From Bdellovibrionales bacterium RIFOXYD12_FULL_39_22 (lineage in GTDB: Bacteria; Bdellovibrionota; Bacteriovoracia; Bacteriovoracales; Bacteriovoracaceae): a stretch of 64,000 nt of DNA. Below, piece after piece: positions 1-64,000 of the stretch; the stretch's first letter is position 1, and the number at the start of each line of letters is the position of its first letter. The DNA lies in the NCBI GenBank assembly GCA_001770205.1, contig MEQL01000049.1, positions 1 to 64,000 on the forward strand, written 5' to 3'. Position numbers and translations under genes: made by a program. The notes beneath the pieces were generated by a model. It saw only the letters and a list, made by a program, of their open reading frames with translations, had not been told where the DNA came from and ran no database searches.

Positions 1-10
1 ATTGTAACAT
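1..10 (-). CDS. Start of a gene running off the left edge (partial)
   Basis: Minus-strand ATG at 10-8 preceded by a strong AAGGAGG ribosome-binding site. Confidence 0.4.
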
Positions 11-90
11 AAAGTATGCCTCCTTATTTGATAACTATTTTTCAAGGATGGCAGATAAATCAGACTAAATCACTGACTGCTGTGAAAGCC

Positions 91-327
91 TTACATTAAG
101 CACCGGTTGGCAATTGAACCAGCTCCTTGTTCTGCAATATATTGGCACAAATCGAGACCATATATGGAATAATACCCAGAGTTTACTATTTGATCGCATT
201 CATTTGCGGTACTAGAGAAGCTCGTCCTTCCCACTTCGTCGCAGACATTTTGAGGAGTGAGGGAGTATGCAAACGAAAGATTACTAAATACAGTACTTGC
301 TAATAAAAGGACTAAAACTTGTTTCAT
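91..327 (-). CDS. Small secreted Cys-containing hypothetical protein (cassette-like gene)
   Basis: MKQVLVLLLAS..SFA signal peptide; GAGG RBS before ATG 327; about 20 bp downstream of repeat R1. Confidence 0.6.
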   Translation of the reverse strand: MKQVLVLLLASTVFSNLSFAYSLTPQNVCDEVGRTSFSSTANECDQIVNSGYYSIYGLDLCQYIAEQGAGSIANRCLM

Positions 328-348
328 AATAACCTCACTCACTTTCCT

Positions 349-471
349 AATATTAAAAATCTGGGCCATGCTCGTTATTTCTCAATCTTTGCGATCCTGC
401 TCCGAAAAGCTCATCTTTCTGCGCAAGATCTATTATCCGCCAACATTCCCGAGCACAGTCTGCTTATAACT
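349..471. repeat. 123-bp intergenic repeat R1 (att-like, central hairpin)
   Basis: AATATTAAAAATCTGGGCCATGCTCGTTATTTCTCAA...; gap-free alignment to 2598-2720 and 3258-3380. Confidence 0.9.
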
Positions 472-493
472 AGATTAAGAAGTTTAGCTCCGT

Positions 494-862
494 TTAATTT
501 TTTTGTTCTAAGTTTGGATCAATAATACACATTGAAGTTGCTTCAGCTAGTTCCGTTAATCTTTTTGAAAGTTCTTTTGCATGAATTGGCATTCTCTGTC
601 TGTACAAGTAAGCAATCTCATCAACTCGTTGAACATCCCGCGCTCCAGTAGCGTCTGCGGCTATAAATTGAGCATCTGCTGATAATGCATATAAAATTCC
701 TTCTAATTGAGACTTATAACGACTACATGTTTTAACTCTCGCGATCTGCTCTTTTCGGTCCTGTATCTGTTGATCTCCCATTTCTTTGAGATCTTGTACT
801 AAAGTGTCCGCAAAAGTTGAAACTGCAAAAAAAGTTAATAAGCCGGCAATCATTTTTCTCAT
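494..862 (-). CDS. Secreted hypothetical protein (cassette-like gene)
   Basis: MRKMIAGLLTFFAVSTFA signal peptide; AAGGAGA RBS before ATG 862. Confidence 0.7.
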   Translation of the reverse strand: MRKMIAGLLTFFAVSTFADTLVQDLKEMGDQQIQDRKEQIARVKTCSRYKSQLEGILYALSADAQFIAADATGARDVQRVDEIAYLYRQRMPIHAKELSKRLTELAEATSMCIIDPNLEQKN

Positions 863-886
863 AATTTTCTCCTTGTTCATTAATCA

Positions 887-920
887 AATATTAAAAATCT
901 GGGCCATGCCCGTTATTTCT
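887..920. repeat. Truncated repeat copy R2 (first 34 bp only)
   Basis: AATATTAAAAATCTGGGCCATGCCCGTTATTTCT matches R1 at 33/34 positions, then diverges abruptly. Confidence 0.85.
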
Positions 921-1058
921 AAAGCAGGCGAAACCTCCATCTGGACACGCATTATTATATAAGCTCAGTGTAGTGCAAAGTTGAGTGCAATAATATAGTA
1001 ACTATTAGTAGCTGTAATTTTTTACCATCCTGTCAATTTTTTTTACATTTAATAAAAC

Positions 1059-1224
1059 TAAGAAGGCGCAAGGACGAAACCATAACGGGATTGAGCATGG
1101 ATATGGCTCCAACTCGGATCTAATTTGTTCGGAGATCTACTCCAAGGACGCAGAATTGTTCTCAAGATTTATTTTTGAAGACGGATAGCAAAGTTTGCAT
1201 TTTTCTAGATTGCCTACCTTCTTA
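1059..1224 (+). ncRNA. Candidate IS110 bridge/seek RNA
   Basis: Non-coding region upstream of transposase closed by TAAGAAGG (1059-1066) / CCTTCTTA (1217-1224), with internal hairpins. Confidence 0.5.
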
Positions 1225-1248
1225 TTAACTTTTTTGGGGAGGTATTTA

Positions 1249-2510
1249 ATGGAGTCAATTCACAATGCAGTCGCTGGTGTAGATGTTCACCAATAAAAAC
1301 TAACCATCACAACATTAGTTGGAAAAGATTCCGGCAAAATCACCAAAACAACGTGGGGAGTGCGCCACTTACACCGATGATTTAGTTGCTGCTGGCAAAA
1401 AAATTAAATCACTCGGTGTTACTGAAGTTGCGATGGAGAGCTCCGGTGTCTACTGGAAACCTGTTTTCAATGTCTGGTCCAAGATGGGGATTAACATCAC
1501 CCTGGGTAATGCCTATCACATCAAAAATGTTCCTGGCAGGAAAACTGACATTAAAGACAGTGAATGGCTTGCTCAACTCCATCGCAATGGACTCATCAGG
1601 CCCTTTATATCCCGGCAGAAGAGTTTAGGAAATTACGAGATCTGACTCGCCATCGAGGGAATCTTGAAAAGGACATTATTGATGTTAAAAACAGGATTCA
1701 AAGGACCTTGGAGGATGGGAATATTAAACTGAAGTCAGCTATCTCAAACGTCTTTGGTGTCGCTGGTAGAAAAGTTTTAAAGGCCATCATAGAGGGGGAA
1801 AAAGATCCTGATGTTTTGGCCGGCCTTGTTGACACTAATGTAAAAGCGAAAAAGGAGGTGATTAAAAAATCGCTAAATCATACTATAGATGAGACAAATT
1901 TATTTCTTCTGAACAATATGTACAGTCAATTACTATACCTTGAACATCTTGCACAAGAGTTGGGAAAAAAAATGACGATATGATGACACCCTATAACGAG
2001 TTTATTAAAAAGTTAGATAAAATACCCGGAATCGATAAAATTACAGCACAAATCATTATTGCTGAGGGCACAACGGATATGAAAAAATTTAAAGACGCAA
2101 AGTCATTTGCGGCCTGGGCGGGAGTGGCATCTGGGAACCATGAATCTGCTGGTAAAAAAAAGAGGGCCAAAGCACGCAAAGGTAATCCAGCGTTAAAGAA
2201 GGCACTTGTTATTGCTGCCAATGGTGCAGTAAAAAAGAAAAACACATTCTACAATGCCAAGTATTTCCGACTAACTATGAAAACGGGACCAGCAAACAAG
2301 GCAAAAGTCGCTATTGCAAACAGAATGGCCATGGCGATCTACTGTATATTATCCAAAAATAACGTACGATATCATGAGATGGGTACTGCAAGGGTGGTGG
2401 ATGAGGGGAAAAAAATTAAAAATCTTATCAATCAGCTAAAATCTTTAGGGGTTGAAGTAAACCATTGTACAAAAGAAAAAATTGAAGCTGTGGTAAAAGT
2501 CTCGGCATAA
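1249..2510 (+). pseudogene. IS110-family DEDD recombinase/transposase pseudogene
   Basis: GGAGG RBS, ATG 1249; motifs GVDVH, VAMESSGVYW, GRKTDIKDSEWLA, IPGI, ESAGK, AIANRM; in-frame TAA 1294-1296 and three frameshifts (about 1356, 1605, 1970). Confidence 0.92.
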
Positions 2511-2597
2511 GTTGGTTTAAAAATTTTATAATAATTCAGTCTTTGATTTAAAGACCAGGGGAGGATTTTGCTCTTTGAAAAAGTTCGCTTATATAGC

Positions 2598-2720
2598 AAT
2601 AGTAAAAATCTGGGCCGCGCCCGTTATGTCTCAACTTTTTTGGTCTTGCTCAGAAAAGCTTATCTTTCTGCGCAAGAACTATTATCCGCCAATGTTACCA
2701 AGCACAAGTCACTTACAATC
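2598..2720. repeat. 123-bp repeat R3
   Basis: Aligns without gaps to R1/R4; abuts stop codon at 2721. Confidence 0.9.
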
Positions 2721-3209
2721 TTAGTTAATGGCATCTAATACTTTGTTTACGGATTCTTCAATTGAATTATATGTGTTATCAATTTTTTTTGATTTCATTT
2801 CATCATACAAGTTTGAATTAATAATACTATCTAGAAAAATTTCATCTTCTATACCACGCTGACGAAGCCTTTTTTTCAACTCTTCTTCCAAGCATGTTAT
2901 AGTTACTATTACTAATTTATAATCAATATCCTTAAGTTTGCTGAGAAATCTTTTAAAAACTACTTCTTTGTCAATTACCCAACTAAAAATAACATTTTGA
3001 TAAAAAGTATTATTCAGATAGTTTCGAAGAAGGAATAGAGTATTACTTTCAATCATATTAATATTTTCATCAGTAAAGCATATAGGATTCATCATCCAGC
3101 ACCAGTCAGCATCAAGCCAGATGCTTTTGTCCATTTTTTTATAAAGGACTTTGCATATCGATGATTTTCCTACGGCCATATTGCCATTTATTATAATCAG
3201 TTTTTTCAT
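2721..3209 (-). CDS. P-loop nucleotide kinase / AAA-like ATPase (cassette-like gene)
   Basis: Walker A GNMAVGKS at N-terminus, WLDADW motif, kinase-lid LKKRLRQR; very AT-rich. Confidence 0.85.
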   Translation of the reverse strand: MKKLIIINGNMAVGKSSICKVLYKKMDKSIWLDADWCWMMNPICFTDENINMIESNTLFLLRNYLNNTFYQNVIFSWVIDKEVVFKRFLSKLKDIDYKLVIVTITCLEEELKKRLRQRGIEDEIFLDSIINSNLYDEMKSKKIDNTYNSIEESVNKVLDAIN

Positions 3210-3257
3210 TTTAATTATGTAGCCTTTGTGAAGCAGATAGAGATTTTCTCTAAACCT

Positions 3258-3380
3258 AATATTAAAAATCTAGGTCATGCCCATTATTTCTCAACTATCG
3301 TGATCTTGCTCAGAAAAGCCCGCCTTTCCGCGCCAGATTCATTATCTGCCAACGCTCCCATTCACAGTTCACTCATTAAT
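3258..3380. repeat. 123-bp repeat R4
   Basis: Aligns without gaps to R1/R3; abuts stop codon at 3381. Confidence 0.9.
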
Positions 3381-3776
3381 CTAGTATTTGCTGATTCTCG
3401 AAATTTCAACATAATGATCTCCAGAAAGAGTTGTTTGAACTAATCCATTTGAAGAAATATCTAAAATTTCTGTTTTCATTTGATCAAACGCATAATTTTG
3501 AATAACAGTTTCTCCAATTTTAAAAGTTACTCTATTAAAAAACCTAAACTCGCTATAGCTATCAACGCTCTTGTATTTTTTTATTCTCGAAATTTCAACA
3601 TAATGATCTCCAGAAAGAGTTGTTTGAACTAATCCACTTGAAGAAATATCTAAAATTTCTGTTTTCATTTGATCAAACGCATAATTTTGAATAACAGTTT
3701 CTCCAATTTTGAAATCTGCGCCCAATGTCAGATAACTTGTTACAATCAGCAATAATATAAAAAGCTGCTTTCTCAT
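3381..3776 (-). CDS. Secreted hypothetical protein with two near-identical 44-aa repeats (cassette-like gene)
   Basis: MRKQLFILLLIVTSYLTLGA signal peptide, AAGGGG RBS; FKIGETVIQNYAF...VEISRI occurs twice. Confidence 0.75.
   Translation of the reverse strand: MRKQLFILLLIVTSYLTLGADFKIGETVIQNYAFDQMKTEILDISSSGLVQTTLSGDHYVEISRIKKYKSVDSYSEFRFFNRVTFKIGETVIQNYAFDQMKTEILDISSNGLVQTTLSGDHYVEISRISKY
3394..3714. repeat. 132-bp intragenic direct repeat (3394-3525 and 3583-3714)
   Basis: Two mismatches seen by eye; 189-bp period. Confidence 0.9.
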
Positions 3777-4003
3777 AAATGATCCCCTTATTTCAACCAA
3801 ATAATTAATATTCAAAACACACTCATAAATCGTCTACGTTAGTGAGTGTAGCATGAGGGCAGAGGCCAAATGTTGGAAAAAAAAATTTATGTCCACAATT
3901 ACATACTCTGTACAAGAATTGTGCAGGCATAACATCTTGGAATCTTACCAACCCAGCAGATCATAACTTATTAATCTGAACACTCGGCTATCACGAATGG
4001 CCT

Positions 4004-4394
4004 GTGTATCAACTGACTGCAACACTCGACGCCTTGGGCCTTATAATGGCCTCGCGGCGATCAATTCATAGAACTTTTTTCTATCCTTATTCCTTGTATT
4101 TTGGCACTTACGAAGACATTATTCAGACATTCGCATCATGGAGAATTTTAGACCTGACCACCCTTTTGAAAAAAGTTGACTACAATTATTCACACCAGGC
4201 ATTTGCAAAAAGATTGAAGAAGCTAGAGGATTCTGGTTACCTTTCATCTGTCTATTTTTAAAACTATCGCAAGTATCTATCGCAAGTATCTTTTTTTGAC
4301 AGAGAAAGGATTGTCAAAGGCCGGACTAACTAAAGCGTGGGCGGGGAACAAGAAGATTATTCAAAAACATTTGCTAATCTTAAAGATGCGATAA
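4004..4394 (+). pseudogene. Degenerate winged-helix protein (replication-relaxation-like), mobile-element remnant
   Basis: KRLKKLEDSGYL..*NYRKYLFLTEKGL recoverable after an in-frame TAA (4259-4261) and a 13-bp tandem duplication (4264-4289). Confidence 0.45.
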
Positions 4395-4588
4395 CGTGGC
4401 AGGCCAATTTTCACCCTTCACTTCCTGATGTAGTTGTAAAAAATATCTGCAACCGTGGCCTGCTTGAGCAGCTGGCCATTAATTTCATGGTATAGATTCC
4501 TGCGAAAACATGTTTTTTTAATAGCTTTAATTTTTTTTACTCATGGAATGTAGATAAAACAAGGAAAATTATCGTATAGGTAGATTTT

Positions 4589-5415
4589 TCAACCATTAAG
4601 ATAATTAAGCCCCATCAGCAGCGCCTCTAATTTTTGAATTATTAGTTTCTCCTCTTCCTCACTACTTGTTCTAGAGAGGACGATCATACTTCGCGCCAAT
4701 TTTTCCTTGCGTATAGAATCACTCAAAATATTTTTTATTAGTTGCACATGATCTTCGTTGGTAAAATTTTTAATTCGAAGGCCCATTAACGCAACTACCG
4801 CCGAACTAGATTCGTGGTCGAATTTTTCTAAAATATCAATATGATTATCTAATAAACATTCGTAGGCGTCAGGATCTATTTTTTCGTAGTTGGAAATGAT
4901 ATAGTTTATATCTTGAGCATCTCTTTGCCGGGAGGGATTTTCGTTCCAGGAGACAATTTTTAAGGCCACCAGCATTTCCGGAGTAACTACTTTTACTTCG
5001 CTTTTTCCAAACCTTATAACTTTCGAACTATTCAAGGCTTGTTGATAACCAGTTACGGTTACAATCGAGTCATAAAAGGGCGGCCATGATACCTGGCCAT
5101 TTTACTCGACGCCCCCAAAGGGCAAAAGATCAAAAGGAGTACCATTATAGTAATATCTCGACTTGTTTTTTTCGCTGTTACCCGGCCTGATCTTGGAGTC
5201 TTGTCAAAATAAGTCGCGCAGTAATTCTAATGTATCCCAAGAGTCAATCAAAAGCGCAAAATCTACATCAGAGGTTTTTCTAGGAGAGAGCGCGCTAATC
5301 CTGCTTCTTGGGAGATTATATCTCGTGCCATTGCCCCTACGATGAAAAAATCAATGTTTAGATATTTAAAGTGTTTGCCAAGTCCTTCGACAATATTTTC
5401 AAAATCAGTATTCAT
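4589..5415 (-). pseudogene. Nucleotidyltransferase toxin (AbiEii-like) pseudogene
   Basis: Reconstructed MNTDF..FFIVGAMARD..RKTSDVDF..DLLPFGG..LKIVSW..RDAQD; frameshift in GA run about 5284-5290, stops TGA 5204-5206 and TAA 5102-5104. Confidence 0.85.
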
Positions 5416-6442
5416 ATTTGGCAAGTGTGGTTTTAATTTGCTTTTTTAGAATTTCGGCAGTTTCAAGATTTCTATCAATTCCCGAATTAAGTAGTTCACA
5501 ATAGGTAATAAAATCAGGAATGGTGCCATCGTTGTTATTTAATTCAGTCGGCCAAAAACATTTGGAGATTTTTATCTGGCCTTTAGGATCTTTTTTTAAG
5601 CGAAGTATTTTTAATAAAGAAGAGATATTATCCTCATATGTATAAATATTAAAAAATTCTGGCGTCAGGTAATCCGTGCGGATTGCGGCGGCCGCTTCAC
5701 CCCCCCAGTATGAATCTGTGGTAATGGATTTTTTTTTCCATGATCCAAAAAAGCTATTATCAAGAGGAGAAAATTTCCCCAAGAGGTTATTCTTTTTTGT
5801 CTCAAAATCTAAAAGAGAAATTCGACATCTTGCGGCCAGATCTTCAAAACGGCCAAAATAGCGCTGTCTGTTTTTGGAAATAATTAATTTATAACTATAA
5901 AAATTTTTCAACGCTTTATTAACAGCCCCCAATGACAGATCAAGCTTTTCTGCCAGATCTCTCTGGGTAAAGGTCAACGCCTCTGGGCGACAGGCCAAAT
6001 ATAGCATTAATTTAATGTTGCTTTCTGCGCGCAAACCCTTTTGCTTAATTGGGTTGTCGATCGTGAGCGTTTTGCTTTTGGAAAGAAGTAGATTTAGAGG
6101 AAGAAACAATTTTTTGTCAATTTCATAAAAACCAATCCCTTGTTCTTTTAAACTATCTTCAATTTTTTGTTCAATAGAGTATGCTACTAAAATGCTAATC
6201 CCTTCAAAATTTTTGGCAATCTCTATAAAACGTTTGAGTTGAGTTATGTGAGAAACTTGTTCCTTGGTCTCAATTAAGATTGGAACTTCGATTGTTCCAA
6301 CTTGGAGAGACAAAAAGAAATCTGGAGAGTAGTTGATTCCGATAGGAACCTTTCCATGATTTTCGACTATTTTCAATCCCAGCTCTTCATCAAAAAGGTG
6401 TTCAATTTTTGCCAGGTACTGTTTTTCTAGCTTATTGTCCAT
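5405..6442 (-). CDS. Type IV toxin-antitoxin AbiEi-family antitoxin / transcriptional regulator
   Basis: HTH (TQRDLAEKLDLSLGAVNKAL), YWGGEAAA motif; overlaps the toxin start; upstream TTG start at 6454 possible. Confidence 0.8.
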   Translation of the reverse strand: MDNKLEKQYLAKIEHLFDEELGLKIVENHGKVPIGINYSPDFFLSLQVGTIEVPILIETKEQVSHITQLKRFIEIAKNFEGISILVAYSIEQKIEDSLKEQGIGFYEIDKKLFLPLNLLLSKSKTLTIDNPIKQKGLRAESNIKLMLYLACRPEALTFTQRDLAEKLDLSLGAVNKALKNFYSYKLIISKNRQRYFGRFEDLAARCRISLLDFETKKNNLLGKFSPLDNSFFGSWKKKSITTDSYWGGEAAAAIRTDYLTPEFFNIYTYEDNISSLLKILRLKKDPKGQIKISKCFWPTELNNNDGTIPDFITYCELLNSGIDRNLETAEILKKQIKTTLAKYEY

Positions 6443-6471
6443 TTTTTGCTCCAATCACCTATATAATACCC

Positions 6472-6513
6472 ATTATAGCACATATTCTATTTTAAGTGAA
6501 CATATGCTAGAAT
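6472..6513. promoter_or_regulatory. Imperfect inverted repeat upstream of AbiEi, candidate autoregulatory operator
   Basis: TAGCACATATTC (6476-6487) / GAACATATGCTA (6498-6509), 10/12 complementary. Confidence 0.45.
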
Positions 6514-6907
6514 GTGAACACGACATTAAATATCAAGTATATAGCAAAGAATGTTCATGATGTCGTTGCAGTTTGCGAAATTATAAACATTGTCAACAAA
6601 CGAAAATATACGAACAGTGACATTTGTTTAAGACTTCGGGGAATTAGATCAATGCGACAAAAAAATGCCCTCAAGTTGTCTTTAAGTGGGAAGCTGGACT
6701 TAGTAAAAACTGAAATTTGCAAAATTGTTTTGGGCCATAAGTTTGATCAAAATATCTTAGATAATTTTAAGGTGGGGATCGGCGTAAACGGTAGAATAAT
6801 TTTTAGATTTCATGATCTTGCTCTGTTGTTTTTTCTATTTACTTGCATATGCTTCTTCCGCTATCCTCTTTTTGATTTATTTTTTCTAATTTTATCTCGA
6901 GGATACA

Positions 6908-9900
6908 ATGAAAAAAATCTCGCTACTATTTACTTTCTTCCTATCAATCACGCTGTGGGCCGCTCCGGCCAGCACCTCGCCGATTAAACTATATCACTCT
7001 CAGAAAGGGGTTAATGAATATTTACTGGCCTATCCCGTAAAATCAAAATGGGCCTTAGAAATTTTTCAACAAAATGAGGGAGCATTACAAAACAGAGTTG
7101 TTGAGAAATTTTTTAATACAAAAGCTCATCTACTAAACCATATAGAAAAAAACTATTCTCACTTTTCGCCAAGCAAGAAAAAATTAGCTTTCAAAGGCGT
7201 GTCCACTGAACTTATAGGAAGAAAAATTTGGGAAATAAAAAACAACTGGAATGCCGATTGGGAGCAAAAATACGCCGCCTGGATTCGTGAAAATTTAACA
7301 ACCACCTTCCTTGAGGAGAACAAAATTGCTACCGATTGTGCTGATGTCGCAGTAGTTTTGCGTTGGATTTTTGCTAGAATTAATTTTTTGCCAATGGCAA
7401 ATACTCTTAGCGGTTCCGGCGTTTTATTTTCAAATGAATCTTTCAAAAAAGAGTGGGGAGGTTTATCCAAGGCACCAACATGGCAGCAGGATGCACTTTT
7501 TATTAAAGCGTTAAACTACGTGGCCGACAATAGCTATACCCACTCCGTGGTGGCCGATTCATATCCAGTTAAAATTTCAGCCGACTCTTTGCTTCCTGGC
7601 GTTTTTCACATCGCACTCACTTATGAAAGTGGCCACACCAGGATGATCGGAAGAGTTTTTCTAGACTCCGATACTGAAGTGCCGATTCAATTCTTTGAGT
7701 CAACCGTTCCTCGCGAGGTAAGAGCTTTATCTCACACCATGTTTTTGGATGGACAATCGGTTCCATCTGTTTCGGAAGGTGGATTTATTCAGTTTCGCTG
7801 GGCAGAGAAAAAAGATGGAAAGATGGTGCTAAGAAAATCTACTTCTATGCCCAATTATTCTTTGGAACAATATACTCCCGAATTTATGGAGGGTGAGACA
7901 AATTTCGCGCTGGCCATCTATAAGCGAATTGCTCCTTTATTCAATCCAGAGGTGGCCATTGAAAAAGGTCTCGAGGATATTAAGGAACAAATAAAAAGGC
8001 GAATTGAAATTGTTCGTGAAGGATATCGCATCTGCCAAAAAGAAGATTGTTCTCCGGGAACTGCCAATTGGGAAAACTGGAGCACGCCTAGTAGGGATGC
8101 CCGGATTTTGGAAAAATATTATGAAATTGAAACTCTTGTTTCATTATTTGACAATTATGATCTCTGGAGGAAATTATTAGAAGAGGCCATTTTTGATATA
8201 GAGGGCATTTCTCGCTCCCTAAGTTTGATCATTAACTTTCGTCAAATAGAAATTGATTCTTCTGATCCGCGAGTGTCCATTGGCCAGCGCTGGGCCCTCT
8301 ATCCGGCCGACGTGGCGCAAAACTTAGAAACAGAAATCTTACCTATCCATCAAAAGCGCAAGCTCTTGATCGAAAAGCAAGAGCAAGTTGGAGCATGTAC
8401 GCAAAAAAGATGTTTGCCTTTGGATAAATTATGGAACGACTACAATTCCTTTGAACTTGACGGCCAAATTACCAACGTTCCAGGAAGGATAGCGCAATAC
8501 TGCTCCTACGTTGAAGAGACCGCTTGCAATGAATTAACAAAAGAGATGAAAAATCTATTCGTTGAAGGAGTTCGCTTAGATGACTACATAAAAAACGCCA
8601 TCTGGTTTATCTCCGATCCTAATTACGCCCACAATCTACGCTGGGGGAAGCAGGCCCAGAGCTTACGACATAAAGTTTTACCAACGCAACTATCGAGTCT
8701 TTTTGTTAGTAAATATGGTTTTGCTATCTACGATGGCATTACCTTTTCCAACTTGCCTAGCGGAGAGAGTGTAGAAAACATAGAGGGCACACAAGAGTTA
8801 ATTCCATACTTGGAATCACCGTTTATTATTGCCTCCGTAAATGGAGCAGAAAAAGGAGTATACTGTCGCCGATATGATGAACACTTCTGGAGCAGATTAA
8901 CCGAAAAGGAGGCCTTGGCCCGCGTAATCCGTATTTCTAAAAATCACCTGGCCTTTATTGATGCCGAAAATACCATAAAAATTTACCAATTTGACGAGAA
9001 TTGCAAGAATTTGCGCTTATTGCAGCTTATTTCAGAAGTAGAGTACATCGAAAAAATGGATGCACCAGCTTCCTCTTATTCTGATCTTCTTGTACTTAAG
9101 CGCTTGACCGATCAACAAAAAATTATTGTAGAAATCGTTAACAATGAATTAATTATCACGCCCATTCTGTTACCAGAAGATAATCTAGAGTTGGAATTTA
9201 TTTTTAATCTACACCAAAATTACGCAATCAATTACTATTCGGGATCTTCTGCCGAAGATGGAGATTTTAAAAGGATTTCTAGATTTATTGAAAAGAAAAG
9301 CGGAAGAGAATTATCCATTGCAGGAAAAGATTTTTCTTCTATTTTCTTGGAAAAAAAATTTCCCTCTAGCGGTTTGATCCTAGGACATCTTTCTGAAGAC
9401 GGAGAATCTTATTCAGACCTATTGTTCCAGATAGATTCGACAATGAACGTTTCCATTTTTTTAGAGTGTCCTAACGGGGAAATAAATGATTGGTTAGAAA
9501 AAAATGGCCGCCAATTCTTCTCTTGCCACAGATATGATGAGATAGACGATATAGAACAAAGCGCTGCCTATGAATTTAAGTCCAGAAAAATGATACCATT
9601 TAACCTCCTCGATGGTTTTAAAATTATTTCAAGTATGGGAGACAAGTTGTTAATTGAAAAAAAACAAGATAAAAGCAGATATATTTCTGATTTTGATCAA
9701 CACCATCTCGTTAAAATATCAACGAACAGCTTCCTTAGTCGGGCCAGCGTTCAGAAATCGTATCAACCCAAAATTGGGATTGACCTATTTTCCTCTAATT
9801 ATGAAGACTATAGTGGAGATAATTGGATAAATTTCTCTCTTTTGTTTTTAGTTAATGATTTATTTTTGCAAGAGCAAACTGCCAACCCTCTTGCTTCTGG

Positions 9901-10147
9901 ATCAATCTATTTTAACCCCTATTTTTCAAGCGGTGATGATGTTAGTAGTGATATTGAAATCAATGACGATATTGTTTTAAATCCACTCCCGGAACCTATG
10001 CCGGGGCCGATGCCTGTGCCAATTCCCGTACCGCTGCCTATGCGAAGAAAAAACGATCTGAATATTTCCGGCCCCCAATCATATGTTGAGAGAGGAGCGA
10101 TAGTTGTAATTAATGGACGCACTGTCTGGCTTGATGAGAATAATTAA
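6908..10147 (+). CDS. Large secreted hypothetical protein, possible papain/NlpC-like Cys-His domain
   Basis: Signal peptide; DCAD and GHTRMI motifs; WSTPSRD; Pro-rich C-terminal tract. Confidence 0.8.
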   Translation: MKKISLLFTFFLSITLWAAPASTSPIKLYHSQKGVNEYLLAYPVKSKWALEIFQQNEGALQNRVVEKFFNTKAHLLNHIEKNYSHFSPSKKKLAFKGVSTELIGRKIWEIKNNWNADWEQKYAAWIRENLTTTFLEENKIATDCADVAVVLRWIFARINFLPMANTLSGSGVLFSNESFKKEWGGLSKAPTWQQDALFIKALNYVADNSYTHSVVADSYPVKISADSLLPGVFHIALTYESGHTRMIGRVFLDSDTEVPIQFFESTVPREVRALSHTMFLDGQSVPSVSEGGFIQFRWAEKKDGKMVLRKSTSMPNYSLEQYTPEFMEGETNFALAIYKRIAPLFNPEVAIEKGLEDIKEQIKRRIEIVREGYRICQKEDCSPGTANWENWSTPSRDARILEKYYEIETLVSLFDNYDLWRKLLEEAIFDIEGISRSLSLIINFRQIEIDSSDPRVSIGQRWALYPADVAQNLETEILPIHQKRKLLIEKQEQVGACTQKRCLPLDKLWNDYNSFELDGQITNVPGRIAQYCSYVEETACNELTKEMKNLFVEGVRLDDYIKNAIWFISDPNYAHNLRWGKQAQSLRHKVLPTQLSSLFVSKYGFAIYDGITFSNLPSGESVENIEGTQELIPYLESPFIIASVNGAEKGVYCRRYDEHFWSRLTEKEALARVIRISKNHLAFIDAENTIKIYQFDENCKNLRLLQLISEVEYIEKMDAPASSYSDLLVLKRLTDQQKIIVEIVNNELIITPILLPEDNLELEFIFNLHQNYAINYYSGSSAEDGDFKRISRFIEKKSGRELSIAGKDFSSIFLEKKFPSSGLILGHLSEDGESYSDLLFQIDSTMNVSIFLECPNGEINDWLEKNGRQFFSCHRYDEIDDIEQSAAYEFKSRKMIPFNLLDGFKIISSMGDKLLIEKKQDKSRYISDFDQHHLVKISTNSFLSRASVQKSYQPKIGIDLFSSNYEDYSGDNWINFSLLFLVNDLFLQEQTANPLASGSIYFNPYFSSGDDVSSDIEINDDIVLNPLPEPMPGPMPVPIPVPLPMRRKNDLNISGPQSYVERGAIVVINGRTVWLDENN

Positions 10148-10173
10148 TAATAATATTACAACAGTACGATAAA

Positions 10174-12432
10174 TTAATCTTTGGCGTATAGACTCATTAA
10201 ACATTTCTGATGAGTCATGGGTGCCCATAGCTCTAATTTAAAATTAGGATTAAATTCACGCATAGCTTTTAATATGGCAAAGTAGGTTCCTATTCCATAC
10301 ATTAATGGAGGCTCTCCTACCGCCTTTGAGCCCAAAAGAGCTAGTGCATCGGGCCGGCCATCAAGCGCTTTTATTTCTAATGTTTTAGGTGAGAAGTAAA
10401 TATCTGGAACTTTATAACTAGAAAGCGAGTCATAGACATTAGTTCCCTTGCTGTCAATGAGAAGCTCCTCGATAGTCATTAGGCCAATTCCTTGTAACAG
10501 TGCCCCCTCAACCTGGCCGATATCAATATCTAGATTCATGCTATTGCCAAAATCATGAACTATTTTTACCAAATCAATTTCATAAGTCCCACGCAGACAA
10601 TCAACGGTGGCCACTGTAACGGCAGTACCATAGACATGATAAGCAAATGGATGGCCCTTTTCTGTTGTCTTATTAAAATGGATAAGCGGAGTAGCGTAAT
10701 GTGCATGCTCAGAAAGAGAGATGCGATTTTCATCCATAAGCACAATTAACTTTTCCCAAGTAAGTTCGGTTTTGATTCCATTGTGATAAACAATCTCATC
10801 TCGAATTTCAAACTCCGAAGGATCAACTCCTTTTAAGGCCGTACAGGCCATCCCCTTGAGTCTGGCCAAGAGGGCCTCGCAGGCCATAATCGTTGCCTTA
10901 CCATTCAAATCGGCACCCGAACTGGCGGCAGTAGGAGATGGATTGGCAATACGAGTAGTGTTAGTGCTATGAATAACAAAACGCTTGGGAGAAATAGAAA
11001 GCGTTTGGGCGGCAGCCTGCATAATTTTGGTATTAACTCCCTGGCCCATTTCTACTACTCCGGTGGTTATACTTACAGAACCATCTGTGTAGATATGAAC
11101 CAGTGAGCGTCCTTGATTAAGACTAGTTTTTGTGAAAGATATTCCAAAGCAGAGAGGAAAAATAGAGATCCCTTTTTTGAAAAGGGTATTTTTTTTATTA
11201 AAGTCGATTACGCCTTTGCTAAGAGCTTCCACCTCAAAATTTTTCATCGCCAATTCAAAACAGCGGCCGGCATTGCAGTTTTTCGCAATTTGTCCGTAAG
11301 AAAACTCATCTCCATCGCGCAATAGATTTCTCCGTTGAATTTCCAGGGGATCAATCTTTAAAACAGAGGCCGCCTTCATAATGGCCGCTTCCATGGCAAA
11401 CATAGCTTGCGGGGCCCCAAATCCTCGAAAGGCCGTGTTGGGAGGGAGATGGGTTTTGCAGGAGTGGCAAGTAATTTTGGCATTTGGTATGTTGTAGCTA
11501 CCGGTGCCATGAAAGAGTGTTCGCTCCATTACTGCTGGCGATACGTCGGCCGAGGCCCCAGCATTTTGGAAGGCCTCCATTTGATAGCAGATAATTTTAT
11601 AATCCGAGGAAAGGCCAATTTTAAAATCAAAGGAGTAAGGATGGCGTTTGCCTGTCATGCGAATATCATCTGCACGGGACAAAACAAGCTTTACCGGTTT
11701 TTTATGTAAGTAGGAGGCCATGGCGGCCAGGCAGGCCCAGGGAGATGCTTGATCCTCTTTACCGCCAAAACCTCCACCAATACGATTAACATCCACTTCT
11801 ATTTTATGCATGGGAATTCCCAATACTTTGGCCGCTGCTCGCTGCACGTACTTCGTGGCCTGCGTGGAAGAGTGAATCATAATTTGGCCATTTTCTAACA
11901 AGTAGGAATATGCTCCTTGCGTCTCCAGATAAACATGTTCTTGCCCTCCCATTTCCGCCTGTCCTTCAATCACATGAGCGCACTTATTCCACTCCTTTTC
12001 AATCTCTCCAATCTTAAAAGTGCGAGAGGGACAAATAAAACTATGTGCTTTATGAGCATCACGAGCAGTGACAAGAGGAGGAAGTTCTTCAATCTCCAAT
12101 TTTATTTTGGACAGTGCCTTGCGCGCCTGTTTTTCACTTTGCGCACAAACAATGGCCACCGGCATTCCAATGAACTCTACATGTTTGTCGGCCATAAGTT
12201 CTTCATCTTGGATAATGCTCCCGATCTGATTTTCTCCAGGAATATCTTTTGCCGTAAAAACGGCCTCGACGCCCTCCATTTTTAAAGCTTCCGAATAATC
12301 GATGCTTTTTAATTTTCCATGCGCAATTGGAGATCCTAAAACTACCGCACAAAGTGTATCTTGACGCACAGGTATGTCGTTTACGTAAATTGATTCTCCA
12401 CGGACGTGAGGATTGGAGTCTATATTTTTCAT
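10174..12432 (-). CDS. xdhB: Xanthine dehydrogenase molybdopterin-binding subunit
   Basis: GGQEHVYLE, GGGFGGKE, TAFRGFG, EMGQG, SKAVGEPPL. Confidence 0.95.
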   Translation of the reverse strand: MKNIDSNPHVRGESIYVNDIPVRQDTLCAVVLGSPIAHGKLKSIDYSEALKMEGVEAVFTAKDIPGENQIGSIIQDEELMADKHVEFIGMPVAIVCAQSEKQARKALSKIKLEIEELPPLVTARDAHKAHSFICPSRTFKIGEIEKEWNKCAHVIEGQAEMGGQEHVYLETQGAYSYLLENGQIMIHSSTQATKYVQRAAAKVLGIPMHKIEVDVNRIGGGFGGKEDQASPWACLAAMASYLHKKPVKLVLSRADDIRMTGKRHPYSFDFKIGLSSDYKIICYQMEAFQNAGASADVSPAVMERTLFHGTGSYNIPNAKITCHSCKTHLPPNTAFRGFGAPQAMFAMEAAIMKAASVLKIDPLEIQRRNLLRDGDEFSYGQIAKNCNAGRCFELAMKNFEVEALSKGVIDFNKKNTLFKKGISIFPLCFGISFTKTSLNQGRSLVHIYTDGSVSITTGVVEMGQGVNTKIMQAAAQTLSISPKRFVIHSTNTTRIANPSPTAASSGADLNGKATIMACEALLARLKGMACTALKGVDPSEFEIRDEIVYHNGIKTELTWEKLIVLMDENRISLSEHAHYATPLIHFNKTTEKGHPFAYHVYGTAVTVATVDCLRGTYEIDLVKIVHDFGNSMNLDIDIGQVEGALLQGIGLMTIEELLIDSKGTNVYDSLSSYKVPDIYFSPKTLEIKALDGRPDALALLGSKAVGEPPLMYGIGTYFAILKAMREFNPNFKLELWAPMTHQKCLMSLYAKD

Positions 12433-13832
12433 CGTAATGCCTCTAACGAAATAGTTTTGGGAGAAAAATTCATCAAGTGAATGAAAAGTTGTTGGCGCAC
12501 AAGTGCTCTCTTATACTCGGCGCGACTGCGAGGAGTAATTTCACCTTGGGCAATTTGATTAGCGGCCTTAAATGTTTCATTGTTAATTTTTTTACCTACA
12601 AGATGAGTACAGGTTTTATCCAAAAGACGGATGGTGGGCCCCAATCCTCCTATAGTGATAGATACTTTTTTTATCGTATCACCGTCTAATACTAGGCGCA
12701 TGGCAGAATTAACCGTGGCCATATCCAAATGCACGCGCTTACTAATTTTCTCGAAGCTAAAATGAGTATTATTATCCGGAAGATCAAAGTATATCCATTG
12801 GATAAATTCTTCTGGATCACGATTGGTTTTTTTATATCCTTGAAAAAAATCCGCTAATCGAACTTCGCGCGATTTTCCCTTAAGATCCATAATTAAAATG
12901 GCATCCAGGGCCATCAGCATTACTGAAAGATCACCAATTGGAGAACCATTGGCAATATTTCCACCCACCGTTGCCATATTGCGAATAGGTAGTGATGCCA
13001 TCAAATCTAAATATTGGCCCATCTTCGGAAAAAATTTAGCAAACTCTTTAGACTCTTTAAGATCACTGACGGTGGTGGCCGATCCCAAATAACAACGGCC
13101 ATTTTCAAATTTAATTTTCCTAAAGTCACTAGCTCCATAAACCAAATTTGAATTCTGCTCTTCTGCTTTCTCTGGGTCTTGTAACAGCAAATCTGTTCCC
13201 CCGGCAATTATATATCCGTTCTCTTTAACTTTTACGGCCACAGAAGGATTGATCTTCTTTAAGCGTAAGGAGATGTCTAAAAAATATTTGGGCAAAAATT
13301 TATTATGCACCAACCAAGCTATTCTCTCCTCCGTACCACTTGTTGGCATGTTTTTTAGTTGGCCAACAATAACATCAGCAGCTCGCTCTATGGATTTATA
13401 TCCCGTACAGCGACAAATATTTCCGGCCAACGCCTCGATAGCATTGGCCTGGTTTTTTTCTTTTTCTGATAGAGCAAACCCATATAACGAAAGTATAAAT
13501 CCCGGAGTGCAAAAACCACATTGGGTGGCATTTTTTTCTACGATCTCTGACTGAATAGGTGTCAAATCCTTCCCGTTTATTCCTTCGATAGTAACTATGT
13601 GTTTATTATTGGCATTCCCTAGTGGCATCAGACATGACGCCATTGTCTGATAGCGAAGGGGTTGGCCCTCTGCCATATCTCCTACTAAGATGGTGCAAGC
13701 CCCACAGTCTCCTTCTCGACAACCAATTTTAGTTCCGTAAAGGTGCAATCCATCCCTAACAAAATCTACCAAGGAACTTCCGGAAGATAATTCGGTTTTT
13801 ATTTCTCGATCATTTACGATAAAATTTAGCAT
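12429..13832 (-). CDS. xdhA: Xanthine dehydrogenase 2Fe-2S/FAD subunit
   Basis: GCREGDCGAC, QCGFCTPG, GNICRCTGY, AGGTDL, IRNMATVGGN. Confidence 0.95.
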   Translation of the reverse strand: MLNFIVNDREIKTELSSGSSLVDFVRDGLHLYGTKIGCREGDCGACTILVGDMAEGQPLRYQTMASCLMPLGNANNKHIVTIEGINGKDLTPIQSEIVEKNATQCGFCTPGFILSLYGFALSEKEKNQANAIEALAGNICRCTGYKSIERAADVIVGQLKNMPTSGTEERIAWLVHNKFLPKYFLDISLRLKKINPSVAVKVKENGYIIAGGTDLLLQDPEKAEEQNSNLVYGASDFRKIKFENGRCYLGSATTVSDLKESKEFAKFFPKMGQYLDLMASLPIRNMATVGGNIANGSPIGDLSVMLMALDAILIMDLKGKSREVRLADFFQGYKKTNRDPEEFIQWIYFDLPDNNTHFSFEKISKRVHLDMATVNSAMRLVLDGDTIKKVSITIGGLGPTIRLLDKTCTHLVGKKINNETFKAANQIAQGEITPRSRAEYKRALVRQQLFIHLMNFSPKTISLEALR

Positions 13833-14658
13833 GCAAAGCACCGCCAGCGAGATATTTTTTCAGTAATTTTTTCATAACAGGAGAGGCAGCAATATCAACT
13901 GCTTCTTGATCTACAATCGCCCCATGCTTTAGAAGATATTCAAACTCCCAAATATCTGCTTCCGAAAAAATAGAAGTCTCATTGGCCACATCAATACCAA
14001 ATTTCAAAGCGGTGTAGCCAAAATATTTATCTTCTAAATTCAACGAGGCACCTAAATCAACTAGCAATTGAACCTCTCGTCCCTTAAACCCACAGCCTTC
14101 TTGTGGAACACATGTTTGAGACATTGCCACCATCAATGGTGTATATCCACTTTTATCTTGGGCATTAATGTTAAGCCCACTTTTAACTAGCGTTTCAAAG
14201 ATTTGCCCTGCATTGCTACGGCCATTTTCCAACGCAATATGCAACAGAGACTCTCCATTGTCGTGATAAGTGTCGTTAAGATTTGCCCCAAATTTTATAA
14301 AAAGATTAAGAAGATTATTATTTCTATGTAATAAAACGGCATAAAAAAGAGCATTGGAACCTGTAGCGCTTTTCTTATTGGGATCCGCCCCTTTTTCCAA
14401 AAGTAATTTTGCCACTTCCATATATCGATCATTTGGATTTTCTAATTTAAAGCTAACTTCCATAAGCGGAGTGGAGTTATAAAACTCTGGATTTGCGATG
14501 TTCACATCGATGCCACTATTGATTAACTCAATAATCTTGTCGTAATCATCATTATCGAAGTACTCAAAAATCATCAACGGATTACTTGCCGCCTTGGCCT
14601 CTATGGCCCAGGAAAAAGAAGATAAAAACAAGGATAAAAGAATGGTTAATTTAAGCAT
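13810..14658 (-). CDS. Secreted ankyrin-repeat protein
   Basis: Signal peptide, GGAGG RBS; repeated TPLM/LLxxGADxN ankyrin motifs. Confidence 0.88.
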   Translation of the reverse strand: MLKLTILLSLFLSSFSWAIEAKAASNPLMIFEYFDNDDYDKIIELINSGIDVNIANPEFYNSTPLMEVSFKLENPNDRYMEVAKLLLEKGADPNKKSATGSNALFYAVLLHRNNNLLNLFIKFGANLNDTYHDNGESLLHIALENGRSNAGQIFETLVKSGLNINAQDKSGYTPLMVAMSQTCVPQEGCGFKGREVQLLVDLGASLNLEDKYFGYTALKFGIDVANETSIFSEADIWEFEYLLKHGAIVDQEAVDIAASPVMKKLLKKYLAGGALHAKFYRK

Positions 14659-14803
14659 CAATACCTCCATGTAAGAGTTACAAAAATACCAGGATTCATC
14701 ATAGAATAGATTTTACATCGTTGTAAACTTGGTTGTATAACAGGGCACGACATAACTGTTTTACTCAACAATTGTTTGCATCTGCCAATAATAGGGGTCT
14801 GCA

Positions 14804-15853
14804 ATGAAATACCGCTGGATAGCTTTTTTTATGGTGGCCTTTTTTGTTGGCCGGCCGCTCATGGCGTTTTATGATGGAAAGATAGAGCACACCTTTTCAA
14901 TAAGTGCCCCGACGGCCTTGCAGGTCTTTCTCGTAGGAGAAATGAATAACTGGCAAGAAGCAACCTTACCAATGGAAAAAGACGCTAGTGGTGTTTGGAA
15001 ATTAACACTTTCTCTGGAGGCCGGACGCTGGATGTATAAGTTTGTCGTTGATGGAGTTTGGCAATGCGATGAAAACAACCCCAATCGTCGCGCTGATGGT
15101 TTTGGAGGGTTTAACTCAATCGTAGTTCTTGGCACCTTCGAAGATTATGGCAACTTTAATCCGGCCGTTGCACATGGAGATGTTTTCGCAATAACAATTT
15201 TTAGCACAATTCTCAATGATAATATTTCTTTTAACGTCTACACCCCTCCTCGCTACCCAGAAGAGTCTTCCGCCAGTTTCCCTGTTTTATTTCTTTTGCA
15301 TGGTTATGGAATGAATGAACGACAATGGTTTGATGACGGATTAATAAATAATTATCTGGACAATCTAATCGATGCAAAAAAAATCACTCCATTTATTGTT
15401 GTAACTCCGAGTGTCGGAACGGCCGGTTATCGTGGCAAGCAAGAGAGAGCGATTGTTGAAGAGATCTATCCCCACATTCAAAAGACATTTCGCATAAAAA
15501 AAGGAAAGGAGTCCACTGCCATAGCGGGTATTTCCATGGGGGGCCTTGGCGCCTTCGATTTGGCCTATGCTCACCAAGATATTTTTGGATTGGCAATTCC
15601 CATTAGTGGGATTTTTTATGACAAATATATGGAACTTTATTTGGAGGAAGTATTTCATATCTACTTTCAATTAAAAATTTATGTTGGTACGGAAGATTCT
15701 GAAATTTTTGCCGCCAACGAAAACTTGATTGAACGATTAAAAAATGATCGGGCCCCATTCTCTTACACGCCCTCCAAGGGGGCACATACTTGGCGCTACT
15801 GGAATAGTATAACGGAAAATTTTCTCTCTGATGCTGCGACTTTTTTTAAATGA
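14804..15853 (+). CDS. CBM48-like glycogen-binding domain fused to alpha/beta-hydrolase esterase
   Basis: GEMNNW..YKFVVDGVW; LLHG, GISMGG nucleophile elbow, GAHTWRYW. Confidence 0.88.
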   Translation: MKYRWIAFFMVAFFVGRPLMAFYDGKIEHTFSISAPTALQVFLVGEMNNWQEATLPMEKDASGVWKLTLSLEAGRWMYKFVVDGVWQCDENNPNRRADGFGGFNSIVVLGTFEDYGNFNPAVAHGDVFAITIFSTILNDNISFNVYTPPRYPEESSASFPVLFLLHGYGMNERQWFDDGLINNYLDNLIDAKKITPFIVVTPSVGTAGYRGKQERAIVEEIYPHIQKTFRIKKGKESTAIAGISMGGLGAFDLAYAHQDIFGLAIPISGIFYDKYMELYLEEVFHIYFQLKIYVGTEDSEIFAANENLIERLKNDRAPFSYTPSKGAHTWRYWNSITENFLSDAATFFK

Positions 15854-15857
15854 GATA

Positions 15858-17612
15858 TTATACTTGTCGTCTAAAGCTTATTGAAAAAATAGTTCCCTTT
15901 GACAAAAACGATGTAACCTTAATTTCACCCTGCATTTGCTGAACAAAAGAGTGAACGATGGCCAATCCAAGGCCAGTTCCCTTGCCGGTCTCTTTGGTTG
16001 TATAAAAAGCATCGAATATTTTATCGAGATTATCCGGGGCAATACCAACACCATTATCTTCTATCGAAATAATTACTTTATTATCGACAATTTCAGAGCG
16101 AACAGTGATTTGGCCATGAGGTGATTTGGCCACGGCGTCTTTGGCATTAGCAAGAATATTGGTAAAAATCTGCTGCATTTTTTGCGCATTCCCCATGCAA
16201 CAAACAGCTTCTGGTGCTAAGTCTAATTTAAAATCAATTTGAGATTGCTTATATATCTCTCCCAGAAGAAGAAAAATATTTTTCAAAACATTGTTTAAAT
16301 CAATTTTAGAAATTGATTCAGTATCTCCTTGTGAATAATAGCGCAGGCCATTTACGATATCGTTAATTCGTTTAATAGAAATATCAATCGCTGGTAAAAA
16401 TTTACCGCTTATTAATTCGTACTGCTCAGTGGTTATTTCTATTCGCGAGAGAAGCATTTTTCCAATTACCTTAAAGTATCCGTTAATTATGGTCATGGGA
16501 TTATTAATTTCGTGTCCAATTCCCTGGGCCAACTCTCCGATGGATGCCAATTTACTATTTTGAAAAAGTTGCTTTTGCATCTCTTCTTTTTCACGTTGGT
16601 GGGCAATGGCATCAGACATGTCCGTAATTATTAACAGTGTCTGTTCTTCATCTGGCCGGCCATCGGCAGACAGCGGAGTAATGGTGGCCATTCCGGGAAT
16701 TTTCTCCCCTTGCTTGGTTTTTACCGCAAATTCCATGGAGGAACGCATGCGAATGTTCTCCAGCGAATATTCTGGAAAATCGATAAACTCTGTTACCGGC
16801 CGCAGGCCTATTTCACTACTGCTGTACCCTAAGCGCTTTTTAGTTGCCTGATTGGCAGCAATCACTTTCCCTGCATTGTCTATAATAATCAACATGCTGG
16901 GCATCGAATTTATGATCAATTCCATGTATCCTTTGGAAACAGTCGTTTTTTCCAAAGAAAATCCTAGCTGTTGTATTCGCAAAAAAAGTTCTGTCCATTC
17001 ATTATCACCGCCACTTTTAAAATCGACATCATAGCGGCCGGAACGCATTCTGGTGATGGCCTGAAGTAGTAGACTTATGGGAGAAAATGCTTTTTTTCTT
17101 ATGGCCAGAACAATCAAGATCACAACAAAGGGAACGGAAAAAATATTTATCATCGAATAAAAGAGAGCATTTCCTATTAGATCATACAGATGAGATTCAA
17201 AATCAAACCCAATTCTCAAATGTCCAAACAATTTCCCGTTGTGTTCTATTTCCGCAGTGTAATAAACAAGATTAGACTTAGCGGCATGTCCAACACGCTT
17301 ATTCGCACTCTCCTCGGAAATTAGTGGTTTCTTTTTATCATCATAAAACATTACATACTCTACCCGATTATTAAAAAGTAGATTTTTAGCAAAGTGGGCC
17401 AAAGACAGATGATCAAAATTTATGTAGTAGTGGGTAGAATAATTTTTGGCAAAGGCCACAATTTCCTCCCCCCTTTTGATTTCTGCCTTTTTCTTTGTTT
17501 GGTAAGAAAAATATAGCTGAATGCTATTAATGAAAGCATTTATGGCAAGCAACCCTAAAATTAATGGGAAAATAAACTGTCGTTCAACTTTTAATAATTT
17601 TAAGGCCGCCAT
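15858..17612 (-). CDS. Membrane sensor histidine kinase (HAMP-PAS-HisKA-HATPase)
   Basis: Two TM segments, GHEINNP H-box, NAKDA, DNGVGI, GTGLGL. Confidence 0.93.
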   Translation of the reverse strand: MAALKLLKVERQFIFPLILGLLAINAFINSIQLYFSYQTKKKAEIKRGEEIVAFAKNYSTHYYINFDHLSLAHFAKNLLFNNRVEYVMFYDDKKKPLISEESANKRVGHAAKSNLVYYTAEIEHNGKLFGHLRIGFDFESHLYDLIGNALFYSMINIFSVPFVVILIVLAIRKKAFSPISLLLQAITRMRSGRYDVDFKSGGDNEWTELFLRIQQLGFSLEKTTVSKGYMELIINSMPSMLIIIDNAGKVIAANQATKKRLGYSSSEIGLRPVTEFIDFPEYSLENIRMRSSMEFAVKTKQGEKIPGMATITPLSADGRPDEEQTLLIITDMSDAIAHQREKEEMQKQLFQNSKLASIGELAQGIGHEINNPMTIINGYFKVIGKMLLSRIEITTEQYELISGKFLPAIDISIKRINDIVNGLRYYSQGDTESISKIDLNNVLKNIFLLLGEIYKQSQIDFKLDLAPEAVCCMGNAQKMQQIFTNILANAKDAVAKSPHGQITVRSEIVDNKVIISIEDNGVGIAPDNLDKIFDAFYTTKETGKGTGLGLAIVHSFVQQMQGEIKVTSFLSKGTIFSISFRRQV

Positions 17613-17729
17613 ATAGAAGTTATTCGGAATAAGAAGATGAAACTACAGCTTTACTGCAAAATAATTTTACAATGGCAAAATAACCTAACAAAATGGTTTT
17701 ATAACGTGCGCAATTATTGATTGTTTTGA

Positions 17730-19136
17730 TCAGGTCTGCGACATATCAACATTATTTTCTGGGGTTTTATCGAGAAAAGAGAGATCCAAATCATATTCAG
17801 AGGCATCCTTGTTAATTTGCGATGACAAGCGTTCCAAATCATTCTCTTTTTCTTCAACAAAGTCGACAAGATCACTCTGCTGGCCCTCTAATTGGTTGGC
17901 CAGTTCACGCTCCATTTTTTGCTCGGCAATCAGTTTAGAAAAAGCACTGTCTAAGGCCGTAGTAATTTCTTCACGAGAAACAGATTCAAATAAATTTGTC
18001 GCCACTTCCATCTGGCCTTCATTGGCGGCCATTACCGGAGAGGCTTTTTCAATTTTCTCTCCGGTTTCCAAATCAATCATGGCAAAATCTTCATCTTCCA
18101 TTTCATCAAGAAGCGGGGCATTTAATAACGCTGACTGCAGGTCTGAAACAATTTTAGGATCGGCCATGGAAACAAGTAGATTAGAGAGAATAGATTGTTT
18201 ATTCTCGGCCTGAATATCATCAAGCGTCAGATACTCTTCCAAAAGATCAAAGGCCGATTTAACTACCTGCCCCTTATCATCCATGCGTTTTTTATCTTCT
18301 TGCTTAAGTGATTTAGTAAAAGGCGTTTCGCTAGAGATAGATTTAATGCTATTGCTCAAACTATCTAATTCATCAATCTCATCATAAAAGAAAGTAGTGG
18401 CCGGCTTGTCAGAAATAACTTTTTGAATATCACTCATCTGTCCAATACCACTATCTATCATTGCTTCTAATTCATGTTCTGGTGGAAGATGAGAAATATC
18501 AGCGAGGTTGAAGACTTCTAAAAACTCTGGCGTAGTTCCATATACCACCGGCCTACCTAAATCATCAGACTTTCCAACGATCTTTATTAGGCGCTTTTCC
18601 ATTAAAGCACGTACGATGTGCGAACTATCTACGCCTCGGATGGCATCCACTTCATTACGGGCAATGGGCTGCTTATAAGCGACAATTGCCAACACCTCTA
18701 ATGCCGTAGGAGTTAAAACTAGAGAGTTAACTTTAAATAAATCTTGAACATATTTAGAATAGGTGGCCTTAGTTCTAAATTGATATCCATCCGCTACTTC
18801 CACCAAACGAATTCCATGAGGCGTTGTCTCATAGCCATTTTGCAAACGTAAAATGGCATCATGCAAAACACGTAGTGGTATAGCGTTATCAATCAATCCT
18901 TTAATTTTTGCTAACGATACTGGCCGATCGCTCATGAAAATTATTGTTTCAATAGCACCACATAGCGAGTCATCATTGAGGCCGGTGCGTTCACGCCACA
19001 GTTGGTCATCTTCTGCCGCTGGCAGCGCAGCAACGACTTCTTCAAGTGTTGGTTGTATTTCGCTTTCTAAATTATCCAAGTTTTCCAAATTTTCAACAAT
19101 GGCCAATTCTTCCAAGCTAGGTGTGTCAAATTCCAT
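17730..19136 (-). CDS. scpB: SMC-Scp complex subunit ScpB with long acidic C-terminal extension
   Basis: ALEVLAIVAYKQP, IRGVDS, GRPVVYGTTPEFL. Confidence 0.92.
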   Translation of the reverse strand: MEFDTPSLEELAIVENLENLDNLESEIQPTLEEVVAALPAAEDDQLWRERTGLNDDSLCGAIETIIFMSDRPVSLAKIKGLIDNAIPLRVLHDAILRLQNGYETTPHGIRLVEVADGYQFRTKATYSKYVQDLFKVNSLVLTPTALEVLAIVAYKQPIARNEVDAIRGVDSSHIVRALMEKRLIKIVGKSDDLGRPVVYGTTPEFLEVFNLADISHLPPEHELEAMIDSGIGQMSDIQKVISDKPATTFFYDEIDELDSLSNSIKSISSETPFTKSLKQEDKKRMDDKGQVVKSAFDLLEEYLTLDDIQAENKQSILSNLLVSMADPKIVSDLQSALLNAPLLDEMEDEDFAMIDLETGEKIEKASPVMAANEGQMEVATNLFESVSREEITTALDSAFSKLIAEQKMERELANQLEGQQSDLVDFVEEKENDLERLSSQINKDASEYDLDLSFLDKTPENNVDMSQT

Positions 19137-19147
19137 TAACCCATCTC

Positions 19148-20050
19148 CTATTGTAATAACTCTGGGCGCTCTAATTCCTCGCCCTGTACGGTGGATGTTG
19201 CTGGTAACGCTTCGGCTTCTAAAATTTGATCTGTTTGATCTGTTTGATCCATTTTTTCTGCCACCTCTTCCTCGCCAAAGCCGTTGGCCAGGTCAACATC
19301 AAAATTTTCCAATGAATCAAGAACATTTATATAGATTGCCTTGTTATCTTCATTTTGGAACAAGGATAGTTTTTTCAAGCGCGCTAATTCCAGCACGGAG
19401 ATGAAGGAAATTATAATATTGGTAAGATCATCTTGCTGCGTAGAACTAGATCCAAGGATATTGTTAAACTCAACAGTATCACCTTTTTTCAGCATAGCTT
19501 TAAGCTGGATTAATTTTTCCTTGATGGAGATTCGATCACGTTTAACCACCGTATACTTGCGGCGATTTTTACGCAAAAAATCGCTCATAGACATAACTAA
19601 TTTTTCCAAATCTATTGGGGTAAGAATGGAATTTATTATGGATTTTCGATCAACTTTAGGTTTCACAAAAATTTCATGGCCTAAACGAGGTAGCTTCCAT
19701 AAATTTTCGGAAATTTTTTGGAATTTCTTCAGCTCTTCGAGACGACGAATAAGCTCGGCCCGCGAGGTAATGCCGGAATCACCCAAAGCATCTTCCAACA
19801 TCTTTAATTGCTCTTCTCCTAAGCTACTTTTTGATTTAAGCAAAATAAGTGTGGCGGCCAAATAGAGATAATCGCCGGCCACGTTGAAGTTTAATTCTCG
19901 CATTTGATTGATGTAATTTAAATACTGACGGGTAATAACCGTTAGATCCAAATTATTAATACTCATCTCTTCTTTTTGAATGAGCATCAACAATAAGCTG
20001 AGCGGGCCATCAAAATTATCAGTTTTTACATTTATGCTGGTGTCTAACAT
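19148..20050 (-). CDS. scpA: Segregation/condensation protein A (kleisin)
   Basis: FDGPLSLLLMLI, AATLILLKS, FISVLEL. Confidence 0.93.
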   Translation of the reverse strand: MLDTSINVKTDNFDGPLSLLLMLIQKEEMSINNLDLTVITRQYLNYINQMRELNFNVAGDYLYLAATLILLKSKSSLGEEQLKMLEDALGDSGITSRAELIRRLEELKKFQKISENLWKLPRLGHEIFVKPKVDRKSIINSILTPIDLEKLVMSMSDFLRKNRRKYTVVKRDRISIKEKLIQLKAMLKKGDTVEFNNILGSSSTQQDDLTNIIISFISVLELARLKKLSLFQNEDNKAIYINVLDSLENFDVDLANGFGEEEVAEKMDQTDQTDQILEAEALPATSTVQGEELERPELLQ

Positions 20051-20075
20051 TGCACTTCCTGTCGTTTGTTTGGCG

Positions 20076-20756
20076 CTAGCTTAAAAAATTCATAAAAATT
20101 CCAACCATTCCATATGCCATCATAATTGCCGGCCGAAGTACATATCCCAAGGCCCCGGTATACATCAAAAAGATGAAAAAAATTAAACTGTAATTTGCTA
20201 AACTCTCATATTTGCGCATGGAGTTATAATCTAGGAAGGAGGAGACCATTTTTGAACCATCCAGTGGTGGCCAGGGAATTAGATTAAAAACTGCTAAAAC
20301 AATATTGACGATTACCGACTGATTTAAAATATCTTTGAAGGGAGTAAATAGGTAAAAATCCGGGGCAAAGTGAGTTAAAAGAATAGATAAAAGCAAAGCG
20401 GAAATGGCCGCCAAAATGATATTTGCCAAGGGGCCAGCGAAACTCACCCAAAAAATGGCCTGGCGAATTTTTTTAAAATTTCTGGCATCAACAGGAACTG
20501 GTTTTGCCCAGCCAAACATCGCCCCACCAAAAAGTGCCCCAATTAGAGGAAAAATAACCGTTCCAACAACATCCAAATGAACCGCCGGATTAAGCGATAA
20601 ACGCCCATAATATTTGGCGGTATTATCTCCAAATTTGGAGGCCATATAGGCATGGGCCGCTTCATGAACAACAATGGCCAGTAAAAAACCGGGAATTTGA
20701 ATGCTAAGCCTAAAAATTAGATCAGAAAGTGAAAAATCCATATTAATGTCATACAT
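20076..20756 (-). CDS. Site-2 protease family (M50) membrane metalloprotease
   Basis: HEAAH, GWAKPVP, AGPLAN, FNLIPWPPLDG. Confidence 0.93.
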   Translation of the reverse strand: MYDINMDFSLSDLIFRLSIQIPGFLLAIVVHEAAHAYMASKFGDNTAKYYGRLSLNPAVHLDVVGTVIFPLIGALFGGAMFGWAKPVPVDARNFKKIRQAIFWVSFAGPLANIILAAISALLLSILLTHFAPDFYLFTPFKDILNQSVIVNIVLAVFNLIPWPPLDGSKMVSSFLDYNSMRKYESLANYSLIFFIFLMYTGALGYVLRPAIMMAYGMVGIFMNFLS

Positions 20757-20891
20757 ATCAAATCAACTTCTAGCTTGCAATTTATAATCTAATTTGACCT
20801 CGATCTTGGACAACTTTTTTACTCCTTTTGAGTAAACAGGATAAGTTTTTCTCCGGTATAAAAACTTCTATAGATCGGTTAAAATATCAAG

Positions 20892-21350
20892 GTGCAAGAA
20901 AATGTAAAAAAAAGAAAGTTGCGTAAGGTGCAAGTGGTAGTGATGGCCATCGAAGATCCCCATAAAAAAGAGATCTTTTTATTGTTGCTAAAAACAAACC
21001 CGGCCCGAGGAGGGTTTTGGCAAAATGTTACCGGCTCAGTAGAAGAAGATGAATCGATTCTTGCCGGGGCGGTGCGTGAATTAGCTGAGGAGACGGCCAT
21101 TTTCTGTAAAATTTCAGAAATCATTGATCTGGATTATAGTTTTTCTTTCCGCTCTCAATATGGGGAAGATGTTGAGGAATCTGTTTTTCTAGCAATTATT
21201 TCAAAGAGGCAGTCAATAGAAATTGATCCTAGTGAACATGAGGCCTTTGTTTGGAAAAATGCCGAGGAGGTCGTGCCGGCCAATTTTAAATTCACCTCCA
21301 ATTATTCCGCCTTTTTAAAGGCAATTAATTTCATGCGAGGAAGGATGTGA
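20892..21350 (+). CDS. NUDIX hydrolase (NudB-like)
   Basis: FWQNVTGSVEEDESILAGAVRELAEET Nudix box; EHEAFVW. Confidence 0.88.
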   Translation: MQENVKKRKLRKVQVVVMAIEDPHKKEIFLLLLKTNPARGGFWQNVTGSVEEDESILAGAVRELAEETAIFCKISEIIDLDYSFSFRSQYGEDVEESVFLAIISKRQSIEIDPSEHEAFVWKNAEEVVPANFKFTSNYSAFLKAINFMRGRM

Positions 21351-22546
21351 AGTTTTTAATTATCTTCACCGCACTTCTTTGGTTTAGTGGGCCAACCTTA
21401 ACCTGGGTGTACGCATTAGAAAATAATTTAGAAGATATTACTGAAGAAGAGATTTTGCTGGAGGATATAGAAGCAATGCCTTCAATATATGAAGATGATG
21501 GCCGCCCAACAGATCCCAACGCCAATTACCGTTTTGGTGAAGATTTGAGTGAGCTTGAAAATGGTGATACAGACGATGAGCTTTTGGATAATCAATATCA
21601 GGAGGCACAAAATATTTTTGGCCAAATAGAACAGTTAGATTATGTAAGTGCTTATGGAAAGCAAAAAAAGGGTAAAACAGATTTTATTCTTCGCACGCAG
21701 GCCCAAAGAGTTACAACCACAGACCCCTTTTGGGCAATAATTCCCAAGGGGAAAATAATATATGCACTGGATGAAGAGGGAAATGCTAGCAAGCAATCTA
21801 AACATCTTATCACTGCACGGGATATTAACGCAAAAGTGCAAGTAAAATCTAGCGATGTGGCCGCCGCCTATATTTTTGACAAGCACAATGCCACGAAATA
21901 TTTGATCAATTTATCGGATATTATCCCTATTCAGAAAGATCTAGATCTACTTCCTCGTCCAACGAACTTAGTATCCTATGCTCCCCCTCAGCAAGACTCC
22001 TCAATCGATTATGATTTGAAATTATTTGCGGCAATTAATTTTGGGGTTGAGACAATTTCACCTTATTACATCGGCGAAATTTTCAACGATAGCAACGTTG
22101 ACTCGTGTTATGGGAATAAATTAGACTTGAAAACTTTTTTGCGCTGGAGTGTACCAGTTGAATTTGGAATAAACTTGAATTTTCAGCGCAGTTACATGAA
22201 TTTGCAACTTGAAAACTATCCAACCATCGTCTGGCAGAGTGTCTTCTTGGGGCCAGCGCTGCGCTTCCCTCTTTATCTGGGAGAGAAATTTATTTGGCGT
22301 GGAGAAATTAGTTATCAACATGCCCTCAGTTATGGCCTTACAGATTATCGTTATCAATACACCTTTAGCGGCAATGCTTTGCAGTTTGATCTGGAAATCT
22401 CCTATCACCGCTACATTCTCGGGGCCAGTTATCGTTTATCAACGCTCTCTTTACGACAAACACTTCCCAATGAAATACCTTCCGACCGCAACACGATCGG
22501 AGAGCTTGGCCTTTTTATCGGATACGGTTTAGATTTTAAAATATGA
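21347..22546 (+). CDS. Secreted protein with acidic N-terminus and probable outer-membrane beta-barrel
   Basis: Signal peptide; alternating beta-strand pattern; C-terminal LFIGYGLDFKI. Confidence 0.7.
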   Translation: MKFLIIFTALLWFSGPTLTWVYALENNLEDITEEEILLEDIEAMPSIYEDDGRPTDPNANYRFGEDLSELENGDTDDELLDNQYQEAQNIFGQIEQLDYVSAYGKQKKGKTDFILRTQAQRVTTTDPFWAIIPKGKIIYALDEEGNASKQSKHLITARDINAKVQVKSSDVAAAYIFDKHNATKYLINLSDIIPIQKDLDLLPRPTNLVSYAPPQQDSSIDYDLKLFAAINFGVETISPYYIGEIFNDSNVDSCYGNKLDLKTFLRWSVPVEFGINLNFQRSYMNLQLENYPTIVWQSVFLGPALRFPLYLGEKFIWRGEISYQHALSYGLTDYRYQYTFSGNALQFDLEISYHRYILGASYRLSTLSLRQTLPNEIPSDRNTIGELGLFIGYGLDFKI

Positions 22547-23604
22547 AATTATCTATATTGACATTTTTGGCATTATTTACACTTCTGTTTTTTTTATCCT
22601 TGGCCGCCTGGGGGCAAGATGGATTGCGTGCCCAGGTCATTGTGTTGCAAACGCCAATGTTCAAGGGGCCAGATATAAACTCTAAAATTCTACACTATCT
22701 GCGCAAGGGAGAGATCATTAAGCTTCACGACAAGCACAAAGGCGTGGGCCCTGCGGATGTTGATTATGGAATAATAAATCCTGATGATCATCCACTTTTT
22801 TATTCATTTATCTCTTCGACAGGCAATGATGTCTATGTCTTGCGTGAGCATGTAAAGGTTATTTTCAATGATTTTCGTGAAATGGATTATCCCATTACTC
22901 CTTACCAAGGCCATGATCCAACAGATTATCGCATGCTGGAACCACTTCCTCCAGGATATCCGATAGCGGATCCACGGGCCAATCGAATTTTATATCTATT
23001 GGGGGCCGGCCCGGGTGATAAAAACCGCTATCCCTACAAAGGATATTTGACCCACGAAGATTACCTAACTACCTGGCGAGGACAGATTGCTTACACCCAA
23101 ACAGTCGATCTTATTGATTCCAGTCGAATGATGTTTGGCGGAATAGTTAGCTGCAATTACAAAAGAGGTGATTTTTCTTTTGCTCAAAACCAGAAGGCCT
23201 ATGAACGAAGCTTAGGATTGGGAATCGGGCCGTATGTTTCTTATGATGGATTTCGCAACGAAAACTATGCCATCATTTTTGCTGGCAGCATTGGTGTTAA
23301 TGGTGAACTAAATTCTATTTCCTTATTGGAAGACGCCAAAAATGTTCCCGTGATCCGACAATTTTGGGGGTATTATTTTAACTCCCAAGTTAGTGCTGCG
23401 TTTGTAAAAAAACTAAACTCCATAGCATCGGGGTTTGACTTTGTTGTTAAGGGAGAATTGGGATTAGAAAGTGCACACACTTTGTTGCCTCTCGACAAAC
23501 TGACTACTAGTGATGAAATATGGAATAATGGCACAGACGGAATTAACTCTCCGTTTGCTGGTAATCTATCCCTGTATGTTGGATTTCAATATACCAGATA
23601 CTAG
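22543..23604 (+). CDS. Probable SH3-like domain plus outer-membrane beta-barrel protein
   Basis: Signal peptide; GPDINSKILHYLRKGE; C-terminal YVGFQYTRY. Confidence 0.7.
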   Translation: MKLSILTFLALFTLLFFLSLAAWGQDGLRAQVIVLQTPMFKGPDINSKILHYLRKGEIIKLHDKHKGVGPADVDYGIINPDDHPLFYSFISSTGNDVYVLREHVKVIFNDFREMDYPITPYQGHDPTDYRMLEPLPPGYPIADPRANRILYLLGAGPGDKNRYPYKGYLTHEDYLTTWRGQIAYTQTVDLIDSSRMMFGGIVSCNYKRGDFSFAQNQKAYERSLGLGIGPYVSYDGFRNENYAIIFAGSIGVNGELNSISLLEDAKNVPVIRQFWGYYFNSQVSAAFVKKLNSIASGFDFVVKGELGLESAHTLLPLDKLTTSDEIWNNGTDGINSPFAGNLSLYVGFQYTRY

Positions 23605-23610
23605 ATACTG

Positions 23611-23645
23611 CTTTTTCAGTACTTTTTCAGTACTTTTTCAATACT
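23611..23645. repeat. 11-bp tandem repeat x3 (CTTTTTCARTA)
   Basis: ctttttcagta ctttttcagta ctttttcaata, overlapping the stop codon at 23638-23640. Confidence 0.8.
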
Positions 23646-25743
23646 TCCTCACGCAACGAACATATCGTGATGTCATCGGGTTATATGTTGCACCACCCTT
23701 TGCAATTGCGGCATCTGAGGCAAAAAGATTATTAACCGAAACCAGCTTGGCGTTACTAGCATCTATTTCTGTCGACGACATGTAGTATTGCGATAAAGTA
23801 AATGTTGATGCTATCGAAGAAACTGCTTTTATGGCCAATAGCTCGTTTACCGCAGGAAGATACCAGTCACTAAATCCATCCAGTACTAGGTTTTGACAAA
23901 CAGAATGGGCCGGATGCGTTTGGCCATCGCCGTTTAATGCGGCCACATTTAGTGAGCCATCATTGGCGTTGGTGGCCCCGGCCAAAATTCCTGTTCCACC
24001 ATAATTCGATCCTGTGGATTGATTAACCATCGCAACCACTTTTCCTGCAGCGTATTTATATCCACCACTACACTCCACGCCCACTGCAGAACCGGCCGTA
24101 CAAACGGCCTTTACTGTAAATTCTGAAGTAGAGGCAACATCTAACCCGGATCCTTCTGTATCGTCTAAACTAAGTATTACCTGGCCGGCCGCGGTTCCAA
24201 TCAAAGTAAGTGATCCCTCTCCATTGACGATATTAACCAGACCACCACCAGTAGCAGGGCCAGAAATAACAAGAGTTACATCTCCCTGATAGCTTGTAAC
24301 AGTTGCTCCAAATCTATCTACGGCCTTTACTGTCGCGGTAACATTCCCGCCTGAATAAATTGATGCTGAAATTGGAACAATAGAAAACCTACTAACTGGC
24401 AAGCCGACCACTGTTGGATTATAAGAACATCGGAAACCAAGATTGCTCGCCCAGGCAGCGGCCGAAAGAGAAAGATCCAAGGTGTAAATTCCGGTCTCAT
24501 TAAGCAACGAGAAATGACCTCCTCTGATTGCACTAATCCCGGTGGTAGTTCCGGGGATATAAGCACCAATACCATCTGCCATTGTAAGTCCTACATCCTC
24601 ACTCATAAACGTCTTGGCCGGCATCGCAGTTGATGGTGTTTGTGCATTTAATTCTAACCAAACCGCTCCCGAATTGACCCGTGTTGGTGCCCAGTTTACC
24701 CACTCTCTTGCATTTCCGGCCAAGTCCCAAATAACTTCGCCATTACTTAGTAAGTGGGTTCTTTTTTGTTCATCCCAATTCGTTGTACAAAGCTGTTCAG
24801 TATTAGCACATCCTTGGCCATCTTCATCTGCGGCCAATAATGCCGCAGGGGAATTATCCGAATGGCCTCGATTAATATTTCCACTGCTCCAATTATTGGC
24901 CACGCCCTCAATACTTCTCGCGATTGCCATCCATTCGTTATTGGTTATCAAATGATAGTTTGCCCCCAAGGCACTACAGTAAGAAACCGCCATGGTTTTA
25001 CTAACGTTTACCCATGGTAATCCGGCAGCTTCTGCGATTGCAACAGATCCCACATTTTTCATCTCATATTTGGCGACACAAAAATTATCGGTCTGATCAA
25101 CGGCCGCATCAGCAACAACCTCTATATAACCTTCTTCGCATACTGGTGGATCTATCAGATCAACGGATGTAGTAGCAAAACCAATTATCACTCCATCCAC
25201 ATCTGTCGCAGAAATCTCTACATTGTATACTTGTCCAGAAACTAATCCTTCTACAAAGGCAGAATATGCGCCACTTCCGGCGGCCATGCTGGCCGAGTTT
25301 CCAAGAAGAGGATTACAACCAGCGCTGGCCGTTTCACTACAATAGTTCACATAGACGGATGCATTTTCATTTTCATCACCACTAAAAGAAATAACCACAT
25401 CAAATGAACTTTGTCCTATGTTGGAGACCTCTATTGTTGAAACCGTTATGGCATTAATTGGAGTAGGTGTCGGCGTTGCCGTAGGTTCCGGAGTTGCCAT
25501 AGGTGTCGGCGTTGCCGTGGGCTCCGGGGTTGCCGTAGCGGAAGCAACGGCCGCGGCCGTCGGTTCTAACGTTGCAATCGGCTCAGCTATCGGCGTTGGA
25601 TCTGGCAAAACTTCTTCCGATGATTCAACTTTTCTTGCTTTCGAATACGTAGTCGTCTCTGTGACACAGCCATAATCAAGTAGGACAATGGACATTAAAA
25701 ACAAAAGAGCGACAGATTTATTGCCAATGCTAGAAATGTTCAT
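23638..25743 (-). CDS. Modular lipoprotein: PT/AT linker, FN3-like, FGE-sulfatase-like, Ig-like and DUF1566-like domains
   Basis: Lipobox-like DYGC; FCVAKYE, DLAGNAREW, GFRC; DWYLPAVNEL, YMSSTE, YVRCVR. Confidence 0.85.
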   Translation of the reverse strand: MNISSIGNKSVALLFLMSIVLLDYGCVTETTTYSKARKVESSEEVLPDPTPIAEPIATLEPTAAAVASATATPEPTATPTPMATPEPTATPTPTPINAITVSTIEVSNIGQSSFDVVISFSGDENENASVYVNYCSETASAGCNPLLGNSASMAAGSGAYSAFVEGLVSGQVYNVEISATDVDGVIIGFATTSVDLIDPPVCEEGYIEVVADAAVDQTDNFCVAKYEMKNVGSVAIAEAAGLPWVNVSKTMAVSYCSALGANYHLITNNEWMAIARSIEGVANNWSSGNINRGHSDNSPAALLAADEDGQGCANTEQLCTTNWDEQKRTHLLSNGEVIWDLAGNAREWVNWAPTRVNSGAVWLELNAQTPSTAMPAKTFMSEDVGLTMADGIGAYIPGTTTGISAIRGGHFSLLNETGIYTLDLSLSAAAWASNLGFRCSYNPTVVGLPVSRFSIVPISASIYSGGNVTATVKAVDRFGATVTSYQGDVTLVISGPATGGGLVNIVNGEGSLTLIGTAAGQVILSLDDTEGSGLDVASTSEFTVKAVCTAGSAVGVECSGGYKYAAGKVVAMVNQSTGSNYGGTGILAGATNANDGSLNVAALNGDGQTHPAHSVCQNLVLDGFSDWYLPAVNELLAIKAVSSIASTFTLSQYYMSSTEIDASNAKLVSVNNLFASDAAIAKGGATYNPMTSRYVRCVRKY

Positions 25744-26068
25744 AAACGTACCTCCATATTTCTAGTTTCAGTATCAGGATTTTTTTATCCAGTTACTTAA
25801 CCAGATTTTACTTCTATTCAACTTCAAATTAAAGCGAAGAAGTTTATATAATAAAATCAACCCCTTGTCGGTGAATTATCTGATTTTTAAATTTTCCATT
25901 TCATCAATTGTGCCCACCTGGGGAGGCACCACAATTTGGGGAATATAATAAATCATGTAGTTGAGTAATTTATTACTAAATTAAGCTTTTTCCCCACTAT
26001 TCCCCTGCTGGCCGATCCCGTTGTGACAAACTACAATATTTTCAGACATAAACAGTGGAGTTCATTGC

Positions 26069-26773
26069 ATGGCAATTTCAAAAATCGTTGCTATTGGTGG
26101 AGGGGATATTAAAAACGGTACCACCTATCCAATCGACAAATTCATCATGTCACTAGCTGACAAAAAAAATCCTAAGGCATTATTTGTTCCCACTGCCAGT
26201 GAAGATGCTCCGCTCTACTGGCAAGCATTCAATGATATGTATGGAAAAAAATTAAAGTGCCGAACCGACGCCCTTTTTCTAATCAATACCAATCAGACAT
26301 CCAAAGATATTGGTGATAAAATTTTGAATGCAGACATAATTTATGTGGGTGGAGGCAACACCTACATGATGCTTAAAATTTGGAAAGAACAAAATGTAGA
26401 TAAATATCTCAAAATGGCATACCAAAAAGGAGTCGTTTTGGCCGGCCTCAGTGCCGGTGCCATGTGTTGGTTTGAGTATGGGCTTTCCGACGCCCCACAG
26501 TTTAATGATACCGAATCTGAAGAGCTGGTAAAATTAAAGGGGCTCGGATTGGTTAAAGGCATTAATTGTCCTCACGCCTATGATGAAAGTTTTCGTTGTG
26601 GGCCTTTTGAAAAATTAATTATGAAAGAGAAAAAACTGGCCGGCGTTGCTATTGACGACCTAGCTGCATTGGCCATTGTCGGGAACAAAACCAGCGTAAT
26701 TCGTGCGCGAGCCAACCGACATGTTTATAAAATTACCGCCGGAAAAAACGGCTGCCTCCGCGAACGTCTCTAG
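26069..26773 (+). CDS. pepE: Peptidase E (S51 family)
   Basis: FVPTAS, IYVGGGNT, GLSAGA, CPH. Confidence 0.88.
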   Translation: MAISKIVAIGGGDIKNGTTYPIDKFIMSLADKKNPKALFVPTASEDAPLYWQAFNDMYGKKLKCRTDALFLINTNQTSKDIGDKILNADIIYVGGGNTYMMLKIWKEQNVDKYLKMAYQKGVVLAGLSAGAMCWFEYGLSDAPQFNDTESEELVKLKGLGLVKGINCPHAYDESFRCGPFEKLIMKEKKLAGVAIDDLAALAIVGNKTSVIRARANRHVYKITAGKNGCLRERL

Positions 26774-27044
26774 CTATCACCGTTTTCAAAACTATTTTTT
26801 AAAGCAGGATTCCAGAAACTGTGATTCCAGAAAAAACAGCCAAGTATTTGTGTCACAAAAAAGAAAAAACAGAGTTCATACTCAACAATCAAGTAACTTA
26901 ATTAAATTATATTATTTGTACATTCTTTGAAATTATTTGATTTTAAAGCAAGTTAACAATATGGTCCGTTGACAATAATTATGTCAAATTTATCTTGTTT
27001 GAAACACCGGTCAGTATAGAATAAATCCAAACAAGGTGGTTCGT

Positions 27045-28874
27045 ATGTTAAAATTAAAACACAACTTACAAAAAATTATTTTTCTGATCTTTGTTCTGGC
27101 AACAACATCAGGATGTAACTCAGAAGTGACCTAATCTAAAAGTCGGCGGGCCAGATTACCAGTTGCTACAATCAGCACAACAGCGACAGCAACAGCGACA
27201 GCAACAGCGACAGCGACAGCAACAGCGACAGCAACAGCGACAGCAACAGCAACAGCAACAGCGACAGCGACAGCAACAAATGACATAACAGTTTCTTCTC
27301 AGCTTATTACGAATGTTTCACCGACAGGATTTGACGTCTTCGTTGGCTTTTTGGGTGATGAAAATGAAAATGCTGAAATCTATGTACAATATTGCAACGC
27401 GACTGATGCTGGAATTTCGTGCGACCCAGAAGCTGGTTACTCTATCGCCTTAATTCGAAATAGCACATATTTCGAAAAAACAGTTTCTACGCTCTCTTCT
27501 CCTGATGATCCTGGAGACATCCTAAGAGTAAAAATTTCCGTAATAGATTCTGATGGCGTAACAACGGCCATTTATCCACCGCAATTCATTACTCTAATGA
27601 AGCACATCTACCGATCGGTTGGCCCAGGTAATTCAGATTTATTAGCATCTGGACAATCAGTGGGCGCATTACACGTATCTAATTCTTTTGCATCTTTTTC
27701 TTCACCATTATCCGAAAACATTGGGATTGGCGATGTCGTTTTGTATGATTCTAACGATGATGGAGTCCTCGATAATCTGGCCGTCATATATGGCCGCTTA
27801 TCTTCCTCACTCTTTGTAGTTAAAAATTCCCTAGGAAACCTGGCCATCCCCACAAACACCGATGATTCAGACTGGGCGATTTATCGAAGCTATACCTCTC
27901 TTTACAACGCAGAGCGCGGAACAATCAATTCTTCGATTTCAATACCAATGGATAATGATGCGTATTGGACAGTAGGGGGCGGCAGAAACATTTTATCGGC
28001 GGGAGAAATTTGGAATATTGTTTGTTACGGAGATAATTATGATACTACCCCGGTTCAAATTAGTGGATGGACAACATCCAGTACAAATTTTATTAAAATT
28101 TTCACACCCACTACCAAAGCGGAGGTGGGAGAAAGCCAGAGACACAATGGAGTCTGGAGAGATTCTGCTTACACGTTGCATATAACGAACTCCGTCGCCA
28201 TCGTTAACTCCGTATCCTTTGTTAAAATTGAAGGTATCCAAATACTGCTTACAATAAATGTATTAGGATCTGGAAAAGGAGGAATTACAAACAATGGACA
28301 ACCAGGAGGAGATGTTTCAATTTCCCATAACATTTTAAAAAGTGATACGACCGGTACAACTTCTAGTTTTTCGGGAATAACCACAGGGTCTTCGAGCAAT
28401 GATACTTCTATCTTGAGAGTTTGGGACAATATCGTTTATGATTTCTATAACAAAAGTGATCCTACCCTGGCCATCAACGGCATCTACGGAGGAAGCGGTA
28501 TTTATTATTATTACAATAACACCACCTATTCTTGCAATATCGGATTTGGGTTTGGAAGTGGAACTGTGACGAGAGTTTTGAGAAATAATCTTTCATACAA
28601 CGATATTGTTAATAGTAACTTTAAGGACTACTCTTTTCCCGGAGGACACGTAAGCAGTAATAATATTTCCTCTGACGCCACATCTCCAAATGCTGCCTTT
28701 ACGCTAATGACCGTACTTTTTAATGATGAATCCACTCGCAATCTTAGTTTAAATGAAAATGATTCCGCGGCCCTTGGCGCTGGCCTTGATTTGTCCAATG
28801 ACCCGCTTAATCCTTTTTTGGACAATATTGTTGGAACTTTTTGGGACAGCAGTTGGAATATTGGGGCTCATTAA
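27045..28874 (+). pseudogene. Lipoprotein with Thr-Ala linker, FN3-like domain and right-handed beta-helix; one in-frame TAA
   Basis: AAGGTGG RBS, ATG 27045, lipobox TSGC, TAA 27132-27134, then open in the same frame through the 27351-28874 ORF. Confidence 0.8.
27180..27278 (+). repeat. ACAGCR hexamer microsatellite x16 (Thr-Ala)
   Basis: Directly visible. Confidence 0.95.
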
Positions 28875-28893
28875 AAAAGTAAAATCAATGCTT

Positions 28894-31800
28894 CTAGGAG
28901 GCCATAAAAATTCGCTTCATCCACCCATTGCTCCACACTCGAAAGCGATCGATATAAGAAAAAGCGGCGGGAATGACAATTAACGTTAATAGCGTAGAAC
29001 TAATCAAACCACCGATGATAGCATATCCCATGGCCGTGCGCTGCTTAGAAGACTCATTCAATCCAATGGCCACCGGAATAGTTCCAGCGATTAGCGCGAT
29101 AGAGGTCATCAAGATCGGGCGCAATCTAACCTTTCCCGCAGCAATCAAAGCATCTGCCCGGGAGAGTCCGTTTTGCATTTGTTGAATCGTGTAATCCACC
29201 AGCAAAATGGAATTCTTGCAAGCAACCCCCATCAGCATCAAAATTCCTAGCATAGCAAACAAACTAATTGGCTCTTGCACCACAAACAACAACACAAAGG
29301 CCCCAGAAATGGCCAGCGGCAAGGCCAACATAATGGTGAAAGGAGTGATGAATGATTCAAACAAAGAAGCAAGTACCAAATAAATTATCAGCACCCCAAA
29401 ACCTGCAGCGGTAAGCATAGAAACAATCATCTCTTGAAACATCTCCGTTGATCCGGCATAAACGGGTTTAATCTGAGGCGGTAACTTCAAATCGTCTTTT
29501 AAAATAGAATCAATTTTTTCAATGGCCTTATTAGTTCCCACTCCACGCACTACTGAACTCGTAATTTGAACATAGTACCCTCGATTGAGCCGATCAATGG
29601 TGGCCGCGCCCTCTGTTTCGCTAGTAGTTGCGACATCATTTAGCCGCACTGGCCAATTATTAATATTGGGAACAAACATCTTGGAAAAATTATCTTTTAA
29701 ATTTCTCTGCTCCTGTTGCATTCGCACTCGCACGTTATACTCAAACCCCTTCTCGCGAAATTTGACTGGAACAACTCCTTCAATTTGCGAACGAATTTCG
29801 CTACCGATTGTTTTTGTATTTACTCCATAGACAGAGGCCGCATTTGACTTAATTGCCACCTGAAACTCCGGTTTACCTGGCCGAAAAGTTGTGTCAACGT
29901 CATAAAAAATATCCTCATTTTTTTTCATCAATTCCACGAGTTTAAAAGCATACTCCCGAATAAGGACTTGATCTGCACCGATTAAATTCAACATAAGCGC
30001 ACTGCCCGGGCCACCGCCATTTTTAAACTCTCCCACCTTAGGATTTGCTGTCGCTACTACTGGATCGGCCAGCAATTCATTGCGAATCATATCCTTAAAC
30101 GTCGGTGTATTAAATGGCCGCGCGTCTCGTGGAATCAAACGTACATAAAAACTTGCCTTGTATGATTCGTTGAACATTCCTCCCACCGTAATGGTGGTCA
30201 TGGCAACCTCTTTGTGTTTTCTTAATATTTCATCAATTCGCATTGCCATTTTAGTGGTGGCATCCAAATTAGTTTTGGTTGGCAAATCAAAAGAGACCGA
30301 AAACTCCCCATTATCTTGCTCGGGAATAAACATTACCGGAATTTTCTTTACTGTGGCCATCGATAGAACAAAAACTACTATGCTAATAAAAAGCGTAATT
30401 AGTGGACGACGCACTACCACCGCAATAATTTGTCCATAAACACGCTCCAGCCAATCTTGAAATTTATTAAATACTGCCAACACCCAACCAAGTGAATGAT
30501 CCCATATCCAAGTTTTAAATGAGCGACCTTCCCCACGTACGGCGGTGTGAACTCCGGAGGCCAGGTAAGCCGAAAGCATTGGGGCAATAGTCAGTGCATC
30601 AAACAAAGAGATGGCCATGGCAAAACAAATGGTAAAACCGAACTGTTTTAAAAATTGCCCAATGATTCCTGACATAAATCCAACCGGCGCAAACACCGCA
30701 ATAACTACCGCTGTTGTAGCAATTACTGCCAAAGTAACCTCATGTGTTCCTGAAACTGCCGCCTTCATTGGAGAGGCGCCCTCTTCAATGTGGCGAAAAA
30801 TATTTTCTCGTACTACGATGGCATCATCAATTAAAAGTCCTACCGCCAGCGAAAGGGCCATTAGTGAAATTACGTTGATTGAAAAATTGGCCATGGCCAT
30901 TAAAATAAAGGCACCAATAAGTGAATTAGGAAGTGCAAGCGAAGTTATAATTGTGGATCGGCCATTTCCTAAGAAGAAAAAAACCACAAAAACGGTCAGT
31001 ACTATTCCTAAAATAATTGTTACCTCTACATCTTCTACGTTATCACGAATTGCCTTGCTAGAGTTTTGTACAATATCAATGGATGGCGTCCCAGGCATTG
31101 TTTTAAAATCTTCGGCCATTTTACCTACTGCTTTTATGACCGCATCATTTACTCCTAGTGTATTAGAGCCAGATTGCTTATATACATTCATAAATAGCGA
31201 TTTCTTTCCATTAACAAAAACGCGCGAAGACTCATCTTCTAGTGTATCTACTACTTTTCCCAAATCGCCAACGGTGGTGGCAGTGTTATTATATTTAAGG
31301 CCAACTAACGTCTCCGAAATATCTTTAAGCGATTTAAATTCGCCAATGCTTCTAAAAACTGTTTCGCTATCACCTTCTTGAATTTTTCCACTGGGAATAT
31401 TTTCTCCCACCTGCCGCAGCTGGTTGGTAATCTGAGTAACTGAAAATTGGCGTGGCACTAATTGGTTGCGATCCAATTGAATTTGAATTTCCCTTTTTCT
31501 TCCACCTTTAATCTGAACTTGGCCGACATTATCCAATTGCTCAATGCGGGGTTTAATATATTGCTCGGCCAAGTCGTAGAGTTCGCGCTCATTTAAATTC
31601 CCCTGGATCGCCAAGGTCATGATGCTTGCGCTAGAAGGATCAAAGCGCATAATCGTGGGTTCTTTAATATCCGTCGGCATAAAAGGACGGGCAGAAGAAA
31701 CTTTATCGCGCACTTGCTGCTCTGCCCATTTTACATCCACTTTAAGTTGAAATTCTGCAGTAACCTGACTTTGCCCTTCCAAGCTTTTGGAGGTGATTCT

Positions 31801-32034
31801 TTTAAGCCCAGAGATAATTCCGATGTGCTCCTCTAGTGGTTTAGTAATAAGAGTTTCAATTTCCTGCGGGCCAGCGCCTGGATATGCAACAGAAACTGCC
31901 ACCGTTGGCAAGTTAACTTCAGGCATTTGATCAACTGGTAGGGCGAAAAATGAAACAATACCAATAACGATCATTACGATGATTACACAAGTAATAAAAA
32001 CCGGCCTCTTAATGGAAAGTTCTCCCAACGTCAT
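28894..32034 (-). CDS. RND efflux permease (AcrB/AcrD/AcrF family)
   Basis: SIKRPV, GLLIDDAIVVRENI, KNSILLVD, RLRPILMTS. Confidence 0.95.
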   Translation of the reverse strand: MTLGELSIKRPVFITCVIIVMIVIGIVSFFALPVDQMPEVNLPTVAVSVAYPGAGPQEIETLITKPLEEHIGIISGLKRITSKSLEGQSQVTAEFQLKVDVKWAEQQVRDKVSSARPFMPTDIKEPTIMRFDPSSASIMTLAIQGNLNERELYDLAEQYIKPRIEQLDNVGQVQIKGGRKREIQIQLDRNQLVPRQFSVTQITNQLRQVGENIPSGKIQEGDSETVFRSIGEFKSLKDISETLVGLKYNNTATTVGDLGKVVDTLEDESSRVFVNGKKSLFMNVYKQSGSNTLGVNDAVIKAVGKMAEDFKTMPGTPSIDIVQNSSKAIRDNVEDVEVTIILGIVLTVFVVFFFLGNGRSTIITSLALPNSLIGAFILMAMANFSINVISLMALSLAVGLLIDDAIVVRENIFRHIEEGASPMKAAVSGTHEVTLAVIATTAVVIAVFAPVGFMSGIIGQFLKQFGFTICFAMAISLFDALTIAPMLSAYLASGVHTAVRGEGRSFKTWIWDHSLGWVLAVFNKFQDWLERVYGQIIAVVVRRPLITLFISIVVFVLSMATVKKIPVMFIPEQDNGEFSVSFDLPTKTNLDATTKMAMRIDEILRKHKEVAMTTITVGGMFNESYKASFYVRLIPRDARPFNTPTFKDMIRNELLADPVVATANPKVGEFKNGGGPGSALMLNLIGADQVLIREYAFKLVELMKKNEDIFYDVDTTFRPGKPEFQVAIKSNAASVYGVNTKTIGSEIRSQIEGVVPVKFREKGFEYNVRVRMQQEQRNLKDNFSKMFVPNINNWPVRLNDVATTSETEGAATIDRLNRGYYVQITSSVVRGVGTNKAIEKIDSILKDDLKLPPQIKPVYAGSTEMFQEMIVSMLTAAGFGVLIIYLVLASLFESFITPFTIMLALPLAISGAFVLLFVVQEPISLFAMLGILMLMGVACKNSILLVDYTIQQMQNGLSRADALIAAGKVRLRPILMTSIALIAGTIPVAIGLNESSKQRTAMGYAIIGGLISSTLLTLIVIPAAFSYIDRFRVWSNGWMKRIFMAS

Positions 32035-32100
32035 ATAATAACTCCCAAACTTTTTAATTGTTGAGGATAACGCTGCACCGTAGGGCCGGCCAGGAAAAAG

Positions 32101-32129
32101 TTGACGTACATCCAGGTCATAAGTAAACT
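32101..32129 (+). promoter_or_regulatory. Sigma70-like promoter
   Basis: TTGACG-17 bp-TAAACT upstream of the 32160 gene. Confidence 0.55.
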
Positions 32130-32159
32130 TTTTTAAGCACTATTTCTAAAGGAGATTCC

Positions 32160-32888
32160 ATGAGAAGAATTATTTTTTCGCTGATACTCGTTGTCGCAAT
32201 GGCCGTAATTTCTGAGAGCTTCGCCTCATCTTTAAAGAACGATTGTGCCAAACTTTCATCTTGCGTTGAGGCCATCAGCAAATTAACGGGAATAAAGTAT
32301 CTTTTTCAAGAAGATGCTTCTATAAAAATTGATTCTTCTTCTAATTACGAACTGTCCAAGGAAAATGCTGACTCAATTTTCTCAGAAATTCTTTTTATCT
32401 CCTCTTTTGCCCGTCTTCCTCAAAAGGATGGACGTTTTGTCATCATTAACGCCAGAGATGTTCGCTATCATACCCTCCCAGAAGTAAATGCTTCGTATAA
32501 AAATCCACCAACACTTCCGGATAATTTCGATTTTTATCAACTGACGTATCGTTTTGAGAACGTGCCTGCGGAATTTGGTATCACAACTGAAGCACTTCGA
32601 TATTGCCGCCCAATGCTTTCACGCTTCGGGCGCCTGACGGAAATTGGCAAAAACCAAACTATTATCGCTATGGATACTGCCAAAAATCTTGCCAAGATTT
32701 ACAAGATTTTTAAGGAGTTAGATATTAGGCCAACAGCGGCTTATCTAAAGGAAAAAGAACGGGAAAAGGCAAAGCGCGATGAGCTTGATAAAATTGAGGC
32801 AAAAAACTGTCAATCTTTTCGTGATGAGCTGCGAAGAATGCAAACAGGCACAATCGAAGAACGTCGGCCAGTTGCCGATCCGGAGTAA
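32160..32888 (+). CDS. Secreted protein resembling secretin (GspD) N0/N1 domains without the barrel
   Basis: Signal peptide; VEAISKLTGIKYLF, FSEILFISSF, RPMLSRFG, NQTIIAMDTAKNLAKIYKIFKELD. Confidence 0.6.
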   Translation: MRRIIFSLILVVAMAVISESFASSLKNDCAKLSSCVEAISKLTGIKYLFQEDASIKIDSSSNYELSKENADSIFSEILFISSFARLPQKDGRFVIINARDVRYHTLPEVNASYKNPPTLPDNFDFYQLTYRFENVPAEFGITTEALRYCRPMLSRFGRLTEIGKNQTIIAMDTAKNLAKIYKIFKELDIRPTAAYLKEKEREKAKRDELDKIEAKNCQSFRDELRRMQTGTIEERRPVADPE

Positions 32889-32913
32889 TATTCATCCCCT
32901 GTTTTTTAAAGGG

Positions 32914-32942
32914 TAGACAAAGTAAAATTAGTATTCTATTGT
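32914..32942 (+). promoter_or_regulatory. Sigma70-like promoter of tRNA
   Basis: TAGACA-17 bp-TATTGT. Confidence 0.5.
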
Positions 32943-32966
32943 GCCATCAATCAGTTATCATCTTGG

Positions 32967-33043
<77 letters not shown>

Positions 33044-33059
33044 ATTCTTACAACATCCG

Positions 33060-33101
33060 AACCCCCCGGACATCTCATTATTGAAATGTCCGGGGGGTTT
33101 T
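33060..33101 (+). terminator. Intrinsic terminator after tRNA
   Basis: ACCCCCCGGACAT...ATGTCCGGGGGGT hairpin followed by T-run. Confidence 0.85.
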
Positions 33102-33321
33102 AAGTTTTGGATATCATTAGATTTGTTTACATCAATTTTCAATTCTCCTTCGCTCATGGATCGATAATAGATATCAAATTTAAATCCCGATAGGAAATTT
33201 ATTAAGATAGTTTTTGTCAGGTATTTTTAACGTTTTTTCTAAACTTTTATATAAAATGTCCGTTTGTTAACTTAAGAGATCTCTTCTGGGAAAATTTTAG
33301 TGCACGAAATAGGAGACAAAA

Positions 33322-34740
33322 ATGATTTTTTTCCTAGCAACACTACGCGCTACCTACTTTGCCTTTATTATTTTTAATATTACCATGCTGGGATGTACAC
33401 ACACTACCAAACCAAACCAAACTAGTGATAGCACTATCGTAAAAAAAACATCTTTATCTTCATCTTTTGATGATCAAGATGAATTTTATGAATATCCCGA
33501 AGATCTTGTTGTTGCTGAAAACAATCCCTTGCCAGATTCTATTGCTCCTATCTCCAAGGCCAATAGAAGCATTGCATCTCTTTCATCTCCGGCCGAAATT
33601 GAAATAACGTCCAAGCAATTTAAGGAGGAGTTTGGTGCCACGGGAGACGGAATTACTGAAGATGGGATGGCATTTTTCAAATTAATTGAATATGTAAATG
33701 CTCTTCCCCAAGATACACCCGTGAAAATTATTTTCAAAGATCGATATGTAATTACCGGCGGCCCCAATCTGGCAACAAAATTTGGAATGGTTCAAGGAAT
33801 CCCTCTGATTAAAAAAAAGAATGTAACCATCATCGCATCTGGCGCCGTATTTACTGTACCAAACTCATTTCTTTGGCAAAGGACTCTCCGCGGAGGTGAT
33901 GATAACGATTATTTTGCTCAGGGTTTTCATGTAACCGGTGCAAATTTTAAGATGATTGGCGGATTATTAGATGGCCACTTTCAACATCGCATTGAAAGTG
34001 GTGCCGCCAGACCTGTTGCTTCTGAACGTAATTATGGTGGAAATGAATATGGACTTTGGATGCAAGGACAAAATTGGCAATTATCTCAAGTGACTTCTCG
34101 CAATTGGGGAACTGATGCTCTTCTGGTTCAATCTCCCGGAAAAGCAGAAGATTGTAATTTCGTGCGCGGCCGTAGAAATAATGTTAGTGTTGCTGCAATA
34201 GGGGCAATTACTGAAAACAATCCTGTAATTTTTGATCGTTGCAATTTTTACAGAGCATCCGCTTATCCCGAGGACTATTACAATGCACCGGGATCTGGCC
34301 TGCAAATCGAAAGTAAAAAATTTCCAGCGACCGTTATTGTTCGAAACAGTGTTTTTAAAAATAGTCGAAGAAATTCCATTCGTCTGTCTAGTAATGCAAA
34401 AAATTGCGTGATTGAAAATACGGTTGTCGATTCTGACATTGAATTTAGATCACCAAAAGAGAGTGACGAATACTTGGGACATCTAGGTGGACATCGTTTA
34501 TATAAAGTTACGTTTGAGGAGCGCTCTTCTGTCCCTGCTATTTATGGCCGGAAGACCAATTCGCCAATTACTTTTGATAGATGTCTTTTTTTTGACTATA
34601 ACCTATCAGAAAGTCCGATTATACAACGCTCAAACTACAGAAGAACTCCAGATGGCCCATTAGAATACAATCCAATCAAAGTAAAAAATTGTCGCTCGCC
34701 ACTATCTAGTTTTGATTGGAATTCTCAAGTTTGGAAATAA
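33322..34740 (+). CDS. Probable lipoprotein with right-handed beta-helix (pectate-lyase/tailspike-like)
   Basis: MLGC lipobox; FGATGDGITED motif; repeated beta-helix strands. Confidence 0.78.
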   Translation: MIFFLATLRATYFAFIIFNITMLGCTHTTKPNQTSDSTIVKKTSLSSSFDDQDEFYEYPEDLVVAENNPLPDSIAPISKANRSIASLSSPAEIEITSKQFKEEFGATGDGITEDGMAFFKLIEYVNALPQDTPVKIIFKDRYVITGGPNLATKFGMVQGIPLIKKKNVTIIASGAVFTVPNSFLWQRTLRGGDDNDYFAQGFHVTGANFKMIGGLLDGHFQHRIESGAARPVASERNYGGNEYGLWMQGQNWQLSQVTSRNWGTDALLVQSPGKAEDCNFVRGRRNNVSVAAIGAITENNPVIFDRCNFYRASAYPEDYYNAPGSGLQIESKKFPATVIVRNSVFKNSRRNSIRLSSNAKNCVIENTVVDSDIEFRSPKESDEYLGHLGGHRLYKVTFEERSSVPAIYGRKTNSPITFDRCLFFDYNLSESPIIQRSNYRRTPDGPLEYNPIKVKNCRSPLSSFDWNSQVWK

Positions 34741-34847
34741 TTAAGCCTTGGCCATTTAGAGCATCCCGCCAGACAATTCAATAATAGTAAAAGACTTTTT
34801 ATGCGTTACCTGATCTAATGGATAAAACATTGAACAGGGGAACTACA

Positions 34848-35213
34848 ATGAAACATTCTACTATCATAATTTTATCTTCTCTTCTTTTCTCTTTTTCTTC
34901 TTTTGCCATGACAAGATTACCTGCCGCATTAACCGATGATTTGCTTAAGACGGTGGCCATTGAACTATTAATTAATAACATCAACGAAAACTACCGTGTA
35001 ACCCAATTAACCGCCGGCCGTATTGATGATAATGGATTTGAATTGGCCGCGGCCATCGTTACCATCGTGAAGGCAAACGGAATTTGTATGAAAATTGCCG
35101 CCTCTGTTAGAGCGGACACTTGCACTAATGTTGAAACAAACTGCAAGCTAGGGGCCCACTCTCTCGACTGTAAAGAAAATTTAAGCGTCGAAGAATATTT
35201 GCTTCGACTATAA
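34848..35213 (+). CDS. Small secreted hypothetical protein
   Basis: AGGGG RBS; signal peptide ending SFA; four Cys. Confidence 0.65.
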   Translation: MKHSTIIILSSLLFSFSSFAMTRLPAALTDDLLKTVAIELLINNINENYRVTQLTAGRIDDNGFELAAAIVTIVKANGICMKIAASVRADTCTNVETNCKLGAHSLDCKENLSVEEYLLRL

Positions 35214-35403
35214 TTAAACACATGCCTTCATAACCAAACGACCAAATATCCAATAGTTCAGGCCGAATAAATTACCAACAAACGCATTAAAATAGTCTTT
35301 TGTGCCATGGAAATTTTTGTCCATAATTGAAAGCAAGGGCAAGATCAACTACTATCTTGAATACACTTTATGTCTTCTTATATCTTCATTTGGGAGAAGC
35401 GAA

Positions 35404-36333
35404 ATGAATTACACACCACTGCGCATCGCCACGATTCGTCCAGAGAAAACGCTTACCTTTGATCTTTTTGTTCTCTTTAAGGATCAGTATCTAAAATATG
35501 CTGAACGAGGAAAATTTCTACAACATGAACAGGTAGCAAAATTGCGTGTACAGAAAATTGCCCGTTTTTTTATTCTCTCTTCTGATGAAGAAGCCTACTT
35601 GAAGTTTTTTTCAGAAATTATGAATGAAGCGATGAATTGTGCCAAAACAGGATTGGATGACAAAGCAACCATTATTAGCGAATCAGTTGGTACGGCCGTT
35701 GATCTTATGCGTGAAGATCCGGGAAGCAAAAATTCTTATCGCCTAACTCAGCAGGCAGCGCACGGCCTTCGTGCCATGATAAACTCTAATCCAGAGGCCC
35801 TTAAAGCAATTTTCGGAAAAGTAGCGCCAACCGATGATATTATTGTCAAACACTCAATGAATGTGGCCATGCTCTCAACAAAAATGGCCGAGCTAGTTAA
35901 ATGTAGTGAGGCGGAAATAGATAATATCGCAACCGCTGCACTAATTCATGATATAGGAATGTTTCAATTACCGGGTAGTGGCGCGCTATTTTCCAAAAAA
36001 CAAACACAACTATCTCCGCAAGAAAAAGTAGTTTATAAATCTCATATTGAAAAGGCAGTAAAGCTTCTTGAGGGGAAGAACTATATTAATCCAGCGATAA
36101 TTAATTTAATTATGCACCATGAAGAAAAATTATCTGGCAATGGCCCTCTTGGATTTAGAAAGCTGGGAAAACTCGAAGAGATTTTATCCATGGCCGATTG
36201 CTTTGATAAAAAAATTACCGCCAATAAAATGACAAAGAACGAGGCCATAAAAGAGTTTATGCTTGATGAATTGGGGAATTATGGCCTGGAACTTATGAAT
36301 GCCTTTAAGAAAATGGTTAGGGCATTAGATTAG
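35404..36333 (+). CDS. HD-GYP-like phosphohydrolase (GYP degenerate)
   Basis: HSMNVA, IHDIG, HHEE, GNGPLG, ADCFD. Confidence 0.85.
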   Translation: MNYTPLRIATIRPEKTLTFDLFVLFKDQYLKYAERGKFLQHEQVAKLRVQKIARFFILSSDEEAYLKFFSEIMNEAMNCAKTGLDDKATIISESVGTAVDLMREDPGSKNSYRLTQQAAHGLRAMINSNPEALKAIFGKVAPTDDIIVKHSMNVAMLSTKMAELVKCSEAEIDNIATAALIHDIGMFQLPGSGALFSKKQTQLSPQEKVVYKSHIEKAVKLLEGKNYINPAIINLIMHHEEKLSGNGPLGFRKLGKLEEILSMADCFDKKITANKMTKNEAIKEFMLDELGNYGLELMNAFKKMVRALD

Positions 36334-36336
36334 AAT

Positions 36337-36365
36337 TTGACAAGACTCTCTTCTATAAATATCAT
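36337..36365 (+). promoter_or_regulatory. Sigma70 promoter of SRP RNA/dnaX
   Basis: TTGACA-17 bp-TATCAT. Confidence 0.75.
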
Positions 36366-36372
36366 GCCAGAA

Positions 36373-36472
36373 GGTGGCCAGATCTGTGATGATAGTATGT
36401 GCGGCGAACTCCGCCAGGTCGGGAACGAAGCAACGGTAACTGTCTCTGCTAGGTGTTGCTGGTTTGGCCGCC
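36373..36472 (+). ncRNA. ffs: Signal recognition particle RNA (4.5S)
   Basis: CCAGGTCGGGAACGAAGCAAC helix-8 motif; closing stem GGTGGCCAGATC/GGTTTGGCCGCC; typical position before dnaX. Confidence 0.88.
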
Positions 36473-36548
36473 GCTTATTTTTTCCATTTTAGATATATAG
36501 TTTTTTTGATCGCAAGATTTTTAACCGAGAGAAGGGGAGAGAATTATA

Positions 36549-38198
36549 ATGGCCTATCAAGTTCTGGCCAGAAAGTGGCGTCCGACAAAATTTGAAGAGG
36601 TCATTGGACAAGATCACATCATTAAATCTATCAAAAATGCCGTACTAAAAAATAAGGTGGGCCATGCCTATCTTCTTACCGGAACAAGAGGAGTCGGAAA
36701 AACTACCATCGCCAGAATTTTGGCCAAAGTTCTCCGCTGTGAAAACTTAGGCCCAGAGGCCACTCCTTGCGACAAATGTAGCTCCTGTCAAGATTTCTCT
36801 GGTGATGCCTCGATGAACATCCTCGAAATTGACGGTGCCTCAAATAATGGCATTGATAATATTCGGGAGTTAATTGCTAATGTGCAATATCTTCCAACTT
36901 CTGGCTCAAAGAAAATTTATATCATCGACGAAGTGCACATGGTAACTACTAGTGCTTTTAATGCTCTTTTAAAGACACTAGAAGAACCCCCTGCGCATGT
37001 TATTTTTATTTTCGCAACAACTGAGCCGGATAAATTAATGGGCACTGTCCTTTCTCGTTGCCAACGATTTGATTTGCGCCAAATGAAACTAGGGGACTTG
37101 GTGTCTTTTATTAATAAAATCGCTGCCGCCGAAAATATTAAATTTGAAAACAAAAGTCTTGTTGAACTTATTTGTAGGCAAGGAAATGGATCTGTCCGTG
37201 ACACTTTGTCTATTTTAGATCAAATTTTAAGCTACTCTCTGGATAATTTTGTTACTGAAGAAATCGTGGCCTCTTCTTTGGGAATTGCTAAGGCCTCGGC
37301 CTTGGCAGATCTCGCTTTGTCCATGTTTTCTGGAGATGTTGCACTCTGTTCAAAGATATATCGAACACTAATCTACGAAAATGTGGCCATAAAAAATATC
37401 GTTTCCCAACTTTTAGATTTTATTTTTGATTGCATTGAGGCATTAAAAAATAATAAGCGATCATCTCATCATCTAGATTTATCTTTGGCCGAACTATATT
37501 GGATTTATGAAACAATTTCTCGCGATAGTGTTTGGGCAACTACCACCATTTCATCCGTTAACGTTGTTGAAATCATTTTACAAAAAATAACTTTGCGCCG
37601 AACATTTTTTAATAAAACAATTTCGGTCGAAAAAAAAAACTCTGATCCCCTCCCCTCCATCACAGTAGATAGATCTCCGGCAATAGAAGACAGGCCTCCT
37701 CTTGAACTTTCTCTTGTCAAAGAAGAAGCACGAAATTCTCCTTTGGAAAAAAACTGGGAAGGATTTTTGCATTACCTCGCGGCCATCTCGCCGGTTTCGG
37801 TGGCAAATTTAGAGCAAGGAAATATTACTAAGATTTCCAACCTTGCTAATTCCGCTCTCCCGTTGGAAATTGAACTTTCCTTCGGAGAGGCAGAACAAGT
37901 TTTTTATGAGCACTTACAAGAAAAATCTGTTCAAGAAAAATTAATTGAGCATCTATCAGAATATTTTTCAAAGAATAAGAGCAATTTGAAATTAGAATTT
38001 AAACTAATAAATGCCCACGAGCGAGAACGAACTAATTTCCAATCAAGAATGGAACAAAAGCTTGAAGATGAAGAGAAAAATGCGGAAAATTGGCGACAAG
38101 AACTTTTAAATGATGAAATTATTCTTTCTGCCGAAAAATTATTTAACTCTAAAATTGATAAAGTCGTAATTAATAAGCAACAGGAGCTGAAAAAATGA
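36549..38198 (+). CDS. dnaX: DNA polymerase III subunit tau/gamma
   Basis: LARKWRP, GTRGVGKT, IIDEVHM, NALLKTLEEPP, SRC. Confidence 0.97.
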   Translation: MAYQVLARKWRPTKFEEVIGQDHIIKSIKNAVLKNKVGHAYLLTGTRGVGKTTIARILAKVLRCENLGPEATPCDKCSSCQDFSGDASMNILEIDGASNNGIDNIRELIANVQYLPTSGSKKIYIIDEVHMVTTSAFNALLKTLEEPPAHVIFIFATTEPDKLMGTVLSRCQRFDLRQMKLGDLVSFINKIAAAENIKFENKSLVELICRQGNGSVRDTLSILDQILSYSLDNFVTEEIVASSLGIAKASALADLALSMFSGDVALCSKIYRTLIYENVAIKNIVSQLLDFIFDCIEALKNNKRSSHHLDLSLAELYWIYETISRDSVWATTTISSVNVVEIILQKITLRRTFFNKTISVEKKNSDPLPSITVDRSPAIEDRPPLELSLVKEEARNSPLEKNWEGFLHYLAAISPVSVANLEQGNITKISNLANSALPLEIELSFGEAEQVFYEHLQEKSVQEKLIEHLSEYFSKNKSNLKLEFKLINAHERERTNFQSRMEQKLEDEEKNAENWRQELLNDEIILSAEKLFNSKIDKVVINKQQELKK

Positions 38199-38512
38199 GT
38201 AAGGGAAATATGAACCAAATGCTAAAGCAAGCATCTCAAATGCAAAACAAATTGATGACACTGCAGAAAGAATTAGAGGCTCGAGAACTAGATATTTCTG
38301 CGGGTGGTGGCATGGTTAAAATTAAAATAAATGGTAAGCAAGAAATTTTAAATTTCGAACTAAATCCAGAGTGCGTAGATCCTTCTGATGTGGAGATGTT
38401 ACAAGAATTGGTGAAAACGGCCGTGAATCAAGCAATTAAAGAATCACAAGACATGGTATCAACTGCCATGTCAAAAATTTCTGGTGGCATTAATATTCCG
38501 GGACTATTTTAA
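38195..38512 (+). CDS. ybaB: YbaB/EbfC nucleoid-associated protein
   Basis: AGGGMVKIKING, DVEMLQELV; dnaX-ybaB-recR synteny. Confidence 0.95.
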   Translation: MSKGNMNQMLKQASQMQNKLMTLQKELEARELDISAGGGMVKIKINGKQEILNFELNPECVDPSDVEMLQELVKTAVNQAIKESQDMVSTAMSKISGGINIPGLF

Positions 38513-39108
38513 TGATCGAACTCCCGGAGTCTATTAATAATTGCGTGGCATTTTTTAAAAAACTCCCCGGAGTAGGGGAGAAAACGGCCATTCGCCAGGT
38601 TTTGTTTTTGGCCGGGCTCGACATGCGAGATTTGGCGGCCTTTGGCGACGCTTTACGGGCACTTGCCGAGATAAAAAAATGTCAGGTTTGCGGAATGCTC
38701 TCCGACAACGACCTCTGTAAAATATGCAGCGATCATGGCCGCTTTGCCAGCAAAACAATCTGCGTAGTTGAAAACATCAATGATTGCATTGCTATTGAAA
38801 AAAGTGGCAACTACCATGGAAAATTTCACGTTTTGGGAGGAGTTCTAAACCCACTCTTGGGCCAAGGCCCTGATGAAATCAATTTAGATCGCTTAAAGGA
38901 ACGAATCGTTGCCGAACAGGTCGAGGAGATTATTTTGGCGATTAACCCTACCGTAGAAGGGGATGCCACTTGTTCTTATATAAAACAGTTTTTGCCGGAA
39001 TCAATAGAAATAGATAGAATTGGATTTGGTATGCCAATTGGAGGAAGTCTGGAGTATCTTGATGCTATGACTATCACCAAGGCGCTGGAAAACAGAAAGA
39101 AAATATAG
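38512..39108 (+). CDS. recR: Recombination mediator RecR
   Basis: LPGVGEKTA, C4 zinc finger, NPTVEGDAT Toprim. Confidence 0.96.
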   Translation: MIELPESINNCVAFFKKLPGVGEKTAIRQVLFLAGLDMRDLAAFGDALRALAEIKKCQVCGMLSDNDLCKICSDHGRFASKTICVVENINDCIAIEKSGNYHGKFHVLGGVLNPLLGQGPDEINLDRLKERIVAEQVEEIILAINPTVEGDATCSYIKQFLPESIEIDRIGFGMPIGGSLEYLDAMTITKALENRKKI

Positions 39109-39119
39109 GTTATATTCTT

Positions 39120-39644
39120 ATGTCACATAGTAATTTTCAAACCATCATTGCCAAATTTTTTGATGGATATGATTTAGAAAAATCTCTTAAGCAAAATAGT
39201 ATTTATCTGTGCCGCAACGATGGTATTTTGCTCTATACCTGTACTGGAAAAAAAATGGCACCCTCTTTAGATGATGTTTCGATCGGTGCTTTGCTGGGAG
39301 GCGTTTGGCAAGCGGCCGAGGCACTGGCCTCTTTTATTCCAACCAAGGCCATGTCAGATCGAAATCCCCCCGTCTATCGTTTGAGTTTTGATGATTCTTC
39401 TCAAGGAGTCTATATTCTTCCTATTACTCATCAGGCGCAAAAATATTATCTCTCTTTGAGTTACGCCCAGGAAATTAATCCCGGGCAATTGAAGGCAAAT
39501 TTTCGCAAACTGGGAGAGGATTTGAATAAATTTTTAGATAAAAAGAAAATGGCAAATATCGTTACCGACAAAAAAGATAATTTGCTTTTTAATAATATAA
39601 CTGATGAAGAGATGGATAGTCTTTTTAACTTTGCGGGCAACTAG
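39120..39644 (+). CDS. mglB: Roadblock/MglB-like protein
   Basis: LCRNDG, SIGALLGG, C-terminal ITDEEMDSLF helix; directly upstream of mglA. Confidence 0.7.
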   Translation: MSHSNFQTIIAKFFDGYDLEKSLKQNSIYLCRNDGILLYTCTGKKMAPSLDDVSIGALLGGVWQAAEALASFIPTKAMSDRNPPVYRLSFDDSSQGVYILPITHQAQKYYLSLSYAQEINPGQLKANFRKLGEDLNKFLDKKKMANIVTDKKDNLLFNNITDEEMDSLFNFAGN

Positions 39645-39662
39645 ATTTAGGTAATAAAAAAT

Positions 39663-40256
39663 ATGTCATTAGTAAATTATCCAAAAAAAGAAGTTAATTG
39701 CAAAATCGTCTACTACGGGCCAGGGATGGGTGGTAAGACTACTAATATCCAATATGTCTATAAAAAGACGGTTAAAGATGCCAAAGGGAAAATTATTTCG
39801 ATAAATACCGCTAACGAACGCACAATTTTTTTTGACTTTCTTCCTTTGGATTTAGGAGAAATTCGCGGTTTTAAAACTCGTTTTCACCTATATTCGGTGC
39901 CTGGCCAAGTTTTTTATGAATCAAGTCGCAAATTGATTTTGCGAGGAGTGGACGGCGTAGTCTTTGTGGCCGACTCACAGGTTGATCGAATGGAAGCAAA
40001 CATCGAAAGTTTGCAAAGTTTACAAAACAATCTTTTAGAACAAGGATACGATATCCATAAAATTCCACTCGTCATGCAATGGAATAAGCGGGATCTTCCG
40101 AATATTTCTTCGGTAGAAAACTTGAAGACCGAACTAAATAAGTGGAATGCTCCTGATTTTGAGTCCGTAGCAACCGATGGTTCTGGTGTTTTTGAAACTC
40201 TTAAAATGATTAGCAAGCTAGTTTTAATGAATTTGCGTGGTGGCCTTTCTGCGTAA
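39663..40256 (+). CDS. mglA: Ras-like GTPase MglA
   Basis: KIVYYGPGMGGKTTN, RTIFFDFLP, VPGQVFY, NKRDL. Confidence 0.95.
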   Translation: MSLVNYPKKEVNCKIVYYGPGMGGKTTNIQYVYKKTVKDAKGKIISINTANERTIFFDFLPLDLGEIRGFKTRFHLYSVPGQVFYESSRKLILRGVDGVVFVADSQVDRMEANIESLQSLQNNLLEQGYDIHKIPLVMQWNKRDLPNISSVENLKTELNKWNAPDFESVATDGSGVFETLKMISKLVLMNLRGGLSA

Positions 40257-40267
40257 GGAACATTCTT

Positions 40268-41227
40268 TTGAATAGCGAATATGGCCAACATATTTCTGTC
40301 TTGCTGCAAGAGTCTCTGGATTATTTACTGGGAAAAATCTCTCCTGAAGATAGCAGCGTTAAATATTTTGCTGATCTTACCTTCGGCCGAGGCGGCCACT
40401 CTTTAGCATTATCTCAACGAAATAGTTCTATACAACTTATTTGCCTCGATCAAGATCCAGAGGCCATTGAAAATGGCAAGGCAATGATCGCAGAAAAAAA
40501 TCTATCAACACGAATCACTTTGCATCATGCAAATTTTCGGAACTTTAAAAAAATAGTCGAAACAAACCATCTAGAAATTATGCAAGGCCATGGTGGATTT
40601 GACGGAATTTTGATTGACCTAGGAGTCTCTTCTCATCAATTTGATACCGGAGAGCGAGGATTTTCATTTCGCTTCGACGGGCCCCTTGATATGCGCATGA
40701 ATCCCGATGATGGTGGTGAACTTAATAGTTTTTCTACTGCGGCAGAGCTCATTAAAAATAGCACCCAAGAAGATCTAACAAAAATTTTTTTTGAATATGG
40801 AGAAGAGAAATTTGCTAAAAGAATTGCCCAAAAAATTTGTGAGGAGAGAAAAGTCCGAGAGATTAAGACTACCAACGATTTAGAAGAGATTATTTTTCAC
40901 TGCTACCCGAAGGCCATGCGCCATGAAAAAATACATCCTGCCACTCGTGTTTTTCAAGCATTGCGAATTGCTGTCAATCACGAACTAGAAATTATTGAAG
41001 AGATGATTCCCATCCTCGCCCAAATGCTTTGCGTTGGTGGAAGATTGGCCATCATAAGTTTTCATTCATTAGAGGATAGAATTGTAAAACACTCTATGAG
41101 AAATTTGGAAAAAAATGAGGAGATTGGTCGGGTATTAACAAAAAAACCAATCATTCCCAGCAACGAAGAAATTTTGAGGAATTCTCGAGCAAGAAGTGCT
41201 AAAATGAGAGTGTTGGAGAGATTATAA
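40268..41227 (+). CDS. rsmH: 16S rRNA m4C1402 methyltransferase
   Basis: TFGRGGHS, DLGVSS, LDMRM, FQALRIAVN, SFHSLEDR. Confidence 0.97.
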   Translation: MNSEYGQHISVLLQESLDYLLGKISPEDSSVKYFADLTFGRGGHSLALSQRNSSIQLICLDQDPEAIENGKAMIAEKNLSTRITLHHANFRNFKKIVETNHLEIMQGHGGFDGILIDLGVSSHQFDTGERGFSFRFDGPLDMRMNPDDGGELNSFSTAAELIKNSTQEDLTKIFFEYGEEKFAKRIAQKICEERKVREIKTTNDLEEIIFHCYPKAMRHEKIHPATRVFQALRIAVNHELEIIEEMIPILAQMLCVGGRLAIISFHSLEDRIVKHSMRNLEKNEEIGRVLTKKPIIPSNEEILRNSRARSAKMRVLERL

Positions 41228-41276
41228 TTATCCTCTCTCCTTAATTTAAGTTAGATACAAACCAAGGAGTGGTTGT

Positions 41277-41618
41277 ATGGCAATAATTAGGCCGTCGGCC
41301 GGGGCCAGTAGGGCGACAAAAAAAGAGCGAAAAAGTTTAGGCGAGTTTGTAAAAAATATCTTTTTTAGCTCTCAAGGATTTCCCATTTTTCTCACAGGCT
41401 CAGTAATAGCAATTTTAATTGTCCTTTTCCGCATGAAGGCCGTTGAGCTGGACTACGAAATGATTACTATCCGTGAAAAAATTAATGATTCCCAGGCCGA
41501 GACAAAGGAATTGGATGCTGAAAAAGCAAAGCTTCTGGCCGTTGATCGACTGCGTGGCCTTGCAAAAAAATATGAACTACACACTCCTCAGCAAGAACAA
41601 ATTATTGTTATTCCTTAG
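41277..41618 (+). CDS. ftsL: Cell division protein FtsL-like
   Basis: Single TM plus coiled coil between rsmH and ftsI. Confidence 0.7.
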   Translation: MAIIRPSAGASRATKKERKSLGEFVKNIFFSSQGFPIFLTGSVIAILIVLFRMKAVELDYEMITIREKINDSQAETKELDAEKAKLLAVDRLRGLAKKYELHTPQQEQIIVIP

Positions 41619-41635
41619 AGGACAGATATTTTAAA

Positions 41636-43561
41636 ATGGTTATTAAACATAGAATCATTTTCACCTTTCTTTCGCTGGCGTTCTTTTTTTTCATAGTCTT
41701 TTTAAAAGCTTTTATCGTGCAGGTATATGATCGCGCGGAGTTAATTGAAAAATCGAAAAAGCAAATTTTCCGCGAAAGCAAAGTCTTTTCTCATCGTGGA
41801 AATATCTATGATCGCAATGGCTCGCCTTTGGCCATAAACGTCCAAACCTATAGTATTTTTACTATCCCTAAAAACGTAAAGGGAGGAAACGAAAATTACC
41901 GAAAACTCGGCCGCATCGTGCCAGAGTTAGGGGCAGCTAAAATTCTATCAACAATTAAAAATCGCGAAAAATACACTTGGATTGCACGCAAAATCTCTTT
42001 AACAGATAAACAAGTTGATGCCATTTCAGAATTAAGCAAAAATGGCGGAATATATATAGAGCCAGTTCCACAAAGAATCTATCCCAACCGAGAACTCATG
42101 TCGCAAGTTTTGGGTTTTGTCGGCGTAGACAACATGGGATTGGCAGGAGCGGAATATCAATTTGATGATCGCCTACGCGGTCGGCCATCCATCATCCGTT
42201 ACTATTTAGATGCTAAAGGACGTCCCATTAAAACGGAGGGCCCGGCCGTAACTAGTAATGCGGAAGATATTTATTTAAGTCTAGACAAAGAACTACAGGC
42301 CGTTGCCGAAAAATATTTAAAAGAGGCCGTCTTAGAGACAGGATCAAAAATTGGGGGGATTGGAATCATTGATCCGGCCAATGGTGAAATTTTAGCAGTG
42401 GCCAATTATCCCTCCTTTGATGCCAATACTCTTTCGCTCTCTCGTCCAGAAAATCGTAAACTCTCCTTTGTCGTTGATCCTATTGAACCAGGATCAATCT
42501 TTAAAATTTTAACAGTGGCCTCAGCACTAGAAAACAAAGTGGCCACTCCAACTACAAACTATTACTGCGAACAAGGCCGATTTTTAGTGGACAATCACTA
42601 CATCAGTGAAGCCGAGACAACTAAAAAATATGAATGGCTCTCTGTAAAAGAAATCATTGAACATAGTTCCAACATTGGCACTACCAAAATTGCTTTTGAT
42701 TTAACTTTCCCAAAACTAAATGAAACACTTATTGGCCTAAACATTGGGCAGAAAACTGGAATTGGAATTCCGGGGGAATCACGCGGAATTTTTGCACACA
42801 AGCAAAATGTATCTCCGCTGGCCCTAAGTAATTTGAGCTTTGGCCAAGGAGTTGCTACTACCGGGATTCAAATTTTGTCCGCCTATGCGGCCATTGCCAA
42901 CGGTGGAAATTATATTACCCCGACGATTGTTAAAAGAGCGAAAGAAGCAATTAGGACGCGTCGGGTTTTCTCTTACAAAACAGCAAAAGAATTAACCGAT
43001 ATGCTGGTAGGGGCCGTGGAACAAGGAACCGGATCAAATGCCATGATTCCTTATTTTAAAATCGCAGGAAAGACTGGAACTGCTCAACGTCCAGATACGG
43101 CCGGAGGATATAGTGGATATATTCCTGGTTTCATCGGTTTTCCTGTTAACGTTAATAAAAAATTTGTTATCTATGTTTATTTGGATAATCCACAAACTAG
43201 CTCCTACTATGGGAACACGCTGGCGGCACCGGTATTTAAAAAAGTGGCACAATACATTCTATACAATAATAAGGAAATTAAAGCACTGGCCACCGCTGAT
43301 CGAAAGGAAAATATTCGTGAGCAGCAAAATTTTGATACAATCAAAACACAACAATCAGCAACTAGATTATTTGACAAAAAGATTGTTCCCAATTTATTGG
43401 GCCTTGACCGTGCGGCCATTCGCCGCATTATTGAAAGATACGGTTACAAAATTGTGGAAAGAGGAATCGGCGTTGTGACCTCTCAAATGCCAGATCCTCA
43501 AACACAGTATGAGGAAAACTCAGTAATAAATATTCGCTACTCTCCTCCAGAATATGAATAA
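41636..43561 (+). CDS. ftsI: Class B penicillin-binding protein with C-terminal PASTA-like domain
   Basis: RGNIYDRNG, EPGSIFK, SSN, KTGTAQ. Confidence 0.93.
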   Translation: MVIKHRIIFTFLSLAFFFFIVFLKAFIVQVYDRAELIEKSKKQIFRESKVFSHRGNIYDRNGSPLAINVQTYSIFTIPKNVKGGNENYRKLGRIVPELGAAKILSTIKNREKYTWIARKISLTDKQVDAISELSKNGGIYIEPVPQRIYPNRELMSQVLGFVGVDNMGLAGAEYQFDDRLRGRPSIIRYYLDAKGRPIKTEGPAVTSNAEDIYLSLDKELQAVAEKYLKEAVLETGSKIGGIGIIDPANGEILAVANYPSFDANTLSLSRPENRKLSFVVDPIEPGSIFKILTVASALENKVATPTTNYYCEQGRFLVDNHYISEAETTKKYEWLSVKEIIEHSSNIGTTKIAFDLTFPKLNETLIGLNIGQKTGIGIPGESRGIFAHKQNVSPLALSNLSFGQGVATTGIQILSAYAAIANGGNYITPTIVKRAKEAIRTRRVFSYKTAKELTDMLVGAVEQGTGSNAMIPYFKIAGKTGTAQRPDTAGGYSGYIPGFIGFPVNVNKKFVIYVYLDNPQTSSYYGNTLAAPVFKKVAQYILYNNKEIKALATADRKENIREQQNFDTIKTQQSATRLFDKKIVPNLLGLDRAAIRRIIERYGYKIVERGIGVVTSQMPDPQTQYEENSVINIRYSPPEYE

Positions 43562-44966
43562 AAAAATGTTGCAAGAAATTTTGGCACCGCTTGGTATTGA
43601 CTGTTCTTCGTTGTCAAACAACATAAACATTGAAGGAATAACTTCTAATTTGCAGCATGCCTCCTCAACCGATTTGGCCTTTTATCGAATCCTGCCAGGA
43701 AAAGAGGCAGAAGAAAAATATATACAAAGAATCTCTTCTGCTCGATGTGGCCTATTAATCATCAATCGCCCCCCTCCGATGCCAATCTTTAACAACACAC
43801 TGGTGATAAGTGATAATTATTTTCTGCCAGTACAAAAAAAATTGGCAGACATCTTATATCCCTTCCCTGCACAATTAAAATTGGTAGGAGTGACGGGCAC
43901 CAACGGAAAAACCACCACCGTTAATCTGGCCGCTCAGATTGCCGGCCAATTAGGAAAGAAGGCCATTAGTATTGGTACATTGGGAATAAAAAATCAGAAA
44001 AATGAAATTTTGGTAGAGACACTTGATTCAACCATGCCCTCTTTCATTGAACTACGCCGACTACTTTTTACCTACGCTAAAAATGCGGAGGTGGCATTTA
44101 TGGAAATTAGTAGTCATGGCCTCGATCAAAATAGATTGTATGATTTAAAACTTGCAGTGGCCGCGTGGACAAATCTCACACAAGATCACTTGGACTACCA
44201 TCACGATATGGAAACCTACTTCAAGGCCAAGGCAAAGATCGCAACAACTTCGCTGGTAGAAAATGGAATTTGCTTTTTTTCAGAAGGAGAGGAGATGCTT
44301 TGTGCCAAAGTTGCCGCCAGTAGTAATAGGGCCGTGATGGCCGCCAGGATGGATTGGGGTAATTTAGAAAAACTTCCTCTGTTTTTTCGTTCGCTTTTTA
44401 ATCGTAAAAATTTACAACTTGCTTTGCAGTTGAATGGATTTATTTTTGAAAAAAATAAAAAAGCGATTACTCCTTCTCAAATTAATCTAGAAAAAATCAC
44501 TCCTCCTGAAGGGAGGCTTAATATTATACCTTTCAAGGATAATTATATTGTAATTGATTATGCACACACTCCCGACGCTTTAGAAAATATTGCTCTCGCC
44601 TTATCACGCGATTTTTCTGAAAAAAAACTGGCCATAATTTTTGGTTGCGGTGGAAATCGAGATCGCAAAAAAAGGCCACTCATGGGCGCCATCGCCAAAC
44701 AGTATGCTTCTCGAGTAGTTGTAACATCTGATAACCCTCGCGATGAAGTGCCAGAAGCAATCATTCAAGAGATCTTGGCCGGCATTTCTGATTTGCATTC
44801 TGTTACGGTAGAAGCAGATAGGAGTAAGGCCATTAAAATGGTGATGGCGACTGCCTCCAACGAAGTAATTCTTATCGCTGGAAAAGGCCATGAGACTTAC
44901 CAGGAAATTAAAGGAGTAAAGTATCCATTTTCTGATTATAGCGAGGTGGAAAAGTGGAAAAGCTAA
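43554..44966 (+). CDS. murE: UDP-MurNAc-tripeptide synthetase (DAP-type)
   Basis: GTNGKTT, EISSH, DHLDYH, DYAHTPD, DNPR, AGKGHE. Confidence 0.96.
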   Translation: MNKKMLQEILAPLGIDCSSLSNNINIEGITSNLQHASSTDLAFYRILPGKEAEEKYIQRISSARCGLLIINRPPPMPIFNNTLVISDNYFLPVQKKLADILYPFPAQLKLVGVTGTNGKTTTVNLAAQIAGQLGKKAISIGTLGIKNQKNEILVETLDSTMPSFIELRRLLFTYAKNAEVAFMEISSHGLDQNRLYDLKLAVAAWTNLTQDHLDYHHDMETYFKAKAKIATTSLVENGICFFSEGEEMLCAKVAASSNRAVMAARMDWGNLEKLPLFFRSLFNRKNLQLALQLNGFIFEKNKKAITPSQINLEKITPPEGRLNIIPFKDNYIVIDYAHTPDALENIALALSRDFSEKKLAIIFGCGGNRDRKKRPLMGAIAKQYASRVVVTSDNPRDEVPEAIIQEILAGISDLHSVTVEADRSKAIKMVMATASNEVILIAGKGHETYQEIKGVKYPFSDYSEVEKWKS

Positions 44967-46417
44967 AAATTGCCTATAAAAATATTCTCTCGTGCTCCAC
45001 CACCTCCCTTCATTTTTATCAAGGGACTTTGGCCCTCCCCAAATATTTTTCTGGGATATCCACCGACACTCGTTCTTGTCGTGAGGAAGATCTTTTTGTA
45101 GCTATTGCTGGAGAAAGTTTTGATGGGTTTGATCATCTTGAAAAAGTTTTAGAAAATGCTAGCAATAGAATATTGTTGGCCGTCTTTCAATCCAGTGCTA
45201 AAAATACCCAGCGGCTACTTTCCTTTCAGGCCAAATACTCTCATATAAGTTTTTTGGAAGTCACAAACAGTATAACTTTTTTGCAGGAATTGGCCGGCCA
45301 TCACCGAGATGATTGGATGGCACATTCAGCACAAAATAGCATTATTGGAATAACTGGATCCAATGGGAAAACTACCACCAAAGAGATGGTGGCCCACTTT
45401 TTTGAAGCAATCTATCCCAAGAAAGTTTTGGCCACTCGCGGAAATTTAAATAATCATATTGGTGTTCCTCTCACTCTTTTACGCCTTACTTCACAACACC
45501 AGATTGCCATTATTGAAATGGGATCTAATCACCCCGGAGAAATTGAGGCCCTTTGTAATATTGCTCGGCCACACTCCGGAATTATAACCAATATTGGTTC
45601 GGCACACTTAGAATTTTTTAAAGACGAAGAGGGTGTGTTTTTAGAAAAAAGCGCCCTATATCGGGCAATTTGGGGCCGGCCAGATCGCAAATTTTTTATT
45701 ATTCCTCTTGATGATCCCTATCTTTCTCGACTTGCGCCCTTCCCTGGTGCTTTTTTCTTTGCTGAAAAAGAAGCATCTTCTCTTTCTGATACTCACTCTT
45801 TTTGGCAACTACGTTTTACGGCATCTAATTCACTTGTGCTAATTAATCGTACACAAAACATTACGATTAATATTAACAATGACGCTGTATCAGAAAAACA
45901 TAATTTAAAAAATTTAGCAATGGCCTTGCTTTTGGCCTACTGCTACTCCCCTAATGCTCTTCGCGAACTTGAATTGGCCGGTAACAATTTTTCTCCACCA
46001 AAAAACAACCGCTCGATGTGGGTTACTCCTGATAACAGCAGTGTTCAGATTTTTTTAGATGCCTATAATGCTAATCCCTCTTCCATGCGTGCCTCTTTGC
46101 TATATTTTTGTGAACATGCTAACGCCAACAGTATTGATCTAGGGGAGTGTGCTTTTATTTTGGGAGATATGAATGAATTGGGAGATAGATGCCAAGAATT
46201 TCATGTTGAAATTGGATCTTTGATGGCCCAGCAAAAAATTACTGCCGCTTTTTTTATTGGCAAATATGCTAAATTCTACCAGCAGGGATTTGGAAATACC
46301 GGTAAGGTATTTGAACAAAAAAGCGCTTTTCTTCCTCTTTGGATGGAAATCAGAAAAAAATATCGCTATGTTTTTATTAAAGGTAGTCGCTCTGTTCAGC
46401 TGGAGTCATTGGTTTAA
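44954..46417 (+). CDS. murF: UDP-MurNAc-tripeptide--D-Ala-D-Ala ligase
   Basis: GSNGKTTTKE, NNHIGVP, DAYNANPSSM, KGSR. Confidence 0.96.
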   Translation: MEKLKIAYKNILSCSTTSLHFYQGTLALPKYFSGISTDTRSCREEDLFVAIAGESFDGFDHLEKVLENASNRILLAVFQSSAKNTQRLLSFQAKYSHISFLEVTNSITFLQELAGHHRDDWMAHSAQNSIIGITGSNGKTTTKEMVAHFFEAIYPKKVLATRGNLNNHIGVPLTLLRLTSQHQIAIIEMGSNHPGEIEALCNIARPHSGIITNIGSAHLEFFKDEEGVFLEKSALYRAIWGRPDRKFFIIPLDDPYLSRLAPFPGAFFFAEKEASSLSDTHSFWQLRFTASNSLVLINRTQNITININNDAVSEKHNLKNLAMALLLAYCYSPNALRELELAGNNFSPPKNNRSMWVTPDNSSVQIFLDAYNANPSSMRASLLYFCEHANANSIDLGECAFILGDMNELGDRCQEFHVEIGSLMAQQKITAAFFIGKYAKFYQQGFGNTGKVFEQKSAFLPLWMEIRKKYRYVFIKGSRSVQLESLV

Positions 46418-46453
46418 CGGAGATGGTTTTTTTTATTCGGTGCCGGCAGCAGT

Positions 46454-47134
46454 CTAAAAGCGATAGGAGAACATTGCTCCGGCACCACTGTCATCATTTC
46501 CACTATAAGCAAAGGGGGCCAGGTCTAATTGACTGCCAAAAAAATACTCTTCCGAGTTGTTTTTATTTATGGCCGCATATCCCGCAATTATCACATTAAT
46601 TCCGCCTAAAAAAAGATAGGTGTTTTTTACTTTCTCCGTCGATTTATAAATTAAGGCATTAATGAAATATTGGGTGGCAAGTAGGGACGTGGAATAAAAA
46701 ATATAAAGTCGCCTTGCTCTGGCCTCTTTGGCCGAAATTTCTAGAAGATGTTGGGCGATTGATGATTTAGAATAGTTATCAACATTATCATCTGTTAGTA
46801 GTTTATAAAAGCTAGCATCAACATCTGGAGAGGTTAGTTTATATATCCCTCGTCCTACATTTATGATGCCAATTGTCTGAATTGCTGCATATGATATTTT
46901 TGTAAAACTGCTTTCTGAATAGATATATCCAAAATTTCCCACTAAAAAGGCCATCCCGCCAGAAATAATATTTTCATATTGATTGTACTTAAATGGCCGT
47001 TTGGAATTTTGATACTGATTTTCATAGAACAAAATTGCGCGAGAATTTGAGTCTGAAGCATTCGCCTGACTATTGCCATATCCTGCCTTTACGGCCAAAA
47101 AACATAAAATGATGTAAGCAGATATTTGTTTCAT
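46454..47134 (-). CDS. Hypothetical membrane protein
   Basis: Signal peptide, hydrophobic helices, C-terminal YRF. Confidence 0.7.
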   Translation of the reverse strand: MKQISAYIILCFLAVKAGYGNSQANASDSNSRAILFYENQYQNSKRPFKYNQYENIISGGMAFLVGNFGYIYSESSFTKISYAAIQTIGIINVGRGIYKLTSPDVDASFYKLLTDDNVDNYSKSSIAQHLLEISAKEARARRLYIFYSTSLLATQYFINALIYKSTEKVKNTYLFLGGINVIIAGYAAINKNNSEEYFFGSQLDLAPFAYSGNDDSGAGAMFSYRF

Positions 47135-48270
47135 AGAATTATATCAATCCCGGTGTAGATTGAATGCTCCGTACTTTGCTGTGCCGATCCTAAACATGAC
47201 TCCCTTGAATAAGTAAGTCCAATGTTTAAATATTGTGAATTAAATCGCATACCCCAACTTTGAAAATATTTACCGCTGCTAAATAGAAGTGAAAATAGTC
47301 CGATGTTGTAACGCGAACTCATAATGATATGTTCTTGGCCCAATTCTAAAAAATATCCATAAAATGGAATCTCCAGCGATAAATCAAAAGCACCATAAGT
47401 AGTTTTTAAGTTTTTGCCTAATCCCAAAGTTGAGTATGTTTCAAACAAAAAATTTGTTTGCATAACCGCGGCCGTTCCAAGATCATTCCTTTGATCGTGG
47501 CCATCATTAATTTTACTATTTATGTTTTTGATTTGTAGTGCCAGTTTTGGAAAAAAAAGTGAGTCGTTATCAACAAAAAAACCAAGATCGGCCGCAACAC
47601 CATAGATTGTTTTCATTTGAACTAAGTCCTCAGGGGAAGAGAGGGCCAAGTCAAAAACTGAAAATACAGTGTTTGCAAATCCATGTTCATAATAAAAGAT
47701 GCTACCCCCTGCCGATAACGAAAACGTATTCGAAAAAATTGTGCTCTGGCCCAGCTTTCTACCGCTGGTTAGTCGCAAATTTTCATGATTCACTATATAT
47801 AAGGAAATTTCTGGAAAGGCGGGATTAAACATATATAAATCTGCCAGCAGATAATATGGCGAATATGCAATTTCAAACATCTTTGCTTTAAAAACAAAAT
47901 CCGAATTAAAAGAAAAGGTAGTGAAACTACTTGTTTGAAATATTTTTCTAACCATCTCTTCTGTTATTGGATAAAAAATAAGATTATGGCCATTATCAAT
48001 GGAATTACCATCCGACTTTCCCGCAAAAATGACCGAAACATCGTCTTCTTGTGAATATGAAAACAGCGCAGGATTACAACGCGCTGAAAAATTTTCTTTT
48101 GCTATAGTCGAACAAGCATTTCCCAGTGCCACCGTCTCAAAATTTCCGTTGGGGCGTAGCTGATGCGTGACAATTAGTGCTTGTGCCACATTTGCACATA
48201 GCACTAAGCTAGCAAAGGTCTTCTTTATATTCCTCAATGATTTTCTTAATAGCATCTTTTTGTTCTTCAT
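47131..48270 (-). CDS. Probable outer-membrane beta-barrel protein (start uncertain)
   Basis: ALGNA...NPA motif, amphipathic strands. Confidence 0.65.
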   Translation of the reverse strand: MKNKKMLLRKSLRNIKKTFASLVLCANVAQALIVTHQLRPNGNFETVALGNACSTIAKENFSARCNPALFSYSQEDDVSVIFAGKSDGNSIDNGHNLIFYPITEEMVRKIFQTSSFTTFSFNSDFVFKAKMFEIAYSPYYLLADLYMFNPAFPEISLYIVNHENLRLTSGRKLGQSTIFSNTFSLSAGGSIFYYEHGFANTVFSVFDLALSSPEDLVQMKTIYGVAADLGFFVDNDSLFFPKLALQIKNINSKINDGHDQRNDLGTAAVMQTNFLFETYSTLGLGKNLKTTYGAFDLSLEIPFYGYFLELGQEHIIMSSRYNIGLFSLLFSSGKYFQSWGMRFNSQYLNIGLTYSRESCLGSAQQSTEHSIYTGIDIIL

Positions 48271-49459
48271 TAAGTTCTTTTGGAGGGTTTAGCATAATAC
48301 CATCGATATTCCATTCTTTTGAATTATTGTTTTTTGAAACATCACTTTCTTTTTTATTTGACGATGCGCTGATAAAATAGTGCATCCCATTTGAAAAGTG
48401 GCGATAATTTTTTATAAAACTATCCAATCTAGTATTACAGCCAACGTCAAACATATCGTTAATCTGCTCAACATATAAAGCATCCTTCACTGCAGCGGCG
48501 GCCAAATATGCGCCCAAAACACTAATCTGTTGCTTCGCATTTTTATTTAATCTAGATTTCTTCGGGGCCAGCCCTTTAATTTTTTCTAAAAGATCAATCG
48601 ATGCATATAGTAGTGCAGTATCTACCGTCTCTAGCGATGGTACTTGCGCTAGTGTCGGCAATGACTCAAAAACGTTGTATATCAACTTAAATAGATTCAC
48701 GCGCTCATCTATCTTCAACAGGCCATATTCAATTTCGTCATCCCAATTATCTAGCGCATATTTTTTGATTTTTTTCTTTAGCTCTCCTTCGTCTTCTGGA
48801 AAGTTTTTTATTTTTGAGTCCATCTCTTTTTCACAATCCACATTCATCGCCTCAGCAGACGAGATGTGAGTGCTAACAAATTCATACATCGTCGTTTGCT
48901 TAAAAAAAACTGGCGAATCAATCTCGAAATTTGCCCAACACATATAATGGTGGCCAGAAGAATCTTCATATTCGTAATCACTGATATAATCAATCTCCAC
49001 CGTATAACTTATGTTCTGAGGATTCATTGCTTCCACACTCTTTCTCTTTTGCTCTGAACTTGTAGTTCCGCTTTTCGCATCCTGGCCCAAAAAAAGTCTA
49101 GAAAAATACCTTTGCGTCTCGCTAGAATAGGACCGCATCATTTCCCAATCAACCATGGCCGTCTTAAATAGTTGCATTTTTACAATCGGAAATAGTGAGT
49201 AGATATCAACGCCGCCTTTTATCGATAAGGCCTGCGCTTTCAAGTATTGTATTTCTAAATTTTCTGGCAAATAAGCAAGCGCCTGGTCTATTAACTTTAG
49301 TGCTAATCTGTGGTCTTGTGCATTCAGCGCATTTAAAATTTCTTCTTCCAGAAGGTCTGCCTTTTGTTTTTTGTCCTGCTGGTTTCCGCATGACGCTATC
49401 AATAATAAAATAATTAGCGGAAGTAAGAATGCGCGTAATGGTAATTCTTTTTGAAACAT
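48209..49459 (-). CDS. TPR-containing lipoprotein
   Basis: Lipobox IASC; ALKLIDQALAYLPEN..YLKAQAL. Confidence 0.72.
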   Translation of the reverse strand: MFQKELPLRAFLLPLIILLLIASCGNQQDKKQKADLLEEEILNALNAQDHRLALKLIDQALAYLPENLEIQYLKAQALSIKGGVDIYSLFPIVKMQLFKTAMVDWEMMRSYSSETQRYFSRLFLGQDAKSGTTSSEQKRKSVEAMNPQNISYTVEIDYISDYEYEDSSGHHYMCWANFEIDSPVFFKQTTMYEFVSTHISSAEAMNVDCEKEMDSKIKNFPEDEGELKKKIKKYALDNWDDEIEYGLLKIDERVNLFKLIYNVFESLPTLAQVPSLETVDTALLYASIDLLEKIKGLAPKKSRLNKNAKQQISVLGAYLAAAAVKDALYVEQINDMFDVGCNTRLDSFIKNYRHFSNGMHYFISASSNKKESDVSKNNNSKEWNIDGIMLNPPKELNEEQKDAIKKIIEEYKEDLC

Positions 49460-49762
49460 TTTGTGAATATACACAATCTTTTATTTTTTACAAGGTATTT
49501 CCTGAAATTACATGCTTTTAAGAGTTTTACTTTTTTAAAAAAACGACGGTGAAAAATTGACACGCCCAAGCTAACGATCAAAAAACGTCTAGCATATTCT
49601 TGTAAAACTTCCCTAATCAAGCGTACAGAGACGCAAAAGTGACCATTTTTTTTACAGAGGTATGTAATTTGGGGTAATAGTCAGTTTTAAAATTGATGAA
49701 ATTAATAGAAAAGATAAAATCTATTCAATGAGACTGTAACCACTAATTATAGGAGCAATCAC

Positions 49763-50209
49763 ATGAAAAAATTAATCTTTATACTAATAACGCTAACCTC
49801 ATTATCAGCAATGGCCGCGACTGAAGACGCGACAAAAAAAGCAGAAGTTCCAGAGACTTTTTCTACCTCTTTTTTATTTAAAGATCTTTGGGATTATGGA
49901 CCGACCCCCTTTGTAAGATTAACAAATGTAAACAATGGACAAGCTAGCCACCTATATTGCAATCATGACAGTAATATTCCTGATGACTTCATATCTTACT
50001 ACAATCGGGCCAATCAACCTGTCGCGGTGTTTGAATTTCCTAGCGAAAAAATCTGTCGCGAATTTTTTGACTGCGCAGCTTATTACTCTGAAGGAAAAGA
50101 ACTAAAAATTGAAGTTAATCGTCAGACAAAGAAAATAATTAAAATAGAGTTGCCAGAAGGATGTAAAAAAGATCTTTGGTCTTCGTTGGAACAAAATGCT
50201 GACGGCTAG
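49763..50209 (+). CDS. Secreted hypothetical protein
   Basis: AGGAG RBS, signal peptide ending AMA. Confidence 0.8.
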   Translation: MKKLIFILITLTSLSAMAATEDATKKAEVPETFSTSFLFKDLWDYGPTPFVRLTNVNNGQASHLYCNHDSNIPDDFISYYNRANQPVAVFEFPSEKICREFFDCAAYYSEGKELKIEVNRQTKKIIKIELPEGCKKDLWSSLEQNADG

Positions 50210-50238
50210 TCGCCAATAATAAGTGACATCGATTGCCG

Positions 50239-51552
50239 CTACATCACTCCGATCTCTTTCTCGCGAAATTTTCCCAGTCGCTTGCGAATAAGGGTATCGC
50301 GTTCTGCTTGAACTGTTTTATTTTTCGCATCGGTAACAAGCTCTTCTGTTCGATTATATAGTGCGCTAGTGTCTTGAATATCCTCTTGCAAGTGGCCAAT
50401 GGAACTGGCTATTGTCTTAAATGCATTTCTCATTTGCACTAGCTCGTGGGCCAAGCGCTCATTATCTGCCTTGATTTCTTGCGCCTCTTGATACTGCCGT
50501 TTAATAATTATACTCTGCTCTTGAGCACTTTGAATAAGCTCATCTTTATGCTTGATTTCCCCTCGTAGGTTGCGTGAAAAATCTTTTAGCTTATCTAAAT
50601 CTGTTTCATAAAGAGCAACCTTTCGACTTAATTGCTCATTTTCTTTTTTTAGTGCTTCGATACTTAAATGGGCCTGCTGAAATTCTCCACGAACTTTCGT
50701 AGTTTCTTCTTTACCTTTTTCCACTTCTTCTTTTTGTGCCTGTGCATATTTACGGATCTCTTCGATGTAAGCACTTGTTTTATACTCATGCGCCTGCATC
50801 GTCCTAATATGTCCCTTTAATTTCTCCACCTCTTCTTTTAATTGATTGGCCTCTATTTTATAAATCTGTGTCTGCTCTTTTGCCTGTTTAAAATCAGACT
50901 GTGCCTGATCAACATCCTTCTTTTGCTTGGTAATTTCTTCTTGTAATTTTTGAATTTCCTGGCGGGCCTTCTCCCCAAAAGTTTTTAACTCGTTAGAGTA
51001 ACGAATTAATTCCTCTACGTCGCTTTTGTGTTTTGCTTGATTGTGCTCTTGGGCCTCAACCTTTAACTTTCGTTCTTCTACATCAGCGCGCATATTATCT
51101 ACGCGCTCTTTGTCTTTTAGAATGTCACCTTTTAAGTTCTCTAGCTCTTGCATTTTTTCGTTAGCAGAAATAATTAACTGTTCTGCCTTGGCGGTTTGTG
51201 CTGCTGCCGCGCTCTGAATACGATCAGCATGGGCCCGTGTCTCTCGGCCATATTTTCTCAAGGCCTCAATTTCCCGATCAGCATTTTCTAGTTGTTCTGT
51301 TAAAGTAGCAATGGCCTTGTTATCTTGCTCTGTGGTTTTCTTTTCTAGCGCTATTTTATTTTTTAGAAAATCATCGCGTAATAACTCGAGTTGATCTTTG
51401 ATTTCATCAATTTCAGGTTGTCTGGCCTCCCAGACCGCACGATATATTCCTCGCTTTTTAGCATCCCCTAAAAGGCCGAAGATGGCGCGGTTGTGTGAAA
51501 TAAGTTCTTCCAAATTTTGGTATATTTTCCGACTCATTTTATTGGCCTCCAT
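50239..51552 (-). CDS. Long coiled-coil protein
   Basis: Near-continuous E/K/Q/L heptad pattern, no TM. Confidence 0.8.
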   Translation of the reverse strand: MEANKMSRKIYQNLEELISHNRAIFGLLGDAKKRGIYRAVWEARQPEIDEIKDQLELLRDDFLKNKIALEKKTTEQDNKAIATLTEQLENADREIEALRKYGRETRAHADRIQSAAAAQTAKAEQLIISANEKMQELENLKGDILKDKERVDNMRADVEERKLKVEAQEHNQAKHKSDVEELIRYSNELKTFGEKARQEIQKLQEEITKQKKDVDQAQSDFKQAKEQTQIYKIEANQLKEEVEKLKGHIRTMQAHEYKTSAYIEEIRKYAQAQKEEVEKGKEETTKVRGEFQQAHLSIEALKKENEQLSRKVALYETDLDKLKDFSRNLRGEIKHKDELIQSAQEQSIIIKRQYQEAQEIKADNERLAHELVQMRNAFKTIASSIGHLQEDIQDTSALYNRTEELVTDAKNKTVQAERDTLIRKRLGKFREKEIGVM

Positions 51553-51668
51553 TCCAACACAAGAGATACTGGATATATTATAAACGTTATTGCGTTAAAT
51601 GCTAGGGCCTAAATTTGCCGACTAAAATGGTAATATTCTTTACTAAGATTACTCAACTAACGGAAATT

Positions 51669-53354
51669 TTAAGAAAGAGAGGGGAATTTGATGTTCGTTT
51701 TTTTGCGCGCCTCAAGTGCTATTTCGTAACCTGCATCAGCGTGTCTAACGATTCCCATTCCCGAATCAGAGTTTAAAACACGAGATAGGCGCTTGTCCAT
51801 CTGCTCCGTTCCATCACAAACAATGACCATACCGGCATGTTGCGAGTAACCCATTCCTACTCCGCCCCCATGATGAAAACTGGCCCAGGATGCTCCGTTC
51901 ATGGTGTTAATCATAAGATTAAGCAAAGGCCAATCGCTTACTGCATCAGAACCATCTCTCATCGCTTCTGTCTCGCGATTAGGAGAGGCCACCGATCCAC
52001 TATCCAGATGATCTCGGCCAATTACGATAGGTGCTTTAACTTTTTTATCGCGAACTAATCTATTAAAAAGCAATCCGGCCTTCTCTCGATCACCATATGG
52101 GAGCCAGCAGATACGTGCAGGCAGTCCTTGAAAAGTAATCATGCTATGTGCCTTGTCGAGCCAATTGATTAGTTTTTTATTTTCTGAAAAAAGCTCTTTT
52201 AATGCTTGATCTGTTACATGAATATCCGCAGGGTCTCCGGACAGGGCCACCCAGCGAAAAGGGCCGGAGCCTTCACAAAAAAGTGGCCGAATATAGGCGG
52301 GAGTAAATCCCGGGAAATCAAAAGCATTTTCCACGCCGACTTTCTGAGCTCCGGCCCGCAAATTATTTCCATAGTCAAAAACATGTGATCCCATCTTTTG
52401 CAATTTCAACATAGCTCGAACATGATCACCCATGGTGTTATAGCTCTCTTGAGTATATTTTTCTGGATTGGTTTGACGCAAGGCCTTGGCCTCTTGCAAG
52501 CTCATATTGCGCGGAACATAGCCATTAAGTGGATCGTGAGCAGAAGTCTGATCTGTAGTTAAGTCAGGAATTATATTTTTTGAAATTATATATTCAAAAA
52601 AATCCGCCGCATTTCCTACGGTAGCAATGGAAACTGCCTTACGTTCTTTTTTTGCCGCTAATGCCATGGCAATGGCCTCATCAAATGATGAGGCCAAGTG
52701 ATCCAGATATTTTGATTTGAGTCTTTTTTCAATGCGACTTTTATCTACATCGCAACCCAAAAATACTCCTTCGGCCATTTTTACCGCCAAAGGCTGTGCC
52801 CCCCCCATTCCGCCAATCCCGGCAGAGAGAACTAATTTACCGGCCAGTGAAGATCCTTTTCCATAGTGTTTTTCCGCGGCGGCCATAAAGGTCTCATAGG
52901 TTCCCTGTAAAATTCCTTGGCCTCCAATATAGATCCAAGAACCAGCTGTCATTTGTCCATACATCATCAAATCTTCCGCTTTTAGATGATTGAAGTGATT
53001 CCAAGTTGCCCAGTTGGGAACGAGATTGGAATTTGCGATCAAAACTCGGGGGCCATAAGGATGACTTGGCATGATGGCCACTGGTTTTCCAGATTGGATT
53101 AGCAGTGTTTCATTATCTTCTAAGTTTTTTAAGGCCGAAATAATATCGGCCAATGCCTTAAAGTTACGCGCGGCCTGGCCATTTCCTCCATAGACAATCA
53201 AGTTGTCTCGGTCTTCCGCTACCTCCGGATGAAGATTATTTAAGAGGCAGCGTAAAGCGGCCTCTTGATGCCATCCTTTACAGGTAAGTTTTGTACCAGT
53301 AGGAGGAAGGGGAATTTCAAATTTTCGATGAAGCTCATTTTTTTTGTCACTCAT
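51669..53354 (-). CDS. hutU: Urocanate hydratase
   Basis: [41 protein letters not shown]. Confidence 0.98.
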
Positions 53355-54943
53355 TTTAACTCTCCCACAATAGATTCTACAACATCAACCAGTTCATTAC
53401 TGTTGATAAGGTTTACAATGTTTTGAATATCTCGATAAAAAACTCGATCTTCTTCAATGGTGGCAACATGGGTGCGAATGCGTTGATAGACCGCCTCAAG
53501 TGCTGGTGAAGTTTTAAGTGGCCGTTGAAATTCCAACGCTTGTGTATTGCAAAGAAGTTCAATGGCCAAGACATTTTTTACATTGAACAAAACTTCTAAT
53601 AATTTACGGCCAGCAGTAACCCCCATAGAAACATGGTCTTCTTTGTCTGTCGAAGTGGGAATAGAGTCTATAGAAGCTGGGTGACACAAATATTTATTCT
53701 CTGAAGCAAGTGCCGCGGCCGTAACATGCGCAATCATTAATCCTGAATTGAGTCCAGAATTTTTTACCAAAAATGCCGGAAGTTCAGAAAAAACCGGATT
53801 CATCATTTTCTCAATGCGCCGTTCACATATATTGGCCACTTCTGATAGGCCCATGGCCAAATAATCTAGTGCCAGCGCAACCGCTTCACCATGAAAATTT
53901 CCACCAGAGATAACTTCTTTAGTTTTTAATAAAACAAGCGGATTGTCTGTCACTGAATTCATCTCGCGCTCAACTACTTCCAAAGTGTGCATCAACGTCT
54001 GTCGACAAGCACCATGTACTTGGGGAACACAGCGCAAAGAGTAGGGATCTTGCACCTTGGCACACTTTCGATGGGAATTAATCAGTTTTGATCCGGCCAG
54101 GGTTTTATTCAAATTGTAAGTACAAGCAAGTTGGCCAGGATGCGGTTTTAAATTGGCAATCTCGGGATGATAGGCCTTATCGGTTCCTTTTACGGCATCT
54201 AGGGTTAAGGCCGCAGAGATATCTGCTAGCTTATAGAGATTGCGTGCTTCATGAAGAGCTATTGCTCCAAGTGCACTCATCACAGAAGTTCCATTAATAA
54301 GAGCTAGTCCATCTTTGGGGCCGAGCTTGGCCGGCCTCTTTTTGATAGACTCGATCGCAAAGTCCGCCCGAATAATCTTCCCCTCCTGCTCTACTTCTCC
54401 CTCTCCAATAAGGGCCAAAGCGATGTGAGAAAGAGGTGCCAAATCTCCAGAAGCACCAACCGAACCTTTTTCAAAAACAACTGGAGTAATTCCATGGTTA
54501 ATAAAATCAAGAAGCAATTCCACAATCTCCGGATTGATTCCAGAAAATCCGCGACAAAGACAGTTTGCTCGTAAAAGCATTATTGCACGAACAACTTCTC
54601 GGCCAAAAGGACGGCCCACTCCTGTGCAGTGGGAACGAATCAAGTTAATTTGCAATTTTTCTAAATCCGCAGGCCGTATGTGTTTATTTGAAAGAGCACC
54701 AAAGCCAGTATTTATTCCGTATACGGGAGTTGTTCCTCCCGCAATATCTAAAACCACCTGTCGAGATGCGGCCATGACTTTTTTTGCCTGTTCGTCAATT
54801 GCCACTTGAATTAAAGAGGCCCGACTAAACGCAATTTTATATACTGAAGAAACATCTAGTCCTGAGCCATTAATGAAGACAGTCTCTCCACTATTTTTTT
54901 TAAAAGTTGTTTTTTTACTGCTCTTTTTTGTAGATGACGCCAT
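53351..54943 (-). CDS. hutH: Histidine ammonia-lyase
   Basis: [14 protein letters not shown] (MIO), [14 protein letters not shown]. Confidence 0.97.
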
Positions 54944-54948
54944 AACAA

Positions 54949-55617
54949 TTACTCTCTTAGTTGATTGATTTTTTTCTGATAGTTATTATTTTCTACTCTA
55001 AATACAAAAGATCCGGCCACAAAATTATCCACTCCCAAGGCCGTCAGTTGCTTAGCATTGATCTCGGAAATTCCGCCATCAATTTGGATGGAAAAATTTA
55101 ATTTCCTCTCCTGGCGAATTTTATTCAGTTCTTTCAATTTATCAAACGCCTCCGGCAAAAAAGACTGGCCACCAAATCCCGGTTCAACTGACATTAATAA
55201 AAAAAGATTGATTTTTTCTAAAACGGCCATAGGAATTGTTTGCAAATCCGTTTTAGGCCTAATAGAGATCCCCACTGACGGGTAATACTTCTTGGCCTGC
55301 TCAATCATTGCTTTTGCTTGCTGCTCATTTTTACATGCTTCATAGTGAAAAGTTAAATTGTGAATTTTATTTTTGGCCAAAGTTTCAAAATAAAACTCCG
55401 GATTAGTTACCATCAAATGTGCATCCAGTGGATGCTTAGCAATTGAAGCAATCTTGGCAATGATGGGATGGCCAAACGTAAGATTAGGAACAAAATGTCC
55501 ATCCATAATATCAAGATGGTACCAAATGTTTTCAATCTTATTTAATATTTTTATCTCTCGCTCAATATTTAAAAAATCGCAAGAGAGAAGACTGGGAGAA
55601 ACAATGACTTTGCTCAT
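54949..55617 (-). CDS. rpe: Ribulose-phosphate 3-epimerase
   Basis: HLDIMDGHFVPN, MSVEPGFGGQ, IDGG. Confidence 0.97.
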   Translation of the reverse strand: MSKVIVSPSLLSCDFLNIEREIKILNKIENIWYHLDIMDGHFVPNLTFGHPIIAKIASIAKHPLDAHLMVTNPEFYFETLAKNKIHNLTFHYEACKNEQQAKAMIEQAKKYYPSVGISIRPKTDLQTIPMAVLEKINLFLLMSVEPGFGGQSFLPEAFDKLKELNKIRQERKLNFSIQIDGGISEINAKQLTALGVDNFVAGSFVFRVENNNYQKKINQLRE

Positions 55618-55642
55618 AAAAATCGTCCTTTCCTATAGTACT

Positions 55643-56614
55643 CTACTCTTTGAGCGGTGTAAGAACAATCATCTCTGGAGAACTTTGGTATTTATTTTTC
55701 AAAGCAACTACCAACTCTTGATCACCAGAAATTTTTTTGCCCTCTAGTTGAATTTCGCGCAAGCGTAGCGCTCCGTCACTACAACCAACGAGCAAAGTTC
55801 CAAAATCTAAGAAAATTTTTCCCGGAGATAATGCCATTTTCTCCTCAGTAACATCAAAAATTTTTAATCGCTGTCCAGCAATGAAACAAAAAATTCCCGG
55901 CCATGGGTAATAGGCCTTTAACATTCGTTCAATCTTTTGACGTGAACAGGTGACAAAATCAACATATCCATCATTTTTTTTTATAGTCGGTGCATACGAA
56001 GCAAGGCCATGATCTTGTGGAGTATAAATTATTTCTCCGGATGATAACTGAGTAATAAATTTTTCACACCCTTTTGCTGCTTCTATTTTAAGTTTATTAA
56101 AAAGAGTTTCGCTATTTTCTTCTTTTGAAATCTCAACACTATGCCCATAAACTAAATCACCGGCATCCATCTCTTTTACCATCTTTTGGATAGAAACTCC
56201 GGTGGATTGTTCCCCCGCAAGAAGAGCATATTGAATTGGTGCCGCACCTCGATATTTAGGTAAAAGAGATGTGTGAATATTAAAAGCTCCAATGGCCGGA
56301 ATCTTCAGAAGCTTTTCAGATAAAAATTGAGCAAAGGCCAAGACAATAAATAGATCTACCTTTTCTTGGACAAATTCGGCCAAAAGGGATTCTTCTTTGT
56401 TGATATTTGCCGTCTGACAAAGAGAAATATGTCTGTTTTTAGCACAAACCGCAACGGGAGGAGGAGAGAGGTGTTGGCCACGTCCGGCCGGCCGGTCCGG
56501 CATCGTAACAACTTTTATTAAATCAATCTCAGGATTTTGTGCCAACATTTCCAACGTCGGAATTGAAAAATCAGGAGTGCCAAAAAAAACTGTCTTGAAC
56601 TTTCGTTCTGTCAC
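55643..56614 (-). CDS. fmt: Methionyl-tRNA formyltransferase
   Basis: FFGTPDF, PDRPAGRG, HTSLLPKYRGAAPIQ. Confidence 0.97.
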   Translation of the reverse strand: MTERKFKTVFFGTPDFSIPTLEMLAQNPEIDLIKVVTMPDRPAGRGQHLSPPPVAVCAKNRHISLCQTANINKEESLLAEFVQEKVDLFIVLAFAQFLSEKLLKIPAIGAFNIHTSLLPKYRGAAPIQYALLAGEQSTGVSIQKMVKEMDAGDLVYGHSVEISKEENSETLFNKLKIEAAKGCEKFITQLSSGEIIYTPQDHGLASYAPTIKKNDGYVDFVTCSRQKIERMLKAYYPWPGIFCFIAGQRLKIFDVTEEKMALSPGKIFLDFGTLLVGCSDGALRLREIQLEGKKISGDQELVVALKNKYQSSPEMIVLTPLKE

Positions 56615-56624
56615 TTTTGCGCTC

Positions 56625-57227
56625 CTATTCTTCTTTTTGTTCTTCTCGCTTGATCTCTTTTAAAATTTTCTTTTTGATCATATTGCGCTTTAGTAATGAT
56701 AGTCTTTCTAAAAAAACAATTCCATCCAGGTGGTCTGTCTCGTGCTGAATAACTACCGCCAATGTTCCCGTCGCATCTAGCGTCTGGCGCTTTCCTTCCA
56801 AATCAGAATATTCAACCGTAATGTTTTCTGCTCGCTTAACTTCTTCGTAAACGCCTGGAACACTAAGACAGCCTTCTTCATAAAGAAGTTCGCCATCTTT
56901 TTTTAAAATTATTGGATTAATAAAAACCTTAGGAGAAAAATTAGAAAGAGAAATTTCTTCTTCTCCGTCAGCATTCATTATTTTTTCTCGATTGTAATCA
57001 ACGTCCGCCACAAAAAGACGAATACCCCGGCCAACCTGTGGAGCGGCCAATCCAATACCCGGCGCATGATACATAGTCGTCAACATATCGTCACAAAGTG
57101 CTTTCAATGAAGAGTCAAAAAGTGTAACTGATACTGCTTTTTTAGTCAGAACTGGGGCCGGCCAAGTAAAGACTTTTAGTTGCCTTCCACTTGGCGTATA
57201 GTTGTTATTAGCGTTTGAATCAGACAT
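56625..57227 (-). CDS. def: Peptide deformylase
   Basis: GIGLAAPQVG, EGCLSVP, QHETDH. Confidence 0.98.
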   Translation of the reverse strand: MSDSNANNNYTPSGRQLKVFTWPAPVLTKKAVSVTLFDSSLKALCDDMLTTMYHAPGIGLAAPQVGRGIRLFVADVDYNREKIMNADGEEEISLSNFSPKVFINPIILKKDGELLYEEGCLSVPGVYEEVKRAENITVEYSDLEGKRQTLDATGTLAVVIQHETDHLDGIVFLERLSLLKRNMIKKKILKEIKREEQKEE

Positions 57228-57259
57228 AATTTTTTATAGCATGGGCAAAACAATAGAGT

Positions 57260-58882
57260 CTAGTCAAAACTCTTTTTTCCCGCTTTGATGGCCACCAAAT
57301 TATAAGTAAGAGCAGAAAAATTTTTATTTTCGATAGTAAAGATCAGGTCGTTTAATTTAATTCGCCTCTTCCAGACTGGCCATTGGGCCAAAAGTTCTGT
57401 ACTCCCCGCTATCTGTGCTCGTTTTCTTTCCAAAAGTCGCTCCGGCAAAATTACGATGCTATTAGCATCTTTGATAGAAAAATAAATCTTTTTAAAAGAT
57501 ATTGGTGTGATTTCTTTTCCTATTGCCTCTGCCAGGAAATAGGGCCTCTTCATTGTGGAATAGATGACGTAGTGGCGTAATTTTGCGGCCAGACTCTCTG
57601 GAATTTCCGGTCTATAAAAGCGAGGCAAAATTAATATCCACAGAGCTGCAAATATTATAAAAAAAGATGGGACTACTTTTGCTAAGGGCCCTGGGTGAAA
57701 AATTATCCAAAAGGAAAAATAGAGAACAATTGAAAGTCCTACGACATATTGAATATAATTTATCGTGGAACTATTTAGCTCGGGAAAACTTATTACATAA
57801 AGGCCAATAGGTAGAATAAATAGCAAGAAGGTGGTCAACAAAAGTGCCGTATTGCGTATACGTTTTTGTAAAATAAGAGGATCTAGCGCTTGCGCTGTTG
57901 CGATAATTAATATTAAAAAAAAGGGCAGGGAAGGCATCGCATAGTGGTGTGATCGCTGAGATGGAATTAACCATAACGTAAAAAAAACAACAAACGCTAT
58001 AAATATAAATTGCGTTTGTGCGAAATTTTTTTGCCATTTAAGCTTGCCGAGGACAAGCGGAAACCACGGGAGTGAGAAAAACACAATTCCCTGAAATAGA
58101 GAAGAGAGTGGATAAGACTTGGTAGAAAACTTTCCTAAATTTTCCCGTAGAAAAAAATAATTTATAAATTCCCATCCAAAGCGCCAAGACATATAAAAAT
58201 ACCAAAGCGATGAAAGTAAAGTTCCGACAATTATCCAACGAAAAAATTTGGGCCAGGCACTTTCCTGATATTTTATTCTGCGCCAAAGAAGGAAAATAAA
58301 AATTGAAAGAGCACTCATTACTATGGCCACCGGCCCCTTCACTAAGGCGGCGGCGGCCAGGAGTATCATCGAAAAATATTCTTGCCGCTTACCATCCTGG
58401 TAGAGGGAATCAAAAAAAGATAATACAGCGGCGGTTGACAGGATAGTAAGGGGAAGCTCCATCATGTATATGCGAGAGTACTTATTAAAACCGACAGTAG
58501 CAGCAAAGAAAAAGATTGTGATAAAACGTTCAAGTTTAAAATGACGCTCTACCCAGCCTGCAATATAAAAAATCCCAAAAACCGAAAGCAGCGCGATGGC
58601 CGCCCTGGCCGTCCACAGGGCACTAGTTTGAAAAATAAAATAAAAGGGGAATCCCAGCCAAAAATGTAACGGTGGTTTAGACCAATGATTTTCTCCATAG
58701 ACTATTGGCGAAAAGAAATTCCCCGTCTGATACATCTCCTTACCAATTTGTAAATAAAAGCTTTCAGTTCCTTGGCGAAGTGCATTCAAATTGCCAATAT
58801 CCCAGAGAAAATAGATCAACACTAAAAAGGCCGCCCAGAGGCCAGAATATTTGCTGAAAAATTTGAAATGGTTTGGTGTCAT
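57260..58882 (-). CDS. ArnT-family (GT-C) membrane glycosyltransferase
   Basis: E..Y...GKEM, KPPLHFW, LVKGP, many TM helices. Confidence 0.85.
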   Translation of the reverse strand: MTPNHFKFFSKYSGLWAAFLVLIYFLWDIGNLNALRQGTESFYLQIGKEMYQTGNFFSPIVYGENHWSKPPLHFWLGFPFYFIFQTSALWTARAAIALLSVFGIFYIAGWVERHFKLERFITIFFFAATVGFNKYSRIYMMELPLTILSTAAVLSFFDSLYQDGKRQEYFSMILLAAAALVKGPVAIVMSALSIFIFLLWRRIKYQESAWPKFFRWIIVGTLLSSLWYFYMSWRFGWEFINYFFLRENLGKFSTKSYPLSSLFQGIVFFSLPWFPLVLGKLKWQKNFAQTQFIFIAFVVFFTLWLIPSQRSHHYAMPSLPFFLILIIATAQALDPLILQKRIRNTALLLTTFLLFILPIGLYVISFPELNSSTINYIQYVVGLSIVLYFSFWIIFHPGPLAKVVPSFFIIFAALWILILPRFYRPEIPESLAAKLRHYVIYSTMKRPYFLAEAIGKEITPISFKKIYFSIKDANSIVILPERLLERKRAQIAGSTELLAQWPVWKRRIKLNDLIFTIENKNFSALTYNLVAIKAGKKSFD

Positions 58883-58899
58883 CAAATCTCTCTAGGTGC

Positions 58900-60012
58900 T
58901 CAGCGTAATTTGCGGTTAAAAAAGAAAAAATAAGTAAGAAAAAGCGTAAAAGCAAGGGGGATGACAAAAATTGCTATATGTGCCTCAATCTTGGCATTTT
59001 TACCAATCTCTTGAAAATATGAATTACCCAACCAATAAAAAAGAGTAAAAACAAAAACGAAAATCGCACTTTTTCCAAAAGAACTATTTCTTCGTCCGGG
59101 ATTAAAAAGACTGGTAGAGGCAACTACTGCCAAAATTATACAAATAAATGCGTTAGCATACGTTTGTAAGTAATCAACTTCGTACTCCGCTGCATTAATT
59201 CCAGATCTTTTTAGACGTGCCACGTAACTGCCTAATTCAAAAACATTTAAAGTAGTAATATCAGAATCGATACGCTTGAAATCATCGGGTGTTTCATCTA
59301 AAGAAACGGCCACTGTTTCGGCAAAAATTTCGCGCGGAAAATCTGCAGTCTCCAACAGATCTATTGTTGTGGCATTTTTTAGATCCCAGATATTTTTGCT
59401 TCTATAAATGGCCTTTTCCGCATCTATCTGTTTAGTTACTTTGTAATTGTCATTGAAAAAGTAGATGGATAAGTTATTAAGCGTATTGGCCTGCTTATCT
59501 ATAGTGGAAAATGCAAAATAATAATTAAGACTCTTATACCAGATATTCCCTCTTCCCCCACGAATAGTGCTAGTCTTCAACCCCTTTCCTTTTAAATTTC
59601 TAAATTTTTCATCGCCATCAGGAATAAGAAATTCTCTATACCGCTTAGAGAAGGGAACAACATATCCAGAAACAAAAAATTGCAATCCTCCTACAAAAAA
59701 GGAACAAAAAATTATAGTTGTAACAAACTGTCGTCGAGAAAATCCTCCGGCAAAGATAGCAGTAAGCTCATTGCGATTTTTTAACTTATTTATACTAAAC
59801 AGGGAAGCAACCAAACAAGAGATTGGTAAAACTTGGGTGATAAATCCCGGAAGTTCAATTAAATAGTTTAAAAAAACTTCCTGTGTAGTTACGTTGGTGC
59901 GCATCATGCCGCCTAATAAATTTCCCACCGATAAGATTAAAAAAAGAATAAATGCGGCCGCAAAAAAAATTTTAAACCACTCCAAGACAATAAGACGTTT
60001 AATAATACCCAT
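58900..60012 (-). CDS. lptG: LptF/LptG family LPS export permease
   Basis: LPISCLVASLF..LKNRNELTAIFAGGFS; 3+3 TM arrangement. Confidence 0.82.
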   Translation of the reverse strand: MGIIKRLIVLEWFKIFFAAAFILFLILSVGNLLGGMMRTNVTTQEVFLNYLIELPGFITQVLPISCLVASLFSINKLKNRNELTAIFAGGFSRRQFVTTIIFCSFFVGGLQFFVSGYVVPFSKRYREFLIPDGDEKFRNLKGKGLKTSTIRGGRGNIWYKSLNYYFAFSTIDKQANTLNNLSIYFFNDNYKVTKQIDAEKAIYRSKNIWDLKNATTIDLLETADFPREIFAETVAVSLDETPDDFKRIDSDITTLNVFELGSYVARLKRSGINAAEYEVDYLQTYANAFICIILAVVASTSLFNPGRRNSSFGKSAIFVFVFTLFYWLGNSYFQEIGKNAKIEAHIAIFVIPLAFTLFLTYFFFFNRKLR

Positions 60013-60013
60013 A

Positions 60014-60745
60014 CTACTTGCCACCACTCCGCACGAAACGGTGCGCTTTCGCCAATCCTGACAAAATCGGGCGAAGTGTTGCCGTAATAATTATATTTAA
60101 AATTTTTGATTTTCCACAAAGGCGAAGAAATAATGGAGATAAGTAATTGTAATAGACTTCTACAAAAATAAATCCAGGCCTATATGTAACAATTTCTTCT
60201 TTAAAATTTCGCAGCTCTTCTACCACCGGATGGCCTTCATCACCAAAACAGTGAGTGGCCACAAAACATGATTTTGAATCAACCTGAATCTGCTCATATG
60301 CCGCTTGAAAAAGCTTGGGATTGTAGGCCATTTTTTTATTAATAAACTTTTTTAACATTTTTGAATTGATGTATTGAAATTTAAAGCCTAGAGAGAATTT
60401 TACAAATTGATCTAAACATCGTTTTGTTTCCGCCTGTAGTCTACTACTTCGATCATAGGCCTTGGCCAAGCCCCAGTAAACCTGACTTATCATTAGAATT
60501 TCGGCCATCTCTTTTTCCAAATTAAAAAGTGATGGTTTAAGTTCTGCCTCTTTTGTTCTATAAAATTTTGCCAAGATATTCAAATAATCCAAATATCCTT
60601 CTACCGCCTTGGGAATGTTGTCTTGCTGGTTGTGTTGTTGGGCCAATCGCAAAGTTTGTAATCTTTTGCGATAAAGTGCCATGACCGCATCTGATCGTCG
60701 CTCTTCCGGCCTATCACCATTTTTTTTCTCATCCTTTTTGGCCAT
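60014..60745 (-). CDS. Helical hypothetical protein with CFI-box-CTERM-like C-terminus
   Basis: CFVATHCFG..VEELRNFKE..FVEVYY..SP. Confidence 0.75.
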   Translation of the reverse strand: MAKKDEKKNGDRPEERRSDAVMALYRKRLQTLRLAQQHNQQDNIPKAVEGYLDYLNILAKFYRTKEAELKPSLFNLEKEMAEILMISQVYWGLAKAYDRSSRLQAETKRCLDQFVKFSLGFKFQYINSKMLKKFINKKMAYNPKLFQAAYEQIQVDSKSCFVATHCFGDEGHPVVEELRNFKEEIVTYRPGFIFVEVYYNYLSPLFLRLCGKSKILNIIITATLRPILSGLAKAHRFVRSGGK

Positions 60746-60747
60746 AA

Positions 60748-61662
60748 TTAAAATCTCATCGAAATAGAAAAAGCAGTTTCTTGTAGATCCATTTTTTCAC
60801 TATCAACTTTTGTGCTTTCAGTAAAAGTGCTATTTTTCATTGATAACTCTAGAACTAATCTTGGCTGCACCCAGCCAACGCCAACACCATTTCCCGAAGA
60901 TGAGTCGCGCCTATTGTTAAACATTCCAAAACGAAGAAAGAAGTCCGAAAAAATTTTAAACTGAATAGCGGCAGCAGCAAATGCACTGTTTTTGAAATTT
61001 TGTGAATAATCTGCTCCACCATCTAACATCAAGGAAATAAAACCCGCATAAAGATACTGCACACCAACTGCCGCAAAACGGTCTCCTGGGCGCTCTTTAA
61101 ACGGATCTACCAATAACAATCCCAGAGATAGCGCATCAGATACAACATGTGTTATTCCAAAAGTAAATTGCTTATAAGTTTGCTTGGTGATGTTATCAGC
61201 GCTATCTTCTCGATTTCTTTCCTTAGTAACTTTATAAGCAACACCAAAAGCAGATTGAGGAGAAAAATTGGCCGCAACTGAAAGTGCATAACGTTCTCTT
61301 TGACTAAAATCAAAAATATTTTTTTGATAACTTGCAGAACCTTTTAATGCACTACTTGCATCAGAAATAATAAACGCACTCTGTTCGGGATCTGGAGGAT
61401 TTGAAGTAAAACGAGTTTCATCGCGATTAGCGAAAGAGGCGGAACTTGCCTGATAATACAGTGAGGTGACATTAAAAAAAGCAATAGGTGCAGGATTCAA
61501 AATTGTTGCCTCATCCATTAAAATTGAGCCAACCCCGGCCCCTGCAGTAGATTTTAGCCTAGTTGTCTCATCGTTATAATAGGTGACTGCAAAGGACAAG
61601 TTTGTTGTTGTAGAAATAATTGTTAATACAAAAAATAAAAGGTATATTTTCTTACTATACAT
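60748..61662 (-). CDS. Probable outer-membrane beta-barrel protein
   Basis: Signal peptide, STAGAGVG..LNPA, C-terminal SISMRF. Confidence 0.75.
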   Translation of the reverse strand: MYSKKIYLLFFVLTIISTTTNLSFAVTYYNDETTRLKSTAGAGVGSILMDEATILNPAPIAFFNVTSLYYQASSASFANRDETRFTSNPPDPEQSAFIISDASSALKGSASYQKNIFDFSQRERYALSVAANFSPQSAFGVAYKVTKERNREDSADNITKQTYKQFTFGITHVVSDALSLGLLLVDPFKERPGDRFAAVGVQYLYAGFISLMLDGGADYSQNFKNSAFAAAAIQFKIFSDFFLRFGMFNNRRDSSSGNGVGVGWVQPRLVLELSMKNSTFTESTKVDSEKMDLQETAFSISMRF

Positions 61663-61722
61663 GCTAATAATCGCCTCTATATTTAGGACAAACTAATCCG
61701 ACGTTTATTTTAAGGGTTGAAA

Positions 61723-62820
61723 ATGAAAATAGAAAGTTTATTTCACAAAAAATTACTTAAAAGTTCCCTCATCACCATTTTATTTCTATCCAAGCTGTCT
61801 CTTTGGGCGGCAATCCCTACCGTCGACGCTCTTTTTAGAAACAGCAACAATGCCGATCTGACAGGTAATTTAGTCAAGGCAAAACTCATTATTCGAGAGG
61901 CCAAGGAGAGCGAGACTGCCGGATCCGCAATGTCAAACGAAACGACAGCATCTGGCAGTGCCAGCGTCACTTCAAATGCCTCTTCCTTAGCAACAACTCC
62001 GTATTATTTTGAATTTATTTTTTCTGTTGCCGAGGGACGAATGGAAGTTTTACAGTTGGAATTTAGTCGCCCCTCGATGGAAAGTCGCTCTCTAAAAAAA
62101 GTCACCTACCTTCCCAACTTGCTCAAACGAATTAAAGAAGATGATCAAATTGTTAGCAGCTCATTTTACTCACTTTTAATGTCACTGGCGCTAAACGATT
62201 CTTCGGGGATGATGGCAACCATTTCTAAAATTCTACCTGGCCAGCAAAATAATCGACAATTATTAAATGAGAAAAAAGTCGAACTCTTAAAAAAATACCA
62301 GTCCTACTTAAGCGCCATTAAAAATGACCCTTCCAAAGAAGCAGATTTGCCCAACCCTATGCGCCCAGAAAATCCAGAAGAAATGGAGACGGTAAAATCT
62401 ATTCTTAAAGAAAATATGTATCTAACGGAAAGCAGCGTCAAAACCGTAAAATCTGATGACCAATTCTTTTGGCAAATAAGTGCAGAAGGACTTTCTGCTC
62501 TTTTTTATCAAGACACTCACCGCTTAAGAGCGTTCTCTGCCTCTTTAAATTCTAAAAGTGTTATCATCGATTGTGGAGAATACACGCTTTTTGACACTAT
62601 TCACGAAATGCCAAAAATTATTTTAATTACAAAGGTAGACGAGAATCGCAAAGTAGAAATTTCTATTAATTCCTTAAGTAACTCTACAGATAAAAATAAA
62701 AAATTTTATGATCGATACAAAGAATATAAGGAACTAGAAGATAAATTACTCAATCCAAAAGGACATAGGCCCATACAAGAAGATATCGATCGATCTCTTT
62801 TGGAAAATTTAATTTATTAG
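61723..62820 (+). CDS. Secreted hypothetical protein
   Basis: Long ORF with signal peptide ending LWA. Confidence 0.75.
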   Translation: MKIESLFHKKLLKSSLITILFLSKLSLWAAIPTVDALFRNSNNADLTGNLVKAKLIIREAKESETAGSAMSNETTASGSASVTSNASSLATTPYYFEFIFSVAEGRMEVLQLEFSRPSMESRSLKKVTYLPNLLKRIKEDDQIVSSSFYSLLMSLALNDSSGMMATISKILPGQQNNRQLLNEKKVELLKKYQSYLSAIKNDPSKEADLPNPMRPENPEEMETVKSILKENMYLTESSVKTVKSDDQFFWQISAEGLSALFYQDTHRLRAFSASLNSKSVIIDCGEYTLFDTIHEMPKIILITKVDENRKVEISINSLSNSTDKNKKFYDRYKEYKELEDKLLNPKGHRPIQEDIDRSLLENLIY

Positions 62821-62840
62821 AGCTGCTTTGGAGAGAACGA

Positions 62841-64000
62841 TTGTCCACACTTAAATACTGCGAGGTTACTCTTCGTTGTCCATTAAACAGCTCAATCCTT
62901 CTGTATTCATATCCAGAAGAAAGTGACTTCTCCTCTCTGTTAGCAACGGGTGTTGTCGTAGTTGCTCCTCTCAAGGGAGGCAGAACGCGCGCCGTCGTTT
63001 TACGTGCAGGCCTTAGCAAAGACGATTTTCCAGAATCAGAATTTGAAATTAAAGATCTCTTTGGCCTTGACCCTACTAATTTTGTAATCTCCACCACGGA
63101 ATTAGAAATCTATCAATGGATTTCACGTTATTATCACTATGATTTGGGGTTTTTAATTTTTGAAACGATCCCTAGCGCAATGGAGCGTCCTCGCAAGCTG
63201 AAATTTTCTCAGGGAAAAGGCCAGCCGCTTCCACATCCACTATCTTGGGCGCAATCAAATGTCGTAAATACAATTGAAAAAAAACTAACACTTGGACATT
63301 CGAAGTGGTTAATCCATGGAGTAACAGGAAGTGGGAAGACATATATCTATCTTGAGTTGATAAAAACAACTCTGGCCCAAGGATTTTCGGTTCTTTTTCT
63401 TCTGCCAGAAATAAATCTCACTCCACAGTTTATTGAAACCTTTGTTCAATACACCAATGTCCCAATCTATTCTTACAACAGCAGCATCAGCGAATCTGAT
63501 CGCTTTGGCCTTTGGCGACTTTTGCAAGAAGATGAAACTCCCAAATTAATTATTGGAGTTCGCAGCTCTGTCTTTCTTCCTGTAAAAAAACTTGGACTAA
63601 TTATTCTGGACGAAGAGCACGATCAATCTTTTAAACAAGAAGATCGCTGTCCTTATAGCGCGCGTGATGTGGCGCTAAAAAAAGGTAGCATTTTAAACAT
63701 CCCCGTCATTATGGGTTCGGCCACTCCCTCTATAGAGGTATTGCATAAATTTCTAACCGACAAGGCCTTTTTGCCCAACTACTTTCGCTTGAATGAACGA
63801 GTCTCTGGAGCTGCGCTGCCACAAATTTCTATTATAGATTCAAAGACTAATAAAACAAATGAATTTGATTCCACAATATGGCCTTTTAATAAAAACAGTA
63901 TTGACAAAATTAGTAGCGCTCTAGAGAAAAACGAGCAGGTTTTAGTTTTTATGAATAGCTTAGGTTATGCTACATTTTTTCAATGTAGAAGCTGTGGCCA
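62841..64000 (+). CDS. priA: Primosomal helicase PriA (partial, runs off the right edge; absent from ORF track)
   Basis: GGAGAG RBS then TTG; in-frame HGVTGSGKT, LPEINLTPQ, DEEHD, MGSATPS, first CxxC. Confidence 0.95.
   Translation, partial: MSTLKYCEVTLRCPLNSSILLYSYPEESDFSSLLATGVVVVAPLKGGRTRAVVLRAGLSKDDFPESEFEIKDLFGLDPTNFVISTTELEIYQWISRYYHYDLGFLIFETIPSAMERPRKLKFSQGKGQPLPHPLSWAQSNVVNTIEKKLTLGHSKWLIHGVTGSGKTYIYLELIKTTLAQGFSVLFLLPEINLTPQFIETFVQYTNVPIYSYNSSISESDRFGLWRLLQEDETPKLIIGVRSSVFLPVKKLGLIILDEEHDQSFKQEDRCPYSARDVALKKGSILNIPVIMGSATPSIEVLHKFLTDKAFLPNYFRLNERVSGAALPQISIIDSKTNKTNEFDSTIWPFNKNSIDKISSALEKNEQVLVFMNSLGYATFFQCRSCG

Follow-up and report, generated by a model that had tools for sequence, protein, structure and literature searches.

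The genome of Bdellovibrionales bacterium RIFOXYD12_FULL_39_22 carries a 123-nt repeat, R, that alternates with short, co-oriented and unrelated genes, and a second conserved element, the head, that stands at the start of the resulting arrays. We explain this arrangement tentatively, with a probability of roughly 40%, by the stacking of units made of a gene and an R behind the head through recombination at the 3' boundary of R. Under this explanation R would be the boundary module of a lineage-specific cassette arrangement, integron-like yet non-integron. Arrays of two to four horizontally acquired genes, unrelated to one another and in many cases encoding signal peptides, would stand behind a common head of about 135 nt, with R separating consecutive genes, and would be the cargo of small tRNA-integrating islands or lie beside them. 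Units of leader, gene and R would be gained, lost or swapped at the 3' boundary common to head and R, TTTT[G/T]AATA|TT (the bar marks the boundary), with head and R working as a pair resembling attI and attC. Homologous exchange through the 123-nt repeats may provide an additional route.

Gene arrays in the window

The window is a stretch of 64,000 nt of contig MEQL01000049.1, whose array reads head, gene4, R4, gene3, R3, an insertion sequence (IS), gene2, R1 and gene1 (Table 1). The initial annotation described a gap-free 123-bp repeat alternating with genes, and this was borne out at positions 349-471, 2598-2720 and 3258-3380, where the copies align without gaps and share 78–83% identity over 109–123 nt. 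It also recognised three secreted-type proteins and one kinase, in agreement with the signal-peptide-like N-termini of genes 1, 2 and 4 (identified by eye and with a crude heuristic) and with the AAA_18 domain of gene3. The ends of R1, R2 and R4 had been placed about 20–50 bp before the next start codon; the measured gaps to the ATG codons at 327, 862 and 3209 are 21, 24 and 48 nt. The reported adjacency of R3 and R4 to the upstream stop codons is real (2721-2723 for gene3, 3381-3383 for gene4), but the stop codon itself belongs to the repeat. Nearly every R copy is preceded by (A)CTAG or CTAA, even where the ORF had ended earlier, and this conserved motif is often the stop codon of the upstream gene. 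Since R opens with its own (A)CTAG and further stops, any incoming ORF is closed. A homologue of gene3 was found in only one of 236 relatives (85% amino acid and about 89% nucleotide identity), and the homology block extends from about 25 nt before the ATG to about 20 nt past the stop; both observations are in favour of stacking. No further R follows gene1, and the sequence beyond this gene enters a multi-copy element.

Table 1. Features of the array and of the adjoining island remnants in the window.
Feature	Position	Strand	Description
gene1	91..327	-	78-aa secreted-type protein, last in array; N-terminus MKQVLVLLLASTVFSNLSFA; no Pfam family
R1	349..475	-	full copy including 5' CTAG; profile E 2e-36
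gene2	494..862	-	122-aa secreted-type protein; Pfam match sub-threshold only
R2-like piece, 38 nt	887..924	-	R positions 86-123; truncated R or R-like left terminus of adjoining IS
IS110-family pseudogene	925..2597	+	Pfam DEDD_Tnp_IS110 and Transposase_20
R3	2598..2725	-	full copy; own CTAA is stop of gene3
gene3	2721..3209	-	162-aa P-loop kinase; Pfam AAA_18, 1.8e-12
R4	3258..3385	-	full copy; own CTAG is stop of gene4
gene4	3381..3776	-	131-aa secreted-type protein, first in array; internal 189-nt tandem duplication
Array head	3795..4106	-	conserved core about 3795-3945; ends ...ACACTCA-N17-TGAGTGTGTTTTGAATATTAATTATT; contains TTTACA-17-CATAAA
p250 remnant	4004..4261	+	N-terminal ~85 aa; tblastn 33% over 82 aa; divergent from array
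Tyrosine integrase remnant	4337..4495	+	~50 aa of N-terminus; divergent from array

The repeat in the genome

A profile built from the three full copies of R matched the window copies with E-values of 1e-35 to 1e-36 and had 31 matches in the genome. A 23-copy profile, searched against the whole genome at E<1e-7, gave the count of 32 copies in the 3.95-Mb draft that we use here. These copies are strictly oriented. The initial annotation named a scatter of copies in any orientation as evidence against cassettes; instead, they are oriented with the genes and clustered, 20 of the 32 lying at most 2 kb from another copy, in favour of stacking. Of the 28 copies with an upstream neighbour, 25 are co-oriented with it, and for the downstream neighbour the figure is 22 of 30; the upstream stop lies at most 16 nt from the start of R in 18 of the 25 co-oriented cases. 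The genes between repeats are unrelated, as had been proposed: only two similar pairs were found among 50 R-neighbouring proteins at E<1e-4, and inter-repeat segments lack nucleotide similarity except for IS, head and a few repeats. The arrays have a GC content of 33–37% (39.2% in the genome) and contain toxin-antitoxin pairs, which also lie beside them. The co-orientation, the unrelated proteins, the GC content and the toxin-antitoxin pairs all speak for stacking.

Some other features of R and its arrays count against it. Arrays are short (two to four genes) and consist of co-oriented, unrelated short ORFs each followed by a site, but the last gene lacks an R both in the window and on contig C41, being followed in both cases by other sequence. 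R starts with ACTAGGATTGTAAG... and ends with ...TTTTTAATATT; its 3' boundary, ...GGGCATGGCCCAGATTTTTAATA|TT, lies about 16 to 252 nt before the next start codon according to crude ORF calls. This boundary is not sharp everywhere, because about one third of the copies have a common sequence beyond AATATT (AGGTTnnTGA...), in some up to the RBS and the ATG. Truncated copies end at profile positions 72, 87, 105, 106 and 126, or start at 26, 31, 35, 45, 49, 61 and 100, and these points are so many and so different that no single crossover site is visible. There are no R-R tandems, with the sole exception of a head followed by an R on C13, and solo copies of R occur on C39, C45 and C19.

Single-strand DNA folds of R are no better than those of shuffled sequences (z from -0.4 to -1.8) and form only a central hairpin, and the copies have a weak consensus fold with 9 pairs and -2.2 kcal/mol. 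A search of window positions 1-6000 with the Rfam 15 covariance models gave no match near the gathering score, the best being a chance lncRNA match (21.7 vs 48 bits). Terminal inverted repeats and target-site duplications, which would mark a MITE, are lacking at the ends and flanks of R. We rejected R as a REP/BIME element with an associated RAYT: it is 123 nt long and not palindromic, whereas REP units are palindromes of 20–40 nt. Both Y1_Tnp genes of the genome (on C57 and C59) are on contigs without R at E<1e-7, with one weak match (E 0.013) 44 kb off on C57.

The head element

The head, of about 135 nt, is found at array starts in seven full copies and one partial copy in the genome. It was missing from the initial annotation, which did not describe the element at about 3795-3945 (to about 4106). 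Its 3' end, TTTTGAATATT, is similar to that of R. Each of the seven heads precedes a different first gene or an R, and conservation stops at GAATATT(AATTATT). Two paralogous islands, on C13 and C19, share 78–88% identity until the AATAT of the head and are unrelated beyond, and on C13 the R comes directly after the head with no gene between, as an "empty" site. These three observations are in line with stacking. The head looks like a promoter followed by a leader. Divergent from the heads lie not IntI but the p250, xis and int genes of a tRNA-targeting island. One head remnant has a gene for an ECF sigma factor next to it.

Candidate recombinases and islands

The transposase of the window IS is split into three frames (1319-1645, 1564-1983 and 1980-2510). 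The right end of the element, ...TATATAGCAA, adjoins the AATA(G/T)T end of R3, and its left end directly adjoins R2. What had been described as a truncated R2 at 887-920 is indeed an R-like piece, of 38 nt, but it may be the terminus of the IS instead of a truncated cassette site. In favour of stacking, an IS110-family element lies exactly between the AATATT of R and the leader of the next gene both in the window and on C34/C16, where TT is duplicated at both IS junctions; two of the three right-end junctions seen are at the AATA|TT of R. The IS110-family (DEDD) element is the only recombinase seen acting at the exact 3' boundary of head and R. Against stacking, the IS110-like copies found all look defective. 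No intact transposase was found in the assembly.

The arrays are located on, or next to, islands of the tRNA-integrating type that encode an integrase, an excisionase and p250, predicted from its family alignment and fold to be a wHTH plus PD-(D/E)xK nuclease. Decayed remnants of this module occupy positions 4004-4495 of the window, where the integrase remnant matches the intact 427-aa integrase on C13 (PF00589) with 71% identity over 45 aa (tblastn). One island, on C45, measures 9.4 kb and is bounded by a 19-nt tRNA-Arg repeat. The integrase flanking the arrays is of the ordinary tRNA-targeting island type, with normal tRNA att sites, and 89 of 201 related genomes contain p250, with no such repeats at the p250 loci of the nine relatives examined. 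No recombinase co-occurring specifically with R was found. The ordinary integrase, the distribution of p250 and the lack of an R-specific recombinase weigh against stacking. The cassette system with a different att site and recombinase that had been proposed stands as to its gene-site-gene geometry, to which the head, as a possible counterpart of attI, can be added, but the search for its recombinase revealed none specific to R.

It is doubtful, to our minds, that the integron principle was invented a second time, independently, in these arrays, in which the head would be the capture platform and cassettes would be exchanged at TTTTNAATA|TT by an enzyme other than IntI. Several small tRNA-integrating islands would then each carry their own head platform. 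The likeliest enzyme would be a DEDD recombinase of the RNA-guided IS110 type, which itself has a left end mimicking the site; the island integrase or its wHTH-PD-(D/E)xK nuclease would be alternatives.

Distribution among relatives and metagenomes

R and the head occur almost exclusively in a single genome lineage. The repeat search suggested by the initial annotation, which found the 32 copies of this genome, gave one solo copy in 236 related genomes (in G073, of another genus), and the head was found in none of the 236. This restriction leaves stacking without comparative support. The solo copy is 86–92% identical to R and its flanking genes only 64–76%, a difference that favours stacking. 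Fifteen of 16 metagenome loci were 100% identical to the genome, and the contigs from the metagenome and the run all belong to the same strain. Among these same-strain contigs there was no sign of alternative junctions, of the circles that a cassette system might produce or of differences in gene order, which counts against stacking.

Alternative explanations

An ordinary integron or CALIN with attC sites missed by eye would account for the cassette-like geometry, for the toxin-antitoxin genes nearby and for an IS110-family insertion reminiscent of IS1111-attC elements. We regard it as extremely improbable. The lack of IntI noted initially holds for the genome (94.6% complete), where the best of nine TIGR02249 matches scored 52.7 bits against a cut-off of 265, and the 12 PF00589 matches are integrases of island or Xer type. 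The 23-copy alignment lacks terminal RYYYAAC/GTTRRRY boxes and the folds, no better than those of shuffles, are not end-to-end hairpins, so that alignment and folds agree with the initial statement that R has no attC boxes and is not palindromic end to end. R is moreover conserved in sequence, attC mainly in structure.

R could also be a mobile element that is small, non-autonomous and related to the genome's IS110-family IS, having inserted itself in a single orientation into intergenic DNA of accessory regions, bringing its own stops; the arrays would then be pre-existing gene strings that it colonised. The left terminus of the window IS is identical to the last 38 nt of R at 35 of 38 nt, another IS subfamily has a degenerate version of this terminus (CCATG.CC...TTAAGG), and the first bases of R1 (CTAGTTATAAGCAGAC) are similar to the IS right terminus (GCTATATAAGCGAAC), although the consensus R shows this similarity at the right end only weakly and nothing in the IS matches the interior of R. 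IS and R have similar following flanks, of the form A(G/A)nTTnnTGA, but no target is conserved in the upstream flank other than the ACTAG of R itself. Like IS110 elements, R has neither terminal inverted repeats nor target-site duplications; truncated copies are common and solo copies exist, including the one in another genus. Mobility of R leaves the head and the unrelated, patchily distributed genes unexplained, and it sits poorly with the clustering of copies in islands rather than over the 3.9 Mb, with the near absence of tandems and with the missing intact transposase. We find it rather improbable.

Alternatively, R may be purely a module of expression or insulation, providing a translation stop for the upstream gene, a hairpin acting in processing, in stability or as a weak terminator, and an internal promoter or leader for the next gene. 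Its similarity would be kept by selection and gene conversion, and genes would be swapped by ordinary homologous recombination. The distance from R to the next start codon fits such a role (21–48 nt in the window, 16–252 nt elsewhere by crude ORF calls), as do the leader and RBS types that copies share after AATATT (AGGTT..TGAAT..AGGTATTATG; TTAATGAACAAGGAGAA) and the ECF sigma factor gene near a head remnant. The 3' part of R contains TTGAGA-16-CAGATT, but the CGAATT variants have lost the -10 hexamer and promoter-like matches in the region show no excess (14 vs 14.6 in shuffles). Terminator-like structures number six (2.5 +/- 1.5 in shuffles), three of them R hairpins, and a small GC hairpin with a T-run lies at the 3' end of R. 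Both sequence variants retain the imperfect hairpin at the centre of R, with one-sided changes that restore pairs, against which stand the weak consensus fold, the low fold z-scores and the lack of Rfam matches. Small 3'-end variants common to neighbouring copies of one array suggest local homogenisation. An identity of 78–92% over 123 nt between unrelated genes, and of 86–92% in another genus, exceeds what a regulatory site usually needs, and neither the coincidence of the 5' edge of R with the upstream stop nor the origin of unrelated genes between identical spacers is explained. We consider this role, on its own, unlikely.

Comparison with known systems

Integron attC sites are conserved mainly in structure, and the attC repeats of Vibrio cholerae measure about 123–126 nt. 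The R arrays resemble integrons and CALINs in their co-oriented, short and unrelated genes each closely followed by a repeat of about 120 nt, in the distinct site at the array head, in the toxin-antitoxin genes in and around arrays, in a GC content below that of the genome and in the site-specific IS110-family element sitting in the repeat. They differ by the lack of IntI, by a repeat conserved in primary sequence without R/L boxes or an end-to-end imperfect palindrome, by short arrays (2–4 genes) at many loci on tRNA-integrating islands, by a last gene that often lacks the repeat and by the fact that no excision was seen.

Elements of the IS1111-attC group and REP-targeting IS110-family elements insert in one orientation at a single exact position within a multi-copy repeat. 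The insertions at the AATA|TT of R are likewise in one orientation, but their target is R instead of attC or REP, and the left terminus of the IS resembles the last 38 nt of its target. ERIC, Correia and other MITE-like repeats are intergenic, of about 120–130 nt, have an inverted repeat at their centre and may act as promoters or terminators. R is like them in size, in its location between genes within transcription units, in its central inverted repeat and in its possible promoter or terminator effects; unlike them, it has no terminal inverted repeats or target duplication, is strictly gene-oriented, forms clusters in islands and has a separate head as its partner. The pdif modules of Acinetobacter plasmids, bounded by 28-bp XerC/D sites in alternating orientation, are also discrete gene modules between repeated recombination sites without a dedicated integrase adjoining, whereas R is 123 nt long, in direct orientation and without a dif-like core.

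Implications

Should R prove to be an expression module or a spacer that inserts itself, it would still be unusual in bringing a stop, a hairpin and start signals to island operons, and its interest would be local. To our knowledge, no natural platform other than the integron is both well understood and able to stack promoter-less genes singly behind a common promoter. If gene-plus-R units are indeed stacked behind the head, the same layout with a different site and enzyme would mean that the integron solution evolved more than once, and would imply a new pair of recombination site and enzyme, possibly RNA-guided. It would also suggest that predatory bacteria have a pool of secreted proteins that can be exchanged.

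Repeat R and the genes that it separates

The window opens with an array in which three full copies of R, a 123-nt oriented repeat, and a 38-nt piece of similar sequence lie within the first 3.9 kb (see the table). All are on the minus strand, that of the genes, and align without gaps, as the initial annotation had described, at 78-83% identity. The same holds for the four genes of the array, which encode three short proteins with signal-peptide-like N-termini and one P-loop kinase (AAA_18). The first of them, gene4, contains an internal 189-nt tandem duplication (96% identical) that gives its small secreted-type protein two 63-aa repeats. The left end of the contig enters a multi-copy element, with a gene starting MLQLNLENLKK..., that also terminates many other contigs; it is probably another IS breaking the assembly.

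We searched the whole assembly (62 contigs, 3.95 Mb, 39.2% GC) for R. A profile of the three window copies matched these at E about 1e-35 and gave 31 matches in total, and a profile of 23 copies gave 32 at E<1e-7. Of these 32, 24 scored at least 98 bits, and 20 of the 24 spanned the profile from position 15 or earlier to position 126 or later. The copies are not scattered over the genome in any orientation, an outcome that would have spoken against cassette capture: for 20 of the 32, the next copy is no more than 2 kb away, and the neighbouring genes (taken crudely to be the longest non-overlapping ORFs from 50 aa upwards) are co-oriented with R in 25 of 28 cases upstream and 22 of 30 downstream. 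The assembly is broken at exactly these repeats, so that array lengths are lower bounds. Genes between repeats are unrelated, as first reported for the window, with only two similar pairs among 50 R-neighbouring proteins. This rules out that array genes are tandem duplicates. The DNA segments between repeats are also unrelated to one another, and array GC is 33-37%. Signal-peptide-like starts were found in 28 of the 50 proteins by a crude heuristic that includes some false positives.

In gene orientation, nearly every copy of R has (A)CTAG or CTAA at its start and then TAA or TGA in other frames, and for 18 of 25 co-oriented upstream ORFs the stop lies at most 16 nt from this start. The "touching" stop codon is therefore part of R: the adjacency noted initially stands, but the codon does not lie outside the repeat. 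In an alignment of the copies, the first third of R falls into four or five sequence types, if not more. The middle has two types, linked to the 5' type, and both keep an imperfect hairpin with arms GATCTTGCGCAG...CTGAGCAAGATC or TGCTCAG...CTGAGCA. Hardly any variation is seen in the last third (TTGAGAAATAACGGGCATGGCCCAGATTTTTAATATT), and the boundary site is TTTTTAATA/TT, where the slash marks the 3' end. Past this end, AGGTTnnTGA is common to about a third of the copies, some being alike up to the RBS and ATG.

In line with the initial annotation, R is not attC-like: three copies, folded as single-strand DNA on either strand, did no better than shuffles. Nor does it look like structured RNA or coding sequence. 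RNAalifold returned only a 9-pair central hairpin (-2.2 kcal/mol) and no Rfam family matches R. On the antisense strand, 15 of 23 copies keep one frame open, but variability is flat across codon positions (8.2/7.4/8.3). Sigma-54, FliA and ECF promoter motifs were rejected by eye, since their spacings do not fit. The search for a recombinase or reverse transcriptase linked specifically to R came out empty. No reverse transcriptase was found in the genome, its Y1 transposases were dismissed as the recombinase of R because they are located on other contigs, and none of its three serine recombinases is next to a copy (the nearest, on contig C16, is 2 kb past the end of the array spanning C34 and C16).

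The head, the IS and the islands

A second conserved element of ~135 nt, the head, immediately precedes the first gene of the array in the window. It recurs at six other places in the genome, and partly at a seventh, each time directly before the first gene of an R array; on contig C36 it comes before an IS and on C13 directly before an R. Within the head are TTTACA-17-CATAAA and a 7-bp hairpin with GTTTTG after it. Head conservation stops at GAATATT(AATTATT), resembling R's ...GATTTTTAATATT. The islands of C13 and C19 are 78-88% identical up to this GAATATT end and unrelated past it. A 20-nt variant of the 5' part of R, CATCAGTTCTGGGACAATAT, occurs in both orientations, within 3-10 nt of where a head or R ends in AATAT(T). 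Since AATATT is itself palindromic, these placements may be traces of inversions at this site. A further repeat of ~390 nt (78-84% identical) was found near R arrays.

The DNA that separates the 38-nt piece (R2) from R3 is an IS110-family element. Its transposase is broken, and the assembly contains no intact transposase copy. The right end of the element (...TATATAGCAA) abuts the AATATT end of R in the window and on C34. In a metagenome contig that joins C34 to C16, the IS is cleanly inserted between R and the leader of the following gene, and TT stands at both junctions. The third right-end junction, on C36, lies elsewhere, not at an R end. R2 is placed exactly where the left terminus of the IS is expected, and another IS subfamily carries a shortened, degenerate version of its sequence at that terminus. 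Hence R2, initially read as a truncated copy at 887-920, is indeed R-like but probably belongs to the IS, whose left end would mimic the site beside which it inserts.

On C13, tRNA-Ser is followed, in this order, by a 427-aa tyrosine integrase (PF00589), an excisionase-like gene (HTH_17), a gene for a 250-aa protein (p250), the head and the array. On C45, the same integrase/excisionase/p250 module follows tRNA-Arg, and a 19-nt copy of the tRNA 3' end 9.4 kb away bounds an island. Within this island are an ECF sigma factor gene next to a head remnant, a secreted-type gene of 865 aa, a single R, and genes for Fic and MazEF. The sigma factor (Sigma70_r2 and r4_2), which has a 186-aa neighbour, could be the regulator of head-driven transcription. 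In the window, remnants of the module are followed by an AbiEii-like nucleotidyltransferase of 148 aa, shortened in comparison with the Pfam model, and an AbiEi antitoxin-like regulator (349 aa).

Coordinates of the features discussed (without prefix, positions in the window; C, contigs of the same genome; G024, a related genome)
Feature	Location	Remark
R1	349-471	full copy
R2	887-924	38-nt piece
R3	2598-2720	full copy
R4	3258-3380	full copy
Gene4 duplication	3380-3525, 3569-3714	within 3380-3714
Head	about 3795-3945	weaker to 4106
p250 remnant	4004-4261	decayed, adjoins head
Island integrase remnant	4337-4495	decayed, adjoins head
AbiEii/AbiEi pair	4589-6454	directly beside decayed module
Multi-copy element	1-90	also L035:5655-5757
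p250 copies	C13:49411-50163, C19:39468-40220	own genome
ECF sigma factor and neighbour	C45:19165-20194	tRNA-Arg island
20-nt variant of R 5' part	C54:19439-19489, C36:3950-4000, C13:51043-51075	
~390-nt repeat	C28:2056-2439, C5:9690-10230, C36:4135-4522	
Kinase homologue	L113 (G024:C11:109271-109990)	variable region, another genus

Occurrence in other genomes and in reads

BLAST found no R in 40 relatives. Extended to 236 other genomes of the family, with the three best candidates per genome scored, it gave one real copy, which is solo. This copy lacks the last few 3' bases, is 86-92% identical to those of our genome, and lies near a tRNA-Arg. It belongs to another genus, in which the genes on its flanks share no more than 64-76% identity with our genome. 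Five further matches (22-32 nt, E 0.001-0.008) were taken as chance. The head is absent from the 236 genomes. The exact R pattern had one match in species genome contigs, unrelated on inspection and ascribed to chance, and neither it nor that of the head matched viral contigs. A metagenome scan returned 16 loci, all of the same organism: 15 are 100% identical to the assembly and the other is an unassembled piece with a further R. Four DNA sequencing runs, as assembled Logan contigs, showed no joint specific to the window locus and no alternative junction there; the joints listed derive from other copies of the repeats. A search for sequencing runs gave none of RNA.

The window kinase has a homologue (85% identical) in only one of the 236 relatives, with homology at the nucleotide level that begins about 25 nt ahead of the ATG and ends about 20 nt beyond the stop. 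A contig of this type was also present at higher depth in one sequencing run. By eye, its flanks faintly resemble R over some 20-30 nt at either end, but they were rejected as R (profile E>0.7), and the 121 nt downstream are unique in that genome. The locus may be a decayed cassette context. A full-text literature search gave, in its listings and the starts of abstracts, nothing on such repeats in predatory bacteria.

Discussion

We favour, at a probability of about 0.4, a construction of the arrays by recombination at the boundary where the conservation of head and R ends. The facts fit gene-sized, horizontally acquired units that are separated by the conserved oriented R and stand behind a conserved head on mobile islands, and a site-specific IS marks the same boundary; the conjunction of these features is why we prefer this reading. 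On the other side, R has no enzyme linked to it, its copies are truncated at varied points that do not define one crossover site, arrays end in genes that no R follows, and neither comparative data nor run contigs showed mobility.

The stops, hairpin and leader within R, and the local homogenisation of its 3' variants, would also suit a pure expression or insulator module, a less likely alternative. Somewhat less probable still is a self-inserting miniature element related to IS110, to which the left terminus common to R and the IS points. Systems for comparison are VCR, IS1111-attC, ERIC and pdif. We regard an ordinary integron or CALIN as very improbable, given the folds, the alignment of copies and the lack of an IntI.

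The islands themselves have a wider distribution. The p250 family is unannotated, without a Pfam match, and has an invariant HD...PDA...ExELTQK motif. Its predicted fold (pLDDT 82) combines a winged helix with a restriction-endonuclease-like (PD-(D/E)xK nuclease) domain, and the model resembles FokI, PaqCI, MspJI and MarR-type structures. Examples in our genome adjoin the integrase/excisionase module on tRNA islands, and p250 was found in 89 of 201 related genomes, where multiple copies are frequent. At nine p250 loci of relatives we found neither the head nor repeats of at least 45 nt between genes. The island backbone is therefore common, whereas the cargo system of head and R is not.
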